Below, piece by piece: positions 1 to 64,000 of a stretch of DNA of 64,000 nucleotides. The stretch comes from Octopus sinensis (lineage: Eukaryota). Position 1 is the stretch's first letter, and each line of letters opens with the position of its first letter. Below the pieces are notes generated by a model. That model was not told the origin of the DNA, did no database searches, and saw only the letters and a list, made by a program, of their open reading frames with translations. Position numbers and translations under genes: made by a program. Location of the stretch: assembly GCF_006345805.1 (NCBI RefSeq), contig NC_043007.1:59458001-59522000 (forward strand), given 5' to 3'.

Positions 1-576
1 CTCTTCATGTTTCCACGTCTCTCTTATTTCATTTTCCCAAACTCAATCTTCTTTCTCCCATCCTTTTCTTTCACTCCTCTCTCTTCATATATATCTTCAT
101 CTTACCTCACTCTATCTCCCCCTCCTCGATATCATTTCACCTTTTTCTTGCTATTCTCTACTTTTTCCCTCTTTCTCCTTTTTTCTGCCCACCCCAACGC
201 TATTTCTTTGATCTTTCAAATTCTTCAAATCTCATTTCGACTCCGTCTCTCCTCCTTCTCCTCCTCCTCCTCCTCCTCCTCCTCCTCCTCTTCCTTATCA
301 CTTACTCGTTCCTTTCCTTCTCTTCAGTCTCTCTTTTGCCATTTGATATCAACTTTTCCTCCTACCCTGTCACTGATCTCGACTTCCTCCCTCGTTTCCC
401 CCCAGTCCATTTCGCTACATGTCTCTACCCACCACTCCTCTCATTTCATCTATGCACCTCCACTAACCTTGTCTTCATTTCTCTATCCTTTCCCGTCTCT
501 CTTTTACTATCCTCCACTTTCTTTGATGTTATTTCATCTCATTTCTCTCTTTTTCTTCCGCTCTCATATATGTACA

Positions 577-628
<52 letters not shown>

Positions 629-1689
629 CAAGTGTGTGTGTTATTTACACACACACACACACCCATATATATATATATTTATATATATATGTATATACAC
701 ATATGTGTGTGTGTGTGTGTATGCACATATGTATGTAATAAGGAAGTAATACCTTACAACAGTACAGTTGTTTCAATACATTGTATCTTTTCTGTGTCTC
801 ACGTGCAATTTCTTCCTCTCTACCTCTCTCACTATCTCTCTCCTCTTCATTGGCTGCCACTCTCTCTCCTCTCCTCTCTCTTTCTGACTTCTCTCACACT
901 ACGTTCCTCTATTTAACCGTTACGCCTCCCTCTCTCTCTCCTGGTATTATCCTTTTAAGCCCTTCCATTCTTTCTATATGTTTATCCCTTTCAGCCTTTT
1001 TTGTGTTTTATATATTTTTCCAACCTGACTCCACCCTCCGTTTCTCCCTCTGGTTCTAACTCTTTTTCTCTTCTCTTCTATGTTTCTGTCTCTAGTTCTT
1101 ACTCATTTTCTCTCCTTTTCTCCCCCATTCTTTATTCCCCTCCTACACTTCTTTTCGTCTTCTTCCTCCTCTCTAGTTGTCATTTCTACTCACCCTCCCC
1201 ATTCCCTCTTACTGGTACCCATCATCTTCTTTCTCACCTTATTCACCATTTTTAAAGATATTTTCTCTCTTAATCCTTCTTTTCTTTCTCTTCTTACTTA
1301 GATCCTACTTTTCATTCTCATTCTCTTTGTTTTTATTCTTTCCTATACTCACACTCTCTCTCTACTATATTTATCTTAGCTTTTCCATTTCTCATTCTCC
1401 ACCTTACACACATACACACACACACGCACGCACACACACACGCACACTCTGTCTGTCTCTCGCTCTCTCCACACTCCTCTCTCAAGCTGCTCATGTCAAG
1501 TTTTTCTAGTTCTCCATTTTACATTCTGTCCGTATTCTCTCTTCCTCACTTCTCTCTCTATCTGTCTGTCTGTCGGTCTCTCTCTCTCTCTGCCGATTTC
1601 TGTTTCTCTTTCTAAGTATCCTTGTATCTCTCTCACCTCCTTTCATCCCCCCCCCCTTCCCTCTCTCCCACCCACTCCTCCCTTCCTCC

Positions 1690-1745
<56 letters not shown>

Positions 1746-1746
1746 A

Positions 1747-1797
<51 letters not shown>

Positions 1798-1864
1798 GTA
1801 TCTATGTATGTATGTATGTATGTATGTATGTATGTATGTATCTATCTATCTATCTATCTATCTA

Positions 1865-1942
<78 letters not shown>

Positions 1943-1970
1943 ATCTATCTATCTCTCTACCTATCTATCA

Positions 1971-2016
<46 letters not shown>

Positions 2017-2037
2017 ATCATCTATCTATCTCTCTAC

Positions 2038-2097
<60 letters not shown>

Positions 2098-2100
2098 TTT
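1..2100. repeat. CT-rich low-complexity DNA ending in a compound (TATC)/(TGTC)/(TATG) microsatellite
   Basis: Pyrimidine-rich sequence with (TA)n and (CA)n. Tetranucleotide arrays run from ~1690 to 2097. ORFs here are repeat translations (YLSI, SVCL). Confidence 0.95.
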
Positions 2101-2199
2101 TTTCCCTCTCTGCTTGTCTCTCAGCCTCTTTTCTAGTTCCCGGTTCGTGTGAGTGCAGAACACGGAGAACAACTTGATCGATCAAAGTCTTCATATTGC

Positions 2200-2770
2200 C
2201 ATCGATGACGATAATGATAACAGTGACGATAAATGACGACGACGACGATGTCGATGTCTATGACGACGACGATGTCGATGTCTATGACGACGATGATGAC
2301 GATGACGATGATGAGGATGAAGATGTGGATGAGGACAAGGATGAGAACGAGGAGGATGGTGATGACGATAGATTGTTTTTCTCATCAATAATTCTTTCTG
2401 AATGGTCTGTCTCTTGTTATTGTTATTGTTGCTGTTGTTGTTGTTGTTGCTGCTGCTGCTACTGTTGCTGCTACTGCAGTTGTCGGGAGATCAACAAACA
2501 ATATTACAGTAGCTATTCTTCCCAATGAGCCGCACCAACCAACCAACCGAACCTCCCGCTAGCCAGCCAACTGTCTCCACCTCCACCACCGCCGCCGCCA
2601 GCAGGAGAAACAGCACTTTTAACACCATCGCTATCACCGCCACCTGATTATTACCACTACTTCAAACTCAGCATCATCATCCTCACTGTTCTTAACATTA
2701 TGAACACCACTCCCGAAATAACCATTATTAGCACAATCCACTACACCACCACCACCACCACCACCACCAC

Positions 2771-2803
<33 letters not shown>

Positions 2804-3300
2804 GGCCACCACCATCGCGGCCACCACCATCGCGGCCACCATCATCGCCACTACTCACCACCATCACCATCACCACCACCACCACCACCAACACCAGCAC
2901 CACCATCACCCCCTACCGAAAATGTGTCTGTATTAGTACTTCTATCACCTCACCATCACCCCATCATTCTCTTCGCAATCACTACCACCAGTCACCTGCA
3001 CTACAATTGCCACTACTTTTAACCAAAATCGATATGAAAATCATTGATAACACTCCATCACCACTACGAAATTCACCGATATCGTCAATACTGCCAACCA
3101 TCTCTATCAACATAACTATAAAAAAACAACAAACAAAACGAAAAAGCAAAGACAAAAAAAAAAATCGACACCACAACGACGACGGCGACCGCCGCCACCA
3201 CCACCACTACCACCACTACTGCTACCATCATCACCATCAGTATCAACACCGACATCATCCGTCATCACTACCAACTCCACACCACATCAGTATCAAAAGC
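2200..3300. repeat. Trinucleotide mosaic (GAC/GAT, TGT/TGC, CAC/GCC, CAT)
   Basis: Successive imperfect triplet arrays, including (GCC)~9 at ~2775-2802 and a 12-bp unit caccatcgcggc repeated about three times. Confidence 0.9.
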
Positions 3301-3383
3301 ATTATATAAACCATTTTTATTTCTCTCAGCCTCTCTTTGCTTTCTTTCCTTCTGTCAGTCTTTCTTTCATACTCACTATCTCC

Positions 3384-3431
<48 letters not shown>

Positions 3432-3521
3432 TCCTCTTTTATTAAACCCTTCATTCTATTTCATATTTTATGTCACTTTTTAAAAATCTGTTCCCGTCTG
3501 TCGAAGCTTTTTCCTCTGCTC

Positions 3522-3604
<83 letters not shown>

Positions 3605-3757
3605 ACTGTCTGTCTGTCAGTCTGTCTGCCTGCCTAACTTTCTACAGGCGCGCGCACACACACATGCATACATATACACATATATTGCATTTTGTTGTGT
3701 GTGTGTGTGTGTATATATATATCTATATATATATATAACACTCATACATACACCTAA

Positions 3758-3790
<33 letters not shown>

Positions 3791-4371
3791 ATACTTTTCC
3801 TCCCTTTTCTTTTCGCGTTTCATCTGTTTTGTCTTCCTATTATTTTCGTTTCTCTCTCTCTTTCATCCCTACCACCATCACCTCTGTCTGCACACATGCA
3901 AACATGCACACATGCAAATATGCACACATATGTACACACACATACACACGCGCTCTCACTTACACACACACACGCACACATACATTGACATACACACGCA
4001 TTCATATAGACAGAGGCAACACATCAATACCACACTCCAACAGCCATATATCACCAGTGCAGGTGCACTTAGAGATATAGTTGAAATTATATAAAATACA
4101 ACAGCGAAGGCTAAAGTAGTTGAAGGCATCTATGGTCAATCCATTTGAGTGCATCAGTGGCCAAGCTGATAGAGTTATCGGTGGTTCGAATCGTATCAGA
4201 CGTAGGTTCTGTGTCCTAAACTAAATTCCTGAAAAATTTGGAAGATACTGGAATGAAGCGGATGAAGAGTGACTGGTTTATAACTGTTACGGTTCTCAGG
4301 CGATCAGGTCCTTTTTTTTTTGAGAGATAAGCAAACAAGTGTGCGTAAGTGAATTAAACTAAGTACATACA

Positions 4372-4885
4372 TGGGTATGTGGTTGAGAAGTTCGCTTCGC
4401 AATCACGTGGTTTTGGGTTCAGTCTGATTGTGTGACACTTTGGACATTTGTCTTTTACAACAGCTCTTGGGCGACCAATGCCTTGTGGGAGAATTTGGCA
4501 GACGGGAACTTTGTGGAAGCCCATCGCGCGCGCGCGTGTATGAAGGAGTGGCTCTGTGGTAAGTAGCTTGCTTACCGACCACATGGTTCTGGGTTCAGTC
4601 TCATTGCGTGGCATCTTAGGCAAGTGTCTTCTACTATAGCCTCGGGCCAACCAAAGCCTTGTGAGTGGATTTGGTAGACGGAAAATGAAAGAAGCCTGTC
4701 GTATGTGTGTGTGTGTGTGTTTGTCACCCCAACATCGCTTGGCAACTGATGCTGGTGTGTTTACGTCCCTGTAACTTAGCGGTTCGGCAAAAGAGACCAA
4801 TAGAATAAGTACTAGGCTTACAAGGAATAAGTCTTGGGGTCGATTTGCTCGACTAAAGGCGATGCTCCAGCATGGCCGCAGTCTG
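4372..4885 (+). mobile_element. tRNA-headed SINE, family A (partial copy followed by a full copy from ~4545)
   Basis: A/B-box-like head (tggctctgtggtaag...ggttcagtc), internal (GT)n and tail gctccagcatggccgcagtc. The same unit recurs many times in the window. Confidence 0.85.
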
Positions 4886-5316
4886 ATGCTTTTTCAAACA
4901 AAAGATTAAGTGAGCACTAAGCTACGTACCGAAACGCCATTCGAAAGAACAATCTCAATATTTACGAGTCAACACTGGTCCTCATTTCCACCCAGTTCTA
5001 ACATTTGGCTCCATGTACCAGTTGTTATAGAACAGCGGTCACATCCCTGGCAATAATTCGACAGGCTGGTTAAATCAGATGAGGGTAACCGACGGATCTA
5101 AAACCCTCGGTGTATCAGGGACCTGTCTATCCTAGCATGCATAGACAAACTGAGGTTGATTGAGGAGAAGAGACCAGCAGTAGAACGAATGGTAGCGAAG
5201 GCTCTTCTATAAGCAATGTGGATCGCATAGAGTAAATAACACGACACGAAAGGCGCTTTGGTCATCGCCAGTCGTTTCGACGTTTGTTCTGCTACAAGAC
5301 CAAATTGGAAATCAGG

Positions 5317-5374
<58 letters not shown>

Positions 5375-5993
5375 AAGAGAGAGAGAGAGAGAGGGAGAGA
5401 GGGAGAGAGAGAGGGTGGGAGGTGCTGATAGTGCGTTATTCTTCCTCTCTTTAATCAAACAGATCGTGCAAGTTATTATTGTCAGTCATCTTTACAGGAT
5501 GACTAGATGGTCCTCGTCGGATCGACGGGCGAAAATGGAAGACTACAGCAACCGAATGAGCCGTAGAATTTACTTTAAACGCCTGCAGAGTTGAATACCA
5601 TCTGCCATTCAGTTATTGTAGTACCTCTGATTACTTCATCTTTACGAACCAATGAGGGAATCTCTACATGGCGGCTCGACATACCAAAAATCTTATCAAT
5701 ATTCCTTCAATCACACGTTACCGCCATAAATAAAGACGTATTGGATAGTGTATTCGTTGGTACACAATTCTCAAAAGGATTCAACGGGTTTAATTGCGTA
5801 TTAAAGTCATTCAGTGTATCTTGAGGTATCTACTGTGGGGTGACACACTGCGATAAAGTATATGTTTAAAGCTAGGAAATATGAATGAGTGACAATTGGG
5901 CACTTTCACCGTGGACTCAGACAAGCGTGTTGTTCTTAGTAAAAAAATCAACAACGTAACGGATCAGTTATTTATCAATGTTAAATAGTGGTG

Positions 5994-6068
<75 letters not shown>

Positions 6069-6401
6069 TGTGTGCGTGCGCGTGTGCGCGCCTATGTGTC
6101 CATACTGAGAGAAATCTACTGTGGGAAAGAATCGGTTCCACGAGGCAACCCGATCTGAAGAATGCTCTCAATATAAGGACATGAAAGCAAGAGAATGCAC
6201 ATTGAAGCCTACAGTGATGACTCCACATCTTACACACGCACACATAAACACACAGATACACATACATACACATATACGGGTGTGAGAGAGAGTAGAAATA
6301 CATACAAATGTAGAGGTAAAATTAATTCGTTTCAAACAATGATTTCTCACAATGGTACAAGACTGTATCTTTGCAATACGGTGTAGGTGTATCGTCAATT
6401 A

Positions 6402-7260
6402 GGATCTTTTCCTTTTGAACGGCACTTTGTAACATAATTTCTAGGTAACTACAAAGTTTTAAACTTTGTATACTGGTAGAATGTGTTTATAAAACATCAT
6501 TTTCTCTTGGCTTTATTGAGAAAATTCTATATGTTGAAAGATATTTCGTCTTTAATTTCGAGCATTTCGGCAATTTTAACCAATCGCTGACGTCCATTTA
6601 GGTAAATAACATTCTGTGCATAATAAATATGTCCCTCCTTTAAGAAACATATTGGGTTTATTTACATTTGTGAAGAAAAAGATACCCTTCCCCCACCCCT
6701 AACCCTAACCCTAACCCTAACCCTAACCCTAACTAACCCTAACTCTAACCCTAAATCTAAAATAGATCGATACTAGGGTTATAATTATGGGTGACAATTT
6801 CATACGACACCGCTACGGAAAATGGGATTTTTTCTAGCGGTGTCAAATGAAAATGTCACCTATAATTATGGCCCTAGTATCGATCTATTGCATTTCAATC
6901 TATTTTAGATTTAGGGTTAGAGTTAGGGTTAGTTAGGGTTAGGGTTAGGGTTAGGGTTAGGGGTTGGGGAAGGGCATCTTTTTTTTCTTCACAAATGTAA
7001 ATAAACCCAATCTGTTTCTTAAAGGAGGGACATATTCATTATGCACAGAATGTTATTTACCAAAATGGACGTCAGCGATTGGTTAAAATTGCCGAAATGC
7101 TCGAAATTAAAGACGAAATATCTTACAACCTATAGAATTTTCTCAACAAAGCCAAGAGAAAATGATGTTTTATAAACACATTCTACCAGTATACAAAGTT
7201 TAAAACTTTGTAGTTACCTAGAAATTATGTTACAAAGTGCCGTTTAAAAGGAAAATATCC
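6402..7260. mobile_element. Non-autonomous foldback DNA transposon with internal telomeric repeats and 8-bp TSD
   Basis: The whole element is an imperfect palindrome with termini ggatcttttccttttgaacggcac / gtgccgtttaaaaggaaaatatcc. GTCAATTA flanks both ends (6394-6401, 7261-7268). (CCCTAA)n lies at ~6698-6755 and (TTAGGG)n at ~6911-6963. Confidence 0.9.
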
Positions 7261-7329
7261 GTCAATTAAATCTACCCAAATATAAAATTGGCATCTATTC
7301 TAAAGGGAAGCATTTAGTTCGGTACTGCA

Positions 7330-8605
7330 ATGAAACTAACAATCTACCTCCAGTCAACGCAGTACCCTCCGCACAGTCTCCTTATCCGACAAAAACAACC
7401 GTTGTGTTTTTCTGCGGAGTATGCATGTCAAGTAACTTGACTCAATATTAAACAACACCTGCCGCCTGATCACTGGTCGCATGAAACTCATCAACATAAA
7501 CAACCTGCACCTTCGCGTTAACACTGTCCCTGCTGATATGAGATATGAAGGAAGCAGTCGAGTCGAGATGACAAAAAATGCGGTGGGTGGGGGCACAATG
7601 AATAACCAATTCTCGGATAGCCACCACTCGTAACTATAAATAAGTAAATAAACGGGATGGTCACGTTTATTGTGATTGTGAATAAAATTGATCTGGCGTT
7701 GAAGAAGAAGAAGAAGAAGAAGAAGAAGAAGAAGAAGAAGAAGAAGAAGAAGAAGAAGAAGAAGAAGAAGAAGAAGAAGAAGAACAACAACAACACAACA
7801 ACAACATTACAATAAAGCAGCAACAATATAATGGAGCTGCTAAAAATAGTAGTCCAAACTCACTTAAATCATATCAGTCGTCTTGAAAATGTAAGAGCAC
7901 ATTCGGTAATGCACCCCTAGATGCACTGTATCAGGAAAAATTACTGGATGGTCACGTCTGTAACGCCTCTAATTGCTGGTCATCTGGTTCAGGAATAACC
8001 TGAGGCTAAACAACATCTACGGTCAATGGAGAGCGTGTGACATGTCTAGACTATAACACTCCAATTACTGCATACAAGAAATTTAGTCGTTCAATCGGTT
8101 ATCTGTGAACTATCGATCTGTTTGAACAGAAATGACTCGGAGCAATACAGTCGAGAAAGCTATCTCCTCAATAGACGCCAAACCTCGGCCCAAACACTAA
8201 AGTCATGAAGAAGCTTCCTCCGCTGTGTCCGGCCCCTAACAACATCTCTGGTAGTTACCAGATTCCGGCTCTGGTTGAAAAGCTTAAGAATGAATCTTCT
8301 CCAGTTAATACGGGAATCTCCCTGCTGAAGTTCTTTCCTCCTGGCTCAGAAACACCATGGATTTAGTGGAAGATACTCAGGTACCTGAGAACGAGAGTTG
8401 GACGATCAAAAACTAATCTGGTGAGTTGCTTTGGTCAGCCTGGCCCAGTCACATGTGAACGTAGTGAAGCAGACTATTCTAAGGAGCATTGCCTTGTCTA
8501 TCCTCCTCTACTAACCTCTGCAACACAAAAGAACTTGCAGGGTTCAATAAAAATGCAAAGAACTGTGTAAAGAAATGGGAAACTGCCACATAAGCATGAC
8601 ACGCC
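7330..8605 (+). mobile_element. Degenerate 3' end of an Ingi/Vingi-like (I group) LINE, split by a ~570-bp insertion
   Basis: Hand translation gives AEYACQV / DSILNNTCRLITGRMKLININNLHL...EMTK | QYSRESYLLNRRQTSAQTLKS*RSFLRCVRPL / PPGSETPWI*WKILRYLRTRVGRSKTNL...KNCVKKWETAT*. This resembles the C-terminal region of Ingi/Vingi ORFs as I recall it. Many stops and frameshifts. Confidence 0.65.
7573..8144 (+). repeat. Copy 1 of a ~570-bp direct duplication containing (GAA)n(CAA)n
   Basis: Near-identical to 11971-12516, from aaaaaatgcggtgggtgggggcac to gaaatgactcggagca. Confidence 0.95.
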
Positions 8606-8720
8606 GTAGAGTCGAATGGAGAAAGGGACCAAATTTCCCTAACGAGATCTATAACGTTTAAAAAATCGAACAAGACATTGAAAACTCTAGTCCTTTCCTT
8701 TGTATATTATGCCTGAAAGT

Positions 8721-9072
8721 GGAGGCGCAATGCTCCAGTGGTTAGGGCGGGACACTCGCGGTCGTAGGATAGCGGTTTCGATTCCCAGACTGGGCGTTGT
8801 GAGTGTTTATTGAGCGAAAACACCTAAAGCTCTACGAGGCTTCGGCAGGGTGTGGTAGCGAACCCTACTGTACTCTTTCACCACAACTTTCTCTCACTCT
8901 TTCTTCCTGTTTCTGTTGTATCTGTATTTCAAAGGGACCAGCCTTGTCACACACTGTGTCACACTGAATCTCCCCGAGAACTATGTTAAGGGTACACGTG
9001 CCTGTGGAGTGCTCAGGCTGTTCCGTTGATTCGGATCAACTGGAACCCTCGTCGTCGTAACCGACGGAGTGC
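8721..9072 (+). mobile_element. tRNA-headed SINE, family B
   Basis: Head ggaggcgcaatgctccagtggttagg...ggtttcgattccc and tail ggaaccctcgtcgtcgtaaccgacggagtgc. Homologous to 28585-28951. Confidence 0.85.
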
Positions 9073-9119
9073 AACGATGTCTGAAAAATAAAAGTAAAAA
9101 AAGAAACCAACAACAACGA

Positions 9120-9505
9120 GATGATTACGACCGGCAAGTCTTTAACCATAAGCCTGCTCCAGCTTAACTGACTTCAAACAAAACCGTAACTTCAGCAACA
9201 ATAACGACAATAATTGCAGCGGCAACAAACAGCAGCAGCGGCGGCAGCAGCAGCAGCAGCTATAATAATAACAACAACTGCAAGAAAAACAATAATAGTA
9301 GCAACAGCGGTAACAACAACAACTGGTCACAGTAACAACAACATCAACTAGTCGCAGTAACAACAACTAGTCGTAGTAACAACAAGAACAAAAATAGCTA
9401 ACAGCAACAACAACAGCAGCAGAAATAGTAACAACGACGACGACAGTAACAACAACAATAACGACAACAACAACGACAGTATCAACAACAACAAGAACAA
9501 CAGCA
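9120..9505. repeat. (CAA)/(CAG)/(TAA) trinucleotide mosaic
   Basis: Visible directly in the sequence. Confidence 0.9.
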
Positions 9506-9851
9506 TTATTCTAGCGTCTTTATCTTATCTAAAATATCCACCACAGTGAGTTTTTCGGTTGACTGAGGAACTATAACTTTATTAAAAATAGACTACGAAA
9601 TTGAGTGCAAGAAACACTCAGGTCAGGCTAAGAGCTGCTTTTGTCTAAGCTAGTGGATTCTCAAAGAGGGTGGTGCTGGGTACCGGGAACAGAACAGGGA
9701 AGGGGCGATTGATACATCTTTTAATTGCCCTAATTTTCAAAATTATTTTCAATTTTTATTCTGTGTACGAATCATCTGATAATATAAATAGTCGATGTAG
9801 TGTGATGGAGGAAAAAGAAACAAGCGGGAGAAAGAAATACAGAGACCTTAC

Positions 9852-10055
9852 CTGTTGACATAGGCGGGGTGAGCGATCACTGTCAAGAAATAAACACGTC
9901 CTTGCATGCTGCTGTATCTCCTCGAACTCCCCCACATGCTTCCTGCCCACGCATGCGCCCTTGACTGTGCCGCCGGCCCCTGCAGTTTTCACTTCCGTCT
10001 ACCTCATCTGCAATCCTCTCCACCAACACCACATAGATCATCACAGCCCATAACA
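9852..10055 (-). other. Candidate exon (GC-rich unique block ending in a strong splice donor)
   Basis: The minus strand ends ...gtcaacag|gtaagg. GC content is higher than in the flanks, and two frames are open up to the donor. No recognisable product and only weak acceptors. Confidence 0.25.
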
Positions 10056-10076
10056 CTACAAACACCACAGTCGAAA

Positions 10077-10290
10077 AGGCAGCGTGCTGGCAGAGTCATT
10101 AGCACGCCGGGCAAAAGGTTTAGCGGCATTTCGTCCGTTTTTACGTTCTTGGATCAAATAACGCCGGGGTCGACTTTGCTTTTCATCCTTTCAGAGTCGA
10201 TAATAAGTACTAGTTCAGTACTGGGGTCGATGTAATGGGTTTAGCTCCTCATCCAATTTGCTGGCCTTGTGCCAAAATTTGAATCCAATA
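10077..10290 (+). mobile_element. SINE, family C
   Basis: ggcagcgtgctggcagagtcattagcacgccgggc...gtcgactttgcttttcatcctttc...ctggggtcgatgtaat. Related copies at ~36000-36135, 56285-56480 (minus) and 62425-62560. Confidence 0.8.
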
Positions 10291-10359
10291 TAAGTGGTCG
10301 AAATGTTATTTTGGCAATCTAAATTCTTTTGATTCTTTTCTTTTATTCTTTTCTTTATT

Positions 10360-10560
10360 TATTTTACTTGTTTTAGTCATTTGAGTGCGGCCCTGCTGGA
10401 GCACCACCTTGAAGTGTTTTTGTCGAACAATTCGACCCCAGAACTTACTTATAAGTCTAGTACTTATTCTATCGGTCTCTTTGCCGAGCCGCTACGTTAC
10501 GGGGACGTAAATACATAAACACCGGTTGTCAAGCGATGATGGGGGACAAACACAGACACA

Positions 10561-10601
<41 letters not shown>

Positions 10602-10770
10602 ACACATACATGACGGGATTCTTTCAGTTTCCGTCTACCAAATCTACTCACAAGGTTTTGGTCGGCCCAAGGCTTTAGTAGAAGAGGCTTGTCCCAGGTG
10701 CCACGCAGTGGGACTGAACCCATAACCATGTGGTTGGAAAGCAAGCTTCTTACCACAAAGCCACGCTTGC
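10360..10770 (-). mobile_element. SINE, family A
   Basis: Reverse-complement homolog of 4545-4885 with internal (CA)n. Confidence 0.85.
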
Positions 10771-11970
10771 GTCTATGATGAAATAACTTATGTGTAAGTA
10801 CGTTCGTCTGTTGGAGTGACGAGGACCATGTCGCCATCCTTAAGGAAGACTGGTGATTTGCACGGTGACTTTGTTTAGATTGGAGAAGAGTTGCGTACGA
10901 TCAGTCAACCTCACTCTCTCATCTGTGACCATCTTCAATCCAGTTGTAAGACCAGGTCAAGACGACTGGAGATGGAGACGGATGCGGTGGATGACCAAAA
11001 TATCTTATTTGCCTCATCTTGACCCATGAAGGACCTAGTCTTCATTTCATAGGTAGGTAAGCTCTAATATGTAAATTTAATCCATAGGTGGGACCCTGAC
11101 AAATGCTACTACTCAGGGACAGAGTTGACCTGGAAATAATAGTGGCAAAAAGATGGTTCCACACTCCTCAAAACCTTAGAATTCTAGAACCAGAATCCCA
11201 CAACAGGGTGCAGGTTAAAGTCACCGCCAGGACATGTGCAAATAGCTTTTAAATAGTGATCACACTGTCGGTAGCTATCATATTGTAGTGTATTCGATTT
11301 TACTGAATCGAAGTAAGGGCGCTAGTTGTAGCATTGAAAGTGTTAGTAAAAGAAATAATACGAGAACTAAAAATGCTTGAGAAGCCCTGATGTAATTGCT
11401 CGATTTTGTATAGCAGTAGTTATTTAGTGATCCACGTTCCATATATCCACTGAATTTTAGTAATATAAAGCAATATTAACTGATATAACATGGCATGAGC
11501 TACTCAAGATAGATCCATCTATAATATTCCAGGGAAAACCTCAAGATAAAACAAAGCGAAACGAAACACAATATCCTTTACTCACCCTAGACAAGCAAGT
11601 ACACATACATGCTAAAATATCCTCGTCGTCATCGTCGTTGTCATCATCATTATCATCATCATTGTCGTTAGATGAAAAAGCTGAGTTGGTATGAGTACTG
11701 GAACAAACAACAAATGACACACTTTGATCCAGTCCCCATCGTCCGCTTCTCGTTGGAGCTCGACCTGCTAGAATTAACATGTCAAGATTGGCTGCATCTG
11801 ATTGGTTGAAATTATCAAAACTTTCAGTTTTTAATTTCTTAAAGAAAAAAATATGATTATAATTTTCGTAATTTGCGTAATAAACCGTCTTCAGAAAACT
11901 TTAAAATAAAAAAAAAAGCATATCGTATCAAGCCGTAAAGTCCCCAGTTCAATCTCATCTTAGCGTCTTA

Positions 11971-12516
11971 AAAAAATGCGGTGGGTGGGGGCACAATGAA
12001 TAACCAATTCTCAGATAGCCACCACTCGTAACTATAAATAAGTAAATAAACAGGATGGTCACGTTTATTGTGATTGTGAATAAAATTGACCTGGCGTTGA
12101 AGAAGAAGAAGAAGAAGAAGAAGAAGAAGAAGAAGAAGAAGAAGAAGAAGAAGAAGAACAACAACAACAACAACAACATTACAATAAAGCAGCAACAATA
12201 TTATGGAGCTGCTAAAAATAATAGTCCAAACTCACTCAAATCATATCAGTCGTCTTGAAAATGTAAGAGCACATTCGGTAATGCACCCCTAGATGCACTG
12301 TATCAGGAAAAATTACTGGATGGTCACGTCTGTAACGCCTCTAATTGCTGGTCATCTGGTTCAGGAATAACCTGAGGCTAAACAACATCTACGGTCAATG
12401 GAGAGCGTGTGACATGTCTAGACTATAACACTCCAATTACTGCATACAAGAAATTTAGTCGTTCAATCGGTTATCTGTGAACTATCGATCTGTTTGAACA
12501 GAAATGACTCGGAGCA
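11971..12516 (+). repeat. Copy 2 of the ~570-bp direct duplication
   Basis: Near-identical to 7573-8144, differing mainly in GAA/CAA repeat number and a few substitutions. Confidence 0.95.
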
Positions 12517-12595
12517 GTACAACAACGACAACAACAACAACAAGAACAGCAACAGCAGCAGCAAGAGCAGCAGTAGTAACATCATCATTATCTGC

Positions 12596-12626
<31 letters not shown>

Positions 12627-12900
12627 GTAGCAGCAACGACAGAGACAACAGCAACAAGAACAGCAACAGTAGAAATAACATCAATAACAACAACAACACC
12701 CAAAACAACAACAATAGTAATAACAGCATCAGAAGCAGCAGTAGTAGCAGCAGTAGTAGTAGCAGCATCATTAACAACAAGAGCAATAACAATGAACTAT
12801 AGTATCAGAAGCAACACCAGCAACTGTAGCGGCCACAACAATAACCGCAGCAGTAGCAGCAGCAACAGCAACAACACAAACAACAACAACAACAGTTTTT
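12517..12900. repeat. (CAA)/(CAG)/(TAG) trinucleotide mosaic
   Basis: Visible directly. It is the source of the N/S/T-rich ORFs in the track. Confidence 0.9.
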
Positions 12901-13050
12901 GGTAGCCTCGAATGTCAGTTCATAGATATGCCATTATTTAAAAAAAAAACATCGAAAAATGACAGTGGAATAAACTACCATCTATACAAATTGTTCAATC
13001 AGCATTTGTTTCTTGATAAAAACGGTATTTCGTCACCGGCCAGCAACTGA

Positions 13051-13122
13051 GGGGATGTAGCTCAGTGGTAGAGCGTTCGCTTTGCATGCGAAAGGCCCTG
13101 GGTTCGATACCCAGCATCTCCA
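13051..13122 (+). tRNA. tRNA-Ala-TGC: tRNA-Ala (anticodon UGC)
   Basis: 72-nt cloverleaf: acceptor GGGGATG/CATCTCC with the G3:U70 alanine determinant, D arm GCTC/GAGC, anticodon stem TTCGC/GCGAA with loop TT-TGC-AT, T arm CTGGG/CCCAG with loop TTCGATA, discriminator A. No intron. Confidence 0.96.
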
Positions 13123-13136
13123 GAATTGCTTATTAA

Positions 13137-13149
13137 TTTTGAACTTTTT
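13137..13149 (+). terminator. Pol III oligo-T terminator of tRNA-Ala
   Basis: TTTT at 13137-13140 and TTTTT at 13145-13149, 15-27 nt downstream of the tRNA. Confidence 0.7.
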
Positions 13150-15814
13150 CTTTTAAAGTTATAATAAAAACCATCCTCCCAAAATACTATCGCTCTTTGT
13201 AAATAGAGACAGCATCGTTTCTCATTTCAAACCGCATAATTTGTTCAAATATTAAGAATATCTCAAATTATCGCCCCCGATGCCGAGATAAAAAGAGTGC
13301 ATTTCGCACCAAAAATCTTGTGTGAGACTTTCTCTCGTGGTAAATACCGCAGTAAAGTTTGTTCTAACCGAACATTCACGTTTAAGTGGGGATAAATTCA
13401 AATTTATATCAATAGGAAATATCCAATAAGGAATTTTTTAATCTGTAATATCTTAGAAAGGGATCCAGTTTTTTTTTCATTCGCAAAATATGCATTTTTT
13501 TTAAAGGAAGTAAAAGCCTGAAAATCGGCTATAATAATGTAGCCTTCCAGTCTCATTGCTGTTATATTAATATATTTGTCTGTATGTGTTTACTTTATGC
13601 GTATTTCAGTATTATGTATACCTGTCATGTATTTGTGTACATCATTAATATATAAGTGCGTATGTGTGTGTGTGGGGGAGGGTTGAAAAGGGGGAGTCTG
13701 TCTCCGAAACTACAAAGTTGAGTAACGTTTTCATGCTTGGATTTGTAAACTACGATAAGAATAACACTAGTCAACAAAGAATTTGTCTCAAGGTAAAAAA
13801 ATACCTGTATCTTATATGTTTTTGCATCCAGAATTAACAAAAATAGTGTCAAATTATCTGTACCACCCACTGTTTCTTTGTTCCACTATATCCCTACTCT
13901 TAATTTAATTTTTTATGAATAGAATTAACCTAGTGAAATCTTAAATCCAGCTATCTAAGTCAATGAGTCCCAAATATATATGAAATGAAAAATATGTAAA
14001 AATGCTAACACACAGAAAAATACTAACCCAAGGCACAAAGTTTCTGAAATTTTAGAGGATGATGGCGATAGTGTTATATGTTGTGAAGCTCGTGGCATTA
14101 ACAGTATTTTCTACGTATTTGAAGTGAAATGGCTTCTAATAGGAATGGAGCCGATTTTGGGTGCATCACCATCAGTCTAGACTTGTTGGTCAACATTATT
14201 TTCGCTACTCTTATTTTTCTAAACGTTTTTACTTCGCACGAATTCACTCTGTTAGTAGAGCAATTTAAACTTGAGTATCTATTTAGATTTTTAAAATCTT
14301 ACGAAGCTGGTATTTATACTTTAGACGACTCAGTCTTGAGTGACTCACTGTTCTCTACCAGTGGGCAATGCAGCTGGTGGTAGAGCAATCTTTGCATTTT
14401 TATAGAATATTAGTGATAGACATGAACAACAACATTTTAAAGGAGACTGACGTCAACGAAGGTTAATCAAGCAATCCATCCTAGTGGATTTTCATCCCAG
14501 GAAATATGAATAACTTTCAGAAATGCCTGATCCTGTTGTGCTACAGCGGAGTACAGCTGCTTCAGGATAAACGCTATAGGTATAGAAGTGGAAGTACTAT
14601 CAACGATATTTGTCCGAGCTACGAGTATGACTGATTCGGCTGTCAGCAGAGTCCATTGTAAGGATTTTCATGTAGGTTAGTTTTTCCACTGACTGGTAAC
14701 CAAAGCAAATGTCTTAAAACTTGTACGTCAAGTATTTTATCATACGTAGCTTTAAAAGATATTTTCTCGGCCCAGACAACCGCAAAATGGGCGATATTGG
14801 TATTTTCTTCTGCATCAATCTTTATCAAACTCTGATGAAAAACGTTCCAGTTATCGCCACCGTGTTCAATGATCAGAATATTATACTAAGACTAAGTTAT
14901 CCATAGATGGTAGGACTTGATATGAGTAAAACTTGGTTGATATTTTTAGCATGTCGACTAACCACATGGAAGCTCCCTAATTGTCTCATGTGTGTGGAGT
15001 TGTAACATAGAGTTAAACATATACTTACATACTTCTCATTCAAGTAAGTATGTTAAGAAATTTAATCTCCAATTATCTATGTTTTTCATGTAGAAGGCAT
15101 GTGATGTCGAAAATTCATTTTTTGACTCGATCATTTTAAGTTCTGGTAAGTAAAGGTAAAAATTTGCTTCACTGAAGACGCTTAATAAGACTGAAATTTG
15201 TCCAGAGTTGTCCGTACTTACTAGACATCAGATTGACCTTTCACTATAATTGTTTTATTTATTGGAGAAGGATCCTACTTTCATTTCAAACAGATTAGGA
15301 ATATTTATAAGAGACAATATAGATTCTAAGTGCTACTTGTCTGATCTCTTATGACAGTAATGGTGTACATATACTTCTCACCACGAGCGCACACCATATA
15401 TAGGCAAATTAATTGCTTGTATAGGAAACCCCAGAAAAATAGTTGTTCCTTCATGCAGGCTGTCTCAAAGGAATGATGGAACTAGTGTTCAGGCTGTCTC
15501 AAAATAACGATAACTCTTACAAAGCCATGTCTTCAAGCAGTTTATCTTAAATACAGTAATTCTCACATAACCTATCCACTGCTACCATATGTCAACAAAA
15601 GTACGCAACTGAACCTCGCACGGCCTACTGACGAAACATTCGCCATATTTACAATGCTGTCGCTGTTTACGGAGATGAATTGTTCTTACTGTGTAGTACT
15701 AACTTACAGCCAGATAAAAATGCAACTGTTTCAAGATTAAGTCTTTTCACCCCGAAGACAATGCTGACAACAAAGATTGAAACACCGATTTCTCGACTGG
15801 CTGTCCCTCTACAC

Positions 15815-16032
15815 AAGTGCTTCTCAATCGGGGTCCATATGGCCCCTGGAGTGCCACATAAGACATTTGCAGTTTAAATTTATGTGCAATATATCTTTTA
15901 ATCCAATTCCTAATAATATTTCATTATAAAAATATAATGGCACTTTTTTAAATATCGAATGCCTATGAGGGTCTAGTAGAGTAACATTGGAATCATAGAG
16001 GTCCATAGATGAAAAATGGTTGAGAACCACTG
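15815..16032. mobile_element. hAT (Charlie-like) MITE
   Basis: TIRs aagtgcttctcaa / ttgagaaccactg match the CAGTGGTTCTCAA type. The 8-bp TSD is ctctacac / ctatacac (one mismatch). Confidence 0.8.
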
Positions 16033-16472
16033 CTATACACAATCTGATCTGCTCATCCATTTATGTTCTCATGTTAGCAACAGAAAAAAAAAGAAAAGAA
16101 AATGCGGTTAAATTTTCATTGCTGACATTGTGATTCAGACAAATCAATGCAGTTGATACTATTGGAGAGAACTGTAACCCGGACAGGATGATTTGACGTA
16201 ACTACTACGAGGCTTACATTCTTAAATTAACAAACTTCACCAGTACATTTGATACTATTATAAATACCATTAATATAATTACTCTGCACCAGTTGCAAGT
16301 ATCTATTTCTCCGCCGTGAAACAATGCTGTATTCAGACACATCAATGGCTCTGCATTTTATTTTGGCTAAGGCAGACTGCTAATTATCTATGTATAGAAA
16401 TACACAATGTTATAAAAATATATTTAGACATATACCCACAGACACAGACACACACACACACACACAAACACA

Positions 16473-16558
<86 letters not shown>

Positions 16559-16894
16559 TATGCAGACGTATGCAACCAGCACAGCCGAAACATATATGCA
16601 CATGAATAAATACACACACACACACATACACACACACACATACACACACATATACACACACACTACATATTGATATGTGTGCGTGAGTGTGTATGTGTGT
16701 ATGTGTCTGTGTTTGTTTGTGTGGAGATGCTACAGTAACTCAAGGGCCCAAAGTTTCGCGACAACAGTTAGAAAACTCTAGGCCCTTGACTTAATGTTGA
16801 TAAAAATATAAACTACACTGCTTTCTGTATTGTTCCAAGCATTGATAAATAGACATACCAAATATATATGTGTATATCTATTATAAGTTTCAAT

Positions 16895-17062
16895 CGTTGG
16901 ATGGCGGTCATGCTGGGGCACCGCCTAAAGTGTATTAGTCGAGTAAGTCGACATTAATATTTCTATTTTAAGTCTGGTACTTTTTACTTCAGTTTTTTTT
17001 GCCAAACCGCTAACTTAAGGAGACGTAAATAAACCAACACCACTCGTCAAGCGTTGGGGTAG
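16895..17062 (-). mobile_element. SINE family A, 3' half
   Basis: gcggtcatgctggggcaccgcc...gtcaagcgttgggg, followed by a (CCTA)n array. Confidence 0.7.
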
Positions 17063-17265
17063 AAACATCTACTTATCTACCTACCTACCTACCTACCTAC
17101 CTACCTACCTACCTACCTACCTACCTACCTACCAACCTGCCTACTTGCCTGCCTGTCTGCCTGTCTGCCTGCCTGCCTGCCTACCTACCTACTTACCTAC
17201 CTACCTACCGACCTACCTACCTACCTACCTACCTACCTACCTACCTACCTACATACATACATGCA

Positions 17266-17689
17266 TAAAAATAGATCCGCTAGGTTTCAGCCACGAAGAA
17301 TTGTTTCCGATGAAAGTTAGCACGACTACTAGCGTAAACGAACAGGGCAAAATTTTTGATGTAGTATCTGTTTCCGTGAATTTTGGCGGGCTGTGGCGGG
17401 GGCACTTGAATTATAACAGCGAATGCAATCGACTGAACCGCACGTGTGTTTATCGTTATGGTAAAATCGGGCGTGCGGTTGAGTAATTTGTATTCTGGAC
17501 GGGTTCGGCTGAGGAGCTACAGATATGTTATGTGAGTAAAATGACATAATTTATTAATAGCGAAACAATTGTCCTGAATTAATCTGCATTTTTGTTATTT
17601 TTATTTGCCCTGTTCGTTTCCGCTAGTAGTCGTGCTAACTTTCATCGGAAACAATTCTTCGTGGCTGAAGCCTAGCGGATCTATTTTTA
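17266..17689. mobile_element. MITE-like element with ~85-bp terminal inverted repeats
   Basis: The left arm taaaaatagatccgctagg...gaacagggcaaaat is the near-perfect reverse complement of 17604-17689. No clear TSD. Confidence 0.8.
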
Positions 17690-17754
17690 GTACTAGAGTC
17701 GACCACATAGTGGTTACTCTCTTATATTTACGTATAATATATATATATATATAT

Positions 17755-18012
17755 ATATTATCCGAAGTGTACAGCTTTATATATCCATCGCCGTCAATCT
17801 AACTAATCGGTTTCGCGCCAGGGATTGAACGAAGTGTAAAGTAACAAACCGATCATGCGAGTCGCCATATTTCATTTCATAACGGCTACCTCTGATGAGC
17901 GCAGGGTTACATAATCGAATTGTTACTTAAAACTCCGCTGAATCTCTAGTGCGAAACCGATTGATAAGCTTGGTCGTTATGTATGTATAATACTGTACAC
18001 TTCGGATAATAT
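17755..18012. repeat. Inverted-repeat unit (~70-bp arms) containing a hammerhead-like core
   Basis: Termini atattatccgaagtgtacag / ctgtacacttcggataatat. On the + strand, CTGATGA (17892-17898), a GCGCAGGG...CTCTAGTGC stem and GAAAC (17953-17957). Confidence 0.7.
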
Positions 18013-18104
18013 ACCATCTCTATTGACAGATATACGAGTGCATTTTTTCATGACTTATGGACTCTTAAATGACTTACACACATGCATATATATATATATA
18101 TATA

Positions 18105-18289
18105 TATGTCTGTAAATGGAATATGTGACAATTATTCAGTAGCCATGATAAAACTCCGAGTTTCGGGTACCGAGGTGGAAATCCACCTCGGCATGTAAAT
18201 TCCTCTATTTACATAATATCGAGGTCCCTTTCATTCTTTTGTTGTCTTACCATTTTTATCATGTGTGTGTGTGTGTGTTTATGTATGTA

Positions 18290-18322
<33 letters not shown>

Positions 18323-18950
18323 TGAAATAGAAAGGAGAGGCAAACAATTTAGCAAGATTTGATAAGGACATTTAATTTAATTTAGCTATATAATGAAAGG
18401 CAAAGATAGTCTATATAATGAAAGGCAAAGATAACTGTTTCTGGGATATCTCAGCTATTGGAACATCGTGCCATGCGAGGACTCCATATGCTGAGTATTC
18501 CGTCAGCGGAGATAGATAGATAGAGATAGGTTAAACATCTGTAAAAGTGAAATAAAAGTTCCTCATCAATGATAATTGTTGTGGTTCCTTGTCCTGAGAG
18601 GGAGCAGAGGTCCAAATAAATTCATTTAGATCTAGTGAGGTCGGGTATTCCTTAGGTAAATCCATGATTAGCATCCATATACCCTCACTAGGGATCTAAC
18701 TATTCTCTCCGATCAAGGAACACTAGTTGCGTGCTACTCATGTTTAAGGGGATACAATGACGTTTTCTTGATGTGGGTTGTGTCTGTATATTTTGTTTTT
18801 GTCATTGAAGAGACATGATTTATATATGACTGTTGATGCTTTCGGGGTCTCTGTTCGTGGAATTGGCGCAAGTTAGATGTGTGGTGTCCAGGTTGCCTAT
18901 GGATGATTTATGGCTGGGGGAAGAATGGATGTTAGTATCATCTACATAAA
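18105..18950 (-). mobile_element. Degenerate Penelope-like element 3' region (GIY-YIG remnant plus terminal repeat)
   Basis: Minus-strand fragments VIYKS, KIY and HATS resemble the PLE endonuclease. The 3' part has the hairpin ccgaggtgg/ccacctcgg followed by GAAAC-TCGGA-GTT (18164-18152), a partial hammerhead motif. Confidence 0.45.
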
Positions 18951-19940
18951 ACAGGCATTATAAAATGTATGTGTGTGTGTGTGTGTGTGTGCGTGTGAGT
19001 ATGGTGGGTTTCTATGTCAGCAGCTGTATTTATGTTTACTGCTGTGAAACGCGTTAGGTATGTCAAATTGCAGCATAATGGTTCGATAACTAGCAATCAG
19101 TACCAAAATGAAATAAGTACTCGGGTCGTTGTGATCGATTAAATAATTCAGAAAGCGATGCCCCAGCATGGCCGCCGCCGGTTGACTGGAATCAAGAAAG
19201 GAAAATATAAAGCAAAAGAATAAGTGTGCACGTACGCACACACTGTACACATATGCATATTTATATACATTTATATACATGCATATATATATGTGTATGT
19301 ATATTTGTGTACTCACATACACGTGTGCGCGTGCATATGTGTGCGTACAGTGTCAGCTGTGTGCGCGCGTAGACACAAAGATTCCTAGAAAATCGCAAGC
19401 ACTCTTAGAAATACTTACACAAACATACATATATGCAGCTGTAGAAATTCGTATATGTTGCTATCTCATGAAGACATATGACAAAAATCACTAGAAGGAT
19501 TAAGAAAACGCAGTGTCTTTCTTTTTCTCCTTTTATTTCTCTTTCCATTTATCACTTCATTTATTTCGCTCTATCTCTCGCTCTCACTGCCCCCCCCCCC
19601 CCCCAAACAGGTATTACAGAAAAAGAAATTATTTTAAAGTTAGTTGTTGTAAGGCTTCTTTCTGTCACCCATATTCGGTTACCGATGGACTTCAAGTGAG
19701 AGAAACTCGGAGGATTTAGCAATACACTTTATTCTTTCTTTGCGTCACAAATGACCCCCATTCCTATGAGAAGATTTTGGTACATTATCAACTACGTTGA
19801 CGTTAATAGATCTGTCGATAAACTTCTTTGGTGGGAATTAAAGCTCGTAATCTATTAGATCTTATTTAATCCGGTTTATATGTGTGTGTGAGTGGCGGTG
19901 GGTGTGTGTACGTCCGCGCACGTGACTGTATGCATAGAAC

Positions 19941-19976
<36 letters not shown>

Positions 19977-20004
19977 ATATCTTTTATCTTTTATAGGTTT
20001 TAAT

Positions 20005-20385
20005 CACTAAACTGCGGCCATGCTGGGACTCTGTCTTGAAGAATTTTAGTCGAACGAACCGACTCCAGTATTTGATTTTTAAAACCTGATTCTTATTTTA
20101 TCGGTCTATTTTGACAAACAGCTAAGTTACGGGGACATAAATACACCAACACCAGTTGTGAAACGGAGGTGGAAGACAAACACAGATACCAAGACGAATA
20201 CACCTGCACCCCCCCCCACACACACATACACACATACATACACATATATACATACACACGGTGAGCTCCTTTCAGTTTCCGTCTATTAAATCCATTCACC
20301 CAAGGTACCATGCAGTGGAACTGAACCTGAACCTGAAACCATGTGGTGGGGAAGCAAACTTTTTACACAACTACCCCTGCGCCTA
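20005..20385 (-). mobile_element. SINE, family A
   Basis: tgcggccatgctggg tail and accatgtggtggggaagcaaac head on the reverse strand. Confidence 0.8.
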
Positions 20386-20393
20386 TACACACA

Positions 20394-20525
<132 letters not shown>

Positions 20526-21059
20526 GAGCAAAACGCCCCCCGTCCAATGGACGGTGCTGAGTTGTCAAACATTTAAACCAAATTTTCTTGGCAGTACAAA
20601 AACAAATTTTCTTGGCAGTACAAAAACAACAAAAAAGGAAGGTGCAGTTATGTACAGGTTGACGGAAGAAAAGCAGGACAAAAACGATGCATGCAAATGG
20701 GTTAGCTGGAGGTAAATCTAGATGGAAAAGCACGATGAATTTATGAGAACATACCTGGGGCAATAATAAGTTTATTCGATAAAACATGTAGGAAATCAAC
20801 TTGGGGCGATTTTTGATGAAAAGTAACAACCTAGGGAACTAAGTAACTAATTTTAAGCTAACTTCACGGGATGTTCAATGGCAAGGGAAAGCTAATGGAG
20901 CGCAGCCTTAAGCATGTCTTTATTTCAATAAAAGTTTTGGTTTTGTTAAACGAAGTTAAGGAAAAAAGAACTTCTTGAGAAACCAAATAGTCTTTCCTTC
21001 CTTCATGCCAAGTTTGAAGAAAATATCTCTTTTGCATCTTACTGTTTTGGACTCTTAGA

Positions 21060-21937
21060 TATACTGCATTTTGTGGTATTATTTCAAGCCAGCCGGCTTT
21101 TTTTGCGCAAACTGCACGTGCATTTTTCTCATATTGGCGATATGTGGAGGGCGCTGTCGTGCAGCACAACTCCATGCTGCCGATTAGGTCTTTTCTCTTG
21201 AATAGCCGTGTTGAGTCGTTCCATCTGTTGAACATGGTTCTCCGCGTTGACCGTTTGGTTCCGTTCAAGCAATTCGTAGCGGATAACCCCTACCCACTCC
21301 ACTCCCACCATACGCACAACATCGTTTTACGTGGACGAAGATCTTGTTTCACGCGCGGTGTCGCTTGCTTACCGGGGCTAAGCCATTCCACCATTTTTCG
21401 TCGCCAGTAACGATTCGATAAAGAAATCGTTGCTTGTGTCTATGAGTTGATTTTAGTAGTTGTCACTTAAAGCATGCGCAAGCCATGCTCCATACTTCTG
21501 AACCTTTCCCATCGAGTGAAGATGCTTCTCTATAGCAGTATGGAAGCATTCCATTTTCTCTGCCAGTTCTCTTGTCGCTTGACGAGAATTTTCGTGCAAA
21601 AGTTGGTTTAATCGCTCTTCATCGAACTCAACTGGACGGCAAGAACGAGGTGCGTCTTTGAGATCAAAATTTCTATTTTTGAACTTGGGATACCAATCAC
21701 GAGCGGTTCTTTCAGCTATGGCACCCTCTCCATACACAGCACAGATGTCGCGGGCAGCTTTTGCGGCCTTAGAATCTTGATTAAAAGTAAAAGGTGTCGA
21801 AAATGCTCGTTTTTCTTAACTTGACATTCCATTTTAATGATTTGAAAATAAACAAAAATTAACTAAAATTAACTAGAAATAAAACAAAATACATCCCCAA
21901 ATTAAAAAAAACGGCGGGAACTTAGTTGCCAACCCAA
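21060..21937 (-). mobile_element. Mariner transposon remnant (5' TIR plus disrupted transposase, 3' end lost)
   Basis: TIR ttgggttggcaactaagttcccgccg follows TA. Translation gives MECQVKKNEHFRH, YGEGAIAERTARDWYPKF...DAPRSCRP (paired/HTH region), YELL...TVNAE and VVLHDSA...GWLEIIP. Confidence 0.9.
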
Positions 21938-21949
21938 TATATATATATA

Positions 21950-22101
<152 letters not shown>

Positions 22102-22773
22102 GCAATAATAAATCTCTGAACAAGATGTAAACAGTAACTGCTCGACCACGTAAAGTATACTAGCCACCTCGATATGGCTAACCACTAAGGGTGGGTGTTA
22201 CTGTAGCTTTTAGCCCCAGGAGATCATCGTCTCCAGCTGGCTTTAGGCACACTTTCTGTGCCCTTATGGTTTACGGGAGAGGGATGACCCCCCTTTGCAA
22301 ATACCATAAGGGTACAGAAAGTGTGCCTAAAGCCAGCTGGAGACGATGATCTCCTGGGGCTAAAAGCTACAGTAACACCCACCCTTAGTGGTTAGCCATA
22401 TTGAGATGGCTAGTATACTTTACGTTGTCGAGCGGTTACTGTTTACATCTCGTTCAGAGATTTATTATTGCTTGCAGAATGTTTTTCGAAATCAGTGACA
22501 ATAGTTACTGGGAAAAACATTAAATAGATATTTGCAAACAGGTCTCTCTTCATCGAAAACCGGTGATTACCGTACGTTGACAAGAGGCAAATACCTTGAA
22601 ACTGCAGTCTGTGCGTATCACTTAGGTTTACGAGAGAGAGATGACCTCCCTTTGCAAATACCATAAGGGTACAGAAAGTGTGCCTAAAGCCAGCTGGAAA
22701 CGATGATCTCCTGGGGCTAAAAGCTACAGTAACACCCACCCTTAGTGGTTAGCCATATTGAGATGGCTAGTAT
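22102..22773. repeat. Inverted plus direct triplication (hairpin with ~170-bp arms and a third copy 357 bp downstream)
   Basis: 22102-22270 is the reverse complement of 22303-22471. Loop plus arm (22268-22418) is repeated directly at 22625-22773. Confidence 0.9.
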
Positions 22774-22783
22774 TCTTTATATA

Positions 22784-22825
<42 letters not shown>

Positions 22826-23094
22826 ATATTATATATATATATATTATATATATATAGATAGATAGATAGATATGTGTACACACACACACACATAAATTTA
22901 ATTAGAGGATATGTTAACCTCATGAAGGGATGGTTGCATCCAAAGAAATACTGGTTCAATACCTAGTATTCTTGGGGAATGAAATTCCCTTAAAACAATA
23001 GGTATGTATTGAGGATATAGCTTATATCCAGTTAAAAGAAGAAAAGAAAGTGGAGATAACGAAGTTAACAGATATTATTAACAAATTGGTCATC

Positions 23095-23348
23095 TTCGCT
23101 TCTCACAGCTGTTTCAATTAATACTGAATAATTTAATTAAAAATTTGTTCATTAAATTTGCATTTATGTGACACGAGCATAATTTCATCAGAGGAAAAAA
23201 TATATGTACTTTGAGATGCTATATGCGGACCTATCAACTCATTTCAGCAGACTGCTGAAATTATACTCATGTCACATAAATGCAAATTTAATGTAAAAAT
23301 TTGTAATTAAATTATTGAGTATTAATTGAAACGGCTGTAAGAAGCGAA
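23095..23348. repeat. Inverted-repeat unit (~95-bp arms), each arm a minimal hammerhead-like motif
   Basis: Minus strand: CTGATGA (23191-23185), AATTA...TAATT, GAAAC-AGCT-GTG. Plus strand: CTGCTGA (23252-23258), AATTA...TAATT, GAAAC-GGCT-GTA (23328-23339). Confidence 0.8.
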
Positions 23349-23412
23349 AATGGGCAATTTTTTGATAATAGATAATTATTAACTTCCTTATCTCCATTTT
23401 CTTTTCATCTTT

Positions 23413-23465
<53 letters not shown>

Positions 23466-23502
23466 ATGTATGTATATGTATATGTATGGTTGCTACATAT
23501 AG

Positions 23503-23730
23503 GTGCAGGCGTGGCCCTGTGGAAAGAAGTTAACTTTCCAACCTCATGATTCTGGTTTCAGTCCCACTGCGTGGGCAAGTGTTGTCTACTATTGTGTGTG
23601 TGTTTCTTCCCGCCACCACCACTTGACAACTGGTGTTGTGTTTATGTTCCTGTAACTCCAGCAAAAGAATACGATAGAATAAGTGCCAGATTTTTTAAAA
23701 ATCAGTAGTGTAGGGTCGATTCCTTCACCT
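23503..23730 (+). mobile_element. SINE, family A (partial)
   Basis: gcaggcgtggccctgtggaaagaag...ggtttcagtcccactgcgtgg...gaatacgatagaataagt. Confidence 0.7.
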
Positions 23731-23753
23731 ATAAGATAAAAGATACACACACA

Positions 23754-23814
<61 letters not shown>

Positions 23815-24909
23815 AACGCACACATATATACTCCTTCAGTACCTGTCTGTATGCATGTATGGAGCAATACACACATTTCAGTTCAAATTCCATCGAAGTT
23901 AACAACAATGTACTGTGCTAGACTCACTGGACTTGTTCCCAAAGTGGGTTTCTCTGTATTAGCTTGCACCCTTTGTATTAAGGTTTTCCTTATCATAGTT
24001 AGAAATCGTAGGATAAATTCATTTAATATATTTTTTTAAAGACATTGCAATCGAGATATGTCAGCGACTTCCTTTTTTCTGCTAGATATAGCAGGCAAAT
24101 CTCTCTCCCATTTCCCTTTACTGTCTTGAAAACGGGAAGGTTTAGATATACTCTCGGATCGTCTTGGTTAGAATGTCTTTAAGTGTCTGCTCGATCATAT
24201 TAACAAGGATCTAAACGACAGCAACGATAACATCGACAGAGAGAACAACAAAACCAATAACGACGACTACGACGACGATGACACGCAAAACATGAGAGAA
24301 AATGGATGCATTTTCCGAAGGTGGTAGATAAGGTTGAAGCAGATGATATTTCAAAAACTGGCCTTTGTACTCGCGAAATAAAAATGAATAAAGAAATGGA
24401 GACATTTTAGTGAAATATATCATAAATCTTGAGCGAAATGGAGAAAAGACTTTTAGCGTAAAAAATACTAAAAGAGAGGAGCCATTTTGTATAAGAATCT
24501 ATTTGAGCATATATGTGTTTGCATCTGAGTATGTACCAGTATGCGTATAATTCTGATAGTATATGTATTTGTATGTGTACGTGTGCATGTGTGTGTGTAT
24601 GCGCGCGTGTTGTTACGTACACATGTACATGTAAAGTGTGGTGTATGAGGATCTTTATGTGTTTGCACACGTTCATTTGTGTGTACGTGAATATGTTACT
24701 ACATGTCAATGTGTGACTGTACCTATATGTGTACATGCGCGCGCGCGTGTGTGTGTGTGTGTGTGTGCGTGTGTGTGTGTGTGTTTCATGATGTGTACAA
24801 AAGCATGCGGTGTTTTATACGCTTGTAAATCTTAAGCGAGCGCTGATAAGATTGAGCTAATTTGACATAAATATAACAAAAAAAACAAATGAAAATGAAT
24901 TTTATGAAG

Positions 24910-24914
24910 CTGCC

Positions 24915-24952
<38 letters not shown>

Positions 24953-24982
24953 TGGCTAAAAGAGAGGGCTAGAGAGAGGGCT

Positions 24983-25015
<33 letters not shown>

Positions 25016-25145
25016 AAGAGAGAGAGAGAAAGAGAGAGAGAGAAAGAGAGAGAGAGAAAGAGAGAGAGGGTGGCTAAAAGAGAGGGCTAGAGAGAGGGCT
25101 AGAGAGAGAGAGAGAGAGAGCGAGGGAGGGAGGGAGAGGGGGAAA
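24910..25145. repeat. (GA)n compound array with a duplicated gggtggctaaaagagagggctagagagagggct unit
   Basis: Visible directly. Confidence 0.9.
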
Positions 25146-25416
25146 GGAAGGGAGATATTAGAGTGTAGCAGAGAAACTGATAGAGGGTGAGATAGAAAAG
25201 AAGTAGAAGGGCTAGTTTGACTGTAAATGAGATTGATAATAGAGATGAAGAAAAGAAAAAATTAAAGAAAGTAGGCTATATTAGAAAAATTGGTTAAGAG
25301 ACAAACCATGCTGAAAACTGAAGAATTTTTTATAGGTAGAGACGCGTAAGTGCGGATATAAGTGAACGTGTAGGCGTGACACCATCTATATGTACATGAG
25401 TGTGTGTGTGTTTGTG

Positions 25417-25460
<44 letters not shown>

Positions 25461-25601
25461 AGATAATGGTGCCATTGAGACCCAAAGGTGTCAGGTAATG
25501 CTGAATAAGTGCTATAGACAGACCATAGTTAAGTTCCAGATTCGGTAATATTGCGAATAAAGGGTTCAACGTTGGTTCTATGTCAGCGTGTGTATATAAG
25601 A

Positions 25602-25951
25602 ATTTTTTGCGTAATAAGATAAAAAAACCCAAGGCTGTATAGATATTAGAGCATTTATAGATAGAAGGTCTTACAGCTATTTCTAGGATATTAATTAATA
25701 ATATCCCTTCATCGGAGACGGTGTGAGAGGAAAAATTAAGTCATAGTTAGTTTCGATGTGATACAAATCTCCACCTCAACTCTCTATTTGTATCACATCG
25801 AAACTAACAATGACTTAATTTTTCCTCTCACGCCGTCTCCGATGAAGGGATATTATTAATTAATATCCTAGAAACAGCTGTAAGAGCTTCTATCTAGAAA
25901 TGCTCTAATATCTATACAGCCTTGGTTTTTTTAATCTCATTACGCAAAAAA
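25602..25951. repeat. Near-perfect palindrome (~165-bp arms, 17-nt loop), each arm carrying a minimal hammerhead-like motif
   Basis: The arms meet at the loop 25769-25785. Plus strand: CCGATGA (25839-25845), GGGATATTA/TAATATCCT, GAAAC-AGCT-GTA (25871-25882). A mirror copy lies on the minus strand. Confidence 0.85.
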
Positions 25952-26106
25952 TAAAACAAATTAAAAGGATGGCTTATTAGCAATTTGAACCTAAAGGCAA
26001 AATTAATAGAAGTCACAAAAGTGACAGAGGGTACTGACTAGCACCGATTTGGCTAAAAATAAGAGTTAAAACAACTCGACCAAAAGCTCGAATGTTATGA
26101 CTAGTA

Positions 26107-26650
26107 TTGGGTTGCCCGGAAAATTCGTGCCGATTTTTAAAGGAAAGAAAAAGGTCAATAAATACTTGCCATTACCCAAGCTTTACCAGGTGCTCATGAA
26201 CGACGGATTTTGATAGGTTGGTTCTTTCTGCCAATTCTCGGGTTGTGCAATGTGGGTTATTCTCAATTAATGACTTGGTTCGGTCATCATCTGTAGTGGA
26301 TGGCCTGCCTGATCGTTCTTTATCAGTAAGGCTACAATCTCCAGCTCGGAACCTTGCGAACTCTTTCCATATAGTTATTTCGGATAAAGAAACATCACCG
26401 TAAACTGTGCATATTTCTTTGGGCACTTTTACTTGTGAGGCATTTTCCCCTTTACAGAAAAGAAAACCATCATGTGCCGAAAATGAACTTTTTTATCTTC
26501 CATTTTAAAGGGTTACAGAATTAACACAGGTTAAAGGAACATAAACCTTCTTCCACGAAAAGATAGCTTAAACTGTACTCTAAATGGAGGTGTAGTCAAA
26601 TCCTATTTTATGGACTCAAACATGTTCTAAAATAAGTCGAAAGGTAAGCG
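26107..26650 (-). mobile_element. Internally deleted mariner element
   Basis: MEDKKVHFRH...ICTVYG...RFRAGDCSLTDKERSGRP...TTRELAE is fused directly to the ORF end (aatggcaagtatttattgac) and the TIR aaaatcggcacgaattttccgggcaacccaa followed by TA. The catalytic domain is absent. Confidence 0.88.
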
Positions 26651-28153
26651 ATATATTTATTCCGATAATACGACGAGCATTCAACTGGCTACTTTTAGAA
26701 GAAAGAAAAAGCGATTAAATTTTGAAACAGTTGAACTTAAAAATTATAGTAAAAACTAATTTAAATGATTACATTTTTAGATATTGTTTTAGATCTAGAA
26801 TCAAGCAGATGGAGTCCTGTTTGGAAGATGATCTATTTCTAACATTTTTCCCAATGACAGATCACTTAATCGCTTTGCGGTTATACAATAATGCCTCAAA
26901 AGACAATGGGTTTAATGTTATTGTGTATTATTTAACGAAAAATCCGACTTCAATGAAGCTACAATATATATATATATATATATAAATTTCAGGTGGGTTT
27001 TGGTGGAACACGTAAAAATACGAATTGTTTTATAAAGAAATGCTTAATTTTGATATAGCCTTTATCCATACGATAGTGAAAATATCTGAGCTGGTAAACG
27101 ACCATCACCATAAAAATACATTCTTATTTGGGAATTGCTTGGGTTGCAATGGTTAAACAAATCTTCATACTACATCCTTTCAAGAAACGAATGACAAGAA
27201 TGACAAGACGTTATATTTCTTTATATTTCTTAAATTTCATATTTGTCATACACACGCACGCAAACCTACATACACACTCGCGCGGCCGCACATACACAAG
27301 ACATGATTTCCTTATATGTTTACTTATATAACTGTCTGTATACAAAGAGACACTCACATACGTAGATACGCATACGTACATACACATATTCGTATTTAGT
27401 GATAACAAGGTAATTCATGTCCAAGGCCTGATAGTGACGGTGGGGTCATAACTATTTTCTCTCGTACAAAAGTATGAGGGAATTAAGCAGTACTTTGTTT
27501 CAGATGTGTACGCCTGTTTGTCGTTATGTTGTATCGTGAATAATTGATAGGATTTTTACTTTTTCTCTATTGTTCAGTATGCCATCATGATTTTTGTTTG
27601 TATTTTGATAGGACACTAATATAGGTTTCTTGGCCTTATACTCTTACCAGCGTACCTCTATTTTCATCACTAAGCTGCGGGTGGTTTCTTCTTTATAAAT
27701 CAAGGTTGAGTTCTTGTAGTTGTCTTCCATAGGCTCCACACGTCATTTCTAGTTTTACAATATACCCCGGGATTCCTTTTGCATTTTATAAAATAGTCCT
27801 TGGTACAGGTGGTCCTATCAAAAGGAAATGTTCTACTTACTCTGATTTATTGTTGTCCACTAATCAAAATCTTTTGTTGGATTTTATCCACTGAGTACTT
27901 TCTATGATATTGAACGGTGGTGCCCCAGCATGATCACAGTTTTAAAACTGAAACACTTTAACTAATTAAAGAATTAAAAGTTTCCACTGTATTCTGACAT
28001 TTCAAATTTTATGTTCCATTTTTCATATCCTTTGAATTTCAGCAATGAAAAACTCAGATTAACAGCTTGTGAAATTTCAGCTTCCAATAACTTATATAAC
28101 TCTATCTCATGACTTGAACATTCTTTTCGCCGTTTTGTTTACACGAATTTTTG

Positions 28154-28494
<341 letters not shown>

Positions 28495-28584
28495 CTTAAT
28501 TTATTACCCGTCAGTCAGTCAGTGTTCATTAGTCTGTATCTGTCTATCACTCTCCATCCTCTCTCTCTGTATATATGAATGAGT

Positions 28585-28951
28585 GGAAGCACAATGGCCC
28601 AGTGGACTCGCGGTCATGGGATCGCGGTTTCGATTACCAGACCGGGCGCTCTGAGTGTTTATTGATTGAAAACACCTAAAGCTCTACGAGGCTCCGGCAG
28701 GGGGTGGTGGTGAACCCTGCTATACTCTTTCACCACAGCTTTCTCTCACTCTTTCTTCCTGCTTCTGTTGTGCCAGTATTTCAAAGGGCCAGCCTTGTCA
28801 CACACACTGTGTCACGCTGAATCTCCCCGAGAACTACGTTATGGGTACATGTGTCTATGGAGTGCTCAGCGACTTGCACGTTAATTTCACGAGCAGGCTG
28901 TTCCGTTGATCGGATCAACTGGAACCCTCGTCGTTGTAGCCGACGGAGTGC
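28585..28951 (+). mobile_element. SINE, family B, with (ATGT)n tail
   Basis: Homologous to 8721-9072 and followed by (ATGT)n to ~29055. Confidence 0.85.
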
Positions 28952-29744
28952 CACTAATGTATGTATGTATGTATGTATGTATGTATGTATGTATGTATGT
29001 ATGTATGTATGTATGTATGTATGTATGTATGTGTATGTATGTATGTATGTATGTATACACACACGTACACACATGCTTATATTTGGTGAATGCAAAATCA
29101 CTAACGTGTTCTATTGTGAATGCCGGTATTTCTACTTCAATTTTCAGTGGAACTCTAATTTTATACTGATTGACCCCTGTGTTGAAATACATTTTTACAA
29201 TTTTTATACTGGCCGAGGTTTCATTGGAGTAATGATTTACTGTTGATAATGTGGTTTAGACCTGTCTGTTAGCTGTTATTTTACACATATAACTTGCTTT
29301 AAGAGAAAGTATAGTTGTAATGTTTTTATGATACTGCTTACATTTTCTACTCACGATTTATGTAACCATGACGTTACCGTTAATTATACTCGTTATTTCA
29401 TTTAGTTGCTTCATTATTCATTTCCGTTTTTATTCTTATATTTATTCTTATCTTTTATCTTTTTCGTCATTAATTAAATAATTTTAATTTAATTTGTTTT
29501 ATTTTATTATGTTAGTCATTCTACACATCATTCTTGTAATCTCGTCATTCTTTTCTCGTATTTCTTAAAAAAAAAAAATACCGTTGTGATTCATTTTTGG
29601 TCAAACAGAAATCTTAATGTTGAATGTTTTGAAAATTTTTGTAGCAAGTGACATTGCCATTCGGTTTTAACAGTTGCTTGAGGGTCAGGAGTGAATATTT
29701 TTTCATCCAGCTTTTCAATTCAAGTTAATAGCCCTATTAATTCA

Positions 29745-30285
29745 TAAGTGCAGACATCAAGATCAGGAAGACACAAGCATGGAAAACCTGTCACAAACTA
29801 AAGAAGGTCTGGAACTCCAAATTGCCTAGGCAAATCAAAGTCAAGCTGTTCATTGTAACTGTCGAATCAGTGCTATTATTGTATGGCAGTGAAACATGGA
29901 TACTGACAAAGAAATTATCGAGCGGGCTAAATGAATGCTTCGTGAGGATGCTCCGAATGGCCCTAAATTTGAAATGGCAGCAACATATAACAAATGAATG
30001 CCTTTATAGAGGCCTGCCGGAAGTTAGTGTGAAGATCAGGCAAAAATGATTGCATCTATCTGGTCACAGCTCTGATCTGCAAGCATGCAAATTAGTCTTG
30101 TGGAACTTATTCCATTGTGATGTAAGAAGAGGAAAACGTCGTCACACTTACATCGACAACTTGATCGCAGACGCTGGTCTAGAATGTATGCAGGACCTCG
30201 AGGCAGTGATGATGGACCGAGAAGTGTGGTGGGTAGACATTGTTGCTGCGGCCCGCGTTGGAACTCGGCCATAATAATAATAATG
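29745..30285 (+). mobile_element. 5'-truncated RTE-clade LINE (post-RT C-terminus) with (TAA)n tail
   Basis: DIKIRKTQAWKTCHKLKKVW...KVKLFIVTVESVLLLYGSETWILTK...RMLRMALN...ITNECLY / LSGH...LVLW...RRGKRRHTYIDNL...DREVW, then (TAA)4. Confidence 0.85.
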
Positions 30286-30769
30286 GATAAATATTTATCA
30301 TTATCCCAACGTTCATAATGGCAGTACCATACATCGTGAAGCTGATGAACGACAACATTTGCCCCCCCCCCTTCCAATTTTGTGATATGCAACACGTCTA
30401 CCATTCACAAAATGTCTAACATTGCTGGATGTATCTAAGCAGGTAAAGTTGAGTAATGCCAAAATATGTAAAGAAATAACTGCTGCTGGTTTGAAAAATT
30501 ATTGCTTATTAAGGGCGAGAAAGATGACTTGAAGCATACATTAACACGCATGCCCAGATATAATATTTAGAGGGTAAATGCTTTGAACATAGAAGCTTCT
30601 TTATACTGATTATAAATGTGTCTGTAATTTTCGACACCCTTAGCTATATTAGGAAATATCTAAGTGGTCACCTGGAAAAGCTAAAGTTTTCTTGAGGAAA
30701 GAAAGTGACCAGCTAATACACTATTTGTAAATACAGTTGGTAAGTGATGGTGGGTACCCGTCGTACGAT

Positions 30770-30990
30770 GATAAAAGTTCAGGTGTTCGATTAAACGAAT
30801 TACCTGCTCCTGAATTGATGGGTAAGGATTACAAGGTACAGACACATATACCCTTAACGTAACTCTCAGGCAGAATTAGCATGATACAGTGTGTGGATCA
30901 AGGCTCCAGTTTTTTATTACATGCACAATCCTCCCAACAGGCTTCTATGTAGTTTACTCAATTTCATCCACACAGTATGAGTCAACCCAG
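30770..30990 (-). mobile_element. Diverged SINE family B-like copy
   Basis: acatatacccttaacgtaactctcagg matches the family B core in reverse. A similar diverged copy lies at ~63270-63530. Confidence 0.5.
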
Positions 30991-31962
30991 GGTTATAGAA
31001 AATTTTATTTCCTCAATATGCCTAGATGGAAACGAATCCAACCTTTTGTGATTGCAGAGGGAACTTCTTAACAATTTGGCTATGCTGCACATACAGTTGA
31101 TAAACAGACTGGTAAAAATATGGCAGAATTTTATATGCTGTGACATAAAAGTTTTCCTTGTTATCCTAATTCCAGCGATATAGCTTTGCTCTATGTTCTT
31201 GCTAAAACCCATCTCCTTGTTTATAGGGAATATTCAATTAAAAACGAAGCATACCAAATATATATCGTACATGTTCATACACTCACTAATGTATTGAGTT
31301 TTGCCATTTTAAATTCACCCTCTTGCACATGGCTTCAAACATGGCGGAAAAGTCAGATAGTTTTTCTTTGGCTAGCGTAGGCAATGGAACATAATCCCTT
31401 CTCATACTAATTTCATGAGGCAATCGAGGACACATGTAGATCTACATTAAACTGGTTCTCATATTTTTCAGAAGTTTCTTCTATAATTCACGCATTGCTG
31501 AAACTTTGTATCCTAATTATATGAACACATACAGATACAAAATACAAGTCACGTATGCATAAGAATTTACACACACACACACACACCACACACACACACG
31601 CGCGCGCGCGCGCGCACACACACACTCACACACACACACACACATATATATATACATATATTACATATAAGCATACAAACACACAATATCAATAACCCTA
31701 TATAATAGAATATAGATGTCATCTTTTATCACCACCCCTCTCTCCCTGCCTTTATAAACATATAAGCGCGCATATACATCGGCATATATATATATATATA
31801 TATTCATCACTCTGTACATAAACACACGTGGGCGTAAAGAATAAATTAAAAAAAGCAAAATAAAATAAGAACAAAAAACAAATTGAATAATAGCAAAGTT
31901 TGAGATAAGAGAACCGAGTAATATTATAGTAACAACACAATATTAACATTGAGAGTGAGACT

Positions 31963-32008
<46 letters not shown>

Positions 32009-32171
32009 AGAGACTGAGAGAAGGAGAGAAAGAGAGAAGAAGGGATGGCGAGAAAGAATGAAGAAAAAAGAACAAATTAAATATGAAAAAATGGAGTCCA
32101 CACCTGGATGAGAAGCTAGCTAGTTTAAAGCGTGAGTATAGGTGTGTGTGCGTGCGCTTGTGCGTGCGTGC

Positions 32172-32224
<53 letters not shown>

Positions 32225-32904
32225 TGAGAGAGAGAGACTTCTTTTTTTTTTCATTATTCTATTTTGCCTTGCTACATGGTACATATAGTTTGCCTTTCTG
32301 AGAAGGTATTCAATCAAGTGTTAACCATGCACAGACAGACATATGACTGATGCCTGATCGATAATAGCTTAACGGATCGAACTTCTTCCTTCACTCAATC
32401 TCCACGCCACCCCCATCACCTCCTAATTCTAATCGGTCTAGCTTCGCATTCTACTAGTCTTATTGCTATAACGCTCTCCCACCTTACCAATGCACATGCG
32501 CGTCCGTAAAGACACACATACACGCCATCTCTCTTAAGCATATGTATAATATATTATATATATATTAAATATATATATATATATTATATATATATTAATA
32601 TATATATATATATATAGATATATATATATATGTATATGTATGTATGTATATATGTACACATGCAACAGAAATACTACTTCTCTCTTTTCACATCCACTCG
32701 TTTTAATCTCACTCTTCCTCATTCTCTCTTATTTACACTTTACTCACACTCTTCCTCTTTTACTTTGTATTCTATATTTGATACTCTTCACTTCTTTCAC
32801 TCTCTCCTTTCTTCTTTTTCTCCCTCTTTCTATATATTTTCTAAGTTTTCTTTCTTTCTTTCTTTCTTTCTTTCTTGTGTGTGTGTGTCTATCTCTTTAC
32901 CTCT

Positions 32905-32980
<76 letters not shown>

Positions 32981-34049
32981 TTATATGTATATATTAATAG
33001 TGAGAGAAAAAGAGAGATAGAGAAAGAGAGAGAGAGAGAGAGAGAGAGGAAGGGAGAAAGAAGGAGAGAAATTCTCTATTTTGCTATCTTTTTCTGTACC
33101 TCTTCCCAGTAAAATGGTAAACCACTTCCTCTACTTTCTTCTCGCTTTTATTCTTTTCTCTGTTCTTTTCCTCCATATTCTTCCGTCTCTTACTCCATCT
33201 TCCCTCTCTCTAAATGTCTCTCAGTCTCTTAACTATTTCATCTTTTCTATCTCTTACATCTTTCGTATCTTTTAGTTTTTCTCTAATATATTACTTTTTT
33301 TTCATTCTTCTCTTTCTCCTGGACTTTCCTCTTCTCTTTGTCTTTCTGTCGTTCTCTGTGTTTTATTCTTTGTCTGTCTGTTTGTCTCTTTGTCTTGCAT
33401 TTAAAAAGGTTAAACATTTATGTTTCCCACGCATTTTTGCGACAAATAGAGTCAATTGTTTGACCTTTCGTGATGAAGAGTGTCCATCAATGGGTGATCA
33501 ATCTATTGACTTTAAGGGATGTTGGAGAATAGGGATTTTGACATTTAAAATAAATCCCCACCACCAAAGAAAAACAAACAAGCAAAAAAAACAAATAAAA
33601 ATTAAACAAACAAAAACATGAACAAAGTAAATGAAATAGCTACTACCACGAATCGAAACCCGTATCGATGTTTCATTGAGAGTTTACCACCGACTACAAA
33701 ACGTTCACCGTGTTTAAAACTAGCTGATTATATATTTTATTTTGAGCCATGCAACATCCTTATATAATTTACATTTATTTTAAGTTTGTGAGAGGCTTGT
33801 AGCCTAGTTGTTAGTAGGGAGGGGCGTTTGACCTCATATCCATGAGGTCACAGGTTCAATTATCGGATCGGCTGGCTTGTTAAATCACAGAACATGGCTT
33901 TTCATTTCATTTTTAACTCTTGAAAGGTGAAATGTCTTGATAAGCAGCAATGCGAAAGTAGGAGTCTACAAATCCATGCCTTCCACTGTTGTTACATACA
34001 TATACATATGAGTATCTATCTATATGTGGGGTATAAAGTTTTCTTCCCA

Positions 34050-34320
34050 ACGACATTGTTTCAAGCTCATACCACTGCGTGTTATCTTGGAACATTTTCT
34101 TCTACTATGGTTCCGGGCCAACCAAAGCCCATATCTATGTGTGCTTGCATTTGTCTTCAACACTACTTAACAACTGGCGTTGGTTTGTTTACGTCCCCGT
34201 AACATAATGGCAAAAGAGATAAGTAGACATGAAAAAATAAGTACTAGGGTCGATTTGTTCAACTAAACACTTCGAAGTGGTGCTCCAGCATCGTTGCAGT
34301 TCAATGACCGAAGCATTAAA
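34050..34320 (+). mobile_element. SINE, family A (diverged)
   Basis: ttcttctactatggttccgggccaaccaaagcc...gtttacgtccccgtaac...gtgctccagcatcgttgcagt. Confidence 0.75.
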
Positions 34321-36989
34321 GATATTAAAGAGACTATAAAATAAGTGGAGGACTTCCAACTCGAAAAAACAACTTGCTTCTATAAAATTTCTTCGCAACA
34401 CTATCTTTCATATACACTTAGGTATATTGTTCTTGTTTAACCCCATGTCAGTCCTGACTGCGCAGATTTAAGATAAAATGCGTTATAGTTATGATCATCT
34501 CGCCTTTCTGTACACCGAAGACTGCATTGTCAAATGTGTCCTATTTTTTGTAAAAACCGTAAGCTGTAATTTGAGGGGGATTTAGCTGAAACTTTTAGCA
34601 TGCTGAACGATCATCAAGAGACTTCTTCGTTGATTCACTTTGATGTCATGTTTCCAACAGGCACGAAGCAATGCAAATGAAATGGTTTCAATTGTGATGC
34701 GAAATCGTGCCGTTTAATTGGTACACGAAACAAAGTGCTACCTTGAAGCCGTGAAGTGCTTTAGAACCATTCACTCTCATCTCTGCAGCAGGGGGCTCAC
34801 ATCTCTATCATTATTCAGAGATCAATAAAATGAGTCGATTCCATCAGCTATGTCGTTCGACCAAAATTTATGGCCTTGTAGCTAAGTCAGAAATGCTTCT
34901 CCGTGTTCTCATTATCTTTTTGTGACAGTGGTGATTGGCAGAAACGGTCGACTGGACTATTTAGTTGTGTCCATTAATGTCCGATTTCTAGTTGTTACTA
35001 TTTCACTTAGTCTGCTAATGTTGTATTATAAATAATAAATAAAACAAATCGACTTTGCCTTATTCTTATCTCGGTTGTTAAAATAATAGCAGTCAAGTAC
35101 TAGCGTCAATTAAATCGTTCCTCCTAAAAGTGTGGTGCTATGTCCTACATGAGAAATCATTAATTCTCAAAAACGAACAACGACAACAACAACAACTACA
35201 AAAACGCATATAAAAAGGAAAACAAGCAATTCTAATCTTAAAAGTAACAAAAAAAAACAACAAACAAACAAACCAAAAAACAAAAAATAAAAAACACACG
35301 CCTTTCTATGAGCTGAGCCATATGTGAATTTCGCTAAAAGGAAACGTCTCTTGTCTTTGAGAAGATATTGTCAACTCATACGATGACTAATACAATGTAA
35401 TTTGGAATTCAATGAGAGTTTGATTGATGCGAGATATTGGTTTAGTGATGAGTGACGTAAGTGAAGAAGCCGGTAATATTACTCACTAATGAATAATGTT
35501 ATATGCAAGACTTTCGTCTAACGTTAAACTCTCGGACTTGTAAACCTTCAGTACACGTTCAAATCCGTTCTGGTAAACTCGTGTTATCAATAAACTCCTT
35601 TTAGTGTTGAGGAAGTAGATTGACTGTTACTTGTGCCATGGATTCGCTAATTGTTATGTAGTCGCAAGCATAGGGCACATACACATGACCTTTGCATCCT
35701 TGACCTAACGGAACAGTTGGAGAGAGAAATCTGCACCAGTACAAACTAGTACTTGATTGAAGCTGAATAATCTGCTGGAACATAAAATACAATATTTTGC
35801 TCAAGGACGCCACGCTCCGTTCGATCTAGAAATCGAATTCACGACCTTATGGTTGTAAGATCATCAACCTAACCGCAACCGTGGCTACATAAAGTATTTA
35901 TGTAAATATAGTAACAATAGCTTTTTACATATCCTTTTGAGGTTCTGTTTACGGTTTTTGTGAGGGACTTCTCACTTCTAATACAATCTATCTCGCACGT
36001 TTTGATGCTCTAAGTTGAAATTCCGCCCGCCGGAGTCGATTTTGCCTTTCATTGTTTCGAGGCCGATAAAATAAATACTGGTTGAGTGATGAGGTCGATG
36101 TAATCGACTTTTCCCCTCCATCGAAATTGTTGGCTTTATGCAAAATTTTGAAATCAATATAAGCCATTTCTAATTTCATAAGAAGTCATGTGACATGTTC
36201 ATGGTGGAAGTTGTCTAAATTTATCTTTTGTGATTCCACTTTGTGGAAGAGGTAAGTGCCTCTTCTTTGATCAAGGGCATAGCAGCGCGTGCGCATGCGT
36301 GTGTGTGCGCGTGAAGAATAAACGCATGCAGGAAATGACAGAAACGGAAAAATACACGTTAAAAAAGGCGCTTTGATCACATAGCAGGCTTTTGGTAGAA
36401 TGAAAGCTGCGGTGGTATATAACGACCGGAAGCGGAGGCATAAACTGGGTCACAGTGAGGCTAAATTGTTAAAAAGCGATAGAGTGGGGATGAGGGAAAA
36501 TAAGTAGGGAGAGTGAGAGAGAGGGTGGGAGAAAGTAAAAGTGAGGGGAACGGAAAAATAATGAGGAGGGAGAGAAAAAAGGGAGACAACTAACGAGGGA
36601 AGAAAAATGAGAGGAGTGGTGGGGAGCTCACGGTACTGAAGTTTGCGTATGCGCGTAGATATGTAGGCTATATGTAGAGCAAAAAGAATGTGCTTCAGCA
36701 CAATGTATTTTTGTGTTGTATTTTGATATAGAGAAATATGTGAAGGGGCAGCTGGTTGAGAGTATGTTTGAAAGTTTAGGGTGAGATGGTGTGTGTATTA
36801 GTGTACGTGTGTATTTGTGCATGCGTGCACTGAAGTGGGTAGTTATGCCATGTGCCACAGCAGATTGTTGTGTTCAATCTATGTGGTTGTATCGATTCAT
36901 AGGATAGTGTATAAGGCCTGTGAGATGGGTATTTAAAAGTGTGGTGTTCTACGTTTAGGTGAATGGGAGTGGATGGAATGTAGTGTGTA

Positions 36990-37440
36990 AGATGCTGTTA
37001 CGTCATTGCGACAACAATATTCATACCTGAGGGCGGAGCACGCAAGGTGGAAGGCAAGATGTCGTCCTTTTTGGTAGCGAGAAGCAGGCGATACGTAATG
37101 TGAAATAACGTTATAGATAAAGAAATGGGAAATAGTGCGTGCTCGTGAAGTGGGGCGCAAATTGTAATGTAGAGTTGTTTACGGCCGGTCCCCCAATAAT
37201 GGGACACTACAGAGCTGATATTTAAGGCGGTCGACAACATCTTTAGTGGTGCAGGTGAAATAGCAAGTGACATGAAAATGAAGTCGGTTGAGTTCAAGAA
37301 GCATATAGTAGGGTCCAGGATGTAGGGGCACGTAGTACACCTGGGTTTGAGAGCAGGAAAGAGATCTGGGTTAGGTTCCAAATGAGTAAGAAGAGCTGCG
37401 AACTAAAACAAACTAGCAACCTGTTTGAAGCAACAGAGTT
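36990..37440 (-). mobile_element. Penelope-like element, GIY-YIG endonuclease remnant
   Basis: KPRCTTCPYI, (frameshifted) CYFTCTTKDVV...QLCS, YWGTGRK and STLRAPPSGMN correspond to the CxxC linker, the YIGETGR motif and the terminal PxGLN motif of PLE endonucleases. Confidence 0.7.
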
Positions 37441-37480
37441 GTTCAGTGAATATGGAGGTATATTTATGCATGTATACATC

Positions 37481-37511
<31 letters not shown>

Positions 37512-37587
37512 TGTATGTATGTATGTATGTATGTATGTATGCTTGCATGTATATATATATATATATGTATGTAAGTATTCTTGCATA

Positions 37588-37641
<54 letters not shown>

Positions 37642-37660
37642 GCTGTATGTATGTATGTAG

Positions 37661-37691
<31 letters not shown>

Positions 37692-37692
<1 letters not shown>

Positions 37693-38003
37693 GAGTTATC
37701 TTCGTAGTCATAAAACGAGACAGATGAGTGACAACCTGGCCACTGGTGGTGGTGTAACACACCATACTAATCATATCTGTCGGGCATGTGGAAGAGAGTG
37801 TAATTCGGCAGGAGGACTTAAACGACATGGAAAGGCACAGTTACAACTACTGCCGGCTATTACCAGTAAAGGTTTTAGTTGCCAATTTTGTACAAGACAT
37901 TGTAGATCTTTAGCTGGGCTAAAAAGTCACATTCGATCACAGCACCAGTAACAGTTAAGCTTCGTGCAATGACTATACTCGATAACGAGGGGGCAGCCAT
38001 AAT
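37692..38003 (+). mobile_element. 3' end of a probable RTE-type LINE with C-terminal C2H2 zinc fingers, embedded in (TATG)n
   Basis: SYLRSHK...ICRACGRECNSAGGLKRHGK...FSCQFCTRHCRSLAGLKSHIRSQHQ*, then a short 3' UTR (actatactcgataacgagggggcagccata). (TATG)n lies on both sides. No C2H2 TGEKP linkers. Confidence 0.65.
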
Positions 38004-38824
38004 TTATGTATGTATGTATGTATGTATGTATGTATGTATGTATGTATGTATGTATGTATGTATGTATGTACGTCTCTCTCTCCCTCTCTCTATATATGTA
38101 TGTGTGAGTATAAGTATGCAAGAATTCATACATGTATATACATATATACATTACATATATGTGCATTAATATACACACACGTACACACATACACACGCAC
38201 ACATACACACATATACGCACACAGATATATATACAAGCATATATCTGTATGTTTTATGCACGTATATAGGTATAATATATTAATGTGCGTGTATTATGTA
38301 TGAATACACATATATAATATATAAATATATATGCATATACGTGCATGAATTCCGACATGCTTAAATACAAATACACTCACATGTCTATATATGCAAAAAC
38401 GTAAACGCACACGCGCACATACACATAGATGCACACGCAAATATATAGTCAGTATTCTAATATCTTTTACATTAGCAACTAGCGTTATTTCATATTATGT
38501 AAATATGTACGTGAACATATTTTCATTGCATTTCACTTCACGTATTATTCATATTTCCATTGCAGTTTCCATGGAATTCTATTCGTAGCTCGACAATATC
38601 TGTAAAAAAAAAACAAAAACAAAAACAAAAAAAACGGAAGAAAACATTACAAACATAATGTGAAGAAACATAAAAGTTTTTGAGCGAAGTGTAGTATTTA
38701 GAAAAGGGCTTGTATGATTGTGGTAATTATATCGACGTTACTATAAAGACGGAAGTTTAATTCTTTTTTTTTCCATGTATCACAATATTTTGTTTTACTA
38801 ACTTCCACTTTGGTTTTGTAGCAC

Positions 38825-38922
<98 letters not shown>

Positions 38923-39017
38923 GGTTTAGTAAAGTACACATAGATGTGTCGTTCTATATATGCATGTACTCATCACTGAACAGAAATAACCTATATCAAA
39001 TAGAGCGTACATACGTG

Positions 39018-39057
<40 letters not shown>

Positions 39058-39166
39058 AAGTATGTTGGATTGTTGGTATGGCTTGGAATAGTATTATAAT
39101 ACATTATATATATATATTTATATAATGTATTATAATACATTATATATATATATATATATATATATA

Positions 39167-40412
39167 CAGGGGCTGGACAAAATAATGGAAATACCTCGCA
39201 TCATAGCATCATAATTTTGAAACATCTATAAAACCGCCAAAAGCTTGTTTATTTTGGTTTTTTTATTTATCATTAGTGTTGCTTAATACGTTTTGCTAAA
39301 ATGGCTGTTACTTTTCAGATATCATTAGAAAAAGGTAATTAAAATTCATTAAAATGACAGATCTATCGTACTGTCAAAGAGGTCAAATTGTTGGTGCTCG
39401 TATGGCAGTGCTAGTGTAATGAAAACAGCCAAAATGTTTGGTGTATCAAGAAGTACTGTCTCGAAAATAATGCCAGGCTTTGAGAAAAAGGGAAAAACCT
39501 CCTCGTCAAAACAAAACTCCGGAAGAAAACCAAAACTTTCAGATAGGGACTGTCGGACTCTTATGCGAAAAGATCACAAAAGTACAGCTCCCAAAATTAC
39601 TGCAGAGCTTAACGATCACCTCGAGAACCCAGCGTCTACAAAAAATGTTCGACGGGAGCTGCACGAAGCCAAATTTCACGGGAAGGCTGCAATCAGAAAA
39701 CCACTATTTTGAAAAAACAAACGTTGCAAAGAATTTAGAGTAGAATAAAAACCTACAGAATTGGTCCCAGAGCAGCGAAAGAATGTTCTTTTCTCAGACG
39801 AGTATTCCTTTACCTTATTTCTGACCACCGGCCGAGTATACGTGTGGAGACAGCCAAAAGAAGCATTTGACCCACACTGCTTCCTCCAACTGTTAAAACA
39901 TGGAGGAGGATATGTGTTGATTTGGTGGAAATCTGCTGGCCCAATGGCTTCCCTTCATGGCAAAATTAATAGTCAAGACTATTTAAGCATTTTATCTGAT
40001 CAAATTCATCCTATGGTTGCAGAACTGTTTCCGGAGGGAAATGCAATCTTTCAGGATGATAATGAACCAATTCACACAGCTAAAGTTGTTACTGAATGGT
40101 ACGAGGAACATTCAAATGAAGTTGAACATCTTATCTGGCCACCACAGTCCCCAGACCTCAATATTATTGAACATTTATGGTGCATTTTAGAAAAACAAGT
40201 AAGAAGTCAATATTCTCCACCACCATCACTACAAGATCTGGAGACTGTTTTAGCTGAAGAATGGACAAAAATTCCTTTGGAAACAGTTAAAAATTTGTAC
40301 GAGTCCATACCTTGTAGAATTCAAGCTGTAATTACTGCCATAGGCGGTCCTACCCATATTAAAAAAATTGTTTGAAATTTTAAGGTGCTTCCATTATTTT
40401 GTCCAACCCCTG
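39167..40412 (+). mobile_element. Full-length Tc1/mariner-superfamily element with DD36E triad (Incomer-like), inactivated by frameshifts
   Basis: ~30-bp TIRs caggggctggacaaaataatggaaatacct / aggtgcttccattattttgtccaacccctg with TA on both sides. ATG at 39354 (MTDLSYCQRGQIVGAR), then FSDE...FQDDN...SPDLNIIEHLW. 36 residues lie between the second D and the E, counted by hand. Confidence 0.93.
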
Positions 40413-40485
<73 letters not shown>

Positions 40486-40489
40486 GCAT

Positions 40490-41000
40490 GTAGCGGTTAG
40501 TTCTTCGTTGCAGTCGACGGTTACCATTTGTGACGGTTGTTGTTGAGGTCTTGGTTGCCAGTATGCAAGATGGAAGAACAGTGATTGAAGTTGTACAGAG
40601 ATATTTATTTACCGTTACTTTGTATATATCCAAAACCACGACAGGCTGGTATATATTACTAGTAAATAGAAAAGCATGCGAGGTAAAAAGAGTTCATTTT
40701 GAAGGTTATGTGTATACACGATCTCATAGTAGTATATATAGAGAGATATGGTAATGTTACAGAGAAAAGGAAGTGAGTTAGTGAAAGTGAGAGTGGTGGG
40801 ACGAAACAACTGTTTCGTTGGTGAGTTACCATATTTGTCCCTTTGTGCCTCTTCCGTTTGAGACGGCGTATTGTTCAGCCGGTCAGCCGGACTCGGTCTT
40901 GTTTTTATAACTATCCTAAACCAGCCAGAAGGATAGACATATTGTTGAGAACAATAAATTTCGTTGGTGGTCTGTTATCTCTGTTCTAGCTTTTGGTGGC
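40490..41000 (-). mobile_element. Possible highly decayed Penelope-like RT fragment
   Basis: Frameshifted fragments (TTMRSC, FGYIQS) loosely resemble the TAMGSR and RYIDD motifs. Weak. Confidence 0.3.
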
Positions 41001-42653
41001 CTAGAAGAGGTTAGAAGGGTCAAATGGTAAAGACATTATTCTGCTTAGCGAAGGCATCTAGCAAAAATAACTGCTGTCACTCACAGAAAAACTATTGTTT
41101 TACCGTGAGGGAAGTGCTGTTGAACAGTTAAGTGAAATTTGGCTATCGAGGATCGAATCCACACCATTCTTGCATGAACCACTGCACACACACACACACA
41201 CACCACACACACACATGTATATATGCCATTCACACTAGCACATTCAAGCGCTTCAGAATCCGGTGCTTTATGCACCCATTTAATTTTCAGTACAGAGGGC
41301 AAACATCGCTGATGAAATCGCTCGAGTAATTTTAGGTGCTTCTAATATATTATCTAATATATTATAAAGAAAGGATGAGAGCATACACTGTAACCTTTGT
41401 GTTTTTGATAATATTTCTATTGGACAAAGCTCACCCTTCAAGATTCTTGAAAGCCTGAGATGCTTTTTGAAGACAGTTCGCTATTTCATCATCTCAAGAA
41501 CAAAAACGATTCAGCACATTCCAAGACACGTAAATTTATCTACAGAACATTTAGTTTTGTGTTTTGAAGAAAAACCTCAGGTTCATAATATGTGTTCGAA
41601 GCTAGTTGAAATACAAGAATAGTTTCTTCTAACGTTATTGTTTGCCCAAAGGCCATACAAGATTCATCAAGTTTAAGCATTAGGTGTTGCATGTCACTGA
41701 TTGGACTGATTACCAACTCACAGTCATATATCACTTATTAGAAAGGTAAACGCGCTCGCACGCACACACACACATACATATACACACACATACATATACA
41801 CACACATATAAGTACGTATATATGCACCCCCCCCACACACGTATGTATGTATATATGCACACATACATATATACATACATGTTTCTGTGGATGACTGAAC
41901 CATTTACATGTGAATTCAGGAACTGACAAATCAGTCGATCGAACAACTCGAATTCTGATCGTCGAACGACGGAAATCCTCCACCATTACACTGGGCATTT
42001 TAGCAATCGATGGGGTGTACTAAACTTTAGATAACATTTGATATCAGCATTGCAAGTTAGTGAGATATTCATCAATTATAGAATGTCCCCCTCCACTACC
42101 TTTACCACTGACTTTATTGAAGATCCATGCATTTAATTGATGATTGGTGTTTGCTTACAGTTACGCTGACTGGGACTACTCAGTGTTAAGACTCTTTGTT
42201 GTAAATAATACCGAGAGCCAGTGAGGCGATACGAAAAAGCCATTTATTTAACTGACAGAGTAACACTTTATCAACCCGGGTAGCTGAGATTCTTATTCAA
42301 TCATTACGGGTCTTAGTTCACACACTCTGAAAGAAAATTACCGATTGAGAATCTTCTAATGATCGACGTAGAGTATTAGTGAATGAATCTGATGTTAAGA
42401 ACTTCATGTGAAGACAGGACTTAAAGGAAATTAAACAGGCTTTCGAAAGTTTACGTGAGCAGAATAAATATTAGTTTTGCACTTCGTATTTTCTCCTTGC
42501 AAATAATTTGTCATATACGTTATTTACGTTGATGTGCCGGTATCTATCCACGTAAGTAAATGTGTACGTGTGCATGTGTGTATATGTGTGAGTGTATGAA
42601 TGTATAAAAGGTATAAATGTATGTATGCATTTGTGTGCATGCATTTCTCTAAG

Positions 42654-42709
<56 letters not shown>

Positions 42710-43339
42710 GACACAAACAAACACGCATATGTATATATATGTGTGCGTGTGTGTGACTATTTATACATATATAATAGCATACTTATATAAAAAAATTAAA
42801 AAGGGACACGCACACATACATATTACAATGAAAACGTATCGATAATATATCGACAGGAGTGTGTGAATGTATTGGTTGGGGAAGAGAAAGTAAAAAAAAA
42901 AAAGAAGAAAACATAATTAAGCAGTTAGAAAGTGATACATATTTGTGTGTGTGTGTGTGTGTATTTGTATATGTGTATCTGTACATATGTATGTATTAGC
43001 GAGTGTGTAGTGTTGAAAACACGACTGTGTTGTAGTTTTATCTGTTTTTTTTCCTTACTGTATGTTATTTTTTCTTTGATGTTTCCTCTAAGAGTCTGTT
43101 CAAACTCAGTAAAGTTCCGTGCTTACGATTCTAGCTTTTACTTGTGCTTTTTATTTATCCCCTTTTAAGTAATAAAATCCCACACGGATAATATACATTT
43201 GTGTTTTAATAAAATATCTACATTCACAGAAACAGGAAAGAAGAGAGATAAGAAAGAAAAAGAAACAAAGTGGGGGTGGGAAAAGCTGTGAAAGATGGAG
43301 AGAAAGGGGTGATGGGCCTCATATTGCAGAACAAGTGGA

Positions 43340-43740
43340 TTGCTCATTCGCGCCACGCGGTAATGACCGTGATGATGTTGCAGCGGAGAATGGCCAACGA
43401 AACTCACTGCAGCAGCCACTCCACCTCTCGCGGCTCATTTTCCCGACGGGCCACCGTTATCCCTATTTTGTGGAAGAAATTGGTAGTATGGGGTCCTAGC
43501 ACACCTGACGTCTCGACGACGATCGGCACAAACTGATAGCAGCCGGTCAGGTCGCTACATTTACTGATTTTTCTTTCTTCCGACTTACGGGCGGCGACAC
43601 CAAGGTTTGCAGCAGGAGCTACAAGATTGGAGCCGGAGAACCTGTGACTGCACGTTGCATCGCAGACTACCGCCCTCAAATGGGAAGTGGGCTATCCTAT
43701 CGGGGCACTTACCGAGGTGTACTTACTTGCCAGGCGAGTT
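43340..43740 (-). mobile_element. CRE-clade-like LINE, restriction-like endonuclease (RLE) remnant
   Basis: GKCPDRIAHFPF / RAVVCDATC...AARKSEERKISKCSDL...QFVPIVVETSGVLGP...EPREVEWLLQ*VSLA matches the RPDG...WD.TC...KY...FVP.AVETLG.WG pattern. Confidence 0.75.
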
Positions 43741-44169
43741 TTTGGCCTGAGACCCTTCGTTGAAACTAAAACAATTACAGCTGGAAGACACATATTAACC
43801 ATTCAAAAACACAAAAGATGGTTGACTTCACTGAAACATTTATTATATATGGTGTCAGGATTTTCGCCGTACCAACTACAGCCTGGTCACCGACGTGATT
43901 CTAGTGATGCATGGAAATTTCGACATCCAATAATATATATTTAAGTTAACAGTTTTTGGGTGTTTTTCAAACAGAAAAGCTCTCCCTCACTGTGATAAAA
44001 TAAAAAAAAAACTTCCTACTAAAACAATATATACTCTGGTAATATCATCACAAACGAAGCACCAGTTTCTCTCTACTGCCAATGGTAAGATCGTTAGCAT
44101 CAAAACCTTCATGATGGATGAGAAGAGCTGCCTGTTAACTTACCACAGGACAAGGACTTATGTGGAGGC

Positions 44170-44395
44170 TTCTGCCTGGCCACTCGACCTGCTAGATGTA
44201 GCAGTTAAATCTTCCTCAAGTAGTGCGCTAGTGTCTAAAACAAATTTGGGGCACATTGGAGTATGTAGGCCTAGACATGCCCCCGAAATAGCAGTGGTGG
44301 TCACAGATGGAAAGCTTTGTTTTGATCATCGGTGTGGTCGATGACTATCGATATGGGGTTAAAGGACAACAGCAACCACAACAACAGCCACAGCA
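44170..44395 (+). mobile_element. SINE-like repeat, family E, with (CAA)n tail
   Basis: ctcgacctgctagatgtagcag...ggggttaaaggacaacagcaacc. Related fragments at ~24075-24230 and ~11755-11780. Confidence 0.5.
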
Positions 44396-44399
44396 ACTC

Positions 44400-44990
44400 T
44401 ATCCATATACTAAGACCATGAAGTTATTATTTGACTTTATTTTTAAACATTCTATATCGCCATTTTGTTTCACATCGTGACTCCAAATGTTTCTCCAGAA
44501 TCCCTTTGTCCCTTCCTCGTTTGAAGGTACGTTCAACGTAGCATCTCCACTTAGTTCCTTGTAAAATCTACTCTGATCTGTTTCGAATTTGTTTTTCACT
44601 GTTCAATTCTGTTAGTGTCTCTCTTGATCTTGGCAGCTTCCAGTTTTGTCATTTGTTTTAGTTCTTCCATCGCTCTCCTATATCCTTTTTGTTTCAGTTA
44701 GTATTTTCTTAGGATTGCTTCAGGGAATCTACTTTTTATCTCCGTTGCAAAGAATCACTACCCTCGCAAGATCTTTTTACAACTAGTCTACCCGTCCCTG
44801 CCATCGTCTTTTCCGTGATGTTTCTTTTCCTGCAATATCTTTATTCCAAGTCTTTCCATTACTACAACTGCTGTAGCACACATTAAGTTGCTGGCCATGG
44901 TGTTATCATTATTTCTGATTTTGATCAAGACTTGGCTAACTCCTTGCATCTCTCACTATTTTGTTCTTTATCGTTTTTTAAAAATTAAAT
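44400..44990 (-). mobile_element. R4/Dong-clade LINE fragment (pre-RT region)
   Basis: LIKIRNNDNTMASNLMCATAVVVMERLG and KFETDQSRFYKELSG...FWRNIWS are homologous to the pre-RT part of 52840-56228. Confidence 0.75.
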
Positions 44991-45261
44991 GAAGAATCTC
45001 CCAGACGAAAAATAACTATATAAGACGGATTGATGTTAATGACTCTGAAAGTAGAGACATTGTGGTTCAAATACCATATATTGAGAGACTCCTAACTGCG
45101 GACGAGGAATTAGAACATAACTTTTCCGATGAAGAGCTGGTCATTGTTGACAAGCTGGTAGTCTACATTATATTACCTAATCAAATGAAAGAAAAAAAAG
45201 AAAGGTTACCATTGGCCAAGAAAGGGAGCATGACCAAAGGTAACTTTTATATAATTATTAT

Positions 45262-47320
45262 TTACTCTTAATCTGCATGTTTGTTACAATCACTTGCCGA
45301 GACACACCCGGCGTTCTGGGGCGAGTGAAGGATAAGAGATGTTAAAGGATGCTTTGAGTCCTGAGCTTCTCAACCATTGCTGGGATTTTTCTTTGTCTAT
45401 TTCTTTTGCATTTAGTTTAGTCCAGTATTTACCATGAAGGGGCTTTTCTTGCCATCGTTTTATCATGGTTCTTTACTGTTCTAGTTTTAGCTTGGATTTC
45501 ATTTGTTTTATAGCTTTTGTTGTTTCTTCATCACCTTCTTCTTCTTCTTCTTCTTCTTCTTCTTCTTCTTCTTCTTCTTCTTCTTCTTCTTCTTCTTCTT
45601 CTTCTTCTTCTTCTTCTTCTTCTTCTTCTTCTTCTTCTTCTTCTTCTTCTTCTTCTTCTTCTTCTTCTTCATATTTATTAGGTGTTATGATTTCTTGTTT
45701 GTATTTAAGCTTCCTTAAATATTGAGAACAGTTTTTTGTTTTGCTCGTGTTTTGCCGCTATTTGAATCAGTTTTCCTTCCTTCTGAAGTAGATATTTTTG
45801 CAGTCCTATGGTGGTTATTTTATAGTAGTTTTCCAGCTGTATAAGGCCTCTACCACCTTCTATACGTTGTATATATAGTCTTTCTATGTCAGATTTTGGG
45901 TGATGCATCCTAGATCCTGTCATTATTTTTCTTGTTTTCCTATCTATTTTGGTCAGTTCATTTAGTGTCCAGTTAAGGATATTGTAGCTGTAACTTATAA
46001 CTGGGACAGCTAAAGTGTTAATACCTATTATCTTGTTTTTAGCATTGAGCTCTGTTTTTAGTATTTATCTAACTCGTCTATAATATTCTTTTTTTATTTT
46101 CTCTTTCATTTGTGTGTGTTGTGTCTTATCTAGTTCATGGATTCCTAAGTATTTGTAAGTTTGGCTTTGGTCTAATTCTTTTATTTCATTGGTTTTATCT
46201 AGTGTGATGTTGCTACTCTTAACTAGTTTTCCTCTTTTCATATCTATTTATTTGATAAATCCATCAACTGTCTTTAATAGTGTTTCCAGCTGTTTGTCAT
46301 TTGCAGCGTATAGTTTTAGGTCATCCATATATAAAAGGTAGCTGATCGTTTTGCCGTAACATTTATATCCACATCCAGTTCTATTTAGCATATCAGATAG
46401 AGGTGACAGTGCCAAGCAGAAAAGGAGTGGAGAGAGCGTGTCTTCCTGGAATATTCCTCTTCTAATGGGGATGGCTTTGGTTTTCATGAGTCCCTCTTTT
46501 GTTTGGAGCTGTAACACTGTTTGCCATTTATTCATAGAGTGTCCTATGAATTTTATAATTGTTGGTGCTACTTTGTTAATGGCTAGTGTTTCGAGGATCC
46601 ATGTGTGGGGGATGCTATCAAACGCCTTTTTGTAGTCGATCCAGGCCATACTGAGGCCTTTCTTCTTTCTGTGGCTGTCTTCAGTTATGGCTTTATTAAT
46701 CATTAGTTGATCTTTACAGCCATATGAGCCTTTGCGGCATCCTTTCTGCTCTTCTGGAAACAGGTTGTTTTCGTCTAGGTGCTTGTTCAACCTTTGCGAT
46801 ATCACTGCAGTAAATGCCTTGTACATTGTAGGGAGACAGGTTATTGGTCTGTAGTTTTCTGGTTTTGCTGTCTCATTTGATTTAGGAATTAAGATGGTTT
46901 TCCCCTTCGTGAGCCATTCAGGCATTGTCTCTGGCTCTGCTAGTATGTTGTTAAAGTTTTCAGCCAGCTTTTTGTGCATTCCTGTTAGATTTTTCAACCA
47001 GAAGTTGGGGATCTTGTCATGCCCAGGTGCCTTCCAGTTGCTTAGTCTTTGAAGTGTCTGGGTGACCTCTTCAGTTGTTATGGGGGTCCAAAGTTGTTCA
47101 GATGCTGAGTTTGTTGTTTTAATACTCCTTTTTTTTTGGTTGTTCGTTCGCCGACCATATTTCTCTCCAGAATTCTTCCACTTCTACTGCTGTTGGTGCT
47201 ACAGTGATTTCTATTTTATTTTTGCCAAGTTCTTGGTAGAACTTTTTGGGGTTGGAGTTGAACTTTTTGTTTTGTTCAAAGAAGCGCTGGCGTTTCTCGT
47301 ACCGGCGGATCCTTTGTGCT
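45262..47320 (-). mobile_element. R4/Dong-clade LINE (RT domain; RLE region deleted; 3' end in TAA repeats)
   Basis: 249-aa ORF with NYRPITCL, QKGCR, WIDYKKAFDSIPH, GIFQ.D.LSPLLF and LYMDDLKLYA. Downstream HPKSDIERLYI...GGRGL and WQEKPLHGKY. Ends at taaataataat (~45252-45264). Confidence 0.92.
45536..45670 (-). repeat. (GAA)45 tract inside the LINE reading frame
   Basis: 135 nt of perfect TTC repeat between ...PNKY and GDEETTKAIK on the minus strand. Confidence 0.9.
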
Positions 47321-48080
47321 ATAACTACTGGGATACATTTTCCCCTCACTTTTCATAGCCTCTGTAATTTAATGGCTAGATCCTGGTACTTTGCTATATT
47401 TTCAATACCTCGCATATTAATTTTTTCATCATTTGGCACTGTAAAGTCAATTATCTGGCATTTTTCATTCTCTTTATTTAATACTAATAAATCAAGCTTT
47501 CTATCTTCTATTACTCTGTCAGTCTGAATGTTAAAGTCCCACAACATCTTGTATTTCATATTTTCTAGTACTTGACTAGGTTCATGTTCATACCATTTAT
47601 CAGTATGTTCAAATCCTAGCTTTCTACATAACTCCTAGTGGATTACTCTCCCTAAGTTGTCTTGTTTTTTCTTGTATTCTTTTTGTACTAGAATGCTACA
47701 TTCACTTACTATATGAATAACGGTTTACTCTTTTGATTTGCATAACCTACATTGAGAATCTATTTGTTTTTTCTATCTTGGTTTTTATCCAATTAGTCTT
47801 AATGCTTGATCCTATGCTGCTACTAACAAATTCTCGGTATCCCTTTTCAGCTTTCCTTTCTGCAACCATAACCATGTCTTTACTACTACTTTTTGCTGCA
47901 ACTTTCTTTGGAAATCTACCATGCAATGCCTTATCCTCTCAGTCAGATAATTTCTGTTCATTTTTTCTGGGTTTTAAACTTTGTTTGGGGTTTTGGCTTT
48001 CCTATGTCTTGCTATGAGTCTAACAGCTTTTAATAAACTTTCTTTATTATTACCTACATAGAAGTCTAGATCTACTCTAG
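47320..48080 (-). mobile_element. R4/Dong-clade LINE 3' fragment (zinc knuckle plus RLE)
   Basis: ALHGRF, CKSKE*TVIHIVSEC, DKWYEHEP and MLWDFNIQTDRVIEDRKLDL...IIDFTVP...KYQDL...IPVVI. Preceded on the minus strand by a short AAT repeat (~48080-48090). Confidence 0.88.
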
Positions 48081-48419
48081 AATTATTATTGAATGAGAGA
48101 GCAATTCACGTCATCAAAGTGACACTGGGGTATAAATATACGAAGTCCATCATGCCCATCATGGCTTCACGTCTGATAAAGGCACACCAGGCACATGCAT
48201 CACAGCCATATGTGCACGACATAATAATCTCACATCAAGACAAACAGCACATGACCTTGAAGTTGGGGTCTAGTTAGAATTTTCTTCAGGTCGCTCAAAA
48301 GGTCTCTGAATAAGGTTTGTTTAAGGATGATGAACGAAACACCCATGCTACCAGTGGGGAATTCACATTGTCCTTTATAGTAGCATGTTGTATACTATCT
48401 CCTTCGTTTATTACCAGGT

Positions 48420-48722
48420 ATTAATAACTTTCTTGTGAGTCAAGATCCTTGATAGTAGCGTCAGTAACTAATTTAATGGAGGCTGTTTGTCTGAGTTTGC
48501 CTCTTACAAAAGTTGCTTTAGCATATTTATCGAGGCCGAAACCCATCCCGATGTCATTTCTAAACTCTTTAACAGTTGCTAGCAGCCCTATTAGCTCTTG
48601 GTAATTTCTAGCAAACAGCTTTAGATCATCCATATAAAACAGCTGGTTTATTATAGTGTTATAGATTTTGTACCCATACCTGGTGCTATTCAGTTCGTTT
48701 GAGAGTGGAATTAATGCCACCA
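48420..48722 (-). mobile_element. R4/Dong-clade RT fragment next to an (ACC)n array
   Basis: LIPLSNELNSTRYGY...QLFYMDDLKLFA...FRNDIGMGFGLDKYAKATF. (ACC)n spans ~48720-48860. Confidence 0.88.
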
Positions 48723-49149
48723 GCACCACCACCAAAACCACCACCAAAACCTCCACCACCACCACCACCACCACCACCACCACACCACCACCACCACCAC
48801 CACCACCACCACCACCACCACCACCACCACCACCACCACCACCACAACCACCACCACCTTAAAAATAAAGTGTAAGTTAACCAGAAAAGAGTTTCATTCA
48901 AGTCTATCTCTATGATTGTTTCAAAGGATGCTTCTTCACATCGTTAATGTACAATCCATTAAGGAAATCCAAAGGCAATCCCTTTTCATCAGCAGAAAAC
49001 TTATAAAGGCTTCACATTTCCGGTAGTCACAGACAAGTTAAAATAGACAAGTTAAAATAAGAATTCATACACATATACATATGTGTGTGTGTGAGTGTAT
49101 GAACACGCTTACATATACATATGTATACATATATAGATTATGTCATATT

Positions 49150-49668
49150 TCTGTGGAAGACATCACACGTGATTAGCAGTTGCCCCCAAAATATCTTCAA
49201 CGTTGGCGCAAAAACAATATACAATGCCATTCAAATAAAAGACTGTCCTGAAATAAATACAGAGAACCTCCCTATTATTGAATACATACACAAACATCAA
49301 CAGAAAAAGAACTGGCGGAACATTTCCATCAAAACACTTGTCAAGTGTAAACATAACAGGACAGGTATTGTTGTTTGAGACAGACAAGAAAAAATATGTC
49401 CCGTCACAGAGGTCAGCTGTGCTGCTCATGTGAAAGAGGATAACTATGGACGACTGCTCTGAAACCACCAGTTTCTGTATCCAGATTATAAATTCATATT
49501 TATACCAATAATAATTGGTGCATTTAGTTTTGTGAGTAAATGCCTAAGTAACAATCTGCATAAGCTAGGGTTTTTCAGAAAAAGAAATCAACAAATTGAT
49601 TCGCAGACAGAATTGGCAAGTGGAACAGGAAAAATATGCAAAACTTCTCTCATGTTAAAACTGTGATA
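49150..49668 (+). mobile_element. RLE-type LINE 3' fragment (different family)
   Basis: HVISSCP...KTIYNAI...KCKHNR.GIVV...EVSC...KEDNYG...YPDYKFIFIPIIIGA...KICKT. Confidence 0.75.
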
Positions 49669-50014
49669 TTGTTTTTGCTATCTACATTTCGACGATGGAG
49701 TTCGGTATCTTTGTTAGAAAGCTCGTTTCTCAGAGAAAGAATTTAAATAATTAAAAATAGTAGGGAACATACATAAATGCATACACACATACATACATAC
49801 ATATATACATACATACATACATACATACATACATACATACATACATACATACATACATACATACATGCATACATACATACATACATACACCAAGGAGTAG
49901 AGTTTTTCGTGTTTCTAGACATTGTTTTTATCGATACCAGACAGAACTTTTTATTGGTTCCAATTTTCGTTTTGATTCCACATTTTAGTCACCCAGTAAG
50001 AAACACAAACAACA

Positions 50015-50125
<111 letters not shown>

Positions 50126-50521
50126 GCGCACACACACACACACAACATGTACAGACATTCACTGTCTTTGGTTTAAATCACCAAATTACCAATACGAACA
50201 CAAATCTATTTCTTGTATCGATCAACCGCCATTCCTCGTTTTCTTTTTAATTTTGTTTCTCCTCTAAAAAGTCAATTTATCTTTGAAGATCTGTGTTTGA
50301 AAGATAACTCACATTACACGTGCGCGCACAAACACTGCTCCTCCCCTTACACCTTTATACACACATGCATACATACAGAAAACAAAGCAGCCACATATAC
50401 CTACAGTTGCATATACCTCATACCTACGCACATTTTCTAGTTATATATCTACTTGTGAGCTTTTATGTTTGTATCTATGCGCATATGCATTTATGTATAT
50501 ATATATATGCATTTATATATA

Positions 50522-50574
<53 letters not shown>

Positions 50575-50823
50575 TATACATATACATATACATACATATA
50601 TAAATACATATATATGTGTGCGTATGTATATATATATATATATGTGTGTGTATATATATATATATATATTCGTATATATGCATATATACAATTATATGAA
50701 TACATGTATGTACGTAAATGCACAACACACACACACACATGCACAGACAGACATACACATACACACTCACACACGCACACACATACATAGATACACACAC
50801 GCATGCACGCGCACACACGCACG

Positions 50824-50856
<33 letters not shown>

Positions 50857-51964
50857 CACACACACACACACAAACTTGTGTACTAATCTCTTCTTCCGAC
50901 GGATTCTGTGTTCCATTTTCGTTGCTGAAAAAAGCCTTCTTTTTGATGTTTTAGTTTATTCTACGTATTTTTCTTTTTTACTTGTGTGGTTTTACACCTT
51001 TTAGAGTGTAGTTGTTGTTGCCGCCATATATTCTATATGTATGTATCTTCACAAGATATAAACTTTTCATCTTTTTCTTGCCCCAAACGAGAACAATAAA
51101 CAAGAAGGTCGCTCTGTCAGTGTGTTACCTTGCATTCAGCAAATACATTGCATGCAAGCAGAAACTGAACCACCTAACAGAGGAAGAAAAAAAAGAAAGA
51201 AGAAAAAAAGAAGAGATATACTCTTTCTGCGCACGCACGAGCACAGTGATATTCTGGAACGAAAGTGCATAGACCAACATAAATGAGTGGTTCGTTTTTT
51301 AGTTGTACAAAGTTATGGGAAATAACGAAAATCGTGAATAAGCTGATTAGAGTAAGATCGATGTACACACACACACGCGCGCGCGCAACACCGCTTTTAT
51401 ATGTAAATACGACATACACATATATTCCATGACTCGCATATCCACTACTAAGACATTGATGTGCACAAAAACAGTGTGTCTAATAGATCTGATATATTCG
51501 TGTATGCATGCATTACTGTACGTATGTAAGTATGTATTTTTGTATGTATAGTGATGGATGCATAGCAAAAAGTCAAATCTGCATACATGCAAAGTTGAAA
51601 CTAAATCAGAACAATCAGACTGATATCATCTGACAGGATAAGGCAATCATCAGGTATGCATATATTTGCATATGTATGTATATATGGGTATGCAGGTTAT
51701 TTCGAAAATACCTCTAGGAGTGATGACCATGCCCTGCATAATTACAGGTTGCTCTTTGGAAAGGTATAGTACCCATTCAGGTATATGGTAAAGTCCTGGA
51801 ACTGCAGTACACCAGATTGTGATAAGGTAACAGAAGAGCTCAACTGAGCCAATGGTGCTTCTTACCATTAATGCTGAGTGGAGGATTTCTAGAAGATCAA
51901 CACTCAGAGTCACCAAATTCTATCAAGAGAGTAACTGCAATGTATCCTTAGGGTTGGCATCCAT

Positions 51965-52110
51965 GGTTACTCTTTTACTCTTTGACTCTTTTACTTGTTT
52001 CAGCCATTTGACTGTGGCCATGCTGGGGCACCGCCTTTAGTCGAGCACATCGACCTCAGGACTTATTCTTTGTAAGCCTAGTACTTATTCTATCAGTCTC
52101 TTTCGCCGAA
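51965..52110 (-). mobile_element. SINE family A, 3' half
   Basis: gactgtggccatgctggggcaccgcctttagtcgagc...gccgaaccgc. Confidence 0.75.
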
Positions 52111-52213
52111 CCGCATATGCATGTATGTATGTATGTATGTATATATATATAAACTAAATAAACAGATAGCTAGATAGATATGTATGAATACATGTACTTT
52201 TGCCTTTTTGTGT

Positions 52214-52274
<61 letters not shown>

Positions 52275-52285
52275 TAATAATAATA

Positions 52286-52687
52286 GAGTTTGACAAGCTC
52301 AGAAAATATAAAGACCTACTCATTGAAATTGAGAAAATGTGGCATCTCAAGGCGGTTACAATACCAGTGATCGTAGGAGCACTAGGAATGATCAAGAAGG
52401 GAACCGAAAATTATATGAGAATGATCCCTGGCTTACCATCCCTGCAAGAAGTGCAAAAGATTGTCTTAACTGGTACATCACACGTATTGAGAAGAGCATT
52501 GTCGATGTGAGAATTGTTGCTGCTCATGTATTTTAATTTAACTTAAAAAAAAAAAAAAAAAAAAATTAACGAACTATTGAGTTTGGTTTAATGGCCTACC
52601 AATGTATACTATGAGTTTCTTTGCCCTAGGAGTCGGGAAGACACTTGGCAAGAAATGGAAGCAAATTTGAAAGAAGAAAAAAAAAAG
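52286..52687 (+). mobile_element. Short 5'-truncated R4/Dong-clade insertion inside a (TAA)n tract
   Basis: Intact 75-aa RLE C-terminus EFDKLRKYKDLLIEIEKMW...IPVIVGALG...LRRALSM* plus 3' UTR. (TAA)n lies at 52215-52285 and 52688-52710. Confidence 0.92.
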
Positions 52688-52839
52688 TAATAATAATAAT
52701 AATAATAATAGTAAATGTACGCCAACACATACACACATGCACAGACAGACACACAAACATACACAGTAAAATCTTTTAATAATAAATGGAAATAGTAATA
52801 ATGATAATAACAATGGTAGTGGTGGTGATGGTGATAGCT

Positions 52840-55800
52840 GCAGGAAACGGGTGGAGCCTCCCCATGGGCTGATTAACGATACATCTAGTGATGGTGTCAC
52901 AATAAAAATACTGGTAACTGCGCAACCAGATAATCGCTACCTCATATGAGTGACAATGGAAAAACAAAATATTGTGAATAACAGTGGTAATGAAACTGAA
53001 GCCAATGATGGTGACAGTGTTACACCCGGTAGGCTCAGAAATTTTGATCCGGCTACAGCCTGTCGACATCTAGAAAGGGACCACCACACACAACGTAGAT
53101 TGAGCAAGCAAATTAATGCTGTGGTCACGGAGTGTTACTACCTGAGCAGCCCGGTAGATGAAAATGGTGCTCAAATTAGGGGTTACCGACAACGTATGTA
53201 TGATCATTGGAGAGAAAAGGAATTGTTTCAACTCACGGAACAGAGACTATGTGATCAAGCTAGAGCAATAAGAAAAAATTGTTGGTTCACAGAAGTGGAG
53301 CTCGAAGCTATCAAAAGACGGGTCATGGAAAATAGCAGCAGAGATAACAATGAAAATACAGTTCTTACTAATAAGAGTAATCTCATAGCACAGGAAAGGA
53401 GCTGTGGTAGTTTACTTGATGAGAGACATATAGATGGCATAAAAGAAGATAATAAAACTAATGGTGACATGACAGATGAAAAAAAGGCAATCTACGACAG
53501 AATAAAGGCAAGACTACAGGAGAACGATAGCGACATTATTTGCAACCTTAAAAAGGTTGATCAATGGAAATTGAACCAAGAAACGAAAACTGTCAATGAA
53601 ATTCTGAAATACATCAGAACAAACAATATCACAGAAACAAATAATTTGATCAAGGCAGCAAGTATTGTTGTAGCAGAAAACATGAGTGTTGATGTCAAGA
53701 AAAAGAAACATAATGGGAGTGACAAAAGAAAAGATTCATAATGGAAAAGAAGAATCCAGGCAGGGTTAAATATGCTCTCGACGGAATCTGTTAGACTGAA
53801 AAGAGAAAGAGGAGCTTAAAAGCGAATAAAAATACAGGAACAGCGCCTCGTTGCAAAGAAAGCAAAGATGGTAAGATACGACCAAAAAATGAAGGGTTAC
53901 CACCAGAATAGACTATTCAGAGTAGATCAGAAGAGATTTTATAAAGAAATAAACGGAAAGTGTACAGATGAAAAGTTGATACCAGATAACATTGAAAGTC
54001 AAAAGCTGTTGGAGTGACATCTGGAGCAAAGACAAGGAGCACAAGAAGGATGCTGAATGGTTGCAAGAACTGAAACAAACAGTAGTCTGTCCAAAACAGG
54101 CAGAACTAGTCATTTCAGTTAGGGAAGTGAAGAAAAAAATGAGCAACTAGAAGGCCCATGGATCAGATGGAGTTAAAGGCTATTGGATCAAAAGATTTGG
54201 TGAATGCCATGCACGAAAAGCTGCGTAGCTCAACACCTTGTTAAATGCCGACCAAGTAACACCACAGTGGTTGACATTGGGTAGAACAGTACTGTGCCTG
54301 AAAAACATCGAAAAAGGCAATACGGTAGACAATTACAGGCCGATATCCTGTTTGCCACTTATGTAGAAGTTATTGACTGGAATACTCACAGAATCAATCT
54401 ATGAAAACCTGGGAAAAAATGGAATCCTGCCACATGAGCAGAAGGGTTGCAAGCGTAAATGCAGAGGTACCAAAGATCAACTCCTGATAGACAAAAGTGT
54501 ACTTAGAGACTGCAAGAGGAGGAAAAGTAACTTGGCCATGTCATGGATCGACTATCGTAACACGTACGATATGATACCACATTTTGGGATTATGGAGTGT
54601 ATGAACCTATTTGGTATTGCAATGAATGTTGAGCGATTGCTTGAAAAAAGTATGGTGAATTGGAGGATGGACCTGTTAGCATAGGGAAGAAGTTTAGGGA
54701 CATTAGGAGGGGCATCTTCCAAGGGGACTGACTGTCCCCACTGATTTTTGTACTGTTCTTGATACCACTAACACTGATTCTGAGGAAAGCAAAAGCTGGG
54801 TATGTATTCAAAAGCCGCCAACAAAATGTCAACCATTTGTTATTCATGGATCACCTCAAACTTTATGGTAAAAATGAAGCCCAAGTCAGTTCCCTCGTTG
54901 AAACGGTGTATATCTTTAGGGCTGATATCAGAATAGAGAGTTCGGACTAAAAAAGTGTGGTGTATTAGTCTTGAAGAGAGGCAAAATCAAATGTATGGAC
55001 GGTTAAACGGTACCGTTGGGGGAAGTTATGAAACAGAAAGAAGAGACGGGCTATAAGTACTTGAGGATTTTGGAAATAGATAAATTGATGGAGAAAGAAA
55101 TGACAGAAAATTCAAGGTGGACTACTCGCGCAGACTGAGACTGATACTCGAAATTAAACGGACGGAATAAGATCGAAGCTATCAACACTAGGGTGGTTTC
55201 ACTCCTTAGATATGGAGCAGGGGTAATCGCATGGACAGTAGACGAATTAAACAACTTAGACAGAAAGACAAGGAAGTTGCTAGCTAGATATGGGTCACTT
55301 CACCCAAAAAGTGACACAGACAGACTGTATGCACCAAGGAAAGAGGGGATGCGAATACAGTATTAGAGCAGAAGAAAATATAGCATGTTATGTAAAAAAT
55401 GCCACAGAACCGCTATTATTAGAAGTAAGAAGGTCAGGCTTGTGTAGGATGAAAGATTGCAAAGATAAAACTCTATACAAGAAATTGAAAACAAATGAAA
55501 CTAAAAATAGGTGGGTAAAGAAAAGAATGCATGGTCAATTTCATAGGGATGTTGAAGATAAGACAGACAGAGAAAAAGATGGCTGTGGATGACTAAAAGT
55601 GATTTAAAACCGGAAACAGAGGTTCTAATCTGTGTTACCCAAGAGTAAGCACCAAGAACAAACTACATAAAATACAGACTAAACACAGTAGAAAGTGATA
55701 AGTGCAGAATCTGTGGACAAAACGGTGAGATCGTATGACATATTACCAGCCAATGTACGTCACTAGCCCAGAAGAGACGCCACGACAATATAGCCAGGCT

Positions 55801-56228
55801 TGTCCATTGGACACTTTGCAACAAGTATGGACTTGACAGAGCAAAAAAATTGGTACGACCACAATCCTGAAGGCATCGTCAAAAATAGAAATGCAAAGAT
55901 CCTATGGGATTTTATGATTCAGTGCGACCATGAGATAGAGAATAAGGTTAGCTTGGGAAGTTAAGCAGTTGTGGTCGATGAAAAAGGTAGCAGTAGTACC
56001 AATAATTGTCGGAGCCGTGGAAACAGTGAGCAAAAATCTCGAGAAGTACGTAGAACAAATAATGGCTGCAATAAGGGTGGTGCACTTGCAGAAAACAGTA
56101 CTGCTTGGAACCGCTCGAATACTCCGGAAGGTGCTCGAAAAATAAGAGGTGTTACCTTAGTTCACTGGTAGTGAACAGCTGACACCGTAGTACATCTCCA
56201 GCGTTAGAAGCTGTGCAAAGGCAATGGT
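52840..56228 (+). mobile_element. Near full-length decayed R4/Dong-clade LINE
   Basis: N-terminal ECYY.S.P...GYRQRM...TEQRLCDQARAI region, RT (QKGCKR, WIDY, HLLFMDHLKLYG), DKCRICGQ...HITSQC, ILWDF and GTARILRKVL. Ends in (TAA)n at 56229-56279. Many stops and frameshifts. Confidence 0.92.
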
Positions 56229-56246
56229 AATAATAACAGCTACAAC

Positions 56247-56279
<33 letters not shown>

Positions 56280-56284
56280 TCTTT

Positions 56285-56480
56285 TTACTATAGGCTCAAG
56301 GCCTGAAATTTGTGGGAGGGGACAGTTGATTATATCGACCCCAGTGTTTCACCGGTACGTAATTTATCGATTCTGAAACGATGAAAGGCAAAGTCGACCT
56401 CGGCAGAATTTGAACTCGGAACGACGAACGAAATACCGCTAAGCGTTTTGACCGACGTGCTAACGATTCTGCCAGCTCGG
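56285..56480 (-). mobile_element. SINE, family C
   Basis: Reverse complement of the 10077-10290 type (gatgaaaggcaaagtcgacctcggcagaatttgaac...ctgccagctcg). Confidence 0.85.
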
Positions 56481-56482
56481 TA

Positions 56483-56505
56483 CCTTACTACTACTACTAC
56501 TACTA

Positions 56506-56545
<40 letters not shown>

Positions 56546-56547
56546 AC

Positions 56548-56603
<56 letters not shown>

Positions 56604-56728
56604 TAATAATGATAATAATGATAATAATAATAATAATAATAATATTAATAATAATGGTAATAATAATAATAATAATATTAATAATAATAATAATAATAAT
56701 AATAATGACAACAACAACAATAATGATA
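56483..56728. repeat. (CTA)n then long (TAA)n array
   Basis: Visible directly. Confidence 0.95.
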
Positions 56729-56729
56729 G

Positions 56730-59560
56730 AGAACTACATCATAAACTCTCAAATACAATCCAAAATAGAAAACAAATTAAAATTGAGAACTATATAACAA
56801 AAGAAATTATACAAGGACTAAAACCAGATCTCACTGAATTAAACGAAATTATTTCTACAAGTGCTAAGACAATTGAAACCAGTTGTATGCCTCTGAAAAA
56901 AAAACAAAGAAATAGAAGCCCGAGAATTCCAAACTGGAAAAGTAAAATTGAAAAAGAGATAGAAATAATGAGCTAATCTGTGGAAACGATGAAAAAACTA
57001 GAAAAAGAATAAAGATGAAAAGAAAATATAGATTCTCATCAAGAGAAAAACTACTTTCAGCAAAAGAAACACCGCAACAAAATATCCAAGCAAAAGCTCA
57101 AAGAATTCGAAAATTTGAGAGGAGAAACAAATTTTACAAGCAAAATAAGGTACCAAATTTCTGGCCTGCATCGCTCTTGTGCGCACACGAAAAGTTAGTC
57201 CAGTTATCCAATGAAATTATGAGAGATCCTATGAAAACACCTGCTTGGTTAGCAAGAGGTATTACTTACCTACTCCCGAAGAATAATGAAACCAAATTTT
57301 CCCAAAATTATCGGCACATAACGTGTCTATCTACCACGTATAAAATGTTAACATTCATCCTCGTGGAGAAAACATAAAAAATTATGGAACAGAATGATAT
57401 TTTCCCTCACTGATCAAAAAGGGTGCCGACGAGGCTCACATGGATGCAAATACCAACTCTTATGTAATCGCATAATCCTTGAGAACTGTCATAACAAACG
57501 CAGAAATCTCAGTTCCACATAGATTGATTATGAAAAGGCCTTTGACAGCATACCGCATTCATGGATCTTGAAATCGCTGGATATCTTCAAAATTTCTCTC
57601 GTGATTTCAAACTTACCGAAGCACAACATGGCAGTGTGGAATAAGAATCTCTTATTATACCACTCTAATGGAGTATTGATCACAAAAGGTATTAATATCA
57701 TCTGCGACATTTTCTAAGGTGACTCATTTTCACCTTTAATTTTTTGCATAGCCCTAAGACCCCTTACTAGTGAGCTTAACAGAACAGGGTATGGATATAA
57801 AATTGGCGACAAGAAAATATGTAATCTATTTTATATGGATGACTTAAAACTCTATGGCAAAGACGAAAATGAGCTTGAAGGACGACTATGTACAGTAAAA
57901 GCATTTCAGCGATGACATTGGGATAGAATTTGGTCTTGATAAATGTGCCAAGGCCACTTTTCAGAAAGGGAAATTGAAGAATTCACATTCAGTGGTATTG
58001 GATGTCATAATAGAACTCGAGTAGGAATAAACTTACAGATACCTCGGAATAAATGAGGGATCTGATATTCAGCATGTAAGCATGAAAGAGAAGGTCAGGA
58101 AGGAATGTAACAGGAGAGTTCGAGCAGTCCTAAAATCCGAATTCAGTGTACGTAACAAGGTGTTAGCTATAAATTCCTTAACAGTTCCGGTTGTTAGTTA
58201 GTTTCAATGGGTTGAACTAGAATATGAGCAAAATAAGGAAGATTTACAGGAAAATCTGTAAGCTGCTGACCACCCAAGTGCAGACACAAATCATCTTTAC
58301 CTACCCAGTGCTCAAGGAGTTCAAGGTTTGATCCAATTTGAAATCTCTTACAAAACCACCACAACTGGACTGGCAAAATACCTTGAAACACCTAACAACT
58401 AGATACTAAAGCTCGTTGAAAACTAAGAAAGACATAAGAAGCTTCATTCTGTTATGAAGGAGACGAAAAATTTTCAAGTGTGTTCATGAATAATACCCAG
58501 GTTGAACCGCACGATAAAAATGCAGCAACTGTAGTTACAAAGCTGAAATCAATTGCAAAACAAAATGCTGATAGGTAGGAACAAAAACATCTGCATGCAA
58601 ATATGTGGACCGTGACAAACAAGACCAGAAGCACACCCATCAGTGACTACGAAGCTCAGGGCTAAAGGCAGAGAGTGAAGGCATTATCTTAGCTGCCCAA
58701 CATCAGTGCTTATTGGCTCGGAACTATCAAGCCAATATGATGAAAAATGATGTAGACCCAAATTGCCGATACTGCAACGATGGGATTGAAACAGTGGACC
58801 ATCCAATCTCTGGGTGTAAGATTTTAGCACTTGTAGAGTACAAATCAAGATATGACAGAGCTGGAAATATCTACATTGGATAATGTGTCGGCATTATAAA
58901 ATCAGAACTGCTGACAGATGGTACAAGCACTACCCTGAGGCTGTAACTGAGGGAGAAAATGTAACGATTCTTTGAGACTTTCCAGTATGTACTGACTGGA
59001 CTATCAAAGCAAATAAACCATATATTGTGGTGAAAGATCAAAACAACAAAGTCTGTTTATTGATTGACATGAGCATATCCCGTGATCATAATATCTCGGC
59101 AAAAGAATTTGATAAGCTCAGGAAATATAAAGATTCGCTAATCGAAATCGAAAAGATGTGGCATCTCAAGACGGTTACAATACTAGTGATTGTAGAAGCA
59201 CTTGGAATGATAAAAAAAGGAACTGAAAATTATTTAAGAATGATCCCTGGCTTACCATCCATGTAGGAAGTGCAAAAGATTATCTTAACTTGAACATCAC
59301 ACGTATTGAGAAGAGCATTGTCACTGAATTTTCTTTCCTTTTTCCCTTTATTTTCTTTGTTTATTTTTAATTTTAAAAATTTTATTTTTTCTCTCTGTCT
59401 TTCTTCCCCTTTTCTCTATCAAATGACTTTGTAAATGAACTATCTGGTGCGTTTATTTTAATGGCTTACCTATGTATACAGTGCGTTTCTCTGCCCTAGG
59501 TCTCAGGAAGACACTCGGAAAGAAACAGAAACAAAATTGAAAGAAGATGATAATGAAAAC
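56730..59560 (+). mobile_element. Decayed, 5'-truncated R4/Dong-clade LINE (same 3' family as 52286-52687)
   Basis: NYRHITCL, QKGCR, DYEKAFDSIPHSW, LFYMDDLKLYG, CRYCNDGIETVDHPISGC and ANKPYIVV...EFDKLRKYKD. The 3' UTR is shared with 52595-52675. Flanked by TAA-rich tracts. Confidence 0.92.
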
Positions 59561-59733
59561 AATAATACTAATAATTTATTTTATTTGTCACCAGGGCGAA
59601 GGATGAGGCAAAGACAGAATAAAGTGTGGGGGCTTACATATAATGGAATGATGAAAAAAGAAGGAAAAGTATACACGGTATGTATTAAAAAAGGGAAGTA
59701 TACGTAGTATACGACAATAAGAAAAATAAAATA

Positions 59734-60095
59734 AAATGCCCTGATGTAGTACCAAGTAGTGGCTCTCATGGCTTCTGATCTTAACTGATTGAGCTACAAC
59801 AAATATTTCGCTTAATACCACAGATTTGCTTGTCAGCTACTTGACTGTAACCAGGTGAGCATGTCCCTCAGTGGCTGAAGTTATGTGCATCTCTGATCAC
59901 GAGCAGAAGTAGTGGAGGAACATCATAACCATGTGTTGAGAGGGATTCTTTGGCGTTTGAATAATTCACATTTAGAAGCATGGATGTTTCGTTCATTATC
60001 TTTAAACAATCCTTACTCAGGAACCTTCTGAGTGGGATGGGCTACTCGACCTGAAGAAAATTCTAACTGGACCTCACTTGCAATTCATGCGCATG
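59734..60095 (+). mobile_element. SINE-like repeat, family D
   Basis: aaatgccctgatgtagtacc...gatcacgagcagaagtag...ctactcgacctgaagaaaattctaactgg. I recognise it as a common octopus-type interspersed repeat from memory; it is the only copy in the window. Confidence 0.5.
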
Positions 60096-60210
60096 TGGCT
60101 GGTATACTCTTATCAGACGGGTAATCATGATGGGTATATTGGGCTTCGTATATTTGTGTCACAGCGTCACTTTCATGGCGTGCGTTGCTCTCCCACTCAC
60201 TCACTCACTC

Positions 60211-60242
<32 letters not shown>

Positions 60243-60517
60243 TGATGATGATGATGATAATAATAATAATGGTTCTTCATATATATAATTTACACACAGA
60301 TACAGACACACATATACTCACGCACACATATCAAACGAAATTTAACAGCGAAATCAGTAGAAAGCTGGTGCTGATCAAAAGATCGATATGAAATTAGAAC
60401 AAATAAACAAATTAGTAAATAGATAAGTAGGTAGATAGGTAAATAGGTTAATAGGCAGAGAAGACAGTTTAATGGACAACCGATTAAATAGGGAGCTCTC
60501 TCTCTCTCTCTTTCTTT

Positions 60518-60561
<44 letters not shown>

Positions 60562-61074
60562 GTATGTATGTATATATATATGTATGTATATAAATGGATA
60601 TATATGTATGTGTGTGTGTATACATATATTATATATATATATACAGTATATATATATATATATATAAAAATCGATATCTATGAATGCGTGCATGAATATC
60701 AGTCGATATATTAGTAAGTTGCTTTTGTTTAACCATAGGTTGTAGTCCTGCTCAATCGGGCCTGTGATTATAATTTCTCCAACTGCTCACATTCCACGTT
60801 TTCTTTTGTCTCGGTGTATCAAGATTTTAGAGCATTCGTTTTTCAGGCAGTAGTGTGTCATCAACAAAAACTTTGGCTGCAATTTCTAACACATTGAGTA
60901 ACGCATAGTGCTTCTTAGTTAAATTCAGAAGCGCCAGGTGGCAGTCAGATGAGAGTAAGAACTCAGAGCGTGGGGTTATTGGAGTTGTAGGCTTCGTAGG
61001 CTGCTATGAATCTACTTAGATGGTAGTTTCTCTTCTGAGATAGGTGCATTTATTTATCTTTTATCTTTCAATTG

Positions 61075-61301
61075 TTTCAGTTATTAGACTGCGGCTATGC
61101 TGGAGCACCACCATTAAAAAAACTTTTTAGTTAAATGAATCGAACCTAATACCTTTTTAAAGCCTTCTACTTATTCTATCAATCACTTTTATCGAGTCGC
61201 AAAGTTACAGGGGCGTGAACACACCCACACCGGTTGTCAAGCAGTGGTGGGGGACAAACACAGACCCGAAGACATACATACATATTATATATATGAAGAA
61301 C

Positions 61302-61382
<81 letters not shown>

Positions 61383-61383
61383 C

Positions 61384-61441
<58 letters not shown>

Positions 61442-61732
61442 ATATACAGTATATATGTATATATATATATTGGAAAATATGTTGAAAATGCACCTAAATT
61501 TCAAAAACTTGTAAATGTCTAAAATGCATTTGTTTACATATATACCAAACTAGTTTCGACAATATTTTTTGTTTATCAATGGTAAAAGTTTAAAATTAGA
61601 AAAAACATCTTTAAAAGTTTCAATGTTGACAAACTAAAATTTTAAACATTTACGAGTTTTTGAAATTTAGGTGTATTTTTAACAACACGTTTTCCTATAT
61701 TTTTTTCCTGCATGGAAACAACCCCCCTATTT

Positions 61733-61807
<75 letters not shown>

Positions 61808-61960
61808 CATGCTTATTTCAGTTTCCGTCTACCAAATCTACTCACATTGCTTTGGTTGGGCTGAGGCTATAGTAGAAGACACTTGCCCAAGATGCTATGT
61901 AGTGGGACTGAATCCGGAACCATGTGGTTGGGAAGCAAGTTTCTTATCACACAGCCACAT
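61075..61960 (-). mobile_element. SINE family A stretched to ~880 bp by an expanded internal microsatellite and a nested inverted-repeat element
   Basis: The tail half (61075-61265) and head half (61811-61958) are collinear with family A. They are separated by (TAT)n, (TA)n, (TG)n and the element at 61463-61702. Confidence 0.75.
61463..61702. mobile_element. MITE-like inverted repeat (~75-bp arms)
   Basis: ggaaaatatgttgaaaatgcacctaaatttcaaaaacttgtaaatg versus catttacgagtttttgaaatttaggtgtatttttaacaacacgttttcc. Confidence 0.75.
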
Positions 61961-64000
61961 TTTAACCTTTTGTTTTTGCTCACTTTGTTTCACATTTTTC
62001 TTTTTATTAAACCCCCATTTACTCTACAGGTCGGGGCAAACTCCACTTTGCGTCACCATTCTTGATAAATATTTTAACAGCAAACACACAATGTGCACCG
62101 TCCAAACTATGATGGCAACTGAAAATAAAACGATAATGCATTAGCTACACGGAGACATCTTTACCGCCCACTTAACCTCACAAGCGCCACACCAGAGGTT
62201 GTGTGAAATATAGTATGCTGGAAATAATATTTGGGAAGATAATTTGCGGGACTGATGTAATTTTTCGCGATGTCGATTCCAATGAACTAGGACTTCTCAT
62301 AACAGCTTACATACGATAATGAGAAGGCAAACAATTCGAACACACGTGAGAATCAACCATTTACACGAAAACCTGTTAGAAACGTCATTCTTATGTCATA
62401 ATGTTTGTTGTTATGTGTTATATGTCACCTTTCATCCCTTCAGGGTCGATAGAATAAAGTGCTGGCGAAGTAGTAGGGCCATTCGTATCGACTAAACTTA
62501 GTCAAAAAGTTTTTGACCGTGTACCTACATTAAGAACCATTTTCTATATCTCTAATCAAGTACTGACGTCGATTTAATCGATTTCATACTTCTTCACGAT
62601 TAGTGGTCATCTATCAATGAGAGAAATCAATATATGAATCTCAAAGTATTGTCAATAATTTTATTTAATGAGATCCATTTTACTTCTTTTGTAGTTGGTA
62701 TGGGGTTGAATATTTATTGAATGTTTATTGAGTATTTATTGAAAACAGATATGTTATACGAGAGACGTGGTAGCATCTAGGTTAAATGTTGATGAAACAC
62801 TCTCTCCGAAACGTTGAATACTCTATTCCCACGACAATATCACTGTACTCTTGTTACTTTTTCTAAATGATAAAGTTTTGGCAACGCAGGCCATCGCCAG
62901 CTTTCTGTTTTCTTAGATACTGATTTGCAAGCTTTTCTTTCTAAAGACGAAATGATTGCGAGCACTGTATAGTCGTTTCTGGCAAACTAAAACTCTTCAT
63001 AGTCAAGTTAACCGTTACTCAAGAATCAATCTGAAAATTTAGCTTGTACTAAACTAGGGTCCAACGCAAGGGAGACTTGATTTTCGTTCGCATATAGTTT
63101 CACTAAAATATGACCTGGTCATCCAAGTTAGCATTGATGAGTTCATATCAATATTCGCTAAGCAGCAGTGAGACATTGGTGGATCTCCGATGTTCGGCGA
63201 TGAGGATTCAGATTTTCAATTAACTGAATTATCTGTTCTTGAATGAACGCGCAAATGGCTGAGCATTCAACAGAAACGTGTACCCTTAATGTAATTCTCA
63301 AGTAGAATCAGCATGACATGGGGCCTGACAAGGCCGTACCTTTTGAATTACAGGTACAATCCATCTGACAGGCTTCTATACAGTTTCCGTTTACCCAATT
63401 TCACTTACAAACTACTGGTCGACTTAAAGCCAAAGAAAATGATATTGCCCCAAGATGCTACTTAATGGGATCGAACTCGGGACCAAACGGTTCCGGAGAG
63501 ACATTCTTAACTATTTGGCCACATTGCACCTACACTGGGCATTATGTCATTAACTTAATTCCTTAAATACTTTATAGTCGTTGCATTTACTGATGAACGT
63601 TTTTCCGGTAAAAGTGGTGGCTATCACAATTAAAGCTGATATTTGAAGCATCAAGATTGATACTCACAGTGAAAATTATGTACAAATGATGAAGCAATTT
63701 CACTTTAATAATAGTGAAAACTTAAAGGGAAGAAGTTTAAAGACTATGTTCTTTCTGAAGTTATTTTGTGGCGTCATCATTAGTGACTCCATTTATTGCG
63801 TGTTCAAAATGTATCCGATATAATTTCTTGTATTTCAGAATCGTTAAACCTAGAAAATAACACTTAGAGCATTCAACGTCATTTTTAAATACAACAATAA
63901 CTTCTTTCTGAGAAAATATCGGGAATTGTAAAGGGCGTGATAATGGTGATGCAAATGATAACGATAATAGTGGAGGTGGTCGGAGCGGTGATATTGTGTA

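What the first reader, a model, noticed from the sequence alone, without database searches (positions are those of the whole stretch)
6394..7268. Foldback transposon carrying outward-facing telomere arrays (CCCTAA...TTAGGG) with a clean 8-bp TSD
Seen: an 859-bp element that is almost entirely a hairpin, with ~420-bp arms and a ~19-nt loop near 6815-6833. It has GG...CC termini and a perfect GTCAATTA duplication. Each arm holds ~9 telomeric hexamers arranged 5'-(CCCTAA)n...(TTAGGG)n-3', like a miniature linear chromosome. This is the opposite of a telomere-fusion scar. Known: TTAGGG is the telomere repeat of most metazoans including molluscs, and 8-bp TSDs are typical of hAT, P and Merlin. Inference: this non-autonomous DNA transposon disperses interstitial telomeric seeds and G-quadruplex or cruciform-prone sites, and may recruit telomere-binding proteins. 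GG termini with long TIRs fit Merlin best, but I cannot assign the superfamily.
Basis: partly seen in the sequence, partly recalled or inferred. Interest (0 to 1): 0.72.

Follow-up and report, generated by a model that had tools for sequence, protein, structure and literature searches.

The report
Palindromic transposon carrying mirrored telomere repeats
An 859-base, non-coding, hairpin-shaped mobile element sits here with a clean insertion footprint and carried two mirror-image blocks of telomere repeat into a chromosome interior; this is a tidy example of a known kind of element, not a new kind.

Summary
Window 6402-7260 is an 859-bp near-perfect palindrome. Its arms are 424 and 435 bp and match at 397 of 417 aligned bases. 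It starts GG and ends CC. A perfect GTCAATTA repeat flanks it; this can also be read as a 9-bp CGTCAATTA repeat. Each arm holds about 9-10 telomeric hexamers, CCCTAA on the left and TTAGGG on the right.

The best reading is a non-autonomous cut-and-paste DNA transposon of the palindromic MITE (foldback-like) type. GG ends, an 8-9-bp TSD and long TIRs meet the published structural criteria for Merlin. MULE, Zisupton and Novosib are not excluded.

The "miniature chromosome" arrangement is probably a by-product. Both arrays carry the same degenerate units in mirrored order, so one internal array was copied when a half-element became a palindrome. The TSD encloses the finished palindrome, so this insertion did move telomeric repeats to an interstitial site.

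Not testable here: copy number, TSDs of other copies, an autonomous partner, an empty site, and Dfam/Repbase status. No reachable collection contains this genome. Telomere-protein recruitment and telomere seeding are speculation. Five other short palindromic elements lie in the same 64 kb, so the hairpin shape is ordinary locally. Interest is modest.

The parts
6394..6401 (.). Left target-site duplication GTCAATTA (9-bp alternative CGTCAATTA, 6393-6401)
   Evidence: Direct reading. TSD scan gives k=8 at offsets 0/0 and k=9 with the right end at 7259. Chance rate 1.9e-4 for 8-mers, 1.2e-4 for 9-mers.
6402..7260 (.). Whole element: 859-bp palindromic non-autonomous DNA transposon with termini GG...CC
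   Evidence: No ORF longer than 44 aa.
6402..6684 (+). Left outer arm (TIR core), 283 bp. Holds a 21-nt internal palindrome TACAAAGTTTTAAACTTTGTA at 6450-6470.
   Evidence: 9 mismatches in 283 aligned bases against the right outer arm. The short palindrome is family D4.
6685..6760 (+). Left C-strand telomeric array: degenerate CCCTTC/CCCCAC units, then (CCCTAA)6, then CTAA-CCCTAA-CTCTAA-CCCTAA-ATCTAA
   Evidence: A G-quadruplex motif lies on the minus strand at 6685-6739.
6761..6816 (+). Left inner arm
   Evidence: Pairs with 6834-6889 (I4). The inner region is more diverged, 10/64.
6817..6833 (.). Centre of symmetry and loop (axis at 6824-6826)
   Evidence: Fold. I4 leaves 3 nt between the innermost arms.
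6834..6889 (+). Right inner arm
6890..6904 (+). 15-bp insertion (GCATTTCAATCTATT) present only in the right arm, next to the array
   Evidence: 15-column gap in the arm alignment.
6905..6974 (+). Right G-strand telomeric array: TTAGAT-TTAGGG-TTAGAG-TTAGGG-TTAG-(TTAGGG)5-GTTGGGGAAGGG. It mirrors the left array but has one unit fewer.
   Evidence: A G-quadruplex motif lies on the plus strand at 6926-6974.
6975..7260 (-). Right outer arm (TIR core)
7261..7268 (.). Right target-site duplication GTCAATTA (9-bp alternative 7260-7268)

Best explanation
This is one insertion of a non-autonomous, cut-and-paste (class II) DNA transposon whose whole body is a palindrome: a foldback-like MITE.

Shown:
- The element is an 859-bp palindrome with GG/CC ends and no coding capacity.
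- It is bracketed exactly by an 8-bp (possibly 9-bp) target-site duplication.
- The two telomeric arrays are mirror copies that share the same variant units.

Inferred:
1. A transposase supplied in trans bound the two identical ends, cut the target with an 8-9-bp stagger and integrated the element. Gap repair then produced the duplication.
2. The superfamily that best fits GG termini, an 8-9-bp TSD and TIRs up to several hundred bp is Merlin. I put that sub-claim at about 0.45. MULE, Zisupton, Novosib and P remain possible.
3. The palindrome arose earlier, when a half-element (one transposon end, an internal (CCCTAA)n tract and about 65 bp more) was copied in inverted orientation. The likely route is hairpin formation or template switching at a break. 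This produced two perfect ends and also mirrored the single array.
4. The telomeric repeats are a passenger, not a working part. The paired orientation has no function of its own.

Consequences:
- Shown for this one event: about 146 bp of telomeric repeat were delivered to an interstitial site.
- Predicted from sequence: a G-quadruplex motif on each strand.
- Inferred from general knowledge, not tested here: a long palindrome with a short spacer that could extrude hairpins or cruciforms.
For: - Palindrome: (397/417 aligned bases identical, z = -54).
- Exact ends and TSD. Chance of such flanks is about 2e-4 in this window. Five control palindromes in the same window show nothing comparable.
- No coding capacity.
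- Mirrored arrays: they share CTAACTAACCCTAACTCTAACCCTAAATCTAA and differ by one unit.
- The palindrome does not extend into the flanks (outward extension 0).
- Merlin criteria from the literature: TIRs of 24-462 bp, conserved terminal 5'-GG and 8- or 9-bp TSDs (PMC8101967). All new Merlin families in that study also start with GG.
- Among molluscs, Merlin, Zisupton and Novosib are almost confined to cephalopods (PMC10294476). Octopus bimaculoides had the most Merlin transposase hits of any bilaterian surveyed. This is relevant only if the host is an octopus.
- Arm divergence of 3.2% in the outer arms is compatible with an intact TSD.
Against: - Only one copy could be examined. There is none elsewhere in the window.
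- None was found in JGI metagenome contigs, GTDB genome contigs or IMG/VR. The single hit was a chance 21-mer.
- The protein collections do not contain this genome.
- Family status, variable TSDs and a matching autonomous element are therefore unproven.
- No Merlin (DDE_Tnp_IS1595) domain lies in the window.
- The 9-bp reading of the TSD would also fit MULEs.
- Terminal motifs of Zisupton and Novosib could not be compared.
- Host identity is unverified.
Confidence: 0.62

Rival explanations
1. Same kind of element, but mobilised by a superfamily other than Merlin. One option is a MULE/Mutator derivative, reading the 9-bp CGTCAATTA as the TSD together with the long TIRs. Another is one of the other 8-bp-TSD superfamilies present in cephalopods: Zisupton, Novosib, P or hAT.
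For: - The TSD can be read as 9 bp.
- Long TIRs are typical of TIR-MULEs (my own knowledge).
- In O. vulgaris, recently active Mutator families outnumber Merlin 21 to 2 (PMC13282606).
- Zisupton and Novosib co-occur with Merlin in cephalopods.
Against: - The 9-bp reading shifts the two ends out of register: GGATC... against GATAT....
- The 8-bp reading gives symmetric GG/CC ends, which is the conserved Merlin hallmark.
- hAT ends normally read YARNG with short TIRs (my own knowledge), which is not met here.
Confidence: 0.25
2. The paired, outward-facing arrays are a selected feature: a mini-chromosome-like cassette that recruits telomere-binding proteins, seeds telomeres, or stabilises the excised linear intermediate.
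For: - In the excised linear element the G-strands would run 5'->3' towards the element's ends.
- The purest repeats lie on the outer side and the degenerate units on the centre side, as in real telomeres.
- The arrays differ by only 1 of 70 aligned bases, against 3.2% in the outer arms.
Against: - The arrays are mirror copies of one array, so the orientation needs no selection.
- They lie 283-295 bp inside the ends, so they cannot cap them.
- A break at the palindrome centre would leave both arrays in the wrong orientation to seed a telomere.
- 1/70 against 9/283 is not a significant difference.
- There is no binding or expression evidence.
Confidence: 0.08
3. Not a transposon. It is a local inverted duplication made during repair of a double-strand break, perhaps one at which telomerase first added repeats. 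The flanking 8-mer would be chance or repair microhomology.
For: - Telomerase-mediated insertion of TTAGGG at break sites is documented in vertebrates (PMC7215372 and PMC8537989, listed; summarised in PMC9693754).
- Foldback repair makes palindromes.
- Only one copy was seen.
Against: - Foldback repair does not create a direct duplication of the flanking target exactly abutting both ends.
- The chance of such flanks is about 2e-4.
- There is no parental single-arm copy nearby.
- The palindrome ends sharply at GG/CC.
Confidence: 0.04
4. Assembly artefact: a chimeric or foldback long read collapsed into a palindrome.
For: Palindromic chimeras are a known long-read artefact (my own knowledge).
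Against: - The arms differ by 20 substitutions and three indels, including a 15-bp one.
- The structure lies inside unique sequence and is bracketed by a TSD.
- It is small and is not at a contig end.
Confidence: 0.02

Closest known systems
Non-autonomous Merlin elements / Merlin MITEs (Feschotte 2004, as summarised in PMC8101967)
   Same: Terminal 5'-GG, 8- or 9-bp TSD, TIRs that can reach several hundred bp (24-462 bp reported), no coding capacity, AT-rich target.
   Different: No link to a DDE_Tnp_IS1595 transposase could be shown. The whole element is TIR, with no distinct internal region. It carries telomeric hexamer arrays, which are not a described Merlin feature.
Foldback elements (Drosophila FB; Galileo/Kepler/Newton of the P superfamily)
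   Same: Very long inverted arms make up nearly the whole element, it is hairpin-prone, and it is non-coding in most copies.
   Different: FB arms are built of tandem subrepeats that grow in complexity inwards. Here the arms are unique sequence apart from the hexamer tract. Galileo makes 7-bp TSDs, and FB/Galileo termini differ (my own knowledge).
Palindromic MITEs that fold into long hairpins (e.g. human MADE1, source of mir-548; plant MITE-derived miRNA hairpins)
   Same: The full-length palindrome gives a perfect hairpin if transcribed. Rfam plant miRNA-hairpin models give sub-threshold, structure-only matches over 6706-6959.
   Different: Those are Tc1/mariner- or other-superfamily-derived with TA TSDs and are about 80-300 bp. 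No evidence of transcription or small RNAs here. The Rfam scores are well below gathering (61 against 90 bits).
Telomere-bearing transposons of ciliates (Tetrahymena Tel-1, Oxytricha TBE1)
   Same: Mobile elements that carry host telomeric repeats in inverted orientation on their two sides.
   Different: In those, the repeats sit at the very termini. Here they begin 283-295 bp inside. Host, transposase family and biology (programmed elimination) all differ. The comparison rests on my own knowledge.
Short interstitial telomeric sequences inserted at double-strand breaks by telomerase (Nergadze/Giulotto model)
   Same: A short (about 10-unit), partly degenerate (TTAGGG)n tract at an internal site. 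This could explain how the progenitor element first acquired its array.
   Different: Those ITSs are single tracts, without inverted arms or a TSD, at orthologous break sites. Here two mirrored tracts arrived inside a transposon.

Membership tests
Merlin superfamily (non-autonomous member) | TIRs begin with conserved 5'-GG | tested here: met
   [quoted passage not shown]. Criterion from PMC8101967.
Merlin superfamily (non-autonomous member) | 8-bp or 9-bp target-site duplication | tested here: met
   GTCAATTA x2, or CGTCAATTA x2. Chance about 2e-4.
Merlin superfamily (non-autonomous member) | TIR length within the reported range (24-462 bp) | tested here: met
   Arms of 424 and 435 bp.
Merlin superfamily (non-autonomous member) | Shares its termini with an autonomous element encoding a DDE_Tnp_IS1595 transposase | not testable with these tools
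   The source genome is not in any searchable collection. No such domain appears among 150 ORFs of the window.
MITE (miniature inverted-repeat transposable element) | Short, non-coding, with TIRs and a TSD | tested here: met
   859 bp, at the upper edge of the usual size range. Longest ORF 44 aa. TIRs and TSD as above.
MITE (miniature inverted-repeat transposable element) | Multiple dispersed copies with different TSDs | not testable with these tools
   One copy in 64 kb. No match in reachable DNA collections.
Foldback elements sensu Drosophila FB | Arms composed of tandem subrepeats | tested here: not met
   Apart from weak, low-scoring matches, the telomeric hexamer tract is the only tandem array in the arms.
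hAT superfamily | 8-bp TSD with short TIRs ending in 5'-YARNG | tested here: not met
   The TSD length fits, but the termini are GGATC and the TIRs exceed 400 bp. The motif criterion is from my own knowledge.
Mutator/MULE (non-autonomous) | 9-11-bp (occasionally 8-bp) TSD with long TIRs | tested here: inconclusive
   A 9-bp reading exists but puts the two ends one base out of register. No MULE domain in the window.
Telomere-bearing elements (Tel-1/TBE1 type) | Telomeric repeats at the extreme termini of the element | tested here: not met
   The arrays occupy 6685-6760 and 6905-6974, which is 283 and 286 bp from the ends.
Telomere-fusion scar | Head-to-head (TTAGGG)n(CCCTAA)n | tested here: not met
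   The orientation is (CCCTAA)n...(TTAGGG)n with 144 bp between.

The most novel reading that the evidence does not exclude
The element belongs to a still-active, multi-copy Merlin-type family in which every member carries the paired telomeric arrays. That would make it a main source of interstitial telomeric sequence in this genome, probably a cephalopod genome. The arrays would do something: recruit Myb-type telomere-binding proteins to the element (helping synapsis or silencing), or yield telomeric double-stranded RNA and small RNAs from read-through hairpin transcripts. The steep rise in arm divergence towards the centre would reflect recurrent centre-break repair of an unstable palindrome.
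Probability: 0.1. Interest if true: 0.6.

Novelty: new member of a known kind. Interest (0 to 1): 0.33.

Why it matters
[quoted passage not shown] Here the insertion footprint encloses a palindrome whose arrays predate it. That is direct sequence-level evidence that a DNA transposon delivered about 146 bp of telomeric repeat to an internal site.

If the family proves numerous, it would offer:
- a simple genome-wide test of how many interstitial telomeric sites in this lineage are transposon-borne rather than fusion or break-repair relics;
- a natural set of sites that combine a G-quadruplex motif with a long palindrome, useful for studying fragility.

On present evidence it is a single, otherwise ordinary MITE-type insertion.

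Tried and rejected
1. Other copies in the window: none (BLASTN, word size 9).
2. Other copies elsewhere:
   - Exact 20-24-mers from three arm regions were scanned against JGI metagenome contigs, GTDB genome contigs and IMG/VR.
   - The only hit, L001, shares just a 21-mer and is chance.
3. The 'spurious ORF' trick to reach eukaryotic contigs:
   - The 44-aa arm ORF gave no exact record and no homologue.
4. Identifying the host or fetching more of its genome:
   - Exact look-ups of window ORFs found nothing.
   - The LINE reverse-transcriptase ORF has a best hit of only 59% identity, on unnamed ENA contigs that share nothing else with the window.
   - An ORF derived from a SINE-like repeat found nothing.
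   - SINE 21-24-mers are not quoted in any held paper.
   - I recognise the SINE-like repeat at 4548-4883 from memory as octopus-like. That is a lead only.
5. A transposase partner in the window:
   - Pfam was run over 150 stop-to-stop ORFs.
   - It found only RVT_1, Mos1/Tc1-type HTH domains and DDE_3.
6. Rfam:
   - The only match at gathering threshold is a tRNA-Ala elsewhere in the window.
   - Sub-threshold matches of the core to the plant miRNA hairpins MIR7807, MIR1435, MIR7723 and MIR1319 are structure-only and were rejected.
7. Nested-insertion idea (a telomere-ended mini-element inside another MITE): rejected, because the array/arm junctions are inverted, not direct, and the arrays share their variants.
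8. Independent telomerase addition at two ends: rejected for the same reason.
9. Literature:
   - No held paper describes a telomere-repeat-bearing DNA transposon in molluscs.
   - The O. vulgaris repeat paper has no sequence library in its held supplement.
   - Feschotte 2004 is not held.

Full report
**Observation**

- Window 6402-7260 is an 859-bp near-perfect palindrome.
- Reverse-complement alignment of 6402-6825 against 6826-7260 gives 397 matches and 20 mismatches. There are three indels of 3 bp, 6 bp (one hexamer unit) and 15 bp.
- The longest ungapped arm pair is 279 nt at 97%.
- As single-stranded DNA the element folds at -431.9 kcal/mol, against -75 +/- 7 for dinucleotide shuffles (z = -54).
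- The symmetry axis is at 6824-6826, and about 17-19 nt around it pair poorly.
- The ends read 5'-GGATC...GATATCC-3'. The palindrome does not extend one base into the flanks.
- Immediately outside the ends lie GTCAATTA (6394-6401) and GTCAATTA (7261-7268). Because a C precedes both, a 9-bp CGTCAATTA duplication with the right end at 7259 is equally exact.
- In this very microsatellite-rich window, identical 8-mers flank a fixed span at a rate of 1.9e-4, and 9-mers at 1.2e-4.
- The same scan on five other palindromic elements of the window found only 3-7-nt matches, at shifted offsets.
- Tandem Repeats Finder reports CCCTAA x10 at 6697-6754 and TTAGGG x9 at 6911-6962.
- These are the only telomeric runs in the 64 kb.

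**Anatomy**

From the outside in, each arm has three parts:
- a 283-bp unique outer segment;
- a roughly 70-76-bp telomeric tract;
- a roughly 56-65-bp inner segment.

Other features:
- The tract starts with degenerate G/C-rich units at its outer edge, continues with 5-6 perfect units, and ends on the centre side with CTAA-CCCTAA-CTCTAA-CCCTAA-ATCTAA.
- This string of variants is identical, in mirror image, in both arms. The arrays differ only by one unit and one substitution at the outer junction.
- No ORF exceeds 44 aa.
- At gathering threshold the only Rfam match in the window is a tRNA-Ala at 13051-13122.
- Sub-threshold matches of the core to plant miRNA hairpin models are structure-only.
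- A G-quadruplex motif is present on the plus strand at 6926-6974 and on the minus strand at 6685-6739.

**What it is**

- A direct duplication of 8-9 bp abutting both ends of an inverted-repeat element is the footprint of a DDE transposase that cuts the target with a stagger.
- The element is non-coding, so it must have been mobilised in trans.
- The published structural definition of Merlin is TIRs of 24-462 bp, a conserved terminal 5'-GG and 8- or 9-bp TSDs (PMC8101967). The same paper says all known Merlin families start with GG.
- All three structural criteria are met here.
- The fourth criterion, which defines the superfamily, is a DDE_Tnp_IS1595 transposase sharing these ends. It could not be tested.
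- Pfam over 150 stop-to-stop ORFs of the window finds only reverse transcriptase and Tc1/mariner pieces.
- Rival superfamilies:
  - hAT fails on terminal motif and TIR length.
  - The Drosophila-type foldback definition fails because the arms are not made of subrepeats.
  - MULE remains possible through the 9-bp reading, although that puts the two ends out of register.
  - Zisupton and Novosib, which co-occur with Merlin in cephalopods (PMC10294476), could not be compared.

**The telomeric arrays**

- The two arrays share the same order of degenerate units. They are therefore copies of one array that already existed, and had already degenerated, before the palindrome formed.
- The simplest history has two steps. 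First, a transposon half (end, internal hexamer tract, about 65 bp more) became capped or copied in inverted orientation at a break. Second, this produced an inverted dimer with two perfect ends.
- This explains the '(CCCTAA)n...(TTAGGG)n' arrangement without any selection. The alternative orientation was equally likely a priori.
- The arrays lie 283-295 bp inside the ends, so they cannot cap an excised molecule.
- A break at the centre would leave both arrays pointing the wrong way for telomere seeding.
- How the progenitor acquired the tract is open. Candidates are microsatellite birth, capture, or telomerase addition during break repair as documented for vertebrate ITSs.
The TSD encloses the finished palindrome, and a half-element cannot transpose. 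The arrays were therefore on board at integration, and this event moved telomeric repeats to an interstitial site.
- Reviews treat that mechanism only as a proposal (PMC6410037, PMC9693754).

**Age and stability**

- Divergence between the arms is graded: 9/283 (3.2%) in the outer arms, 1/70 in the arrays and 10/64 (15.6%) in the inner segment. Fisher p = 2e-4, or p = 0.014 without the eight central columns. A 15-bp insertion at 6890-6904 adds to the central asymmetry.
- Two explanations are possible. The family consensus may already be imperfect at its centre. Alternatively, the centre may have been remodelled, as happens to long palindromes. I cannot distinguish these from one copy.
- An intact TSD is compatible with about 3% arm divergence.

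**Context and host**

- The window is animal-like, non-coding and 37.6% G+C.
- It is packed with microsatellites, LINE reverse-transcriptase fragments and Tc1/mariner fragments.
- It holds several copies of a SINE-like repeat. From memory I recognise this repeat as octopus-like, but I could not verify that with any tool.
- TTAGGG is the telomere repeat reported for Mollusca (PMC6410037).
- If the host is an octopus, several facts become relevant:
  - Merlin is unusually abundant there: 191 transposase hits in O. bimaculoides.
  - In O. vulgaris, recently active insertions come from 2 Merlin, 21 Mutator and 65 MITE families (PMC13282606).
- Five other short palindromic elements lie in the same 64 kb. 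An 'almost entirely hairpin' element is therefore locally commonplace. Only the telomeric passenger and the clean 8/9-bp TSD set this one apart.

**What could not be done**

- No reachable collection contains this genome:
  - DNA scans of metagenome, prokaryote-genome and viral contigs found nothing real.
  - Protein-based routes to eukaryotic contigs failed.
- As a result, copy number, TSD variability, the autonomous partner, empty sites and Dfam/Repbase status remain untested.

**Verdict**

  - It is a palindromic, non-autonomous DNA transposon insertion whose structure fits Merlin best.
  - It demonstrably carried telomeric repeats to an internal site.
  - The mini-chromosome arrangement is a by-product of palindrome formation.
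  - The functional claims are speculation.
- I rate it a new member of a known kind, with modest interest.

Noticed in passing
window 22101-22779; 25602-25952; 23073-23370; 17266-17689; 17754-18013: Five further short palindromic (foldback-type) elements. Arm lengths and identities are 170 nt/96% (with a third arm copy at 22660-22779), 167 nt/95%, 119 nt/88%, 86 nt/98% (TA...TA flanks, Tc1/mariner-MITE-like) and 104 nt/77%. None shares sequence with the finding, and none has an 8/9-bp TSD.
   Followed up: partly
window 6761-6904 versus 6402-6684: Divergence between the two arms rises steeply towards the palindrome centre: 15.6% against 3.2% (Fisher p = 2e-4). A 15-bp insertion at 6890-6904 is present in one arm only. 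This may reflect centre remodelling of an unstable palindrome or an imperfect family consensus.
   Followed up: partly
window 4548-4883, 10383-10764, 61807-61958, 52010-52114, 20011-20184 and others: Several copies (71-90% identical) of a SINE-like dispersed repeat. From memory I recognise it as octopus-like. No tool result confirms the host.
   Followed up: partly
window 13051-13122 (+): An intact tRNA-Ala (TGC) gene, found by both ARAGORN and Rfam (72.5 bits). It may be a real tRNA gene or the head of a SINE.
   Followed up: no
window 7573-8149 and 11971-12521: A 577-bp direct duplication at 94% identity, beginning about 300 bp downstream of the element. Each copy contains a (GAA)n tract (7701-7784, 12099-12158).
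   Followed up: no
window 46251-47183 (-), 48424-48858 (-), 57015-57377 (+), 39749-40372 (+): LINE reverse-transcriptase fragments. The best database relative of the 249-aa ORF is only 59% identical, so this LINE lineage or host is absent from the protein collection. There is also a Tc1/mariner DDE_3 fragment with Mos1-type HTH pieces nearby.
   Followed up: partly
whole window: Extreme microsatellite density: 66 Tandem Repeats Finder rows with score >= 80 in 64 kb. Many are long tetranucleotide (CTAT/TATC/TCTA/TATG) and dinucleotide arrays of 100-400 bp.
   Followed up: no
window 6450-6470 and 7192-7212: A 21-nt perfect mini-palindrome, TACAAAGTTTTAAACTTTGTA, lies 49 bp inside each end of the element. 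It is a candidate subterminal protein-binding site. This was not tested.
   Followed up: no
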